A stretch of DNA of 58,385 nucleotides, filler included, from Sphacelaria rigidula (taxonomy: Eukaryota), in assembly GCA_964200075.2 (NCBI GenBank). It is 8 parts of 8 records of this genome, joined end to end, with 100 filler letters (N's around TTAATTAATTAA, not from the genome) between each part and the next. Parts side by side here need not be neighbours in the genome. Positions count along the whole stretch, not along the records: positions 21,934 to 29,144 come from CAXNAA020015946.1; 7 more parts are not named here. One strand, 5' to 3'. The first letter of the stretch is position 1. Every line of letters begins with the position of its first letter. The notes below the pieces were generated by a model. That model had not been told where the DNA came from and searched no databases. It saw only the letters and a program-made list of their open reading frames with translations. This document shows positions 1-58,385 of this stretch, one piece after another. Both the position numbers and the translations under genes were made by a program.

Positions 1-47
1 GGATGCGTGGTCAATGGTCAAACGACTAAGGCAAGCAACAAATGAGT
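1..47 (+). repeat. LINE 3'-terminal fragment (tail family L)
   Basis: GGATGCGTGGTCAATGGTCAAACGACTAAGGCAAGCAACAAATGAGT matches the 3' end of the LINE at ~16598-16662; followed by a C-run. Confidence 0.85.
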
Positions 48-294
48 CCCCCCCCCCTCAAACGTGGCTGGTTTGGGGAGGCAAAATGTACACGCAAATC
101 GAAATGAAAAATGCCGAGCACAACGAGCTGCTGGGAATTCCCACGCTTGGGTTCGGTTTCGCCAATTTCGCCCATATGAGGCGCTTCGTGCAGCCTGAAA
201 CAAAAAATCACTCGTTGTATGATCACTTTACTCGTGATAGTTTTGGGCTTCTTTTTTTGTGTGGGGGGGGGGTGGGTGGTATCGTAAAAATACT
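48..294 (+). mobile_element. MITE family A copy, left TIR disrupted by the LINE tail
   Basis: Body aligns with the complete copies at 19326-19576 and 46361-46611; degenerate right TIR (GGTATCGTAAAAATACTC). Confidence 0.75.
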
Positions 295-325
295 CATAGA
301 TACAAGCGTTTGTTTTTTCCCCTTA

Positions 326-622
326 CACTTTGAACCTCCCCCTTCCTCGGGATGAGTCCGTGGTCTCAAGGAGTCAACCAATCTCTCCCCCGGTACGCAC
401 CTTGCACTTTGTTCTCGCGGATTCGGTCAGCACTCCCGCACCGCGTCCACTCCCGTCGCACAAATCCAGCCGGCTACTCTGTTTACTCACGTTCTCACGC
501 TTTCCACGGTGGGAATCAGATACTGTACTACGAAGGAAAAAACCAATGCATCAGGAACCGAACCCTCGTTCTCTCCACCCTTATGGCGGCAGTCGGACCA
601 TTACATCACCGGGTCGCAGCGG
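326..622 (-). mobile_element. tRNA-derived SINE family 1
   Basis: Minus strand starts GCGACCCGGTGATGTAATGG (A box) with a GGTTCGGTTCC B box and ends GGTTCAAAGTG; collinear with copies at 1311, 12233, 29820, 34236 and 37982. Confidence 0.85.
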
Positions 623-714
623 CAGCGTTGCGAGTGTGTGAGGCCACCTGACACACCTATGAGCCCCTTTTCCCGTGGAATCGAACACCACTCCCCCCTA
701 TCGTAGGATCACGC

Positions 715-925
715 CGTTGTTGTGTGTGTTATCCTCCCATGTGTTCTGGACGCCAATCTACAACGATCGGTGTATGTGGGTGCATCAGCCGGGGTTACAC
801 TGGGGGAAGGCCAAAACTGTTTTTTGTTTTTGAATCTTGTGTAAGTACTCCACCTTCCTCCTGCGGTGCTTCCCTTTTTCATTTATTGTCCCTCGTCAAT
901 GGTGAAGTCGAATTTTAGGGCGGAA
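715..925 (-). mobile_element. SINE family 2, 3' part
   Basis: Reverse complement matches 30280-30530 and 52925-53000 (GCACCCACAT...TGGCGTCCAGAA...ATGGGA...AACACAC). Confidence 0.7.
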
Positions 926-984
926 AGAAGGCGGGTTTGATTTCCGCCAAATGCGTTCACTTTGGTAGCCGACTCATAGTTTCG

Positions 985-1205
985 TCTGATTTCCGTCGTG
1001 GAAAAAGTGTGGACATGCGTACAAAAAATAGCTTGTTTGACTGACTTTTGCTTGACGACAGTTGCGACCAGATCGGGGAGTACTGGTCCAATGAATCCGC
1101 GATAGATTCCAAAATACCAGGCGTGTATCAGGGGAGAGATGGATTGGCCCCTTGAGACAGACCACGGAGAAGGCAAAGAGTCATGGTTAAAAGTGTCACC
1201 GAAAA
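985..1205 (+). mobile_element. Diverged, 5'-truncated SINE family 1 copy
   Basis: GATTTCCGTCGTGGAAA...GGGGAGAGATGGATTGGCCCCTTGAGAC...CCACGGA...GGTTAAAAGTG matches the family 1 body and tail. Confidence 0.6.
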
Positions 1206-1310
1206 AAAGAGAAATGAGAAATCGACGCTGACGCTTGGAGTGAATCGTGTTGCATGAGGCCCCTTGATTTGTTATCATCACTATGTATTTATTTATTCAT
1301 TTACAATTTG

Positions 1311-1614
1311 TCGCACTTTGAACCCCTCCTCTTCCTCGGGATGAGTCCGTGGTCTCGAGGGATCAACCCATCTCTCCCCCGGCACACGCCTTGCATTTTG
1401 GTCTGGTGGATTGGGTCATGACTATCACCACTCCCACACCGCGTCAACTCACGTAAAAAAAACTCAGTCGACTACTTTGTTTACTCACGTTCTCACGCTT
1501 TCCACGGTGGAAATCAGATATTACGAAAAAAACCCAACGCATCAGGGATCGAACCCTCGTTCTCTCCACCCTAATGGTGACAGCCGGACCATTACACCAC
1601 CGGGGCGCGGCGGC
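1311..1614 (-). mobile_element. tRNA-derived SINE family 1
   Basis: GCCGCGCCCCGGTGGTGTAATGG head, GGTTCGATCCC B box, tail GGTTCAAAGTGCGACAA followed by an A-rich tract. Confidence 0.85.
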
Positions 1615-1814
1615 ATTGATGGTGACCCTTTTACCAACGTCAGCATGATCCGCAGACACTTGGAGAACGGTGCTCCGGTGGTGCTACAGTAGGGATGCAC
1701 GATTTTTATCTGGGGTTTGATTTGTCAGGAGCCCTTCATCTCATCCACAAAGCGACGTGAAAAAATATGTGAGACTACGCCACGATTAGCATTTCAGTTC
1801 ACTAGGGATACCCC

Positions 1815-1931
1815 CTTCTTTTTGTTCAGCGAGTGTTTTCAGTTTTGTTTTTCCCTAGGTACGTCTATCATGTCACCACGGCTGGATCACTGGGAGGTCA
1901 GTTAAAGTGTGACAAGCAATCAATCAATCAA
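1815..1931 (+). repeat. Retroposon 3' end with (CAAT)n tail (family R)
   Basis: AGCGAGTG...GGTACGTCTATC...ACCACG motif followed by CAATCAATCAATC; related copies at ~6114, 17236, 33180 and 41075. Confidence 0.6.
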
Positions 1932-2073
1932 ACCCCGAAGTAAAAATTCGGAAACGGGAATGTCCTGACCCTCATTCTCGTGTAGCTCCCAACTTTAGGA
2001 GACCCTGAGTGAGGAAGGCCTGGGCCATAATGTGCAACCCCTACCGTGGCATGACTCGTTCCGACTGTATCGT

Positions 2074-2121
2074 GTCGTTGTTGTCGTTGTTGTCGTTGTT
2101 GTCGTTGTTGTCGTTGTTGTC
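2074..2121. repeat. (GTCGTTGTT)n 9-bp microsatellite
   Basis: About five direct units visible. Confidence 0.9.
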
Positions 2122-2794
2122 GAGTCGATGCCGCCGCGCCCAGGCGGCGAAAATATACCGCGAAATGTCAGCCAACGCCTGGCCCGTGCTTGAACAATAT
2201 TGCAAGCTAACTTCCGGATATCGCCATCGTCCCATCGGCCCCGTGTTTTACGTCCTGAATATTTCTTTATGTAGTCCTTTCTGCCAGCAGCTCGTCTTTG
2301 AGGGCTTGGTGTTTAGTAGCATACCCATGCCAGTGTCGTCAATACTGCACACCCTGGATGATGACGATGTGTTACTTTGTCAAAAAGAAGTGTACTACTG
2401 CGTACAGCATGCAATTTATTATCTACTACAATAGACGTGAAAGGCGATACTGTACGCAGTACACTGTTTTTGGCAGTGTAATATGTTGTTATCATATCCA
2501 GGATGTGGAATACTCTCGTTCTCAAGTGTGCGATTATCGCGGGGTATACTTTCGCCGGGGTAGTATTCGGCAAAGGAAGTTGCACTCCCAGTGAACCCAT
2601 TGTTTTATTATGCACCTAAGAAACGCAAAGACAGAATGTTCTGATTGTCGCCTGCGCTGTGTCCTGGTGTTCCTTACGGCGCTGTACAGCCTCTCCGAGT
2701 TAGCGTCGATTTGTCATACTATTTTCAAGCTGTGCGGCCTGACCCTCGATATGCTATGTTTTCCTCCGATTTTTCGACGATCTAAGGAGTGTTC

Positions 2795-2985
2795 ATATCA
2801 ACGGGTCTGTTTCACCCCCCGAAATCTCCAAATTTTCCGGGGGGGAAACTGGGGAAACTGCGAGAGCAGATTTCTTCACCGGGTCAGGCAATGTATCAAT
2901 TCAAGACTGATCATAGATTTCTTCGAAAACCCGGCGTCGGATTTTTTTCAGTAATTTCGTTGTGGGAAAAGTCGAGAAAAGTGCC
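2795..2985. repeat. Dispersed repeat, unclassified
   Basis: AACGGGTCT...CCCCGAAATCTCC...CAGGCAAT...GGAAAAGTCG is shared with ~31820-32020 and partly with ~56220-56300. Confidence 0.5.
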
Positions 2986-3190
2986 GTGTTAATAGTGAGA
3001 CTCCTCACTCAACGTCATTATCCGCTTAAACACATCAAGCGAAAATCATTTTTTCCCGGGATGGTGCATGGTATTATACGTACGCATGAAATCTCGACCG
3101 CGATCGATGCCTCACTGCAAACGCGTTTTTGCCCTCGTTTCGGATGGGTCTCTCCGTACTGGCCGGTGGGTGCCTCGTGTTTGATACAAG

Positions 3191-3355
3191 GATATCGTCG
3201 GCACGAGATCGCAAGTTGTCCCGAAGGTAGAGGGGACGATGTCGCAAGTACCAATGATGGGTTACACTTTCTCTTGCAAGACGGCCGGATCCACCTACAT
3301 GGAGGCCTGCGACAGGAGCTGGGACGACACGGCGGCGATTCGATCGTCAGCGCCG
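3191..3355 (+). CDS. Possible isolated exon of an unknown gene
   Basis: AG|GAT...CCG|GTAAAG boundaries; open frame DIVGTRSQVVPKVEGTMSQVPMMGYTFSCKTAGSTYMEACDRSWDDTAAIRSSAP with strong G/C bias at third positions; no family recognised. Confidence 0.3.
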
Positions 3356-3573
3356 GTAAAGTACAGCACCGTTATAGTCCCGCTATAGTGCGGTGAGTTG
3401 CTAGCCCGGCACGACCACAGCATCATGACGAGGCCCTGCACTATTCCAGTATTCTGTGCGAATGTTCGAAATACATTTGGCGAATCGGATTCCTGACGAA
3501 TGATTTTTTCCGACTGTGCTCTAGTAGAGCACCTCACTGTGGAACCACACCCCGCCCCCCCCCCGTGGTCTGT

Positions 3574-3612
3574 CAATTGTCGAACGACTAAGGCAAGCAA
3601 CAAATGAGTACG
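3574..3612 (+). mobile_element. 39-nt LINE tail insertion with 14-bp TSD
   Basis: Flanked by direct repeats CCCCCGTGGTCTGT at 3560-3573 and 3613-3626. Confidence 0.85.
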
Positions 3613-4110
3613 CCCCCGTGGTCTGTTCGGTGTATGGTATGCCGATGGCCCGTGATATGCCGATTAGGGCGAGGTTAAGGGTTTAGACCCAGGCAGATGC
3701 GCTTTTCCCCTGAGGACTATCTGACTTTGGTTCATTGACAACATGAACACTTGGGGAGGGGAAAAAACATGGCGAGAGTCAACGCGGTCTGGGGGTACTG
3801 ATAGTCATGATCCAATCGGCGACACTGAGATGTCATGATCCAAAGGCGTGTCCCGAGGGAGAGAGGGGGACTGGCCCGTCGAGAACGTGCACTCGTCTCG
3901 AGGATGAGGACGGATTGAAATATAAAGCATGACCGGGAGAAACAGGGAAAAGATAGGTATGGCCCACAGTACAGTGTCAGGGCACTAAAGGGTCACAGCT
4001 GTCAGTGAAATTGGGAGGCACAAGCGACGAATGCTTCCTGTCTCGATTGGGCGAGGACCCCAGTTAACAGTGTAGTTTATACTACAACCCCTCCTCCACG
4101 TCATTCATAC

Positions 4111-4510
4111 GCTCCGTCTCGAAAGGGATGCGTGGTCAACTGTCAAATGATTCAAGGGTCCGGACAAATGAATGATTCGTCTGGAAATTACTTGATTTTA
4201 GTGTGATTTACTCATACCGTACGAATCAATCATTAAGCTTTGTTTTCAGCGTTGCAACCCAGGTATGCACAGGCCAGGCACGTGGAATGGCGCAAAAATT
4301 ACGTCGGAACCTTTTTGACCAGCAGTCGACTTTTTTCGTCTCCTTCGAGCGATCAGGCCTAAGAAATCGTGGATTTGGTGATTCGAACTGACGATGATTC
4401 GTCCGAACCGTGAATTCATTAAGGCAAGCAACAAGTGAGTACTGCTCCATCTCGAAAGGGATGCGTGGTCAATGGTCAAATGACTAAGGCAAGCAACAAA
4501 TGAGTACGCC
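4111..4510 (+). mobile_element. Two tandem LINE tails, the first split by a MITE family B insertion (~4150-4417)
   Basis: 4111-4151 plus 4420-4443 rejoin into one tail; a second tail follows at 4444-4509. The insert has imperfect TIRs and partial copies at 5189-5380 and 30530-30755. Confidence 0.75.
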
Positions 4511-5188
4511 NNNNNNNNNNCCAAAAAGACGCGTGGTCCAACTCCAAAATACTCAGCGAACCAAAAAAATTGGCCCCCCCCCCCCCCCCCTCCCTCCACA
4601 TCATACATGTTGCGAATGCGGTCGGCCGATAAAAATGCAATATTAAGAGTGGGGTGTGGTGCACAGAACATTCCCGCAATGATTCAGGAAAATCCGGCTT
4701 TGTCGGGAGCGAGAGGAAAGTTTGTTTTTTTCCGTCACACGTTCAGCCCCTTACCTTCTCCGGAACAAGTCCTCAGTCTCTCCCCTGGTACACATGTTGC
4801 ATTTTGGTATCGCTTTTGGACCAGCACCGCTGTACCACGTCCATTCTCATATGTAAAAAGAAAAATGCTTCAGTGTAATAGTCACACCCTCACGTTGCAA
4901 CGACATAAATCGGATAGTTCTCGGAACAGGAAAAACACAACTACATCTGTTGGGAATCGAATGTAGTTCCCTCTTCCCGCCATACAGCAGCTGGTCTAAG
5001 ATGCACCATGTAGACCACGCAGGCGCGGTGGCAACAATGATGTTGGCAGATCTTTCACCCATGAGATTCGGCGTACTTCTGCCGTCTACGGTAGTACCAG
5101 ATCCTGTCATTGTTCAGGATTTGCTGTTGAAAACTGCAAATGATCGGTGCTGCAGATATTGAGGCTGAGATAAAACTGGCGACACACG

Positions 5189-5380
5189 ATTCCAAGGCTC
5201 AGACAAATTAAATGATTCGTCTGGAAATTGCTTGATTTTAGTGTAATTGATTCTTACCGTACGAATCAATCCTTGAGCTGTGTTTTCAGCGTTGCGCTCT
5301 AGGTACGCACACTTCGAAGCGTCTCAGATCCTCTTTCGAACGCTCAGGCCGCGCAAATCGTAAATTGTGTGATTCGAATG
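5189..5380 (+). mobile_element. MITE family B partial copy
   Basis: ATTCCAAGGCTCAGACA...AATGATTCGTCTGGAAATT...CGTACGAATCAATC matches 4150-4390. Confidence 0.7.
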
Positions 5381-5699
5381 CAGTACAGCCAGGTGGTGCC
5401 AAAACTACGGTCTCGCTTTGCTGGAGACAGGCACAAAACATATTCCATCAGGCGTTTCCAGATGACGCGATGCCTTCGTCCGTAAGCAACCATGTATTCG
5501 TGGTTTTCGGTGTATCTCATACAGAACGATACATAGCTGCCGGGGTACTTATTTGGAACAGATGGGGAAAGCCCCTTGAGCACAAGCGATAGCCCCACGA
5601 CAGCGATCTCAGTCACCATGCCCTGCACAGAGTATGTGGCACATCGTTGTGTAGTTGAGTATTTGGTTTCCTCCTTTTTCATTTCTCATGCCCTCCCGT

Positions 5700-6260
5700 T
5701 TCTCTGTTTTGTTTTAGGTCTAGTATTATATTGAAGCGATGTTTGTGCTGTCTCACTCCTGTAGAGCTCTTGGGTGAGAGTTCATGCTCAAAAATTGTGG
5801 TTCCTAAATAGCTTCCGCGGCCTTTTTCGTTTTTTTTTTCCGATGATTTTGTTTGTGATTGCTCGTCCTCAGTTGTTTTCTTCAGTGATCTCCTTCCTGC
5901 ACTCATACTGTGGGTGCCGGCCATTTCTTGTTTCATCACTGTTCACGTCATCATTGCTGTTTTCATTGGAACCCTTTCCTTTCCTTTCCTTTCCTTTCCT
6001 ATCCCGTTCTTTTTACATTTTTCTGTCTTGTCGTGTTGTCTCTTGTTTCCATTCAGTTTAACTCCCTTTGCTTTATTTTCTTCATTATGCTTCCATTTTC
6101 TCGAGTTCCCATTCAGCGAGTGAGTGTTTCCCAATACTTTACCTTCGGTGCGTGTATCTTGTGGAGAATGACCACGACTGGATCAATCAGATCCACCAAA
6201 TCTTGACGTTTCCTCTGGCGGACGTTCCCGTTTGTCAGTCTTGGATACGCCCATCTTGAT
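5700..6260 (+). repeat. Family R retroposon 3' region (T-rich tract plus conserved terminal motif)
   Basis: Long pyrimidine-rich tract, then CAGCGAGTG...TATCTTGTGGAGAATGACCACG, as in the reverse complements of 33265-33330 and 41140-41200. Confidence 0.5.
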
Positions 6261-7175
6261 ACCACGGCTGCATTTGAAACGGATGTAACGGGTGTAACGG
6301 GTGTATCGGATGAGTTAATGTTCATGTTGACGTCTGACACCGAATCGACCAATCTATAAATTATCATGCAACCAAATAATATCTTTGAATTTTCGATTGA
6401 CTGCCAGACACCCCCTGGGCGACTTCCCTTCTCCAACGATAGGAACTAAAACTAATGTGTGGAAAAAATAACAATGATCACAATCATGATCATAAATCAT
6501 AGTAGCCATAATAATCTAGGACTGTGAAGTGGACCACTCTGTACTGTCGATGAAACTGGAACTGCAGTTGAACTGGAACTAGCGACTAGGATCATCCAGT
6601 TTAGTTGAGGTTTTCCGTTACCGGCTGTTTTTATACCAACTTTAGTATGGTGATTTTATAACAAAGATACTTACACCATTGTATTTAAATTGACTGCACA
6701 ATTGAGGCCTGCACGTTACAGCTGCTGAGGAATGTAGGGTATCTATTTAGACGGAGGGCGCTTCGAAGGCGTCGGCGTAGATTGTTTGCGTCGACGACGC
6801 GTGAAGCAGCGGTGCACAGCTTCATGCTTCGTCTTCCGTGCTTGGGTCGACTTGCATAGCACAGATCTGGCGTTCTGTGGCAGTACCATAGCGCATGAAG
6901 AACGGATTTGCCGTGGGCCAGTCACTAGATTACCACTTTCGAGTGTTCTTCTGCTTTTTTTGTCCCGTCTACTTCGTTGGAACGTCGTGGCTCTGCAGCT
7001 TTCCATTTTTTAGAGATGTGGTGCACATATGATTCGGTACAAAACTCGGTATATTACGAGCAGAGGCACTGAACTAACTCTATCTAGCTTTCGTATCTCA
7101 ATTGTGAGAGTGATGCATTCAAATTTGCTATGGAGTACAGCTAGTGGGGGCGGAGGGGGGGCGGGGGGGGGGGGC

Positions 7176-7211
7176 GTACTCATTAGTTGCTTGCCTTAGT
7201 CGTTTGACAGA
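7176..7211 (-). repeat. LINE tail fragment
   Basis: Reverse complement TGTCAAACGACTAAGGCAAGCAACTAATGAGTACG followed by a long C-run. Confidence 0.85.
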
Positions 7212-7311
7212 NNNNNNNNNNNNNNNNNNNNNNNNNNNNNNNNNNNNNNNNNNNNTTAATTAATTAANNNNNNNNNNNNNNNNNNNNNNNNNNNNNNNNN
7301 NNNNNNNNNNN
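7212..7311. other. Artificial 100-nt linker, first of seven (others at 14523, 21834, 29145, 36456, 43766, 51076)
   Basis: N44-TTAATTAATTAA-N44, with stops in all six frames, recurring after every 7211/7210 bp of sequence. Confidence 0.95.
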
Positions 7312-7339
7312 GGCTTTCTCTTCATTTTTTCCTTCAAAG

Positions 7340-8010
7340 AATGTGCGTCCGACGGGAATCGAACCAGCGACTAACTTTTGTCACGGTTTAAGAGACAACC
7401 AACTAGACTACTGACCATTTTGTGACGGTTCAAGAGACAACCAACTAGACTACTGACCAGTCAGCTCTATACTAGCGAGCATGGCATCTAGCGAGCGCTG
7501 ACTGGTCAGTAGTTTAGTTGGTTATCTCTTGCACCGTCACAAAAGTTAGTCGTGGGGGTTCGATCCTCGTCACTTTCACTCCGATGAGGGCGACTCCCCT
7601 TGCCAGCGCTCTACCGACTGCCATTAGAAACCTCTAGTATTGTCTTTCTCACCGTATCCTAGAGTTACTCGTCTCCCCCACTCATTCCAGAGTGTGTGCA
7701 CTGGGGTCCCGAGCAGTCAACTCCATACATAGCCACCAGGCTATACCCCACCCTTTTTCTTTGGGACAATTTTTTACTGAGGTTTTCTCTCTTTGGGGTC
7801 AATTTTTTACAAGAGGTTTTCTCTCCTCTTTTTTTTTTTTCTTCAAAGAAAGTGCGTCCTACGGGAATCGAACCAGCGACTAACTTTTGCGACGGTTCAA
7901 TCAAGATACAACCAACTAGACTACTGACCAAGTCAGCGAGTAGACGACTGACCAGTCAGCGCTGACTTACTTGGTCAGTAGTCTAGTTGGTTTTATCTTA
8001 AACCGTCACA
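7340..8010. mobile_element. Cluster of tRNA-headed SINE family 3 copies in both orientations
   Basis: Head GGTCAGTAGTCTAGTTGG (A box)...GGTTCGATTCC (B box) at 7346-7416(-), 7417-7460(-, partial), 7503-7570(+), 7853-7930(-, body extending to ~7575) and 7972-8009(+, partial). Confidence 0.75.
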
Positions 8011-11000
8011 TGTGTCTCGTTCCCGCTCTGCACAGTGGAAACATCTGCCCTGTATCGTTGCTGAAGATACGCCCTACCGACTGAACGTTCAGCGGGTGCA
8101 CTATCGCGCCTATCCCCTCGGGCAGACACATGCAGCTCGGCTGTCACAGTGCCATGCACCACATTCGATGATGCATGCTTGCGCAAACCGAAAAGCAGCT
8201 GCTCGTTCTCAACATCATGAGCATGATTCAAGAACGTGTCACGCAGACATTACACAATACGTTTCGGCATGAGCTCAGAAACTGCTGCCACCTCGAAGAG
8301 GTGATTTGTACACCGCGCGTTCACTTGCTCTACCTCTCGCAGATATTTATCGTACTGGAGTAGAAACTCGGCCGATTTCTTGCTCGAAAACTTGCGGCCG
8401 TAGTACGGTATCTCCAGCGCCAGTACAGGAACAACACGACCATCGACGATGGCATGTTCCTGCGCCTGATTCACTTCGGTCAGCATTACAGCACTCCAAA
8501 CCGCCTTTTTGAAAAACGAAGTCGCCTCCCACTCACAGAAACAACAACTCTCTCCTTACAACGAGACGCCCTGTACCACCTTACAAAGACAATGGCCATA
8601 GCGTCTTTTCCTCACGCAGATCTCACCACGTGTTTGAAGTCCTTAGACACCTCTTCCTGGCAGTACCCGGCCAAGCGTGGAACAAGCAACTCTCGCTCGC
8701 TCCGCCAGGCAGTAGTTTCGCCGCTTTTTCTGGAATGATCTTGGGCTCGCCAGCTGTCGATCGACCGCCCGCACCTCCTGCACGAGCGATACCACAGCCC
8801 GCCCTAGCACTACCTCAGAACCTCCTCGGCTCTACTTCTCCAACTTCTCTCGACGTTAACACGCCTTTAGCTGGTCTTGTTTGCTGCAAACTGATCAGGC
8901 CTGCAGACTTCTCTATCTTGACGTGACAGCTGCTTTCAGCGGACCTACCTCCTCAGCGGACTTAATTTTATCATAGATTTCTGTCACTCAAGATCAGATT
9001 GCCATGTAGACTCCTCCCATCACGGGCACATGGACTTCAGCAGCTTCAGATATTCATGTATTAACCCTCAGCATAGTACAGGCAAACAGGACCATAGCCT
9101 CTCTCCACCAGAGTAGCAAAACCGGCTCTACTCCTCATGAAGGTCACCCATCACAGAGTTCGGCAATCAGATCCGCAACTCCACCTACAATGTCCCCAAC
9201 CTTGGGTAACAATGGTGGCTAGAGTCTACAGGCGGCGATGGCGGAGGTGTCTCCACTGTTTCATCACGGGGTGTTTGAGGAGGACAGTGTGCCATCAGGA
9301 GGTGTTGCTGTTCGAGACCGTGTAGTTGTTCCCGTTTCGCCTCTCTGACTGAAGCACAGGTGTTTAGTACCGCCCAAGTATCTGTTGAGGCAGATGATCT
9401 GTCGCGTTGGTTCGACGGTGCGGATATACCGTTTGGTGGCGAGCTGAGCGGCTCCACGATGGTGCGAGCTGTAGCTGGACTCATGGCGCGAGGAGCGAGT
9501 ATTCGACTGGAAACGCTGCTCCACGCTGTGCACGGGGTTGTAGTTCGAGTGTTGCTATTTCTCAGGAGCGGGCTGGAGGACTTGTAGACTCCGGGCAACA
9601 TTGTTACCTTGATTCGGTACATGACTGCAGTGGAGAGAATGCATAGCAGGAATTTACAGTCTGGTTGATGGATAACGGGTCTGAGAGTATGATCGGTGGA
9701 CTCCATGGTGTATGATGTTTGTACACGAGGTGCAAGGTTACTTCTGATTAGCGGAGACTACTGTTTGCATAACTGCTCGAAGTCTTCAAGTCTCTGGAGC
9801 CCGTGACAGGAATGAAGCCTCTGGAGCAGCACTGTGGCCTTGTTCTGATTGCAGGCAGGTTCACAATAAACGCTCATTCAGGAAATTTAACGTTTCTGGA
9901 AAGGGTTTTTGAAGCCGCACCCCGCAGTCTGTAAAACGGGGGACGCTTACGTTGAAAACAGTGGGGGAGGAAGCGGCGGAAAGAGAGGCGCTGGTCACAT
10001 AAGCCAAGGCAACTGAAGGGAAGGAGCCTATTGGAAGGATGGCAGCGCGCAGGAGGATGGCAGGAGTAGAGCCAAGAAGGAGGTCCTGTGGTAGTGCTAG
10101 GGTGCCCTTTGGTATCGGTTGATCACCAGCTGGGTTGCCCGGAGAGCCTGCCAACAAACGCGGCGCAATTACCACCTCAGCCGGGAGAATCGCAAGAGGG
10201 CTAGTTTAAGGTTGGCCAGCCGCGTTCAAGAAGAGGAGTCTACGAAGGACTTCAATCGTGGTGAGAGCTGCGTGAAAAGAGATGCTGTGGTCGTCATAGT
10301 GTGGGACAACGCTCGTCTTGGTGTACGGGCAGAGTTGCAGTTTCTGTGCTTGGAAGGCAGCTGAATTTTTTTTCATATGTTTTGAAATTCTGCCATGGCA
10401 AGCCTCAGGACCAAGAACTTGATTGTGCCAAGCACGCAGAAACTGTCGTCAGCGGCTGGCCGGCGCGCCGCGCCTGCGGCCGCCGCAGCGGGTAGTGGCG
10501 GTTCTGGCTCGAAAAAAGCCTCACAAACCTTGTCCTACCACACAGAAACTGTCGTCAGCGGCCGGCCGGCGCGCCGCGGCTGCAGCAGCAGCCGCTGATG
10601 AGCCAAATAGCGCGCCAAACGAAAATGCAATGCCCCGAGGCTGTCGGCGATGTGTGGGCCGAGGTTGTCATAGGTGCGATGCTCATGATCCTACGGCGGG
10701 AGCAAGTACAGCTCCGCAGGAATTTCTGCTTCAAGGGGGGGTGGATTCCAAGGTGACGGGTTCAGATCGCGCGATAGACTTGTGTTCGATGACCAGCGTG
10801 TAGCTGAGGACACGCCTTGCATGCTTGGAGCTGCAGGGGGGTGTCATTCGCGTCATGCGAACAAGCAAAGCGAGCTTTGGACTGGCCATGCTCATGGAGA
10901 ATCTCTGTGCGCCAACGATATGGCGGGAGATGGTTCAGATGATTCGCAGGGGTGTCTGCTTGAAGGAGAGCTGGGTGCACCGTTGGCGGAGTTGCCGCCG

Positions 11001-11395
11001 GAGCAGCGTGGCGCTGCGGACACGCCGTGCATGCTGGAAGCAGCAGAGGTGTGTGATCCGCGTGAAGAGGGTAGGCAGAGCGACCTTCAGGCTTGTGATG
11101 CTATTAGCGGTCATAATTCCTACATCAACGTCGAGTGTTGCGTAGTGTTGGGGTGGTCGTATGCACCGCTATTCACATGGACAGGTTTGTCGTGCTTGGC
11201 GGCGTTGATCGAGGTGTCCATGTCGCTGCATGGTCAGGTGCTTGAGGAGGATGATGTGATGCCATCGGAAGGTGTTGCTGTGCGGGACTGTATGGTTGTT
11301 TGCGTTTCGCCTCTCGTTTTCTTTGAAGAAACAACTGAAGCACGAGCTTTCGCTGATCCTCAAGCATCTGTGGGAGCAGAGGCTTTGTCGTACTG
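8010..11395. pseudogene. Decayed fragments of one repeated element, possibly LTR-retrotransposon gag/leader
   Basis: Broken minus-strand frame EIPYYGRKFSSKKSAEFLLQYDKYLREVEQVN...LLFGLRKHA (8010-8486); 8530-8850 is an inverted diverged copy of 10060-10350; 9285-9395 is a direct copy of 11255-11380. The gag assignment is tentative. Confidence 0.4.
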
Positions 11396-11399
11396 GTTC

Positions 11400-12097
11400 C
11401 ACACCCTGGACAAAAGACATGGTAATGGTATATTGCTGCACAAATAGCTACGGTGATGATCATATTGGTATCTGTTGTGGAGAACAATGACTGCAACATA
11501 TATTTGGCCATATCCATTGCTGGAAACAATGTACTGGGTGATGTTTTCATCGATATATATTTTTACTGGCAATGATGTATGAAATATTACACCGATGGGC
11601 ACTGGTCGGTAACGGTAATTGTTTTGTACATGCCACCGAGACACATCGTGCATGGAAATGGACAATGAAAAGTTCATGTCAATACACATGGTCCTTCGCC
11701 ATAGATTCCGAAAATTCACATCAATATAAATGGTTTGTGACAATGAATTTTCGAAACGTTCCATCGATATACATGGCCAACGGCCATAAATTCTTGCATT
11801 ACTGACCGATAGATACGGCCGGTAGCGATAGATTTTGGACTTTTCCATCGATATGCATGGTCCATGCCAACAGATTTCATGGGGTTCCGTCATTGTATAC
11901 TGCGGTAGACGACAACATGCAAGAAAATCGGACACGGTGGTCAATTTCCCTCATGACCCATGCGGACGGGGACTGATTTTAAGTTGTGGCGATTGATGGC
12001 ATCGGCAAAGGACCAACATATATTTGTTGTCCATCGCCGTCCCCAGGGACGACAAGCCGTCTAGTTCTATGGAAATTTATCGATATCCAGTGTGTGT
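11400..12097. mobile_element. Non-autonomous DNA element with a degenerate ~43-bp internal tandem array
   Basis: Termini CACACCCTGGA / TCCAGTGTGTG; repeated TTCCATCGATATRCATGG-type units at ~11670-11930. No clear TSD. Confidence 0.5.
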
Positions 12098-12232
12098 TAG
12101 ACCAAAGACACTTGTCGCAGGGACACTCTTCATTACAACCTGTTATTGAACAACCATCAGGTTACCAGCACACCATCACTTCACTATAGTATGTGTCACC
12201 TTGTGCTTTACCCCAACTTTACTCCTTGTTAC

Positions 12233-12508
12233 GGTTCGAACCTCTCTCCCCTTCTGCGTGACCAGACCGGTCTCGAGGGATCAATCCACTTCCCCCCGTT
12301 ACACCTTGCGTGTTGATCCTGCGTAGTGGGACAGCACGTCCGCCCCACGTCAACTGTCGTCAAACAAACTCAGCCTAGTACTCTGTTTAGTCATGTTCTC
12401 ACGCTTTCCACGGTGAAATTCAAATATTTTGGAGAAGCTCACCGCATCGGAATTCTAAAACTCGTCATCAGCACCCTAATGGTGACCACTGGACCGCCAG
12501 GGCGCGAC
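12233..12508 (-). mobile_element. tRNA-derived SINE family 1 (diverged)
   Basis: GTTCTCACGCTTTCCACGGTG core and CACCCTAATGGTGAC head region shared with the other copies. Confidence 0.7.
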
Positions 12509-12574
12509 ACCCCTAGTTTCCCATTCGAAACAGTAATGAACCCTCGCACTGCACGTTTGGATCAGACGAAGTCC

Positions 12575-14522
12575 AACAAGCTGATTCGGAGCCGCTCCGT
12601 ACTCGTTCTCCCACGAAAAATCTTCCTCTTCCCCCATATCAGTCTCAGGCTCAAGAGAAAAGTTCAACACCTCAACCTCCTCTAGCATTTTTTTGTCTGT
12701 GAACCGACTTGGCACGGCTTTCGATGCCTGCTCATCCGTTAGCTGTGGGATGTCTACAGGGATGTTGTCGAACTGGCCCCGCAGATACAAGGCAATTTCG
12801 AGATTGGCGGGGTCGACGCCACCACGCTTACGGGGCTGAAACATATCCGCGACACAGAAGTCACGCTCCATTACTCCCCCGGAGGAAGGTGCACCAAACA
12901 CCGCCTGCGCCAGGGACCGAAGGTGAGGCAAGTCTTCTTTGCCGTGGGCCCGCCAATACTCGATACCGTCCAGTTTCTCCTCCTCTTTCCAGATCTGTAA
13001 CCCGGAGCGACGAGAACAAATATGATATTGGAAGCATGGCAGTGGCATACGGTTCGCCAGCGACCTCCACTCTAGCGTCCTATGTTTCTACGACATTCTC
13101 GCCATGATCACAAGGTATGTAATTGAACTGCTCGGTACATGCGTCTGTGAAAAAAAAAGACTATGAGTCAATGCGGTGAAGTGATGGTGATGTGTGCGTT
13201 AAGCTCCGTTGAAATGCTTGAGAAACAATCCCAATGCTTGGCGTCGTTTTTTTTTTTCATGGAGATGAGTCAAAGAACGGGAACGTGCGATGCAGAAATA
13301 GTGATACATCGCAACCCACACACCTTGGCGTTTTTCCATGCCTTGATGAGGACGGTGGCTTCTTCCTTGGGAGTGGACTCGGGGGTGCTCGCAGCTTCCC
13401 CCTCCTCGTCGCTGCTTGAGTCCATGATGCCCCCCGCGGCGAACTCCTCCCGCCGTGGATCGACAGCGGCGCCGGTGGCGGTTTTAAACCGCTTCACCAC
13501 TCGCGGCTCGACGTCGACCACGACGGGAGCCGTTTTCGGCCTGCCCTTGCTCTTAGTGATCGCTCCCGCGAGGAGATCCTCAACCTGGCCAATCATTACT
13601 GTCCTCACGTTCTCTACTGGCTTCGTGAAGCCTCCCAGCGTTCAGACTGTCGAATTCTTCAGCTTATTGAGATACTTCAGAGCACGCTCGCCCGGAGTCA
13701 AGAACATGGCCATGTCATACCTGTGGCTGTGTGACGAGAGGCCTTTCCCATAATGCGGTGATACAAACCGCCTGGCCACGCCCCGTGCAAACGCCTCGCC
13801 AGTGACTCACTCTCGCGACACTTGTCAAGTCGGCGGAGGGTCGTACCTCCGGTTCCACGTCCTCTCTGTACCCTGCCCGACTGCCCGCACATGCCTCACC
13901 TTGAGTGGTTTTTCCGGGTCCAAGGCGATGGTGGCGACTAGGACCAGGCGTTGTAGTCCACCCCGCGCGGTTGACTCGTACGTCATTTGTGAATACACAA
14001 TAAGCCCCGTCACCTCATTGACGATACTGTACACCTCCTCGACCTGAGAACGTAAGATTGTTGTCAAACGGTTTAAACAGGCGTTAAGTGACGCTCGAAC
14101 AAGACAACAATCTCGTCATGACTCGATCAAGGAGAGGGGCGGCATGAGGATTTCGCCACCACGATGGGTCGGGGTGTTCCAAGAATCACGGGTCACATGG
14201 ATCACGCTTTGTCAACCTATAGCGGCCAGCGTCCGCGAAGCATTGCAACAGCAACTTCGTATGTGTGCCGCCGATATACCAGGCACGGACACACTAATCT
14301 TCGGCTCACCTCATCCTTCTTGCCGGTCAAGTGAAAGGGTTTCCACTTGGCCAAGTAAAATGTCCTCAGGGCGTCCCATCTCTCCAGAACACGCAGCAGC
14401 ATCTGGCAGACGCTTATCCAGCGCTGGGCAACGGCTTGCGACAGCTTTGCCTTGAAGCCCTCTCCTCCCGACATTTCGTCGATGATATCCTCCAGGGCAA
14501 TCTGCTCATAACAGTGGTTACG
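12575..14522 (-). pseudogene. hAT-superfamily transposase pseudogene with introns, 5'-truncated by the scaffold end
   Basis: QRWISVCQMLLRVLERW (hAT TRWNS-like motif), YDMAMFLTP (LDPR-like) and the C-terminal dimerisation domain EYWRAHGKEDLPHLRSLAQAVFGAPSSGGVMERDF...KRGGVDPANLEIALYL; GT-AG intron 14309-14044; in-frame stops and frameshifts. Confidence 0.88.
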
Positions 14523-14699
14523 NNNNNNNNNNNNNNNNNNNNNNNNNNNNNNNNNNNNNNNNNNNNTTAATTAATTAANNNNNNNNNNNNNNNNNNNNNN
14601 NNNNNNNNNNNNNNNNNNNNNNGCCAACCGACGCCAACCCCATCGGGGGTCCGCCCCTACAACGCCGGGACGGAGCACGCCGGATTCTCGCCGACTGAA

Positions 14700-16662
14700 G
14701 TACGGGGGAGGGGGAATGATTACCATGATGGGTATGCTGTATAACTGAATCTGAGAAAACGAGTACCGACCCCAGAGGTGAAGAGAAAGAGTAGTAGTCA
14801 ACCTTTCCAAAAAGGGAGGCAAGGCTGACCCAGGAAATGATGGAGGGATAACGCTACTGAACACGCTAGCGAAAACGTTTTGTAAGATTCCGAATATAGA
14901 GTAGGAACGATACTATCAAATGAAGACAAAATCAGCGGGGCACAAGCAGGGTTTAGGCTTAACCGTAGTTGCGCAGACCACGTGTACACACTAAGTAAGA
15001 TTATTCAAGGTAGCAAAGACGCCGGGCTCACAACGTACTGTTTCTTTCTGGACGTACAAAAGGCCTATGACACAGTATGCAGGAATAGACTGTGGAAAAA
15101 GTTGTGGGAAACTAGGATCAGAGGAAAGATGTGGAGAATGGTGAAGAAGATGACAGTGTGGCAAAAGTGCCATGATGCTAGACGGGAAAATATCCAAGTA
15201 TTGTGATATTTTACAAGGAGTTGCACAACTATGTACGTTATCACCCGCTTAATTTAAGGTATTTATTAATGACCTGATGATAGCAATAGAAGCAGCAAAG
15301 GAAGGAGTCAAGGCGGGTAAAGGTACAGTATCACGATGGATGTTCGCGGATGATCATGTGAGTGTATCAGGAACAGCAGAAGGATTGCAGAAACAAACGA
15401 GAGGATACGCTAGAATACACTGGGAAATGGAGGGTGACAACGAACGTTAACAAATACGCGGTACTCGTACGTAACAAAGATGAGGAAAATTCGGTAAAGT
15501 TCAAATGGAAGTGGAGGGAAGAGGAACTGCCGATCGTGGACCATTACTCATACCTTGGCGTGGAGATCTCAAAAAACTGTTCTTGGGATGCAATAGAAAA
15601 GGGTACGGCACAGATAGGCAGGATGGACGTGATCTTCGGAGACTTGCACCTAGATACTACATTTAAGAGATGTCCGTGATGAACGTGATTGTACCAAAGC
15701 TGGAATATGTGAGGGAGGTATGGGAGGAGAACGTGAAGTTGGTGAAGAAGTTGGAAACAGTACNNNNNNNNNNGATCGCAAGAGCTAAGAAGAGACTTGG
15801 ATGCTCGAAAACGACGAGTAATACAGTTTCGAGAGCAGATTTAGGAATGTACCCACTCGAAACAGAGACGTGAGGAAATTGAGGTGGCAGTATAGCGTAA
15901 AGAACATGCAGAGACAGAGGTTGCTAGCCATAGTGAATGGGGCTGTATGGAAAAAAATTACGAAAGGGCAGACTGGAATAAGATGGGATAGAGAAGCCAA
16001 GAAATTATGGAAGGAGACGGGGGGAAACCGAGACGAAATGCCCTCCATAAATGAAAACGCGGGGTACGAGGCAAAAGTAAGAGATATGAAAGAAATAAGG
16101 GAAACAGAAGCGCTCAGACGCAAAGTGGACGAGGACGGACACCTGAAGATATACGGGGGGTTGAGAGAGGGGATAAGGGTGAAAAATATCTGCATGGCCC
16201 AATGGACGGGGCGTGAAGTTTGAAGCTGCGATTTCGGGTGGGGGACGTGGACCTGCCAGAAAGGAGAAAGATATAAACGAGAAGTTGAGAGGAGGAGGAA
16301 GCACAGCATTGCCTGCCAAAGCAATAGAGAGCAGAAGGCATATAGTGGCAGAATATGAGCTATACAAAGAGGAACAGGACGTGCTACGGGGGAAAATGCG
16401 GGACGTGGACGGCGGTGGGATGAAATCGTGTGATGCATTAGACAGTGGGGAGAAAACGAGGGCTATACTAGGAGATGGATGGTGGCCACAGACGGCGAAA
16501 CAGGACGGGGATAGAGTATGTAAAAGTTTTTGTCTAGTGTATGGAAAAAACGTCGTTAGCACCTAAATGTTGGACGTGTCTCTATTTGAAGGAGCGGTGC
16601 TCCGTCGCGCAAGGAATGCGTGGTCAATGATCTACCGACTAAGGCAAGCAACAAATGAGTAC
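14700..16662 (+). mobile_element. Decayed non-LTR retrotransposon (LINE): RT domain, C-terminus and 3' end
   Basis: QAGFR...DHVYTL...FLDVQKAYDTV...QGVAQ..TLSP...FINDL...MFADD reverse-transcriptase motifs across frameshifts; degenerate ESRRHIVAE zinc-knuckle region; ends AAATGAGTAC then a C-run. Lies in an intron of the CobW gene. Confidence 0.9.
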
Positions 16663-16722
16663 GCCCCCCCCGCCCCCGTCCCCATTGCCCGACTGTTCTC
16701 ATTCTACCCGGCCCTATTCTAG

Positions 16723-19700
16723 GTTGCTGTCGATGACGAATTGCTTGGGGATGGCGGGGTGGAGCGGACAGAGGAAGCGCAACAGGTACGAGTGCGTGTA
16801 AGAAAGGGAATAGCTGTGGCACGATTTGATCGTGAGCCTGCCGTTTCTATTTGCAACCAACTGGAGCAGGTGGAGTAATTTAACCCTGAATCGTGGAGCA
16901 GGTGGAGTATTGAACCCCGTAGTGTGTATTATATCTCTGTAGTTGGGAAGCGAACTTTAGTTCGTAAGGTTTTACTCACGTGCTGTGATATCTGGCATGA
17001 TCGAAGGTAACCACTGAGATTGCCAACCCGAACACCCCGTGGGGGCGGAAAGTTGCGATCGCGATTGGGTCTCCCGTGATCTGTTTGCTTGACATGCTCG
17101 CCTGGAATCATGTGTTGATCCCGTTTTCCCGTGTGCATGGACTGCAACTCTGTATCGAAAATACGTACGAGCGTCAGGCGTACTTCATGGTAACACGAAC
17201 GTCAGGTGTACTTCACCGTAGCCACAAGATGAGTTAATCGATTGATTGATCGATTGTTCCCTAGGGATCCAGCCGTGGTCACATGATGGACGGTGGTGAC
17301 TACACACTGCATACTGTCAAGCGCCAAGGGTTCTGCTCAGGTGTTGGCTATTTCCGGTGTCCTTGCACCACAAGAACAGCAATACACCACACAACGCACT
17401 TTTCGTCAGCATTTCTCGCACGCCCCCTCGCAGGTGATTCTCATGCCCAATGGATGCATGTGTTGCCGTGTACGAGGCGACCTTGTCGCTGCCCTTAGGC
17501 GGCTGATCGTAGGAGTTATCGGGCAGTCGACAACTGAGCAGGCAACCTCATCTCCAGCTGGACTGGTACCCAACCAAGACGGTGCGAGTGAGGCGGACCC
17601 GGCAAAAGTCAGTGGAGGTCAAGGTGGGGGCGGCGATGTTACGGGTCCAACCGTCGGGTCAGCTAATCTGGACGGTGTCATAATTGAGTGCTCGGGTCTT
17701 GACGAGCTTGCTCCTATACTGCAAGTAAGTATAGCTCGGATTGCTACTCAGAAATAAAGATCGGAACTTTCGATTGCACCCTGCCGATTTTGCAAGATCC
17801 ACCATTTCGAACGCACGCGCGCTGCACATCCGGCTCTGTCGACTATCGGCACAAGCCACTCTTGTTACGTTTTAACCATTGCCGTCTACCGTTCCTGGTA
17901 CGTTCTGATTCTCACTTTTGCCAGACGTTTTTCGCTGACCCCTTCGTGCAAGAGCACATGCGCCTTGACTCGGTGGTATGTCTATGCGATTCGCCGCGGT
18001 TATTGCGCACGCTGATTCCGTCAAGTGTTATTGGAGAGACCGCTGACTCTATTGGTGCACAAGCGGTGGCTGGGACTGCGGATGCGCTTGCTCCAAGTGC
18101 CACCGATGCAAGTGCCACGCTGGTAATGAGCCAGCTGGCTCTTTCGGACCGGGTACTACTGAACAAATCGGATCTCATAACTTCTAGCGAGGTAAGCATC
18201 GCCTTTTGACCGCCGGAACGTAACTATCCACGCACCACCCGTCGCTGACCCATGATGGACTTCTTTCGCATCACCCGAAATACTTCGCTTCAGTGTCTCA
18301 GAACTGCGGGTGGTGTGCCCGTGGGTGGATCGAAGAGAATGTCCCGTACAGCTCCGCCAGAATGTTACAGCTCAACAATCCACGCAGTCGCTGGTACCAG
18401 TCGCGTGCAAATCACAGTCGTTGCTATTTTTCGGTGTGATCAGGGGAACGCGCTGGTAGAGGCAGTGAAGAGGCATTTTCCTGGTGCCTCGGCTACGCTA
18501 TGTGTTCGAGGCGGCGTTGATATTGACCTGGTTCTCGGCGTGGAAAGCTTCTCTCTAGATAACGCTTTGGAGGTAAGCTTTTCCGATGGCAGCGGTCAGT
18601 TTTTCTTGCTCGTGATGTGACACACAGGTAGAAGAAGGGTCTACTGTAGCGGTTTATTTTCAGCAAAGGACAGGACGACTGAAATGCTCCAATTGTTGCT
18701 ATCTTCCGCGATGTAGCCACTATTTTAGTGCATATCCCCAATGTCAGGCAGCATGATGTGCAACACCAGGAGTCCCCTCTGTCTCTTGATTCGCATTCAG
18801 CCTAGAGTTTCTCGTTGGTACGTGCCGCATGTTTTCACTCAAGATGGACCAGCACTTCGCGGACATCCTGAAGGATTCGGATCTGGTGGGTGTCGCTCAC
18901 AGCCATCAGCACCACGGCGACGGAGACAAAGACACGGAGCGAGACGGTAAGGGCAGTCCTAACGCGCCGGACACTCGCACGCATGGGCACGATCGCCTTG
19001 GTGCAAGGAGTGTGGGGGTGGAGCTGACGGACGGCCCGATCGACTGGGTCAAGTTCAAGCAGTGGCTCAAGGATTTCCTGGAGGAGGAAAAAGAGCGGAT
19101 ATGGAGGCTGAAGGGTGTGTTGTGGACAATTGCATCTGGCGCGACAACGCCCTGGGGCACGGGAGCTGGAAGCCGCACGGTGGTGCAGGTGCGATCCAAG
19201 GGGTTAGGTCTCTGCTACGAAACTTACGCAATGGGTAGTCTACAAGGCGCGGCTCTCTGCTGTACTGTAGCTGTGACAACACGGAGATTAGCCCCGGAGG
19301 CCATTCAGCTTCTCATGACATAAGCGACACTTTCTACGATAGCCCCCCGCCCCAGAAAAAAAAACAGCCCAAAAGTGTCGCGGAAAATATGAACATACAG
19401 CGCCTGATGTTGGGGTTCAGGCTGCACGAAGCGCATCGTATGGGCGACATTGGCAAGAACGAACCCAAGCGTGGAAATTCCCAGCTGCTCATTGTGCTCG
19501 GCTTTTTCATTTATGTGAAGATTTTGCCTCCCCAAACCATGCACTTTTTTGTGGGGGGGCTATCGTAGAAAGTGTCAAGCAATGGGGGCAACTCCCGGCA
19601 AACGCTCTGCTGCTCGCTCATGTGCCCGCAATGACCTTCGAACGTGGCGTTCACGGCACACGAGTGCCTAACGTCATTTCCGCGTGGCAACACCACTCGT

Positions 19701-20000
19701 CTGTTCTCCGTACATTGACAGGGTCTCTACGGCCACTTCGAAACCGAAGTTGGCGACTGGCCCGCTGGAGCAACCCGCCGCACTCGCCTGGTGTTCATCG
19801 GCGACCTGCCCTCCGCGGTACAAGAGAGCCTTAAAACCGGGGTGCGCTCGTGTGTCGCGAAATCGGCTCCTCGCCCCGCACCGCCGCCCACTCGAAAAGC
19901 CACGACGAGCCTGAGCGGAGGAGCGGGTGGGACAGGGTTTGCCAACCGCTTTGGAACGGTCAAATTTGGGGGCAGAGATGATGATAATTTTCTGCTGTGA
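16723..20000 (+). CDS. cobW: COG0523/CobW-family (ZNG1/CBWD-like) G3E P-loop GTPase metallochaperone, 5'-partial
   Basis: Exons 16723-16785, 17434-17724, 17925-18191, 18444-18572, 18844-19188 and 19722-20000, all GT-AG and phase 0, splice into one open frame. Motifs: NGCMCCRVRGDL (CxCC), DGVIIECSGL (Walker B/ExxG), QLALSDRVLLNKSD (NKxD), His-rich linker, CobW_C IWRLKGVL...VVQGLY...RLVFIG. The Walker A exon is not on this scaffold. Confidence 0.92.
19326..19576 (-). mobile_element. MITE family A, complete (251 bp), in the last CobW intron
   Basis: Perfect TIR GACACTTTCTACGATAGCCCCCC / GGGGGGCTATCGTAGAAAGTGTC; AAGC duplicated on both sides. Confidence 0.9.
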
Positions 20001-20799
20001 ACTTTTGTGGGGCGGGTGAGGGTTCGAGGGTGTGTATTTTGTAATTAGTCAGCGGAGTGACGGAAGAGGCAGGATTGATACGTTTCTTTTCTATTTTGAA
20101 GAGGCTCAATGATTCTAGATTCGTGCGAAAATACTTGTTTTTGATTCGGTCGACTGAGGCGATGTCTCAGCGTGTATCATGGCGTGTATTGCCTCATCAT
20201 TCCAGCGCGAATGTCGAACGTGGAATGGTTTCCCCTGCCTATCGTTCATCGTTAAATACCCTTTGACAGCTGCATTCGAAGCAAAGTAGCTTTTGTACAG
20301 CAAAGTCCTCGTTCCTATCAATCGCGCCAGAACGTGGCCTCCAGTGTTCGCGCATCCGAACAGGAATGAACGTACGCCAAGTACCCAGGTGGGCAACCGC
20401 CAGGTGGATGGCGGCGAGTCAGGGATGCTCAGTACAGTTTACTAAAGTTTTCAGACCCACCCCCAGGAGGGAAATGTCAACTTTTGGACACCGAACATAT
20501 CAGAACAACAAAGCAAAATCATGTAGGTTTCGGTCCCACATTGGAATCGATAAGTCGTGACATGACACTGAAACCAAACCGAAGGCGAGTGGATTGTAAC
20601 ACTGGACCACATGAACCCAGTAGTTCGTGACACGAGGGTACTACATGGTTTGTTTCATATTACGCTGAAGGGAATTTTCATTGAACAATGTTTTCGTGAG
20701 ACGGAGAGTAGAAGATATGATTGAGAGTGAAAAGCAGTCAAACAGTGAATGAATCGTTTCAGTTCCGAAATGCCCCTCCACGAGGCCCGATATCATTTA

Positions 20800-20960
20800 T
20801 GTAGTGGCTTGCCACTGAGGCCCTCGATATCCCTCAGTAGGATATCAACGTGTAGCTGTAAGCACACGCTAGTGATGGAGGCGAAGAGAACCGCACACGG
20901 AATGAAAAATTGGCCAAGTTGAAGCGAATGATCAAAGCCACTCTCAATCAGCGCTCTACT
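20800..20960. repeat. Dispersed repeat with an inverted copy at ~37815-37960
   Basis: TTGCCACTGAGGCCC...GATATC...TGTAGCTGTAAGCA is present as a reverse complement at 37900-37950. Confidence 0.55.
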
Positions 20961-23142
20961 CTCAATCTCACGAATACGTTGTTATTGGTCGTTATCCACG
21001 GCATGCAAACATATTTTGGGAACCACCTTCACCGTACAAACGTACGTACTACGTTATTATGTAAGATCAGCTCCAAAGGTAACTTATTGGGCACACGCGC
21101 AGCTTTCATTGTGCGCAACGCCTTCTATACAATCGGGCGCCGCAACAGATGAAGGAATATGATGCGTTACTTTATTTCTCAGGGCTGAGGCCATATTTTT
21201 GGAAACTAACCTGTATTTACACAAATCTGAGGATTTCCTCCCGTTTACATGCAATTTGCTCCCGTGGATTGAGTCTTCGGACCCCAGTCCATTCGGCAAT
21301 GTTTTTCGGCTAGCTGTGAGAGAAGCAGATGAATCCTCAGATTCTGTGGGTGTTGATGTTTTGTATGTCATAAGTCACCTTTCTTCTCGGATCGAGTCCC
21401 TTGCTTCAACCCACGAAATCTCGACAAAGAGCCCGCCAACTTTCATCCTGAGGGGAACACCGAAGTTAATTGCCCAGGCCGTTTCTTTTCGGCATGGGGT
21501 AAATCCCCCTAAAACACTTCATTGGCGATTCAGCGCCTGTTCTTGCTGCAAAAAAGGCTTGGCCGATTGTGCCACTCTGAAATACTGACGGTGCTCTCGG
21601 AAGTGATTATTCAGGCGCAATTTCCCGAACGTTCGTACGCCTTGCTGGATCTTTGACCAGACCAGCGATTCGCCACAAGCCAAAAAGTGATATTTTTTCT
21701 GCAATGACTCTAGGGTTGTTTTGAAAAAGTCGAGAGAGATTTTGGCCTGAGCCAGAAGTAGTTCGGCAAAACGGCAAAAAACAACAAATTGTGAGAATTG
21801 AGGTTTAACTTCGAGATGAGGCTCAAGCCCAAANNNNNNNNNNNNNNNNNNNNNNNNNNNNNNNNNNNNNNNNNNNNTTAATTAATTAANNNNNNNNNNN
21901 NNNNNNNNNNNNNNNNNNNNNNNNNNNNNNNNNGAAGTTCCCCGACCTTTGTAACGGCGAAAGAGAAAGCCCCGTAAGCATGCCCCCAAGAACGCGCGCG
22001 CATCATTACGTACACCTCTTTCTAGCGGAAATCCTCGACCTCAATCTCTCCAAAATGCGACGACTTTGAGCTCGACGGCTCTATCAAGTATCCCGGAAGA
22101 AACAAAATCACATAGTTCTGACGGCACTACTTCTTCAATGGACGGCTCCAACCCCGCACATCCTGGATCCCCCTTTGACGGTGATCCTTGTCAACCAAAG
22201 ACGATCATTTACGAAATCGCCAATGACCGTGTCACACCTGGAAATAAAATACCGTCCACCCCCTCCTCTGATGAGACATCTGACCCACCGGCGGATCATC
22301 CGCCGTCCGTTTTTGCTGTCAGCCCCGCTGATCCTGACCAGTTCACCTTGCCGGAACACGGTCCGGAACTTGTCGGTGGCAAAGTGTCTGTAGATCCGGC
22401 CACTTTCACTACTTGCGTTGCGATCCATGCCGGCCCAAACGCTATCACGCCTACGAAATTCGTATCCTCGTTGGACAGCGGCAGTCCGCAAGCATTATTT
22501 CGATAATCAATATGGAAACACATGAAACAGACTGGCGCTGCTACTGCAGAGCTTGTGAAACCACCACCGAACCTCGCGTGTGGGGTGGTTTCGGTGGTTC
22601 TGCCGCGCCAGTGACGACACGAAAATCAATACGTCTCAGTGTACAGTTCTTTCACAACACCACTCAATCTGCCAGCCTGGCAGTCTAGGCATACGTTGTC
22701 CCCGACAGCATCATGCATCACGCCATATTATTGGGCAGAGACAGCTATTTGCGGTTTAATAAACGAACCTACCGCACGCTTCCACCACTAACGCCACATT
22801 CCACGCCGCGTGGAGCATTCGACCTCGAGCACTTCGGTACTCTTTACGGCGCCCTGGCTTATCGGAAGAATCCTCAAGCAACCGGAGCCGCTCACCACCT
22901 ACGATATAACGGTAGCGTAGGGTATTACACTCTCCGACGACCCCCAACTTCTTGAAGTTGCACTAGTTGGCCGAAATGGCATACCAGCACTTACGGGCCA
23001 TTATCTTAATGAAATATTACCCCGTATTGGCGCACCAGCCGACACAGAACATTTTGTGTCGGCGGGACAACAACTCCTACCTCTTACGGGTCATGCTAAC
23101 TTGGAACTCGGCGATGTTTAAGGAATCGCCGCTGCTCCCCTG

Positions 23143-25233
23143 ATGCACATCCCACTCGAGACGTGCGTCACAGAGCCTGCGGGACTAATACAACATTCCT
23201 CCTCTCCTTGGGCCTCGCCACTTGTGGTCGTCCCCAAAAACGATGGGAGCATACGCATCACCGTGAAGTATCAACAGTTGAACCGCGTCACTGTAGTCGG
23301 TAAAATTCCTATTCCCCGCATAGATGAAGTTTTCGACTCCTTGGGCGAAGGGAAAATATTCAGCACCTTCGACCTCGCTTCTGGATATTTTCATAATGCT
23401 ATACACCCTGACACAGTCCCACTGACGGCTTTTTGCACCTCGTCCGGACTCTATGAGTGGCTTCGAATGCCACAAGGCGCCGCCACTGCCACGGGATGTT
23501 TTCAACGCTTAATGCAACGCATCACCGAGGGCCTCGAGCGCATCATCATGTACTTGGATGACGCTATCGCTTTCGATGCCTCACCTATCGCACATATACG
23601 CACTTTACGAGAATTTCTTTCTCGCCTACGCACGCACGATTTGAAACTGTCTCCATCCAAAGCTCGCCTTGGTGCGACTGACTTGGATTTCTTGGGGCAT
23701 TCCATTTTGCCAGCGGGCCTGCATCCGGATACAAACAAAGTCAAGGCGATGACTGATTTGCCAATGCCAACTAACATTTCTCAACTTCGCTCATGGTTGG
23801 GCGGGCTATCCTACTACCGCAATTTTTTGCCGAATTTGTCTAAACGGATTCGACCCCTTACTGAGCTACTCAAGAAAGGAGCCGTGTTTCCTTTCACCAC
23901 CGAAATGGAGAATATCACCAGCCAACAACTTAAGACGCTTACCGAAAAGCCCGTACTTTGCTTTCCTGATTGGGAGGCAGTACAAGCTGGCTTCCGTCTT
24001 TTCCAACTCCACACTGACGCCAGCACAAACGGATTTGGAGGAGTTTTGAATCAACCTCAGCTTGATGGCTCTGTCCGACCCATCCTTTATATCAGCCGCG
24101 CTACCCTGCCCAAAGAGGCCAATTGGAGCTCGCTGGAACTGGAAGGCGGAGTAATCACTTGGGCCATTAAGCGCCTTCGACAATATCTGTTTCACGTGCC
24201 CTTCGAGATCTATACGGATCACGGAGCACTTGAACAACTCGCCAAGGTTGGTGAACACAACCCTCGTGTACCACGATGGTTGGAGTTTCTAACAGCATAC
24301 CAGTATACCATTAAGCACCGTCCAGGCAAAACCAACGGGAACGCGGATCTTGTTTCCCGCCTACCTCTACCGCCTACGGCCGCAGATTCCAGCCCGGCTT
24401 GCCGTTTAACGAAACCCGATGAACCCGGAATTTACGCGATCAGACGTTTATCAACGCCCGTCTACGCCCTCGATCTACAGTGCCCAGAAACCGGTATGCA
24501 TATGGGAGGACCTCGCCCTCTACCATATGACGCCGTCTTGGGTGGGTTAAAGCCCACTATCTTCAATTTTGTCGATTTTCGCACTTTCGGTACTCGCGCG
24601 AAACTCTTCGCGGAGACACCTACAGTCACCCACCTTATCTCCGACAACACGCGCCCCCGGTCTGCCGCCCGCACCACACCGAGTGCCCCGCCGCCACCAA
24701 CAACACCTTCAACCTCTATGAGCCACCCAGCACAAGTTCCACGGTTCAACACACAAAGCTCCGTGAAAACTTCTGCACCGTGCGCCACGCGCCGCGAACA
24801 ATCTTCGCCGCGCACTGATACAACCCCACCGCCAATAATGGCGCCGCTAACATCTCCTACCTCCGAGCACGGAACTGACGACTCGCTCCCGGGACAGATA
24901 TTGACGTCGGCATTTCTGCCCCGTCGCCTATTCCCCCGCCGCCTGCCCTACCATGTTTGGTCGGCTCGCCAACGGAAGGTCAACTACGCGAGTTTCTCGC
25001 CAGCTACTCCCACCGCGATTGGGCTCGCGAACAGAACGCAGAACCGCTTTGTCGCGCAGCCATCCGGTACTTACAACTTGACTGTCCAATCCCTTTTCCG
25101 TCCATACTTCTGGCCCCGGTTGGAACACTGCCACCACCAGTTATTTCTGACGTATACGAGCTCGTGCGTAAAGGCACCCTTTTTACTACGGATGAAGGCG
25201 TGCAACTACTCGCACGTCGGCCCACGCCCTTGA
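23143..25233 (+). pseudogene. pol: Gypsy pol: reverse transcriptase and RNase H
   Basis: 696-aa ORF with RMPQG, YLDD and TDAS motifs; shifts frame into integrase near 24960. Confidence 0.92.
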
Positions 25234-27162
25234 CAGGCGCAATTGCCGCCTCAACTACGGGACGCACCGCACGACTACTCAATGACGAACCAACGCGTAT
25301 ATATGTGCCATTATTAATGCGTCCCTGGGTCATGAAAGGCTGCCACACAGATTTGTCATGTCACCTTGGCGTCACCCGCACCCTCGCGCTCTTGGAACGC
25401 TTCTACTGGTGGGTTGGCATGGAAATTTCAACCCGCTTCTGGATTCGGCAATGCTTTAAATGCCAATCCCGCAGAACTTCACGACAGACGGTACGCTGGC
25501 CCGTGATCTCTATGAGACTCCCCGACGAGCCCGGCCACCTTGTGTCCTTTGACTACTTCGGCCCTCTCCCGACCACAGGTCGCGGCAACACCTACATCTT
25601 ACTCTTTACTGACCGCTTTAGCCGCCACGCGTCCATGTACGCGGTAACCGCCGCAGATTTCACTGCCGCGGGAACGGCCGACATACTGGTCCATGATTAC
25701 ATTAAGCACTACGGCTGCCCAAAGCGACTACTTTCAGACAATGGTCAGCAATTTTGTTCAGACCTCTCTGATGAGCTCTACAAGCTCCTGGGCATCCGCA
25801 AAATTGCCACGAGCGCCTACCACCCGAACGGTAATGGTGGTACCGAAAGAGTTAATCACACCATGGCTCAGATGCTCTCTATGGTCGTCAATGACCGCCA
25901 AAATGACTGGGACCTACACCTTGTTTGAGCGACACACGTTCGGCGGCCACCAAGGATTGGATCAGGATCAGCTATCCTACCACGAGCTAGCGCACGCGCG
26001 ACAACGCAAAGCGTTTACCCTCGTGCGCGAACAACACGCTATCAATGCCTCGCGCCTGGAGAGATCTAACACTGCTCTCCACAACCTCATGCACAAACGC
26101 CTTAACTGGAAAGTCGGTGATTGGGTTTGAATCTACAACAGCTTGTCGACCACCCGCCAAGGCATCAGCAAGGCAGCCAACGAAACAATGTTGAAGACAA
26201 AATTGTCCCTCAATTGGACAGGACCATTCAAGATCCTGACAGTCGGACCATCGTCATCATCACCGTATGAAAAACCCGTTGGGGACAAACTGCTCTATCT
26301 CGACTTGCCTCGCGACTTCCAGGGCAAAGACACCAAACTCCGCGTTTCCGTGCACAGATGCAAACCCTGCACGAACCCGCATGATACAAGCGACATGCTT
26401 AACTACCTGCCGGCCGGACTCACACAGTATGTTCTCAACAGCTACTCGACCAAGTCCCCGCCCTACCACGTTACAACCGACGACGTGGCGGAACAGCCCC
26501 TTCGGTTGGCTGTGTCCTCCATTTCCGGCCACCAGATAACCCGTGGTCGTGGAGGCAAGATCGCTGTCATATATAAGACACACTGGCACGGTCTTCGGGG
26601 AGCGTCTTGGGAACGCGAATCCGATCTGCAATTGCACCGTCGTGCAATCCTCCTTTACAGGGCGCAGTCCCAACATCTGCATCTTGCTCACAACAAGAAA
26701 TATCGCAACATGCGCCGTGGCGCAGCAGCCCGCGAACTTCACCGCAATCAGGGACTACGCTTTGTCGCTGATGGTTACGAACTTGTACCCTCCAAGACTT
26801 GTAAGACGAAGTTCTTCGCGAACCAGCGACTCCTGCCCAAGGGCAGCTACCTTTGGTTCAAAGGCAGCGACAACCTCTGATGGTTGGATCAGACCAACTC
26901 CGCTAACCTGGTTTCGGCCGACACATACATCGTGCGCTTCATCGATGACCCTGGACCCATACAGCTCAAGCTTCGGCCAGCGCTATACACCACCAGCCCA
27001 TCTGCGACACGCGGATCCTGGTGTCTCCAGCGCGTAAAGTCCAAAGGACTTCGTCGCGGTCTCCAGCGCAACATCGACCACACCCACGACGTCCACGCTC
27101 CCCTCTTTGAACCACGCTTTTTTGTCGCGACTGTTGTCCCACCCCTATTTTTTTTTCCGTGA
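24957..27162 (+). pseudogene. pol: Gypsy pol: integrase with GPF, chromodomain and Tudor-like tail (interrupted)
   Basis: H-x5-H...CFKC zinc motif, DDE core, WTGPFKI, YKTHWHGLRGASWERESDL; a single TGA at 26878-26880, after which the same frame continues to YIVRFIDDPG. Confidence 0.88.
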
Positions 27163-27364
27163 GCATTGTCTGCCCTCCCTTCTCCACCAGGATCCTCTTC
27201 TACGACACCACAATAGCGCGACCTACATCGGACGCCGATCAAGAACTACTGACACGACCGCTACCTACGACTACCGGAGCCATAGTATCCCCTTCATCTG
27301 GCGCTCGATCTCGTTGGATCATCGATTTTCAGATTTCCGATCTTGCAGTTTTTAGCACTTTTGG

Positions 27365-27612
27365 GTTTCCCCAGGTCAAAGCTCTGCTGCCTGTTGTACC
27401 TCTGGATTTCCCCAGGTTGGAGCTCTGCTCCCTGTTGTACCTTTGGCTTCCCCCAGGTCAGAGCTCTGCTCCCTGTTGTACCTCCCTGTTTTCCCCTGTC
27501 AACTTTTGCTAGGACGCCGAAGCAATTTGCGCTTCTTCATTGATCGCTAGAACGCCGAAGCAATTTGCGCTTCTTTATTGATCGCTAGAACGCCGAAGCA
27601 GTTGTGCTTCCG
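27365..27612. repeat. Two tandem arrays in the gypsy 3' UTR (3 x ~41 bp and 3 x 38 bp)
   Basis: TTCCCCAGGT..AGCTCTGCT.CCTGTTGTACCT x3 and GCTAGRACGCCGAAGCA x3. Confidence 0.85.
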
Positions 27613-27666
27613 CGTTTCGGAGCAGTTTTTTTCTGCTCCTCGAAGCAGTCTATGGGGAGACCGGAT

Positions 27667-28330
27667 TGTTGGTATGGGAATGTTAGGTACAGGATTGTTG
27701 GTATGGGTACAGGATTGTTGGTATGGGAATGTTAGGTACGGGAGTGCTCCTTTAGGTATGCTTTAGTCGCTCATGACTTTACGAGTGAAGAAAAACTTTA
27801 GTTTTCGCTGCTTTGAAGATAAATGCTCGCAGCTGTAATAAAGGTTGGTCTGGGTGGGTTAGTGTCATGAAGACGCATATTAGCCTGTTGATGCCGCTTC
27901 AGACCCGTTGTCGACTCTGGCTGTGGCTTGTTTTTGTTTCCGTAGACAAGGCTGCAGGTCGGTTCAGAGTTGGTCGGATACGAATGTGAACCTGTATAAT
28001 CACGGGGATGATACTGGATTTGGTCGCTGTCCCCACGACCAAAGCCCCCCCATCGTTCGCACTACCAACTGCTCCTCTACTGCTTTCCAGCAAAAGGAGT
28101 CTAACCATCGGTGAGACGTGTTGGATCGGGTTGTATTGATTGAGTGGATACTGGAGTTAGAATCAAGATGACCAAGGAGAAGTGAAGAACCTATGTGCGT
28201 GAAACCTCGTCTGATATTTGGATGCTGAGCAGATCACACGGTATCTACAAGTTGTAGCAGCCTGACGGTTGTACACTCGCCTGCCAAGCTTGTGCCTTGG
28301 GTTGCAAGCTGTGTCCTTGCATTATACTAC
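27667..28330 (+). repeat. Putative 3' LTR (right boundary uncertain)
   Basis: TGTTGG start just after the GGGGAGA purine tract; TGTTGGTATGGG is triplicated at the start; no matching CCAACA end or 5' LTR available. Confidence 0.45.
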
Positions 28331-28344
28331 CGCTTGCTCTTCAT

Positions 28345-28490
28345 TACGCATTTTACTGATACCTGAAAACTGATTATTGCCCTCAACTCACGAAAAAAAA
28401 AACTTCTGGTGTTTCTGTAGCTTCTTTTTCATGCCCTATGCACTGTCCATACCAAAGTTTACCCTCCAACTCTAAATATTGGCCGGCGCA
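28345..28490. repeat. Foldback family C half copy
   Basis: TGAAAACTGATTAT..CCCTCAACTCA...TGTCCATAC...TCCAACTC..ATATTGGCC matches 58225-58355. Confidence 0.65.
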
Positions 28491-28859
28491 TTCGCCTTCT
28501 ACAAACCCGATCGGTGAATTTTCGGAACAGTATTTCACAGGCCACTTACCTGCCCACGTATGGTTTTTGTGTATTGAAATATTGTGTGGGCCCTCGCAGG
28601 GGCATTCTTAACAAAACTCCACTTAAAACACGGAAAAAAAAATGAAGAAAGAAAAGGTAACAAGCTGTTGTATTTTTATTTCCATTATGCACTACACACG
28701 CGGCCATTCGGCTACCTTGTTGAAGAATTTCCAAACGCCATCCTCGGTTCCGTCCGTTTAAAAATCCCCCCTCGAGGATCTTGGGTACTCGTAATCCTCT
28801 AGAGGACTTTCAATCTTGGGGCCCTCCAAGGTCTGTGTCAATATTCAAATCCCCTGGAT

Positions 28860-29144
28860 TGTTATTGAGGGCACAACTGCTATGGAAAAATCTGGAATTT
28901 TCACTGCCTCCGCTATTCGACATAAAATCCTGACTCCAAATTATTGGAATCGTGCAAAAAGGATTTATTTTGACAGCAGAGGCTGTACAAATCCCATATA
29001 CACTTGCAGATTATATTAATTCACCAGAAGCTGTCCGAAATAAATCCTCATTTTTCCCCCCAACACCTGAAATAGGAGTCATCCTACGATAGGGGGGGGG
29101 TATTTGGTTGCACGAAAAAAGAGGCTCATAAGTGTGTCAGACAT
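28860..29144. repeat. Dispersed repeat with an inverted copy at ~51176-51430
   Basis: GAGTCATC.TACGAT..GGGGGGGGTATTTGGTTGCACGAAAAA.GAGGCTCATAAGTGTG is nearly identical to the reverse complement of 51176-51246. Confidence 0.7.
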
Positions 29145-29244
29145 NNNNNNNNNNNNNNNNNNNNNNNNNNNNNNNNNNNNNNNNNNNNTTAATTAATTAA
29201 NNNNNNNNNNNNNNNNNNNNNNNNNNNNNNNNNNNNNNNNNNNN

Positions 29245-29294
29245 GGATGCAAGGTCAATGGTCTCATGACCATGGCATGCAAGATCATGAGTAC
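29245..29294 (+). repeat. LINE tail fragment (diverged)
   Basis: GGATGCAAGGTCAATGGTCTCATGACCATGGCATGCAAGATCATGAGTAC followed by a C-rich tract. Confidence 0.7.
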
Positions 29295-29445
29295 ATCCCC
29301 TCTCCCCCCTAAGCACACGCGACGCGACTGGTGCTATTTGATCGCTATCGTCAATTACTATATTATGATGTGCGGTCCATTTTTCGATCCACAGTAGTCA
29401 CCAACAAATCAAGAACGCAAGACAGAGAGTTAAGAGATAGCTTAC

Positions 29446-32400
29446 CCCCCCCCACCCCCGAACATGGGATGCCCTGGACCAAGCAGCCCTCCAGCTCCTG
29501 GTAGCCGCCCGCCGCCCATTCCACCACTACCTCCCGGAAATAGATCACCACCGAAATCTCCGGCTCTTCCTGGGACAAACGGTGTCGGACCCACCCCTGG
29601 CGGGCCTGCAAACCTGGCAGTTAGTCAAAAGTCGGACGAATAATGATTAATCTCATCATTACCTCATACCCTGGACAATAGAATATACAGTCGAAAAGTG
29701 TACTACGTACAGTGTCGACTACTGCGCCTCTTGCAGCAGACAATATATTTCATACTGTACGCAGTACATTTTTTGACAATATAATATTTTGTCCAGGGTG
29801 TGCATTACATGCTTTCAGAGCCGCCGCACCCCGGTGGTGTAATGGTCCGACTGTCGCCATTAGGGTGGAGAGAACGGGGGTTCGATTCCCGATGCGTTGG
29901 GTTCTTTCTTCGCAATGTATGATTTCCACCGTGGAAAGCGTGAGAACGAGAGTAAGCAAATAGTCGGCTGGGTGTGTGTGGCTTGAGTTGACGCGGTGCG
30001 GGAGTGCTAACCCAATCCGCGAGACCAAAATGAAAGGCAGGTACCGGGGGAGAGACGAGTTGATCCCTTGAGACCACGGACTCATCCCAAGGAAGGGGAG
30101 GGGTTCAAAGTGTGAGTAAAAAAAAAAAAAAAGAGCTGGTCGCCCCGGTGGTTCAGTTGGCCACCTTAACACCTTCTGGCGTATGGGTCGTGGGTTCGAA
30201 TCGTGGTGAAGTCACACGATCTGGGACTTTTTTTTTCACACCATCCCCAACAGTGGAGAGCAGCTACGAATGTCATGGGTACACAGAATTCGACTTCACG
30301 GTCTTCGAGGGAAAGGGGCCGCTGAATCCACCCTCGCACGATAAACTTAAAAAAAAAAAGGTAGGCACCACAGAAGGAAGGTGGAGCACTGCTATTATAA
30401 AACAAAAGAAAAAGAAAAGAAACTCCTATGTTGGATTTTTCTCCTGTGTGACTCCGGCTGAAGCACCCACATGCTCCAAAAGGTGTAAACTGGCGTCCAG
30501 AATAGATGGGATGCCAACACACAACACACAGTGTAATTGATTCGTACAGTGCGAATCAGAATCCTTCCCTGACTTGTATGTTCAGCGTTTTACCCCAGTT
30601 ACGCGCACTCCAGGCACGCGGAATAACGAAAAATTTGCGCACGAGACTTTTTTTGATCCCGCCGTCAATTTTTTCCATCTCTTTCCAGTATTCAGGCGTC
30701 GGGAGTCGTAGGTTCGGTGATTCGAACCGGCGATGTTATGTCTGATCCTTGGAATTGAAGACGTCGTACTGTGATCAAGGAAGGGGTATCGTGTATCTTC
30801 GGATCGTGCGTGCGGAAGGTGGAAAAATAGTACCGGGGCAAAGGCAGGTCAAGTAGGGTACACTCAATTGCGGGGTACTGTGAAAGTCGTACTTGAAGTA
30901 CACAAATTGGGGCAGGGTACTAGGGGTCGCTTTCCAGTTATTTCTCGGGTACAACCTTCAACACCCTACCCCGATTCGAGTACTTCAAGGACGACTTCCA
31001 AAATACCCCGCAATTGAGTATATACCCTACTCCACCTGCCCCATGCCCTGCTGGCAGGCGGGGTAACGACAAGATAGTCGCTATTGTATCCTTCCACACA
31101 GGACATTGACAATATATTGTTTATTTAGGGCTCGGAAATGGTTTGTCTAACCAGTAACCAGTTGAATGGTTACGCGTAGCGCACTCATTAACCAGTCGAA
31201 TGGCACATAATGGTTTGGTCGTCGAGCGGCGCAGCCGCGAGCCAAAATTCCCCCCGGCAGAGGGGGACCCGCCGGAGGTGTCGTGCCGGAGGCACATTTT
31301 TACGCGATTCGGCTATACTGGAGCTAAAAAGTACGTGAAATTCGGGCCAATTTTCAAGGGCTGTATGTAGCATGCGTAGCCAGTAACGGCTTTTAAAGCC
31401 GGTGACGGTATAGTGGTTTTAAAATATTATCCAAAATTTTCATATAACCATCACCAGTATTACCATCAAAATGATCATGACCAGTTAAAACTGGTACCAT
31501 TTCCGAGCTCTGATATTATTACGTCGTCAAAATGTGTACCGCGTACAGTATCGACGGTCGCGTCTACTCAATGGACACTAGATTCCATACGGTATACAGT
31601 ACTCTTTTTAACAACGTTTTTTAATACCATTTTATCCATAATGTGTATCCTACACGCAGCGTAACGGACAACTCACGAAACGTTTTTTTTTTTTTCATGC
31701 TTGATGCGTACAGAAATAGTGTGCAACGACGAGCAGGAGCGTGTGTGCGTGTGTGTGTGTGAATGTTTTGTCTCCGCATCCTGCTCAGCCATATACTTTT
31801 CCCAAGTGAGGGGCATTACTAACGGGTCTACCCCCTCCCCGAAATCTCCGATTTTTTCGGGGGAAAAAACATACATTTCTTCTTCTCTCCGAAAAATTTG
31901 ACAAGCACATGTCTCAACCAGGACAGGCAATAGATCAAGTTTAACAACTGGCTACATATTTCTCGAAACATCTGATGGAGGATTATTTTTCAGCATTTTG
32001 GGCGGGGAAAGTCGGGGAAAAAAACAAAATGTTTGGAAAAAAGTAAAACGAAAAAAACTGTAAATCCGTCGTTAAACCTTTTCGCACCGGCCATGGAAGA
32101 TTGTGGATTTCGAGGTGCTGTTTTTTTTTTACGACATGTGGTTTAATTTTTACAGCTTTCACGCAAAACTATTAGCCCGAGGCGTGTTTCGCAGACCCGT
32201 ATTAAAATGTGCCCAAGTGCAGCACGGGACTCAGTATATAGAAAATAGACGAGTGGTGTCGATTTTTATTTGTATGTATAAGTTCAGGCACGCAAACTTG
32301 TGCTAGTTTTGGCCGTGTGCACACAGTTGAACACACTTGGCCCGTTGCGTCCCCTCATCGGACAAAACTAATCCGACCGCAGCGGGGTGACATTTTTGGT

Positions 32401-33121
32401 GAGCGCATGACGTATGCTACTTGATTCTTCTGTGGCCGTCCGCAGTAGAAATGGTTGCCGTCAGTCTTTTCCGTTCCCGTATTTTTTACCTTGTCAGAGC
32501 TTGAAATAATGAGGCGTCTGGCCCGGGGACGAAAGGGGAGGGTTCCCAAGGGGATAAGAAGACCCTTGAGCAAAAACCCGTCGTGAAGTTTCATACCAGT
32601 TCAACCAACCCCCGACAATGAGCTTTGACCACCCATTGATGAATTGATGAATTGATTGGTTGATTCATTGGTTGATTCATTGTCACACACTCACTGACCA
32701 GCTCAGAATCTCGACATAATCACAAGAGATAGTCCTGCCCGACACATTGAAACACACACAAACACACTCGCTACGAGAAAAACCACGATTCAATCATTCG
32801 GCAACGCAACCACACCCACTCTTGTTATGGTACCTCAAAAAACGGAAACTGGACCGGGTCCATGACACGGCACATAACCGAACCGGTTCCCCGAACCAAA
32901 ACATTGATCCGGGTTTCTCACCTTGGAGGACCAGCCCGGAGGGGATCATCCTCATCCATCCCCCTCGATGGCTGCGGGTTCCCAGGGGGAGGAGGGCGTC
33001 GGTCGGATGCGGGGACGACTTGGCTTGGGTCCCCTATTGTCTCCTTCGCTGGTTCGGGTGCACTGGGTTTTTCGGGCAAGAAGTGGGAGAGAACTTCTCG
33101 CCGGAACGTCGCAAACAGGCG
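29446..33121 (-). CDS. PSMF1: PI31/PSMF1-like proteasome inhibitor/regulator, two internal exons
   Basis: Exons 33121-32922 and 29613-29446 (AG/GT, phase-compatible) give RLFATFRREVLSHFL...DDPLRAGPPRFAGPPGVGPTPFVPGRAGDFGGDLFPGGSGGMGGGRLPGAGGLLGPGHPMFGG, resembling the PI31 Pro/Gly-rich C-terminal region (DPLR, G.DL.P, GG..GP.HP.F). The diagnostic ARFDP exon was not found on this scaffold. Confidence 0.68.
29820..30113 (+). mobile_element. tRNA-derived SINE family 1
   Basis: A box TGGTGTAATGG, B box GGTTCGATTCC, tail GGTTCAAAGTG followed by poly(A). Confidence 0.88.
30138..30530 (+). mobile_element. tRNA-derived SINE family 2
   Basis: GGTCGCCCCGGTGGTTCAGTTGG A box and GGTTCGAATC B box; body shared with 52807-53000 and 715-925. 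Confidence 0.8.
30810..31099. mobile_element. Foldback MITE
   Basis: Arms GTAGGGTA..CTCAATTGCGGGGTA...AAGTCGT.CTTGAAGTAC and their reverse complement at 30979-31048. Confidence 0.75.
31126..31512. mobile_element. hAT-like MITE
   Basis: TIR TAGGGCTCGGAAATGGT / ACCATTTTCCGAGCTCTG; subterminal AACCAG/TGGTT motifs; the 8-bp TSD matches only partly. Confidence 0.65.
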
Positions 33122-33179
33122 CTGTGGAGGCAAGGGGGAGCGGAGGATTGTGGTGGATGGAGCAGTGAGCATTATCGTC

Positions 33180-33573
33180 GGTTGATTGCTTGTGGGCTGA
33201 GCATAGCACGTTTTTTTGCGATCGATTGCCGTGCATTAGCGTATCCCGTGGGGACCTACTCGTGGTGATTATCCATAAGATGGACGTACCCAAGGGTAAA
33301 CAGAACGGGAAACACTCGCTAGAGTAGGAAGTTCGGGAAAAGAAATCACTACGAAGGCTGAAACACGGAACAACAAATAACAGAGTAAAGCGGAACAGAA
33401 ACGGCCCACACACAAAACAGACAAAACAAAAAACGGACAAAAGGAAAAACAGGAAAGGAGAGGAAAGGAACGGGGGGGGAGGAAAAACAAAAATCCACGA
33501 GTGACCGGTCCCAATGAAAACAAAAGAAGAGGAAGAAAAAAAAAGAAAAAAAAGAAAAAAAAGGAAAAAAAAA

Positions 33574-33604
<31 letters not shown>

Positions 33605-33660
33605 GAAAACAAGAAAAAATGAAAAAATGAAAAGAAGGAACTACAAACGCCCGGCCCCTG
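33180..33660 (-). repeat. Family R retroposon 3' region
   Basis: T-rich tract on the minus strand, then AGCGAGTG...GGTACGTCCATCTTATGGATAATCACCACG and AAGCAATCAA end. Confidence 0.55.
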
Positions 33661-33982
33661 CAGCATGGCTCCAGGGCAAGAAACTTGTTGTAATGAGCAA
33701 CGAAGGGTCAATCATGAACCTCGCCTTTTGAGTCGGCACCAAGCAACTACAACGACCGACAACTTGCGATTATGCACCACCTGCGGCCTCTTGGCTCAGT
33801 GGCGGCTGTTCCTCCCCCCGGACAACCCTCGCGGCATTTTTGGAGCAAAGCTTGCCGCGACACCCTGCCGCATGATCAACGACGGGTCTTTCGAACACAA
33901 TCGGGTTCGGAGGATCCTCAAATTAAGGACGCCAGGATATACAGCAATATCTCCACGAGAAAAAACGCCGACCAAGGGTGGG

Positions 33983-33983
<1 letters not shown>

Positions 33984-34030
<47 letters not shown>
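33984..34030. repeat. (TG)n microsatellite
   Basis: Perfect dinucleotide run. Confidence 0.95.
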
Positions 34031-34032
<2 letters not shown>

Positions 34033-34235
34033 AATGAGATGGAGAGCTGGTGCTGTAATAGGGGTGCACAAAAGTATTTCCTGAGCTTCAAATTGTTGAA
34101 AGCTCTCCATCTCATTAAAAAATAAAAAACTCGAAGAATATGTGAGAGCACGCCACGGTGAGCATTGCAATGGGGTAGGGATATCCCGAATGAGTTGTCC
34201 TGATCCATATCCGTTTTAATTTTAATTTCTTTATT

Positions 34236-34521
34236 TGTCGCACTTTTGAACCCCTCCCCGTCTTCGGGACGAGTCCGTGATCTCAAGTGATCAATATGTC
34301 TTTGCATTTTGCTCTCGCGAATTGGATCATGACCATCAGCACTCCCGCACCGCGTCAACTCACGTCAAACAAACTCAGCCGACTACTTTGTTTACTCACG
34401 TTCTCGCGCTTTCCACGGTGGAAATCAGACACCACGAAGAAAAACACCAACACATAGGGAACCGAACCCTCGGTCTCTTCACCCTAATTGCGATAGTCGA
34501 ACCATTACACCACCGGGTCGC
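34236..34521 (-). mobile_element. tRNA-derived SINE family 1
   Basis: Head GCGACCCGGTGGTGTAATGG, tail GGTTCAAAAGTGCGACAAATAA. Confidence 0.85.
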
Positions 34522-36415
34522 GTGTGTAGCTCCTGACTGGGGGAGTCCTAACTGCAGGAGTCCCTCAATGACAAAGATTCGGGCCCAGATGTACAACACA
34601 TACCGTACGTAGCATGGGTCTTGGGACGACCCGATGTCCTGATGATTCGAATCACCACCGACAAAGTGAAAATTCCACCACAGTCCCGCCATAACGCGTG
34701 ACACAAGCCCGATCAGACCCGCAACATTATCCTCATCAATTCATACTATTGCGATTGTCACGATGACGATTCTGTCACCAACACCCATATTTTCATCACA
34801 TTTTCCCCAAGTAATACTTAGTGGTACGCTCCTTGCACTCCGTGACCACGGGTTCGAGAGATCGAGCTAAGGTGGCGGATATAATAATATTATAATAATA
34901 TAATAATGATAGATAGTTAAAGAAATGCGGCTCAGTACGGTAATGATGACCCCCGGTCGCATGCTCGAGGCAGTAGAGTTCACCACTTGGTCGGGTCGAA
35001 CTTTCCCGGAATTTTACTACTTGATTTGAGTGTGAAAATCGATGTTCGGATCTTTAGTGGCACAGACAGTCCCCAGTGCTCCTATCGTGCGCAGAACGCG
35101 TTTTTGTCTGAGTCGGCGCTGCAGTCGCCGAACTAAGGTCTACCAACGCCACACTTTGCCTAGGGAACACTTTACATCCCCCGCGCCCGAGGGTTCTCGG
35201 TATGCCTTAGACTACTGGGGTGATTTCGAGAAAATATATTTCCGATAAATTTCTTGTCCGATCAAGTGATAAACTGATCAGTAGACCCAAAGAACTGAAC
35301 GTAAACAATGGTTGGTACTCGATTTTACTTGATTTCAGAACGAAGAAAGTTCGGAGAAATATATATGATCTGGGGCAGGTTAGCAGTGGTGAGCAGCAGA
35401 CCCAGGTCGTCCAGAACGTATTTTCGTCCAGGACCGGCTCAAAGGCATCGATTGGAGCTCTGGCAACGCACACTTTGCGTAAAGAACACTGTGCACCCCC
35501 CCTGCCCGAGGGTTCTGGGTATGCCTTCATCGGGGTTAGGGTTAGAGTTCTTTAAAAAAAAAAAAATCGGACATCGTTAAGGGCCCGTACAAATTCAGGT
35601 ACCTTTACTTATGGGACAGAGGAAGTACATTTCTTTACCCTCGCTCGGGGACCCCACAGGGGTCGACCTGCACCCACAAGAATTATACTTCATCTGGATC
35701 CACGAAATCATGGAGGATAGAACGCCCCACTCGCCTTGGCGTGGCTGCCTGTAATTACTGTGCATTATATCAAGGCGGTGGCTTTGCAGCCGCGCCCGGG
35801 TGATTTTTTCAATTAGTAATCTAGTCACTGACAGTCAGTTACGGGGAAATATCGACAGGTTCAAATCCCGACATATGCCTGTGGCATTATGAGCAGAAGA
35901 GGGTGTGATATATTATCCGTGAGGGATGAAAAAAGAAAACATGAAGGCACGAGCAGCGAAATGAAATTCGAGAAGTCTACGAGGTGGTACGGGGAAGTAC
36001 TGATCCAATCCTTGAGTATCAAAATGTCAGGAGGCAGATAGGTACTGGGAAGAGATGGAGCTGACCTCTCGACTCTTCCGGCCTCGTTTGAGTGTATGCG
36101 AGGGGGGCGGGGGGCGTGTGTATTCGAGACATTGCATGCCGTAGTCATACGGCCATTCACCTGGCATCCCTTCAGAGCTGGGACTGGAGAATGCCGGGTT
36201 TTCACCGGACCAGGATCGCAACCACCAAGCGCCAAGCGCCGTGACGTGTTTGGCGAGTCGCACGAAGGGTAACTTGCATGCCACTGAGCTTGTTCGATCC
36301 GAAGCGTACTAATTATCTTGCATATGGAAAACAGCCTCGAATTACTTGCTTCATTGTCTGGTATCGCCACTTCCAGAGACAGCCTCGGGTTACACCCCCC
36401 CCCCCCATGGGTGTA

Positions 36416-36455
36416 AGTGCTCCGTCTCGAAAGGGATGCGTGGTCAATGGTCACA
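36416..36455 (+). repeat. LINE tail fragment cut by the scaffold end
   Basis: GTGCTCCGTCTCGAAAGGGATGCGTGGTCAATGGTCA, about 10 nt after a long C-run. Confidence 0.8.
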
Positions 36456-36555
36456 NNNNNNNNNNNNNNNNNNNNNNNNNNNNNNNNNNNNNNNNNNNNT
36501 TAATTAATTAANNNNNNNNNNNNNNNNNNNNNNNNNNNNNNNNNNNNNNNNNNNN

Positions 36556-36587
36556 CATTGACCACGCAACCCTTTCGAGACGGAGCA
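36556..36587 (-). repeat. LINE tail fragment cut by the scaffold start
   Basis: Reverse complement TGCTCCGTCTCGAAAGGGTTGCGTGGTCAATG, preceded by CCCCACCCCCGCCC. Confidence 0.8.
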
Positions 36588-37981
36588 TCATCAGGGCGGG
36601 GGTGGGGTACTAGATCCCCCCCCCGCGTCTCAAACGCCATACCAACTCTTATGAGACCGCCTGCACCCCCCCCTCCTTCTCCCCGCTCCCCACCATTCCA
36701 GCATACACCAGAGATTCCAACATTACAATTCTCGAAAATAGCCGCTCCTCTAGCGTGACGTTCACCTCTGACGTTGTTGTTGGTCTGCTGTGAAGAAATA
36801 AATTCTGCCATTTTACTGCCCCTCTTTTTTGTTTGTCAGTCAAGACTCGTGTAGTCGGGTGGCAAGGTAGGTCATGGTGCTTTGTGGGGGGTTCACGAGA
36901 TGACCGCATACTCCTGTCTTCTTTTCCTCGATACCATGGCGGGTTTTTTCTGGAACGGTGTTATCCACCGGTACAATATTTTTGGTGCCATCAGACAACT
37001 AACTAACAGGAGAATACCACGATATTCGTTGCTACTCTCCCAACACCAAAACAGCTCCAGAAGCGCCGAAAAGTCGACGAGGGCGCTAAGCACAGGGGCG
37101 GCACAAAGCGGATGCGCACGGGCAACGAAGCCGGCACGTCTGATCGTCCCCGCTGCCGGGACGCTCAACGGGGCGGTCGAGGCGGCGGCAGGGGCAGGGG
37201 CGTAGGCGGCGCTAGGAGTAGAGGTGGCGGTGGAGGTAGGGGTAAGGGTGGGCGACGTGGAGGATGGTAGTGTGCTTTGGGGAATAGGTGTTGACATGAG
37301 GACGTGGTTTTGAACAGCCTGCGCCGCGGGGCGAGAATGGTGACGAAATCAACCCAAGTTCATGGATGCTTGGGGGCGAACCTGTACATCCGATCTTTTG
37401 AGTACTAGAGGTGGAGGTGCAAACGGGTGAGCGATGGGTGGTGTCCACGCCGCTGCGTAGGGCATCTTCATGGTGGGCTACGGTTCGTTGGGCGAGTGTG
37501 GTGTGGGAGAAGTATATTGGTCAAGGTGTATTTTTGTGTTTCTAAATCATCTTGTGTTTTGGCGTGTTGGTGGGGCTGTCTAATGTCATGTCATGATGAG
37601 CGGCGCAGTATTCGTATATGTATGGCACCCGACCACGCGAAGTGTTTGTCGACCGTTCGACGGTGGAGCGGTTTGGATAGACGGCCCATGTTGTGTACTC
37701 TTGTGCTGGCCAGTCGGACGCAGACATCAAGGTTTCGAGCGTTGGTGTACTCGCACTTGTAAAGTGTTCGTTTTGTCGGTGACACAACCTTTTCGCTAGG
37801 TATGAGTTGTTAGCATGAGAGTGGGTTTTATGAACAACAGCTCTATTATAGCTTGACCAATGTTCATTTTGTGTGTGTGTCAGCCAAAAACAGTGTCGCA
37901 TGCTTACAGCTACAAGTCGATATCCCACTCAGGGGCCTCAGTGGCAAGGTACCACGTGAAGTAGAGATAGCATCGTATATT

Positions 37982-38211
37982 GCCGCGCCCCGGTGGTGTA
38001 ATGGTCCGATTGTCGCCATTAGGGTGGAGAGAACGGAGGTTCGATTCCCGATGCGGCGGGCTTTCCCTTCGTAATGTATGATTTCCACCGTGGAAAGCGT
38101 GAGAACGTGAGTAAACGAAGTAGTCGCCTGGGTTTGTGTGANNNNNNNNNNGGGTTGATCCCTTGAGACCACGGACTTATCCCGAGGAAGGGGAGGGGTT
38201 CAAAGTGCGAG
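37982..38211 (+). mobile_element. tRNA-derived SINE family 1 (contains a 10-N gap)
   Basis: GCCGCGCCCCGGTGGTGTAATGG...GGTTCGATTCCC...GGTTCAAAGTGCGA. Confidence 0.85.
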
Positions 38212-40255
38212 GAAATAAAAAAAGGCCTCGGGGGGCATCGGTAGTGAAAGTTCTTCACGTGGTAATTGAAAACGTCTGGGCATATGGAGGTTTAGATCAC
38301 TGATGATTGACGCGGCTAATGCAACAGAAGCACACATCGGATTCAGCCCACGGCTAAGAGCCGTCATTCGAGCCGCCCCTCGACTTGCTTGGCGGAGTAT
38401 TACCCAAGAGACACCAGTCAAGAAGTGAATTGCAGGCTAGTTCATGCTCACGATCACCACCCGGAATTCTTGCATCCGCAAAAATAATGCCGTTTGATAT
38501 AAGCCAAATTCTGATAATCTTCAGACATGTAGTAGTCACGCCGTTTTGTGGTGTTGGAATCTGAAAAAATGCACACATTCACCATGAGTCATGGCAAAAC
38601 GTTCCAAGATGGGGTTCGCTCGATTCTTCTTGTTTTTCGCCGGTTATCGTGGATTCCAGGGTCCTGGTAGATCACATGTCCTTTTGGGACCCCCGATAAC
38701 CGGCGTACAAAGGACCCCAATCTTGGAGAGTGTCGTGATGGCCTTTGTATGATTGTGCGAAGTTTCAGAGACTAACTTTGAAAAAACGCCGTCAACTGGT
38801 TCGCTGTTGTGCAATGGAGAGGTACATTCTCCTAGCTACTTGATTTTAGTGTCACAACCGGCTGTTGGGGTATATTCAGCCCTTTAACCGCGAGAGTGGG
38901 TTGGTCATGTGGCTATGCAGTAATTTTCCAAGTGAAAGTGATGCAGATTCAGGAGATGACCCTAACATGGCGGTAGGAGGGGTCAACGTGACGACGACTC
39001 CATTGCATCAGTTTTTCGACTTACGCAACGAAAATTTCTACATTTATTATATTCTTTGGACTACTCCAGGGCGTGTACATCTTTCGTTGTATATCTTGAG
39101 GCATTCGTGACCGGCACCCCGGGGTCTTGATTCCGGGGTGAAGACGCCCGGAAGCTGGTGACGAGCGAAGAAAGCTTGAGATTCTTTGTCAACAATACAC
39201 TTTCGTATTTGGAGCACCAATACCTACCCAACTGCCGAGTTTCGAGGGGGCCAGAGCTTTTCCACGATAGATGGGGAGTAAGCCGTCACGAGGTTCTCTG
39301 GGGTTTGGGTGCATATCCATCATCAGCAGGAACCCACCGACACCCAAACCCTACATGATCGAAACACTGTGGTTTCGGGGATACGTTGAGCCCAAAGGAA
39401 CTGTTTTCGAAATCGTGCTTTTCCGTTCGATTCCCGAGCTGATGGTGTTTTGTCACTATACGGCTTGAAGCATGTGAGCATTTCGTGAAAATTGAGTTGG
39501 GAATTTATATTTTCATTTCAGAATAGCTTCAAGGGCGCTGATCGGCCGGGGTACCTTCTTGCCCTTGGCGCCGACGCTACGGCCTTCAACCTAAATCCGT
39601 TCATCACCTTTTGAACATGCCCATGGCTGAGCGTGAACAAGCATGTAGGGTTTCCACTTCTATGGGTTCTCTCGACATCATTTGCCAGACACTCAGTCCG
39701 GCGAATAGGTTGTTGAGTGTAACGGCATTTTCAACGCCATGCTACGGCATAATGGAGGTGGACACCATAATCAGTCAGAAACAGAACACAAGCAGGGCAA
39801 AAAAGGGGTACATCTATTTTTCCTGAACGAGGGAAGATGTTGCCAACATGGGAGCACATTACACTATTGGTACAGGTACGGTTCAACTAGAAACAGCCAC
39901 ACGATTAACCGATGTCAAATACGGGTCCCATATCACGGCCGAGGTATTGTCACATACCTTCACCCCTACCAAAATGCACGAGCCAGCTGAGATAAGCAGG
40001 TGATGCTGTCAACGATGGCCTGCGATTGCTGCACACTACTTTGTACACCTACACAATATTTACGACTACAGCGATACACAATAACACAGACTCAACGTAA
40101 CGCTGGAGGCATTTATTTACTCACCACCATGGAACGATGGATGGTCACACACATTACCCTACACCTCGCATCAAACCTCGAGTAATATCTAACAACGAAG
40201 CTTCTTCATACCGAACGTTGAAGAAGTTTCCCCGATACTGTCGACATTTTTCTGA

Positions 40256-40259
<4 letters not shown>

Positions 40260-40320
<61 letters not shown>
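40260..40320. repeat. (CTA)n microsatellite
   Basis: Perfect trinucleotide run. Confidence 0.95.
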
Positions 40321-40321
<1 letters not shown>

Positions 40322-40772
40322 GACTGACAAACGGAGGTTACCCCTGAATCGCAATAACAAAAAATTCGTTAACTACATGAAAGTGATGCAGCAACGACGT
40401 GCGTCGTGCATAAGCTAGTCTGTTCTGGTTACATACTTCCACACCAGTACTTCTCAACGCTGAAACAGAACAACTGAAACAGTGGGCGCATGTACGGTTT
40501 CAACTGTGTGTATTGTTTCAGCCACTCATCGAACAAATATAGAGTCTGTTGAGCTGCGCATATCGAGAGCCCAACATACCCCATATTTGTTTGATGAGTG
40601 GCTGAAACAATATACACCGTCAAAACCACACGGCGTATATCACGACGATTTCCACCTCAACAACAACACGCTGCACTTTCACAGTCGAAACTGCGACATC
40701 GTAATATACAACTGAAGCCACACATCGATCTACAAACAAGACGACACAATGCCCCCCGCAAAATTGGCCCAC

Positions 40773-40957
40773 CCGTGGACCGCAAGGACCACCGACCGCA
40801 GGATTCCGTGGCTGCTCTCAGCGGACTTTGGAGGGGCCACGGCTGCGGCGTACCCCGTCAAGAAGTCCTGCAGGTTCATTGGTGCGGCTTCCTCCAGGGC
40901 CGCGATCGACCGCGGCCGTCCAGCCGCCGCCCTAACGGCATCCATAATCGTGCTGGA
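40773..40957 (-). CDS. Possible exon of an unknown gene
   Basis: CTCTCTGCAG acceptor, GC-rich open frame (MDAVRAAAGRPRSIAALEEAAPMNLQDFLTGY...SVVLAVHG) and a candidate GTGGGC donor. Confidence 0.35.
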
Positions 40958-41074
40958 CTGCAGAGAGTACAGTCACCGTCGGGGGGACGAGATATATATG
41001 GCGTGTGTTGGATGCGGGGAACAGTAGTGGCGAACACATTCCCAACACGTGCTCGAAAACTTTTCGAACTAGCT

Positions 41075-41300
41075 TGATTGATAGATCTCATTGGTTGGTC
41101 GCTCGTCGCACAGTCCCCGGTTCCCGACAAAAATTCTGCCGCGGTCGCTATCCACGAGATAAACGTACCCGAGGAAAATAAAACGGAACACTCGCTAAAG
41201 GAAACTCGAGAAAAGAACAAGAGCTGAAGGAAAATGTAGAACACAACGGGCGAGCTGAAAGGGAACGAGGAAGGAAAAAACAAAAAGAAACAGCTGGGCC
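41075..41300 (-). repeat. Family R retroposon 3' region
   Basis: AGCGAGTGTTCCG...GGTACGTTTATCTCGTGGATAGCGACC on the minus strand, ending in CAAT-like repeats. Confidence 0.55.
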
Positions 41301-42192
41301 GGCATAGACGCGGACTTCAGCTCTCAACAAAGCAATATCTCAGCGACACAGACGAGTTGGGCCGTGATCCGCATATCGTATAAATCACATGATCAAGGAG
41401 AACGTGCCCATTTCTTCTCAACAGTCTGGGCCAATTTCTCCTCGTTGATTAGACCCCATGTTTAGCAATTCCTATACCGTACGGAGAGAGCGTTCATTCT
41501 AACGTCTACATGAAATCCCGAACGATATACACAGCGGATGATGGCAATTTCTTGTGTTGACATTCCCTGGAGCACGGGGAAACGACCGGTACCCTCACCT
41601 TCACCTAATTCGCTTCATGTCTAGAGATATGGTGCACATAAGGTTAAGGTTACATGTTAAAGTAAATATGTTACGAGCAGAGGCACTACATGCACTAAAC
41701 TGAATGTCGCGTCTCAGTTTTTGAGAGTTGTGCTTTGAAATTTCGTATGGGTGTCGCTAGCGCAAAATAAAGAATACACACATACATAATATATATCCGT
41801 GTTTCAGGGGAGTTTGAAGAAACGTGGAAAATGTTTTCGAACCTTATCTCAGTTTTTCGGCTCAATTGACAGAATTGTAATTTGATACTCATCATGGAGA
41901 TCCGCGAAGGTATGCCGAAGAAAACAAATGGGCCTTCATTCTTTCTCGTGAGAGGGTGGAGCGTTCTCGTGAGAAAATGGTCTTGACCACACTAAAATGC
42001 CCTCAACCAGTCAAAAAAGAAAAAAAAAGAAGAGAAACCTTGCACACTTTTTTCGTTCATCATGGCCTAGTGAGGTCCGAGGAAAAATCAAATACACAAG
42101 TACGAAACCCGGGCCGGTAAGTGCCCTGCAAAATTCTGTTCTGAATTTCTACCTGCCCGGTTTTTAAGCGGCCCCTTAGCACGTCAATATTT

Positions 42193-42420
42193 AGAGGTGG
42201 ACTTTAAAATTTGGTACGGACAGTATATATGGCATGATGAAGAACTTATTCGTGCACTCACAGTTTTTTTTCACGAGTTTCAGGCAATAATTGTTTTCAG
42301 GTTTCAGAAAAATACCCTTAGGTGATGGAAAGGAAACAAAATGAATCTACACATTCATTTTTTCATTACGCCCTATCCACTGTCCATACCAACGTTTCGG
42401 GGTAAACTCAAAATATCGGC
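42193..42420. repeat. Foldback family C copy (diverged)
   Basis: TTTGGTACGGACAGT...ACTGTCCATACCAA inverted arms, related to 58085-58364. Confidence 0.55.
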
Positions 42421-42909
42421 GGGGTAGTGAACCTGCAAACTACTACTCTTGAACGAGTGTTTCAGAGGGATCAGTTGAAGTGCGACAGTCAATCGGTCAA
42501 TCAATCAGTCACTTGTATTCCAGTAGGACCGTCGCCTCTCTGACCCCACCGTGATAATCCCCTTTGATATCCCAACTTGACCGCAACGCCCGCACACAGT
42601 GCTATCAGCAACAAGAACGACGAGGAAGTGGTTTTGGCGGCTGCAGGCCCCAACCTTACGCCGGGGAGAAGCACCCCATAAGGCAACGTCGGTGGGTCCG
42701 GTCGAAAATAGTATTGTTGTCGGATATCATATATAATATGAGAATAGTCGACCATAGTTTCCATGCTGCGAGCATAGATCGAGCACTTTTCATTTTGTGA
42801 GGATGCAACAATAATTGAAGCACAACTCCACTTTGCAAGCAGTGCTTTGGGTGAGATTACTAGCTTAAAAAACCGACCTAACTGACATGATCGATAAGAG
42901 CCTTGAGTA

Positions 42910-43400
42910 GTCCGATATGCGGTGAGAGGCGCCCGATGAACATGTGGAAAGTTCATTGCTCCGGCGGCGCCACAACGGCGCGCGGATGCCACCTTCGAGA
43001 TCGGCATCACTGACGCGGTGCGCCCTAGCATTCGCTTGTAACGGCTGCGCAGGCATAAGCCCTTACGTTAACATCAGAACGGCTAGGGTAAGGATGCCCT
43101 CCAGCGTCAGCCCGCTCTACGGCACGGAAGGAGGGGCGTGCGGGGGGGGTTGTGTTGTACGCACCCCCCGCCCCCTATCTTATCGTGCTGTAGGGCGGGC
43201 TGATACTGGATGACATCCTTGCTCTAGCAGCTCCGATGTCAACGTAAGGGTTTATGCTTGCGCAGCCGTTTCAAGCATCTGCTAGATCGCACTGCGCCGG
43301 TGATAGCAATCTCGGTGGTGGAGTCTGTGTGCCCTTGTGGCGCCGCCGGAGCAACGAACTTTCCACGTGTTCATCTGAAGCCTCCCACCACATGTCAGAC
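42910..43400. repeat. Long imperfect inverted repeat (~240-bp arms), followed by a ~140-bp tandem repeat to 43765
   Basis: Mirror-image ORF translations (PLWRRRSNELSTCSS on both strands); arms pair around ~43155. Confidence 0.85.
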
Positions 43401-46360
43401 GGTTTGTTCGATTCGGCTTGCAGCCTTTTCGCGAGCTTTTCCGTCGCCTCTTACCATATTCCGGTGGAGTTGTCCATCGCCGCTTTTCACATATTGGCAG
43501 GCTAGTCTGTCGGAGCTCGCCGCCTGGGCTTTTGCCTGGGCTGTTCCATTGCCACCTACGTGCTTTCGGGAGGCTTGTTCGTCGTCTCTTACCATATTTC
43601 GGTGGGGTTGTCTATCACCGCTTTCCACCTGTTGGTCGGCTGGTCTCTCGTAGCTCGCTGTCTTTTGGCGGGCTTTTCCGTCGCGACGGATCATGTATCG
43701 GCGGGCACGTGTTACGTGACGATGAGCATCTTCATCGTCAGCTACCACACGTCACACGGCTTCTCNNNNNNNNNNNNNNNNNNNNNNNNNNNNNNNNNNN
43801 NNNNNNNNNTTAATTAATTAANNNNNNNNNNNNNNNNNNNNNNNNNNNNNNNNNNNNNNNNNNNNTTGCTTTTGAATGGTAGCCTAAAATGAGTTTGCTT
43901 TATTCTGTGGTATCGCCACTTCCAGAGACAGCCACGTCTTATACACTACCTCATGGGTGTCTCACCAATAGCTGGGGTGGATCAATGACGACGATGCGAT
44001 TTCCGCGCACTCGAAGTCAAGCAGAAAAATGGACAACGAGCGTTCTCCACACTATTGGGCTGAGAGTAGAAAGCACAGCATCGTTGTAGGTTGGCACTTC
44101 CACTGTGCTATTGATCTCGCTGGTGGAACATTGCGGCAATCTACACGGAGTGATACGGGGAGGGGGGGAAGTTCCGCTTCACTCTGCCAGCTACCAGTGG
44201 TGCGTGCAACAGCAATAGCTATTCTTGCACTATACAAGTACGATTACGGAAAGGGGCAGGCAAGGCCCTTTCGCTGCCGCGTTGAGCATGCAAAGCCCCG
44301 CATTTTCCCCTTTTATGTTTTTTGTGGGTGTCTTCTTGGGTGCCAATTTGCGAAAGGCTGGACAGAGCGATTGAAGAAGTTCTCTGCCCACGGGTTCACC
44401 ACAAGAAGCTAATATAATACCGTCTGCCGGGCTAATCCTCGAGTGTTTTACTCGTGAATTTCGTACATTTTCAAAGATGGCATTTGTTTTGAGGACAAGG
44501 TTTTCCTCAATAGTTATGCCGAAACCCGAGACTTGGCACCCCCAGTATTGCGGGCAGTCGGCATTCATACACTCCTAAAATCAAGTCGGCTGCACTGCAA
44601 GCATCCAGCGACAGACAGATAGAGTACGTTTTCGTCAGCGATATACTTTTGTGTTTTTCGCTAAACTCGGTACGCTGCCGCAGCGACGAACAAAATATAG
44701 TGGCCGTATTCCAAGGACTGCATATACGCATAATATTTTACGTATTTAGTTGCATCCTTGACGTGCAAGATATACCAGGGCTCTCTTTCCTGCATCGTTA
44801 CACACGCACCTGCGTAGATGACAGCCCTCACAACAGTCTTGTTGCTCCGTCAGCTAGGTCGATGAGCATACGATCACGGAGTTTTTGAGCCACGGACCGA
44901 ACCCTCGCCGGCTGCACCGCCGACGCAGCAAATTCTCCTTCGCTTGTCAATGCTGCTGCTGGGGAAATGTCATCGGCGTTCCGTGCTGTATCTGACATTG
45001 CCGATTCCAATGGCATGGCGTCGTCGGCTGCCCACGGCGCAGGCAGTTCAACCCTTGTAGTACTTGCAGCCGTTCCAACCAACGATGTAGCATCGGTAGC
45101 CCATTTTTCGGGATTATTGGGGATGACAAACGCGGAAATTGGCGCTAGAACTCGACCGGTTCCTGTACCAGCGAACACAAGTAACGGCCGGGTGATAGGG
45201 GGGTAGGTAGCCGTGCGCACGAAAAACGAACATTATGGTCTCATCAGAAAGGGGAAACTCGCGAATTCATGCGCAGTCTAGAGCAAGCCATCACTTGATA
45301 AAGTTCTCGCCGATCCAGGATTTCGGCACTCGCAGGCAGTGTTCAGAATAACTGAAGCCTAGTTCCCTTGCACCTCGCCAATAGCCAGCGTGCTATGTTG
45401 GCGTCTAAAACGTGTGCGGTATCACACCGTGTTCACCTGTCAAGAAAGCTTCCTTCCACAAGGATACTCGAGATAGGTCAGGATAATCTAGTCGTACGGG
45501 GATGTCCTCGCATTGACATGCCGAGAGACACTGCTCCCGCATACTGCCCTGCAGCACCCTGGACGGCGCGGTGCACACAGTGCCGTCTTCCTCCACCACG
45601 AAAATGTTGGAGATCAAACCTGGCAACAGACCGAAAAAGGCGCTTAAGCTTTGCGTTGTGGCGTGACGCCAACACATGAAAATAGGCTTGACGCCTACGG
45701 GAGATTGGCTGATTGTCTTTGAAGGTGAATATGACGGCAAGTCAACCTCAAAACACTTAACGGGAACAGATAACATTGATATGCCACTGATTGAGGCGTA
45801 CTAACGGAACCGCCTAGGGGGACCTGCTACGCATGCAGTATTTTATTTTTGTCATGACAGCGTTGGAGGCAGTGTGCTATTATATTGTTAATGAGGAACC
45901 CAACTTGCTTTGCGTCACAGGGATGCCATCACGCTGGGTAAGTGCAAACCAGACCGCCGAAAGGTGTACATCCATAGGTTTTTCGTGGCTCGAAAAGTCT
46001 AGATTATACGCTTCCCTGGTACCTTCGAGCACAACCCTCCTGGCCGGTGTATCATTGAGCGGTCCCGCCTCCGTCAGGGCAACTTCTTGGACTCCGACCT
46101 TACAAGACGATGAGGAGGCAATGAAGGGAGTGGGCGACAACATTTGAGGAGAATAATCGGTAGGGCTGGGTACTGGCGCAGTCAGCCAGTATATTATATT
46201 CCGCGGGTAACTTGGGTCCCGGGCGAAGCAGAGGCGCCCCGCTGGAGGCGCATTCTCACGCTATTTGACTTCCCCAGAGCAAAGAGATACTATTCGGCTT
46301 CACGTGCGGCTCAATTAGATGGGTTCCCGTTGAATAATGAGGCGTGATGGTGGAACGTAC

Positions 46361-46611
46361 GACACTTTCTACGATAGCCGCCCCCCAAAACCAGCCCAAA
46401 ACTGTCACGAAGAAAAATGGCCATACAGCGCCTGATATTCGGTTTCAGGCTGTATCAAGCGCCTCATGTGGGTGACATTGGCGAATACGACCCCAACCGT
46501 GGGAATTCCCAGCTGTTCGTTGTGTCCGGCTTTCTTCATTTCGATTCACGTGTAGATTTTTCCTCCCCAAATCACCCACGTTTTTGGGAGGGGGCTGTCG
46601 TAGAAAGTGCT
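46361..46611 (-). mobile_element. MITE family A, complete (251 bp)
   Basis: TIR GACACTTTCTACGATAGCC / GGCTGTCGTAGAAAGTGCT; GTAC duplicated on both sides. Confidence 0.88.
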
Positions 46612-49600
46612 GTACGTGAATAGGGAAGTGTTGGCAGTACTGGTTGCTCGTTTTCAGGTACCAGTGTATTTCCAGTGCCAGTAGTAATAATCGGCGTTCC
46701 TGGTCGAAGATTCAACTCACTGTAGGTGGTGAGCGACACGGCGAACCAGACTAGCGTGACTGACGTGACTCTAGATCTGAACGCTTAAAGCTGAACAGTT
46801 ACAACACATTGGGAAATGGGAGCTGGTACCGTAGGTGGGCGTTCGTTTTATTATACTCTGCGTGAAACTCGAGCAGAAGACGCTTGTAAACGCAACATTC
46901 GCAAACACTCGAAATACCACCACTGTAGCGTGAACAATCGCTGGGTCAAGGGATTTGCCCCAATCTCCTCAATGTTTTGGAACATCTGGACGATCAATTC
47001 CACCGCACCTGAGCTTTCAGGCCGTCCAACACACTTCTATCCCGCAGCCAACTTGAGTGCTTAGCCTCAGGGTTTGATCGTGCCTCCCCAGCAACGAGAA
47101 CCTCCAAGCCATCGAGAGCGCCCGACGATGGCATCAGCGTTGCCGGCAATGGCCAGGCATGAGCTACGATATCTATGTTCCGGGTGCCTGTTCGGCCTCC
47201 TGCTGGTGTACCATCACTACCCAGGCGCTCCTCATGCCGTGATGGGTGCAAGCCAAGATTGTCCTCTGCCGCTTCGGGGTCACCTCGTGTGTATAGTACG
47301 GTGATCATGCACTCAGGAGCTCCGGCCTCGACGTGCGCATTTGCTGTGTATGGCAAGTATAATCATGCAGGGAGGGAAGAGGTTGATGACGATATGTTGC
47401 TACCGAGGGAAAAGCGGGTACCGCAACCCATAGAGGATGCAAGGTCAAAACACTATGTTATGCTACGGTATACGAAGCGCACCACGTGGTACTGGCACCA
47501 TGCCGCTACTCGCACATCGATACCAATGATTTTCCGTGGATCCAGTAGAGGGGGGCATATTTGTACGTACGAAGGGCTCGGGCCTTTGAACTGGTGGACG
47601 GAGCTGCAACCAACATGCAAGATGGAGAACCGGGAAATTATTCGGTAACCGAGGTCGGGCTCTTCACAACAAGCGTGATAACGAGAGAGGATCCGGGGCC
47701 TACCTTCCAAATATGCCTCCAAAACGTTTGCGATGGCTGAAGTTGTCCTCGTCTTCAGGGATGTACAGCCCTCTAGACTTGCAATTTCGCCAAGACCGGA
47801 TTCTTGAGCAGTTGTCCACAGCCTCTGAAGATGGAAGTCGAGCATTCCCACCGACTGATGGCCCACGGTTCGTAGACACGTGTACGGGCCTGCAGTAACA
47901 CGACGAGATGTCAGAGGGATGCGATGGAAGCTATCACACCGTGTTGGTGAGAGGTGAACAGCTGTCCCGGATGTGCGTTTCCGTAACCGTTCACGTCCGT
48001 GTTTGACTCAACAGTTGTGTTTTTTTCGCGATTTCGTCATGCTACCACGTGTGGATTTTCAGCTCGTGTGAATATGGGACTCTCTTCTTAGCTTGATAGT
48101 GGTACACTCGAGAAAATATATTGATTTTTGAGCTATGGGACTCAGGATAGCCATGCTTGAGCGCACAAAAGCATTGTTCATTGTGTCGATATCAAAATCG
48201 CGTACTCCCTGTATCCGAATGTAAGTGAGCCGTGCGATGTGTACAGAGCTGCTCGATTATCTTCGATTTGTGTGACTGATACGAAGTATGACCACCTAAT
48301 CCTACGGGACACCATCTTCAGTCTAATTATTCATCGCTTGGGAGAAACAGTTACATTCCTACGGCAAAGCACATGCCGTTAATAGTCTCTCGCCGATTAT
48401 GCTAGTTAGGTCGTTTTTATGCCATTATAGGAATCTCACCAAAAGCAACGCTCGCAAAGCGGAAATTATGCTCCAATTATGCTTGCACTCTCAAAAGCGA
48501 TTATTCGATTAGTGCTCGTAACGTGAGAATTATGTTCGATTATGCACCTAATACCCAACAGTAACAGATCATCTGCGATTTTTTCCTCGATTTTTGCCTC
48601 GATTTTTGGGCGAAAAAACGGACGTTTTGAATCCGAAAATGGTGCTTTCGCACATACCCGTTGGGGAAACGGAAGAAGGGCAACCCCGAAATATAGTTTC
48701 AGGGAGTTTGGGGGGCATGGGGCCGTCCATATGAAAGTTATTTGCCACAACTTTAGGTCAGGGGAAGCACAGTCTTGGAGTTGAAACTCGTTTGAATGCT
48801 TAACTTTATTTTCGAAGACAATCTCTTCAACGGCGCAAATTTCGACCGGACACACCGACACACCGATAAATCGCCATATCCATGCGGTGTATACCATGTA
48901 CTACCAACGTGCAGTTGTTTTGATTGCCGTATCGTCCTGTCGTCCTACCCTGTACAACATCGTATGTCATCGTGTATTATATGTATTACATTGGGTGTTA
49001 TACGCCGGCCTACGGTTGCCGTATTGAATCGGCATATAATCACAAGCAAACTATTGCTTTATAGTACTCCTCATCATAATATATGGTGCACAATGAGTGT
49101 ATGCAGTATTCATCGTGCAGTATCTGGTGCAGACGTATATCGTAGCCACAGGTAAAACGACAACGCACGAAATCATGCGATTCCTTCACTCGTCGCATGT
49201 TCCATGTCGAGGAACACGTGTCCAAAACCAAAACCAAAACGGAAAACGAAATTCGGGTGATGAACGATTGATACATTGGATGGGTTGTCTCACATGAACT
49301 GGTCCGTTAGTAATTAATCCAGCCAGGGTCGCGAGACGGGCATAGCGACATGACCCAAGACACAAAGTAAAAATAAAAAGAGGAAACACGCGCGTTTAAT
49401 TCCATCCACCATCACGCAGTCGTCCTCATCCTCACCGTCGGCGCCGACTGACGTATCGACCGTGTTTGGCATCTCTGTTTCGCCGTCTCTGGCGTTTTTT
49501 GCCATCGTGTGCTGGCAGATAAATGTCAGTCGTTTGGCCCAAACGGGTGGTGTTCAGCCGGAATAACTTGTGCAGTCACGCTTCTGATAGCAGGTGAAAT

Positions 49601-50233
49601 GCCGATGAGTGCAGCAACACAGTGACGCTCCGTGCACGCGCAGAGGCTCTAGCAACTACGGCTATTTTGTCGGCAGATTTCTGTCTTTTTCAGCTAGGCT
49701 CTTACTGATCACTCTAGCGTAATTTCGAGCACATTTCCACTTCACTAGTGAAAAAATCATAATGTTTGACGAAGAGAACAAAAAGCATAGGGTTTGAGCG
49801 AGTAGCATACAAAGCGTGATTTTCACTTAAAGAGCATAAACACATAATTTTCCACCTCAGGGGCTGGCACACTGGCCTACATTCTGGCCTGCTGCCACAT
49901 CTTGACCGAGAAAATGCCACTATGATCGACCGCGGGTCTGCAATACATACTAGCTTCGTGTTGTAAAGATAAAAAATACACTAGTGCAGTAAATAGTATA
50001 TGCTGGAACTAGTTTATCCGCTGATACGGTAATGAACTGTTGTTCTGACGAACCGCGGGTCTGGAAAACGTGCTCTTTTGATCACGAGGCACAGCCAAAC
50101 GGCGACACGCTTTTCACTATATTTTCTGGTTCCAAGGAAAGAGTCACAAACGTTGCGGCAAGTTTCGGTCGGACGTTTGTTTTCCGATTGTGATACCCTC
50201 TGACATATATGAGACCACCTTCACAAGCACACT

Positions 50234-50470
50234 GTAATGCGTGAGAGGACCGCATGCTTAGAGGACCGCGCCGTAGTTCAAATCACCTCGGGAACGATGT
50301 TTTTCGAAACCAATCGGGCCAGTCCCTGCAGGTAGGTACCACGCCCCTGACCATAACCCTAACACTAACCCTGACCCTAACCCTAACACTAACCCTGACC
50401 CTAACCCTAACCATAGGGATGTTCAAATGCCGATGCGGTCCTCTAAGCACGCGGTCCTCTCACGCATTAC
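50234..50470. mobile_element. MITE with 36-bp TIRs and an internal (CCCTAA)n array
   Basis: GTAATGCGTGAGAGGACCGCATGCTTAGAGGACCGC and its reverse complement (1 mismatch); 12 hexamers at 50345-50416. Confidence 0.88.
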
Positions 50471-51927
50471 GCACACAACCGAATTCTACTGAAAACAAAG
50501 GGCGAATGGTACGTACTTTCCGCATCACAACGTTTACTTATCTGCATAGCACAGATAAATGAGTGAGACGCAACTTGCGATTAAAATACAACACAGGGTA
50601 AAAGGCTTCACGTGTTACCGATGGAGATGCCCAGCTGTTTGGTTTCCTCGTTCCGCATGACGTAGCATGAAAATGAGCGTGCGAACGTCAAGCGAGTCCC
50701 GTATCTAAACCCTTCTACCGTGTCGACCCTTAGCTTGACGCTTAACAAGCGACCTGTTGGGGTGGGGTCGGAATAGGGGCCGGAGTTGCTTCCGTCGGTA
50801 TAGAGACGACACCTACAAAAAAAGTTGATTACCGCTCGTGCACCGCGTGCCATGCTATTTGTGTATTTACCACAACCAGCAGCACATCGATGTCTCGCTG
50901 CCTCGCTGCAGCAAAGCAGTACCAGTGATCGCGCGTGCAGTACATACAAGGCCGCATGTAGGCAAGAGGCATGTTATATAAACACAACATCATGTGGGCC
51001 GGCACGAACCGACCTCCACCACAAGCGCACCGCACCTTCCCCCGACATTGGCCGCAGCGTGCGGGCGGGGAGGAGNNNNNNNNNNNNNNNNNNNNNNNNN
51101 NNNNNNNNNNNNNNNNNNNTTAATTAATTAANNNNNNNNNNNNNNNNNNNNNNNNNNNNNNNNNNNNNNNNNNNNTGCCTGGCACACTTATGAGCCTCGT
51201 TTTTCGTGCAACCAAATACCCCCCCCCCATATCGTACGATGACTCATTGGTTATATTGCGTCAATAGGTTCCACACAGGGCACAGCATATTTCTTTACAA
51301 CTGAATCTCGTATCCAGCGTGTGAAACTTTCATCAGAAAATCTACAATTTCTGAATAGCTTCTCAAGACGAGTATCTACTCTCCAAATACTCGACAAGAC
51401 ACGGAAATTTTATCCTGAAATATTATCACCGACCATGACTCCGATTTCATTTTCACGAGGAGCATCTCCGCAACTCCCATTTTCTTCAATGAACCCAACT
51501 GTAGTATCATAGGCACCTTCGCTGGGGAGACATGATCTGCACCCCTCCACGGGGCTTCAATTACGGTACAGAGGGGGTAGTGTTATACCGTGCACCCGTG
51601 CTGCAAATGCTAGACACACTGAACGCGAACAAGAAAGTATTGGCGAGCACTACTGCATGTTTGGGTGTCTCACTGTTGTCACTAACCCAGAGCAACAAAA
51701 ATAAAATCGAAAAAACTGTCTCACATCTGAACACACGCTCAACTTACAAGCAAAAATGTCTTCATGTGCGATTATTTCACGTATTTTCGTCAACTTGCCT
51801 CTGCCGCACAAAAACAGCATCATCAGTCGTCAGTTCGCGCCTCCCTCCCCTCCCTTTCCCCCCCCCCCCACCACCACCACTTCAACACAGAAGACAATCA
51901 TTCATTCTTCATTTTTCATTTTTTTAG

Positions 51928-52002
51928 TTGTCGCACTTTGAACCCCTCCCCTTCCTCGGGACGAGTCCGTGGTCTCAAGGGATCAACCCATCTCCCCCCG
52001 GT
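51928..52002 (-). mobile_element. SINE family 1 3' fragment
   Basis: TTGTCGCACTTTGAACCCCTCCCCTTCCTCGGGACGAGTCCGTGGTCTCAAGGGATCAACCCATCTCCCCCCGG. Confidence 0.8.
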
Positions 52003-52806
52003 GATCAACAAAAAAAAAATCAGAAAGGACCGAGAGAAATTGTCTTGGCGGAACATACTCCAACGAACACACTACCCTGCACGGAACAAATCGTGCGGAC
52101 ACTCCATGCATGAGGGGGTACACGAGGTAGTTTCCTCCATCATGCACACCAAGAAAATAAGAAAAAGCTCCTCGCCGGATCGTTTGCGGCCCACTTGTAC
52201 ACCCGTAAGTAGTAGCTGACAAAGCTTGAAACGAGAAGTCATCTGGAACAAATGTGCATATTGTCAAAAGCGTAAGATTTCGCCTGAAGAGTAGGAAATT
52301 AACCCCCCACATACACCCTCCTCTCCTCCTCCACACGAAGAAGACGAAAGTAATGCATGAACAAGACATGGGAAACAGAAGGATACGTCAACGCATCTCA
52401 GGAAGAATCCCCAAACCCTCTGTTATGATATTTCGTCACGACTTGACGAATATAGCAGGAAGAAAGGCGCGCACTAAAGCACATGAAACAAGAACAAAAA
52501 CAGGCAAGTCATGACAAGACAAGAAACATTACAAACGAGCGAAACGCCTCGCGACGTACAGCAAAAATGGATCTGCCGCCGACCAGTCTCAGAAAAGCAG
52601 CACAGCACTCACTTGATATGATCATAACCCTTAATTTATTTGGGCACAGAGACTACATTTCCTTGTAGATCTTCCACTCAAGATTGAAAATCCAGACCAT
52701 ACTGTACAGTCTCCCCACTATTTTGTATATACCGTACATATATTTATACGGTGCCAGACGCTTCGACGGTAAAGCTTGTGGGATATATACTGTACATACA
52801 CGACCC

Positions 52807-53000
52807 GGTCGCCCCGGTGGCTCAGTTGGTAACCACGTCACCTTCTGATGGTTGAGTCGGGGGGTTCGATTCCCGGAGCAATCTGGAATCTTTTCTCACA
52901 CCATGCTCAACAGTGGAGAGCGACTATGTACCCACATACACCGAAAAGTGTAGACTGGTGCCCAGAATAAATGGGACGACAACACACACAACACACACAT
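52807..53000 (+). mobile_element. tRNA-derived SINE family 2 (short form)
   Basis: GGTCGCCCCGGTGGCTCAGTTGG, GGTTCGATTCCC and CAACAGTGGAGAGC, then directly the family 3' end with a CA-rich tail. Confidence 0.8.
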
Positions 53001-54004
53001 ACACGAATAACTCACTCGAAGTTGAGAGTAACCTAGCACTCAACATCGCCACACATGGAATATGACGAACACACAGCAGGGCAAGAGGGTCAACACTAGA
53101 AGTCCCCCACAACACAGGAAGAGAACAAGTGATGTCTTTCCACATCTATAACCCAATAACGCAACCTTTTCACCGGAATCCGACAAGAAATGTCCAAATA
53201 TTCACACCTTCGCCGGACGCCGCACAAAAACCGCCGTATATATTCGACATCCTTCACAGGAAGCCGCTGTCTGAAGCACCGCCCGCTTTAATTTCTCCTT
53301 GCACATATACTACTTACTGCTGACGCCAGAGCGGATACCGCGGAGGGTCATGAGCACTGTTCGCATCATCATAGTAGCGGATGATTCCGCCTCGTGGACC
53401 ACAGTACATCTAATCGACTCGCGGGTTTTGTGCTGACTAGGGTCGACCACAATTATGCTGTCGCCCTTCCCTGGTGCAAACATAGCAACACCTACCTCAA
53501 AATTGCAATTTGGTTCTGATATTAGTTATGCTCTACCCCCCGCTGCTGCTGCAATTTGATCCCGCTTCCAGTTCTGGTTCTGGCTCTAGTCATTTCCCTC
53601 TCGACAGAACGTCGCGGATACTCTGTGCCAGAACGCTCCAGTATCGAAGCACAACAGAGCTGACCTCCCTCGTCAACCCACCCCCCCCTTTTCCACCACA
53701 ACCACCACCACCACCACACTCACGACAAAAATAACAGGAACAAGAACAACAGCTTTGGCTCGGCAGCTCTTGACGTGCTTCCCATCAAGAAACCACTCAT
53801 TTAAAATTACTGTAACGTACACACGAAAGTACAGAATTGAGATTCCACCGCGGACGCAACGAATACGTTGTGGTCGGGGCCTCTATATTTAGAGTACCGC
53901 ACCTCTGAAGCTATAAAGTCCGAGGTTTTTCAAGGTTTCCTTTTTTCTGTTCTTATAACGCGCCTTTTCCTGTCTACTCCTGTCACGCTGCGCTCTCATC
54001 CGTG

Positions 54005-55749
54005 TTAGAATTCCGACATATGCCGATTCCTCCACTGCTGCCGGCGCAGCCGGCGAAGCTGGCGTCGTCTCCCGGGCCACCACCCCTGCGTATCGAGGCT
54101 GATGGAGCTGTCCCCATCCTTTCCGTTGTTCTTCCTGAGCAGGTACACCAGACGCCCAATGTTCGATGAAAAAGTTCCCACAAACACCTCGCTCGCGGCT
54201 AGCTGATGCAGGTCTGCGAACATGTACACGAACGATGGGTATCTCTGGACACGGTGACAGTAGCGGCGGTGGGAAAGGCGGCAAGTGTTGGAATCATTTG
54301 ACGCCGGGCGGGGGTGTATGTGTGCCAACGAATGTACAACAGCCCACGACCAAAACGATCACCACAACGGAAATGGAATCGGAAGAAACTTCTCGTGTTC
54401 GCGCATGTGTGCTGCATGTGCCTCCTGCACGGATCCTGCCGTGTTGTTGTCACGGAGCAGGCTCCGGTATATGCATGTATGTACCTACTCGCCCACGTGT
54501 TCATTTATCACCCACTCACGCACTCGCTTTTGTAGTCGACTCTAACCAATGACAACAAGCCACCGTTCCATCATTTGATGTACAGTTTCGAGCACACACG
54601 CCGAAAAAGCACTTTACCATCAGCAAATCCGTCGTAATCAACACCGTAAACATTAGCGTCATGAATCAATATTATTAACATTATTAACCCCACTACCAGC
54701 ACTTTTATTTCAACTGCTGTGATCATCATCATTATTATTTCTCATCGTTACTCATCATTATTACGAAGTAGTAGTCGTAGTATTCATCATTACTATGATC
54801 ATCATTGTTTCCATCGTTTTTCATCATCATTCTTTTAATCATTATGATCTTCATCACCACACACGCGGCCACTCGACCACCCCCATAAAAATCCTCCATC
54901 GCGATTTTTTTCCTCCCTAGCGTTCAATACCCTCTAGAGGGCATTTCATCCCCAGGTGCGGTCAAGAAATCCTCTCGAGGGCATTTGATGCTTCAACGAC
55001 TTCCAAAGTCTGAATACCTCCAGAGTAACCACAATTATGGTGCTCAAGGGGGTCGCGCATCCTCCAGATTCCTCCGGAGGATGCGCTGAATACCTCCAGA
55101 GTAACCACAATTATGGTGCTCAAGGGGGTCGCGCACCCTCCAGATTCCTCCGGAGGATGCGCGGCCCCCCAGAGGCAAAACAAGCCTCTGGAGGCGTTTG
55201 ATCCCACCTCTCTGGAGGGCCGCGCACCCTCTGGAGGCGTTTACTTCCTGTGGAGACTCGAAAACTTGACCGGAACAGAGTATTTTGGGGGGTGGCCAAA
55301 TGACCGCGTGTACATTATTATAAGCATTGCCATAACCGCCATCGTCATCATCAGTACCATGATATTGATCATCATCGTTACAATTTTATTGTTATCAATA
55401 TAATTTGATGTACAAACATACACAGCACTTCACTCCACAGGTGGATTAATATTATTGCATAGCTCACTTGAACTGTAGTCTTGTACGTCACGCCAGGCGT
55501 TTCCGGCCCGTCCTTCACTCCATTGCCGACCCACACGATATTCTCCAACAGCACGTTGGGGAAGTAATTGTGGGCCACGGCACGCACTTCACCTACCGCG
55601 TTCGGGTCGTCTGACGCCACCCATATCCCCTGTATGCCGTCTACGGAAGCGGCGATGGTTTGGCGGTGGTCTTGTGCTTGAGCGACGTGGGTTTGGTTTT
55701 GGAGGTAGGAAACAGCTGCCGACAAGAAATCCTGCTTGTGCGGACGATT

Positions 55750-55790
<41 letters not shown>

Positions 55791-57869
55791 CGATAACAGC
55801 GATTGTTCAAAGCAACGACACACGCAAACACGCGAGCGAGAGCATTGTACATACAGTACATGAAAACATGTGGTGGTATATTGATTTTGGGCTGGCTCAA
55901 TTTAATGCGACAGTCGCACATGAACTCATCCGCCCAATTCATTGATAATCGCACATCAACTAACTCATTCGCCACGAGCCAAGTCATGAACCTATCTGCG
56001 CATCCATGTTCTCGGGTACTCGTTCATTCATGCATATATCTGCCATATCTGTGTGAAGTCGCTGCTGCACTGGCGATGGGATCGGATGGGATTGGATCGG
56101 ATGATATTGGTTGTGCGGATTCAGCTGTATGGAGGAATAAAGCGGCTTGTAACCCTCGAGACTCCTGCTTTACATGAATGACACATCCACAGTTTCCAAA
56201 ATACGTAAAATCACATGTTTGTCCGAAACTGGCGTCGGATTTCTCTTCGGCATCTGTTTTCGTGAGGAGTGGGGGGGGTGGTTTAGGAGAAAGTCGAGAT
56301 AATCTTGAAAAATCACCTGTAAAAAGGAGTCGTCAATGACGGGACTTTGCTCCAGACATTTTCGAATTTTTCACTTTTTCAAAATATAACATACTGAATA
56401 AAAGGTGGTTACTGTACAAGTCTCAATTTCCTTCCTCGATAGTGCGCACCGGCCGCATGAGTTGCACTACAGTCACAAATATCGATCCCCAAGAGATCCG
56501 ACTGTGGTCATTATCCACGATATAATGTACACGCACGACTCTTTTTACGATAGCCCCCCTCAAAAAAGTGGCTGGTTTGGATATCAAACAAGCCGAGCAC
56601 GACGTGCAGCTGGAAATCCCCACGCCTGGGTTCGTTTTTGCCACTCTCGCCCACATGAAGCGCTTCGTGCAGCCTGGAACCTTACGTCAGGCGCTGTACG
56701 ACCATATTATTCGCGACAGAGTGAGCAGTTCGTACCCGCATCTCCGATTCAAACTGATTCTACTCGCGCGCTAGATCCTTAGGACGGTGCGTGTGATGAG
56801 CCGACAAAATTGTGGTACTACTAGAGAAGACCGTCCCAGACAGACAACGACTGGACAGCACCTTGCATGTGCCCATTGCTCCATCTAGAACGCCACTGAG
56901 AAGACCCACACCGTTCACCGCCCGCTCCGGCAGTTTGATTGGCACCCCGTGACCCCGTCCTTAATCCCAAGCCGCATGAAGCTCAGTGCGCCACGTGAAA
57001 TACTCTTGACGTTTCTTCCCCAACACCCTCCGAGTCGAGATCGGCTGATGTAAGCCAAGTGAGTTTTGGCTGCCCACATTTCAAAATTCTCGACCATGTC
57101 TCACCAACCTTTTGCTTTTATCCTTTTCTTCAGTGCGTGTGATTTTATTGGAGGAAAAACATATCGCGACATTCGTGGTTATTTCGTTCTAACCTTGCGA
57201 TAAAAGGAAGGAAAGAGATGGGCCTTCGACACAGTCCGGAGGAGGGGACGACGGCCTCCATAAACGCAATTTCATGATTCAGCGGTTCCATACAAATAAT
57301 AAGAGAGTAAATAGGGAGAGGGCATCTTCACAAAATATGGGCCATTTTTTCTCACAAAGTATTTTTTTGTTCACCCCAAAATTACCTCAGCCTCGATGAA
57401 TCGAGTTCTCTCCTTTTCGATCTTGTCTCCCCTCCGAATGTGCAGCGCCACGAACGGCGCCCGTGATACCGCCATCGTTTCGGGTGAATTGAGCACCGAA
57501 TCAATGTCTCTCCTCAGCCAAGGCTGCATGTGGTTCCACAGGTGCTTCGTGAATAACTGCAAAAACAAAACAGAAGTGACGCGAAGAGGAGCGCCACAGC
57601 AAAGCGGTAGAACTCAAGAAAGAGAGAAAAAACTGCTCGAAAAACGATAACAGGAAAGAAAAAAAGATTGTCCAACATGCGGCACGTGACAGGCGCCTCT
57701 CTCCCTCTCTCCCTTCCTCCTTCTCTCTCTGTGGGCAAACATGTCCCTCGAGCACAACATATTTTACCAGTATACCTTGAAAGCAGTATACCTTGAACGC
57801 GAGGAACAAAAGTGATCGTCCATGATATGTGTCGCGATAAACTCGAGGCATACAGGAAACAAAATTGCG
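54005..57869 (-). CDS. GT23 alpha-1,6-fucosyltransferase-like (FUT8/NodZ fold) protein, 3' exons
   Basis: Exons 57556-57386, 55731-55468 and 54244-54005 (GT-AG, phase 0), plus a tentative exon ~57869-57792. Motif I VALHIRRGDK, motif II IWVASDDP, motif III DLHQLAASEVFVGTFSSNIGRLVY. Confidence 0.88.
54861..55311. mobile_element. MITE (family D) in a GT23 intron, with a 76-bp internal tandem duplication
   Basis: TIR ACACGCGGCCACTCGACCACCCCC / GGGGGTGGCCAAATGACCGCGTGT; many CCTCYRGAGG palindromes; duplication 55010-55161; related end at ~28696. Confidence 0.75.
55750..55791. repeat. (AAC)n microsatellite
   Basis: Perfect trinucleotide run just upstream of a GT23 acceptor site. Confidence 0.95.
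56537..56720 (+). mobile_element. MITE family A partial copy
   Basis: GACTCTTTTTACGATAGCCCCCC left TIR and body; right end missing. Confidence 0.75.
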
Positions 57870-58084
57870 CTATGATGTTGGCGGGAGGGGTGCCGCTGCT
57901 CCTTCATGATCGATGACAAAAGCGCACGGTGGAATTATTACGTACGCCTCAGCATTCACTTCGACGGTGGCAATTGTGTCATGCAGGTGGTGATCTCGAA
58001 AGCATGCACACACACGACGGACAGGTCACGAGCTACGTAAATATTACGAGCTGGGCAAGCCGACGAGCGATTCTGCAGTTTGCA

Positions 58085-58364
58085 GGCCGATTATACGGCC
58101 AATACTTGGAGCTGGACCCTGAGATTTGGTATGGACGATGAATAGGGCAAAATAAAAAAAATACTGGCGTACACAAAAAAAAAAAGTTTTTTCTTCATGA
58201 GTTGAGGGCATTTTACCGATATATGAAAACTGATTATTTCCCTCAACTCATGAAAAAAAATAAAAAAAACGTTGTTCACGCCAGTATTTTTCTTCATTGT
58301 GCCCTACTCATTGTCCATACTAAATTTCAGGGTCCAACTCCAAGTATTGGCCGTATAATGGGCC
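58085..58364. mobile_element. Foldback MITE family C, complete
   Basis: ~125-bp inverted arms GGCCGATTATACGGCCAATACTTGGAG...TCATGAGTTGAGGG and their reverse complement. Confidence 0.82.
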
Positions 58365-58385
58365 GTTTAGTGACAGGGTCAGAAG

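Follow-up and report, generated by a model that had tools for sequence, protein, structure and literature searches.

Does the DNA that follows the GPF motif of a Ty3/gypsy-type integrase in Sphacelaria rigidula, interrupted by an in-frame TGA, encode chromatin-reader-like domains that belong to the integrase, and what would such domains do for the element? Reader-domain fusions are the clearest route by which retroelements choose insertion sites, and in chromoviruses it is a chromodomain that directs integration site choice. A preliminary description of the locus had read a chromodomain with a degenerate aromatic cage, followed by a Tudor-like domain, into this stretch.

A degraded Ty3/gypsy-type element

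The window (the whole stretch of DNA analysed, 58,385 nucleotides) contains, at positions 21934-29144, one 7.2-kb piece with a degraded copy of a brown-algal LTR retrotransposon of the Ty3/gypsy type, a high-copy element; all features given below lie on the + strand. Pfam domains were found in the order RVT_1, RT_RNaseH, Integrase_H2C2 and rve, which is the Gypsy order, and pol was therefore assigned to the Ty3/gypsy type. The reverse transcriptase (23230-23706; RVT_1, E 2.6e-21) and RNase H domains (24001-24300; RT_RNaseH, E 2.9e-26) corresponded to residues 37-195 and 294-393 of frame 23122-25233, and the zinc-binding domain (25308-25478; Integrase_H2C2, E 4.4e-13) and catalytic core (25524-25826; rve, E 8.8e-10) of the integrase to residues 144-200 and 216-316 of frame 24879-25928. 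The frame of Integrase_H2C2 differs from that of the reverse transcriptase and RNase H. A GPF motif, typical of Ty3/gypsy integrases, was read in the translation of the integrase C-terminal region at 26221-26229 (...NWTGPFKIL...). No direct repeats (LTRs) flanking pol were found within piece 21934-29144, in which a 5' LTR is impossible because the piece begins, at 21934, inside the element; no tRNA genes were found in the window by ARAGORN.

Reading frame of the integrase tail and damage to the copy

Translation of 26131-27162 bore out the order of features described earlier, with GPF, a chromodomain-like stretch and then an interrupted Tudor-like frame. Frame 26131-26880 contained the GPF motif and, from 26506, the chromodomain-like stretch LRLAVSSISGHQITRGRGGKIAVIYKTHWHGLRGASWERESDL; after a basic stretch came LPKGSYLWFKGSDNL, a TGA at 26878-26880, and in the same frame WLDQTNSANLVSADTYIVRFIDDPG, which remained open until a TGA at 27160-27162. 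The TGA at 26878-26880, which falls within strand 2 of the predicted barrel, takes the place of the first Trp of the family motif DGLWWLG. Its column (W136) held Trp in 87 of the 104 relatives having a residue there, and position 26880 was G in other genomic copies (29664.6 of a depth of 29739 in X1, 26812.5 of 26904.3 in X2 and 26101.4 of 26364.3 in X4), in agreement with the earlier suggestion of a mutated TGG. An earlier in-frame TGA, at 26128-26130, likewise stands in a column where relatives have Trp (GDWV-stop-IYN versus GGWVWVYN or GDWVWIYN), and position 26130 was G in nearly all the depth of other copies (68595.6 of 68660.4 in X1, 48 contigs). Both TGA codons are private to the present copy.

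Further damage was located at 25918-25922, where a frame change coincided with about 32 residues of the intact relative P0161 (353-384) that had no match; by tblastn, this protein aligned in two blocks, its residues 11-352 with frame 3 at 24897-25922 and its residues 385-769 with frame 1 at 25918-27090. With frame changes and a deletion of about 32 codons in pol, and two TGA codons at Trp positions, the present copy is dead and the module that it once encoded cannot be made from it. The last part of the open frame, 27070-27162, is not conserved: homology with relatives ends near 27090, their tblastn matches stopping at 27078-27114, query positions 200-229 were covered by no relative, and the depth of related contigs drops past ~27130.

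Conservation of the tail in relatives

The tail matched 466 representative proteins at E<=1e-3, 166 at E<=1e-10 and eight at E<=1e-30, and since so many proteins match, the stretch is real, far beyond chance, despite the lack of any Pfam hit on the window tail at E<=1. The two relatives P0002 and P0003 were 76% and 52% identical to it, respectively, across the entire tail. An open frame with the order integrase, chromodomain and tail was found in P0161 (779 aa, with PF00665 and PF17921), and the same order in a 598-aa frame of a metagenome locus (L001, the sole locus returned with P0161 as query) that lacks an upstream gag. Family members were also present among the gene models of the brown algae Ectocarpus sp. 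CCAP 1310/34 and Nemacystus decipiens. That the continuation beyond the TGA is a chance frame, or that the protein genuinely ends at this stop, with a Tudor-like motif there by coincidence, is therefore extremely improbable: the stop is there and Pfam hits are absent, but hundreds of proteins with Trp at the position of the TGA conserve the continuation, which also recurs in open frames and in other genomic copies and yields a confident fold.

Among eight relatives, mean pairwise identity was 62% in the chromodomain, 54% in the barrel core and 48% in the linker, while the integrase C-terminal region gave 66% (three pairs only); by these sequence comparisons, the chromo-barrel module is kept about as well as the adjoining integrase sequence. 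The aromatic positions of the barrel, whose conservation the preliminary description had made a point to check, were kept in the family: W128 in 85/122 sequences, Y/F at 129 in 83/119, W137 in 75/100, Y/F at 152 in 82/107, F156 in 76/104 and W183 in 61/79. An acidic residue, D158, was retained in 77/103.

A chromodomain with a single cage aromatic

The first domain (26506-26664) was modelled by AlphaFold2 (AF2) as three strands and a helix, residues 12-64 having pLDDT 90-96 in a two-domain model with an overall pLDDT of 87.7 and a pTM of 0.78. Strands 14-24, 30-38 and 44-48 formed an antiparallel sheet of three strands, on which a C-terminal helix (49-64) packs. VIA structure matching placed it with the chromodomains of Chp1 (Z 8.4, rmsd 1.6, 53 of 55 Chp1 residues), HP1 (Z 7.5) and Polycomb (Z 7.1), and Foldseek against the PDB returned chromodomains with probability 1.00 at E 0.04-0.07. 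Neither the two-domain model nor a model of the tail only gave a Foldseek match against the PDB at E<=0.001. Pfam chromo (PF00385, gathering threshold 25.1 bits) had no hit in the window, and among 148 family members it was found in 17, all below threshold (E 1.7e-4 or weaker; one score was 17.1 bits). The ranges first proposed for this domain and for the Tudor-like unit were too short, the two-domain AF2 model extending them to ~26506-26664 and ~26773-27069, respectively.

Chromodomain cages follow the pattern [Y/F]xVEKI...W.G[Y/F]. By this pattern and by profile alignment to the MPP8 chromodomain, the cage residues are L12, W38 and L41, so that one of three is aromatic where the canonical residues are Y/F, W and Y/F; Leu at the first and third positions had been correctly recognised. 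The cage had also been termed degenerate, which holds for the number of aromatics and not for its origin. Decay of the present copy was rejected as the source of Leu-Trp-Leu, which is the family consensus, with Leu in 38/67 (the others mostly P, V, I or S), Trp in 76/88 and Leu in 64/91 sequences at the three columns.

A similar cage, with the central Trp kept and the first and third aromatics missing, is described for the group II chromodomains of Tekay, Reina and Galadriel, which in the consulted text of a 2013 paper are given as occurring in plants only (PMC3605345). These are likewise C-terminal integrase chromodomains; unlike the present family, the plant elements are not known to carry a second reader-like barrel. 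A cage of 'group II' type, which that text gives for plants alone, thus occurs beyond plants.

Basic linker and Tudor-like barrel

The chromodomain is followed by a conserved basic linker (26665-26772), predicted to contain a long helix (AF2 helix 75-92) and with the consensus YRxMRxGAAxRELxR, and then by a Tudor-like unit (26773-27069) made up of a short strand and helix, a five-stranded barrel (strands at 26848-27036) and a short helix. AF2 placed the strands of this antiparallel, SH3-like barrel of ~60 residues at residues 126-129, 138-144, 151-156, 162-166 and 183-188, and the same strands were obtained in a tail-only model from the intact relative P0034 (pLDDT 86.7, pTM 0.76). The Tudor/SH3-like fold anticipated for this unit was thus predicted, and with the tail alone PHF19 was the best Foldseek match (E 0.03, probability 1.00, 25% identity, TM 0.62-0.66 by target). 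The family profile against PDB sequences likewise had the PHF19 Tudor as its best match (E 0.031-0.04), PHF19 Tudor chains being the only ones matched, whereas phmmer with the single sequence P0003 gave 0 hits at E<=10.

In VIA, the barrel scores were middling (Z 5-6.8): PHF19 had Z 5.7 with 56/57 residues aligned and an rmsd of 2.1, and with the tail alone a non-Royal SH3-like domain, that of TraI, came first (Z 6.8). Royal-family domains (Tudor, eTudor, PWWP, Agenet, chromo-barrel, SAWADEE and BAH) made up 37 of 50 rows by our own classification from the entry titles. Pfam gave sub-threshold hits only on the 148 family members, 13 to SH3_VIII-1_N and six to Agenet, with no model at its cut-off. 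Because Pfam stayed below threshold, Foldseek E values exceeded 0.001, VIA scores were middling and TraI stood on top, the data support the fold class and not membership of the Tudor family. The label 'Tudor' accordingly stands as an SH3-like or Tudor-like barrel, the scores for Tudor, PWWP and Agenet being tied. ESM Atlas matches all scored <0.9 and were counted as leads and not as evidence; the whole protein led to Chromo clusters and the tail to clusters of Spin/Ssty, Tudor, SAWADEE and Agenet, in agreement with a chromo plus Tudor-like reading.

In the model-based comparisons, structure alone does not separate Tudor, PWWP and Agenet, and a barrel of PWWP type has to be weighed. PWWP domains recognise DNA along with methylated H3K36, H4K20 or H3K79, ligands that a barrel of this type would be expected to share, and they carry a C-terminal helical bundle. 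The PWWP domain 6kco tied with the Tudor in VIA (Z 5.8 versus 5.7), the DNMT3A PWWP was returned by Foldseek (E 0.058-0.14, 23-24% identity), and the barrel sequence F-W-Y-K ... L-W-W-L-G ... V-R-F-L-D-D has what we take to be a resemblance to the PWWP pattern. At strand 2, where PWWP domains have a motif of the P-W-W-P type, the barrel reads L-W-W-L. However, no PWWP was among the profile matches to PDB sequences at E<=10, the sub-threshold Pfam models were Agenet and SH3 and not PWWP, and the AF2 models have only one short helix after the barrel. We consider a PWWP-type barrel distinctly unlikely.

The Tudor-type reading is drawn from PHF1 and PHF19, whose Tudor domains are described as readers of H3K36me3 and H3tK27me3, the PHF1 cage being formed by W41, Y47, F65 and F71 (PMC7492083). 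The resemblance lies in the five-stranded barrel and in the alignment of DGL(L/Y)YLGKI...V.F.DD with DGLWWLGKI...VRFLDD. Identity is only 20-25% (E ~0.03). In contrast to PHF1/PHF19, the unit has an additional strand and helix at its N-terminus and a long loop ahead of strand 5, and it is part of a retrotransposon integrase instead of a Polycomb-like protein. By profile alignment, Y47 and F65 correspond to the conserved W137 and F156, and W41 and F71 to Gly/Ala and Pro, so that aromatic residues stand at two of the four PHF1/19 cage positions; judging from the alignment, W128 and the Y/F at 129, two to three residues before the W41 position, might act as cage substitutes. With two of four aromatics in the barrel cage and one of three in that of the chromodomain, it is doubtful that either domain binds methyl-lysine in the classical way.

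The incomplete cages in both domains raise the alternative that the barrel is not a methyl-lysine reader at all, but an SH3-like domain whose ligand is DNA, RNA, the surface of the nucleosome or a host protein, or one that aids integrase multimerisation, with the chromodomain likewise as an adaptor for protein or nucleic acid. This would fit the non-reader SH3-like domain in the top VIA row, the KOW, Pelota and Ski2 barrels, which score no more than 1 Z away from the Tudor domains, and the strongly basic and conserved linker. It would also fit the absence of the usual chromodomain ligands, H3K9me1/2/3 and H3K27me3, that is reported for Ectocarpus (PMC12477816). Against it, the positions making up half of the PHF1/19 pocket are occupied by two conserved Trp together with a Phe and an Asp, DGL-W-W-LG mirrors the DGL-L-Y-LG of PHF1 in both pocket and leucyl patch, and most structural neighbours are histone readers. 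We regard this alternative as fairly unlikely.

Relation to described elements

The closest described element is Gypsy-10_Ec32 of Ectocarpus, reported with a 'C-terminal TUDOR domain' (by InterProScan or HHpred), a Tribonema homologue and many deletion derivatives (PMC12477816, Genome Biol 2025). It too is a brown-algal Ty3/gypsy element in which a Tudor domain ends Pol after the integrase, an arrangement that its authors read as a targeted-insertion fusion. It is described, in the parts consulted, with the Tudor domain alone, whereas here a chromodomain precedes the barrel. It is possible, if doubtful, that the present family is this published lineage (Gypsy-10_Ec32 plus the Tribonema homologue) with a chromodomain that merely went unmentioned. 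The reported C-terminal Tudor and deletion derivatives agree with such an identity, as does the occurrence of the family in Ectocarpus gene models. However, the same report places chromodomains in three Ectocarpus Gypsy lineages and the Tudor in a fourth, with no tandem in the text consulted (PMC12477816). As the chromodomain is the best conserved part of the module, the present family might just as well be among the three 'chromodomain' lineages, its barrel having gone unnoticed. The chromodomain-bearing lineages of Ectocarpus are described in the same paper as unrelated to chromoviruses or Chronos. No description of a chromo and Tudor tandem was found in the portions of the literature searched; the chromo plus Tudor-like arrangement on an integrase is only partly described in print, and the tandem architecture goes beyond the Tudor-bearing Gypsy element reported in 2025.

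A putative role in insertion site choice

The present locus is best explained as a degraded copy of an element whose integrase carried a C-terminal chromo-linker-barrel module that probably tethered the integrase-cDNA complex to chromatin and biased insertion. In intact relatives, the integrase runs past the GPF region and ends in a compact module of ~190 residues, predicted to consist of a chromodomain whose cage keeps the central Trp only, a linker that is basic, helical and conserved, and a Royal-family barrel closest to the Tudor of PHF1/PHF19. By analogy with the chromodomains of chromoviruses, this module may tether the integrase-cDNA complex to chromatin, which would in turn bias the insertion sites of the element; any particular histone mark, including the alternative heterochromatin marks (H3K79me2, H4K20me3) suggested earlier for the Tudor-like unit, would be a further step.

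The PWWP domain of LEDGF/p75, a separate host protein, tethers HIV integrase. The proposed logic, by which a Royal-family reader would tie an integrase to marked chromatin, is similar there and in elements of the MAGGY and Tf1 type, chromodomain-directed integration having been described for MAGGY (10.1101/2021.11.30.470311). Unlike MAGGY, which has one chromodomain with a canonical cage, the present integrase has two cis-fused reader-like domains, neither with a full cage; and in contrast to LEDGF/p75, the reader-like domains are fused in cis to the integrase itself.

Brown algae such as Ectocarpus are reported to have neither H3K9 and H3K27 methylation nor 5mC, and their repeat chromatin to be marked by H4K20me3 and H3K79me2 (PMC12477816). 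A bolder reading, which we consider unlikely, is that chromodomain, linker and Tudor-like barrel form a fused supradomain by which this brown-algal Gypsy lineage reads a non-canonical chromatin state, with the basic helix as an anchor on the nucleosome or DNA. The state might then be that of gene bodies of the H3K36me3 type, in line with PHF1/19 and LEDGF, or of H4K20me3 or H3K79me2 repeat chromatin. The cassette would on this reading be portable: its Tudor-like part may have moved onto unrelated non-pol proteins (P0073/P0082 and P0078) and be shared by elements and possibly host genes. We know of no established readers of the unusual brown-algal chromatin code, for which a conserved high-copy integrase with two reader-like domains would provide a probe. 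Its insertion sites, set against chromatin maps, would amount to a natural experiment on how heterochromatin or gene bodies are recognised where H3K9me or H3K27me3 is absent.

Outside pol, a search for relatives with the non-pol part of P0073 returned this protein only. The Tudor-like barrel alone was present on P0073 and P0082, and chromodomain and barrel together on P0078.

Pol organization and private stops in the studied copy

Pfam identified a Ty3/gypsy-type pol on the + strand of the piece at 21934-29144, with RVT_1 (E 2.6e-21) and RT_RNaseH (E 2.9e-26) in frame 23122-25233 (+), and Integrase_H2C2 (E 4.4e-13) and rve (E 8.8e-10) in frame 24879-25928 (+). Translation of frame 26131-26880 (+) yielded a GPF motif at 26221-26229 and a chromodomain-like stretch, LRLAVSSISGHQITRGRGGKIAVIYKTHWHGLRGASWERESDL, beginning at 26506, which was followed by a basic stretch, by LPKGSYLWFKGSDNL and by a TGA at 26878-26880, past which the frame runs on as WLDQTNSANLVSADTYIVRFIDDPG until the TGA at 27160-27162. 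The order proposed in the preliminary description (GPF motif, chromodomain stretch, basic linker and Tudor-like stretch in one frame) was read directly in the translation of 26131-27162, and the observation is confirmed. Pfam gave no match on 26131-27162, even at E<=1. The end of the open frame (approximately 27090-27162) lies outside the conserved protein, 0/8 relatives passing query position 200. Upstream of the reverse transcriptase, frames in 21955-22955 contain LDSGSPQ and ILLGRDSYLRF, which we take to resemble a retroviral-type aspartic protease, one motif for each half; Pfam found no match in these frames. Two tandem arrays just 3' of the pol frame, at 27357-27495 (41-nt period, three copies) and 27660-27757 (49-nt period, two copies), may belong to the element's 3' untranslated region or LTR.

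The tail frame has two in-frame stops, both TGA, and other copies have TGG at each. At 26878-26880, where a mutated TGG had been suspected, Trp was found in 87 of the 104 relatives with a residue in that column (the rest being R 7, L 3, G 2, C 2 and others), and G was read at 26880 in nearly all the depth of contigs from other copies (29664.6/29739 over 44 contigs in sequencing run X1, 26812.5/26904.3 in X2 and 26101.4/26364.3 in X4). This TGA is therefore private to this copy, as is the TGA at 26128-26130 in the same frame, where relatives carry Trp and other copies read G. The reverse transcriptase/RNase H frame differs from the integrase frame, and the integrase, compared with the relative P0161, switches from frame 3, matched until 25922, to frame 1, matched from 25918, and lacks about 32 residues at the junction; this copy is dead.

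Relatives and distribution

A word-index search returned two proteins covering the entire stretch, P0002 (76% identity, E 1e-100) and P0003 (52% identity, E 4.2e-57). When window 26473-27100 (X at the TGA) was searched exhaustively with phmmer against 1.84 billion representatives, 466 proteins matched at E<=1e-3, of which 166 reached <=1e-10 and 8 reached <=1e-30; many of the matches are fragmentary, as expected of gene calls on repeats. The uninterrupted order of zinc finger, catalytic core, GPF/Y, chromodomain, linker and barrel was found in two frames, namely P0161 (779 aa, with precomputed PF00665 and PF17921) and the metagenome locus L001 (598 aa). Named members (three gene models from Ectocarpus sp. 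CCAP 1310/34 and one from Nemacystus decipiens) place the family in brown algae, and the number of contig pieces that matched 25900-27200 at an identity of at least 85%, 2,608-2,869 in each DNA-type run ('organism A', 'algae metagenome'), shows it to be highly repeated.

A 148-row alignment was built from the window and 147 relatives, comprising P0002, P0003 and the phmmer matches listed, minus P0018, P0073, P0078, P0079 and P0082. P0079, among the 150 phmmer matches listed, is a repeat protein that looks spurious and was excluded from alignments. P0018, a gene model from Nemacystus decipiens, couples the family's Tudor-like tail to TIMP and WSC domains found by Pfam; the prediction is probably chimeric, having engulfed a retrotransposon fragment. 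The Tudor-like unit also ends three long non-pol proteins, for which Pfam returned no family: P0073 (828 aa) and P0082 (612 aa), full-length homologues (29% identity over 672 columns, E 5e-62) with a coiled-coil-looking N-terminal part, an Arg/Ser-rich middle and a barrel without a chromodomain, and P0078 (626 aa), with a different N-terminal part followed by chromodomain and barrel. Possible identities for these proteins are host genes, gag-like ORFs and deletion derivatives.

Predicted fold of the C-terminal module

AlphaFold2 modelling of the 209 window residues with the 148-row alignment gave a mean pLDDT of 87.7 and a pTM of 0.78. Three strands and a helix were predicted at residues 14-64, a long linker helix at 75-92 (window 26695-26748), a short strand and helix at 102-115, and five strands (126-129, 138-144, 151-156, 162-166 and 183-188) followed by a short helix. 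In a structural search against representatives, residues 9-68 matched the chromodomains of Chp1 (Z 8.4, rmsd 1.6, 53 aligned), HP1 (7.5) and Polycomb (7.1), the same three being recovered by Foldseek at probability 1.00 (E 0.04-0.07), and the MPP8 chromodomain ranked 4-6 (E 0.38-0.41) on the first domain when the family profile was run against PDB sequences. The predicted chromodomain fold is well supported.

For the second domain, the tail of an intact relative, P0034, was modelled alone with a 95-row alignment (pLDDT 86.7, pTM 0.76) and showed the same strand pattern as the window model. Its best Foldseek matches were to the PHF19 Tudor domain (E 0.03, probability 1.00, TM by target 0.62-0.66, 25% identity), with Spindlin, PHF1, a DNMT3A PWWP and then the Tudor domains of TDRD1, TDRD3 and SND1 ranking next. 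In a wide VIA search, where Z below 8 can mean a common arrangement only, the top rows were TraI SH3-like domains (Z 6.8 and 6.1), followed by a tie at Z 5-5.8 that included a PWWP (6kco, 5.8), TDRD1, Spindlin-4 and the RDM15 Tudor (5.7 each), PHF19 (5.7, 56/57 aligned, rmsd 2.1) and the AGDP3 Agenet (5.6); judged by their titles, 37 of the 50 entries were Royal-family domains and the remaining 13 other small barrels. The family profile, run against all PDB sequences, matched 7 at E<=10; the PHF19 Tudor took the first three ranks (E 0.031-0.04) in an alignment spanning LP.G..fWYKardgLWWLGKI......sYIVRFLDD, and Pfam on all 148 members produced sub-threshold matches only (Chromo 17, SH3_VIII-1_N 13, Agenet 6). 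This independent sequence evidence agrees, weakly, in direction with the structure matches. In our reading the second domain is a predicted SH3-like barrel of Royal type, nearest to the PHF1/19-type Tudor; the earlier Tudor-like assignment thus stands for the fold, while the VIA tie leaves the Tudor label inseparable from PWWP/Agenet. The structural interpretation as chromodomain plus Tudor-like barrel is supported by these models.

Pockets, conservation and possible targets

Leu had been noted at the first and third cage positions of the chromodomain, and the cage of this copy indeed reads L12, W38, L41, as does the family consensus (L 38/67, W 76/88, L 64/91), so that a reduced cage is the normal state of the family. 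In plant chromoviruses this same pattern defines the chromodomains of group II, a group that the available part of a 2013 paper gave as known from plants only (PMC3605345). In PHF1, according to the accessible text of PMC7492083, the pocket consists of W41, Y47, F65 and F71, with D67 and S69, beside a leucyl patch (L45/L46/L48). In the profile alignment Y47 corresponds to W137 (75/100), F65 to F156 (76/104) and D67 to D158 (77/103), and the patch to L135, W136 and L138, W136 being the residue lost to the stop at 26878-26880 in this copy. In place of W41 and F71 the family has Gly/Ala and Pro, respectively, and the putative pocket of the barrel is therefore half conserved. Just before the W41 position, W128 (85/122) and Y/F129 (83/119) are conserved, and judging from the alignment they might substitute there. 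Among eight unbroken relatives (L001, P0161, P0007, P0005, P0003, P0009, P0015 and P0002), mean pairwise identity was 62% for the chromodomain, 48% for the linker, 49% for the whole Tudor-like unit and 54% for the barrel core, and 66% for the integrase C-terminal region (from just 3 pairs of sufficient coverage). Throughout the family the helix of the linker is basic and shows good conservation (consensus YRxMRxGAAxRELxR); that it contacts DNA or a nucleosome surface is pure conjecture.

With cages incomplete in both domains and a basic linker, a serious alternative is that neither chromodomain nor barrel reads methyl-lysine any longer and that both serve as adaptors to DNA, nucleosomes or proteins. 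The best-supported explanation, inferred from what is known of elements with a chromodomain, is that the module would tether the integrase to chromatin and bias insertion. For such tethering, a plausible target would be an H3K36me3-like gene-body mark, which fits the PHF1/19 resemblance and the abundance of intronic transposable elements reported in Ectocarpus. The other plausible target would be the H4K20me3/H3K79me2 repeat chromatin proposed at the outset. The chromatin background invoked for brown algae matches the accessible text of PMC12477816, in which Ectocarpus has negligible 5mC, is without H3K27me3 and H3K9me1/2/3, and has H3K79me2 and H4K20me3 going with repeats and low expression.

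The same 2025 curation of Ectocarpus transposons, in the portions available, describes four Gypsy lineages, all with reader domains. In three of them a putative chromodomain sits at the C-terminus; in Gypsy-10_Ec32, of which Tribonema has a homologue, the C-terminal domain is a Tudor, and this element is termed the first Tudor-bearing transposable element (PMC12477816). A Tudor-bearing brown-algal Gypsy element is thus an idea already in print. No mention of a chromodomain-Tudor tandem was found in the available text or supplementary tables of PMC12477816, and a literature search, within the accessible parts of its sources, gave no further report of a Tudor or chromo-Tudor integrase; a eukaryote-wide survey of reader-transposon fusions highlights, in its available part, Chromo and PHD fusions (10.1101/2021.11.30.470311). 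Set beside the published descriptions of these lineages, the present family could be Gypsy-10 or one of the chromodomain lineages. The combination of the barrel with a group-II-like chromodomain seems to be either a new variant or a trait not yet described in a family already known.

Other repeats in the window

The window comprises eight discontinuous pieces of about 7.2 kb, with spacers between them that consist of TTAATTAATTAA flanked on each side by 44 N (7212-7311, 14523-14622, 21834-21933, 29145-29244, 36456-36555, 43766-43865 and 51076-51175), and adjoining pieces do not imply genomic adjacency. Three more runs of 10 N occur at 4511, 15764 and 38142. Dispersed repeats of about 90-140 nt (families D1-D3) are present in several pieces (393-624, 1277-1615, 34205-34528 and 51897-51999). 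ARAGORN called no tRNA in the window. With its GGTTCG..CC-like reverse-strand box, one repeat unit looks like a tRNA-derived SINE.
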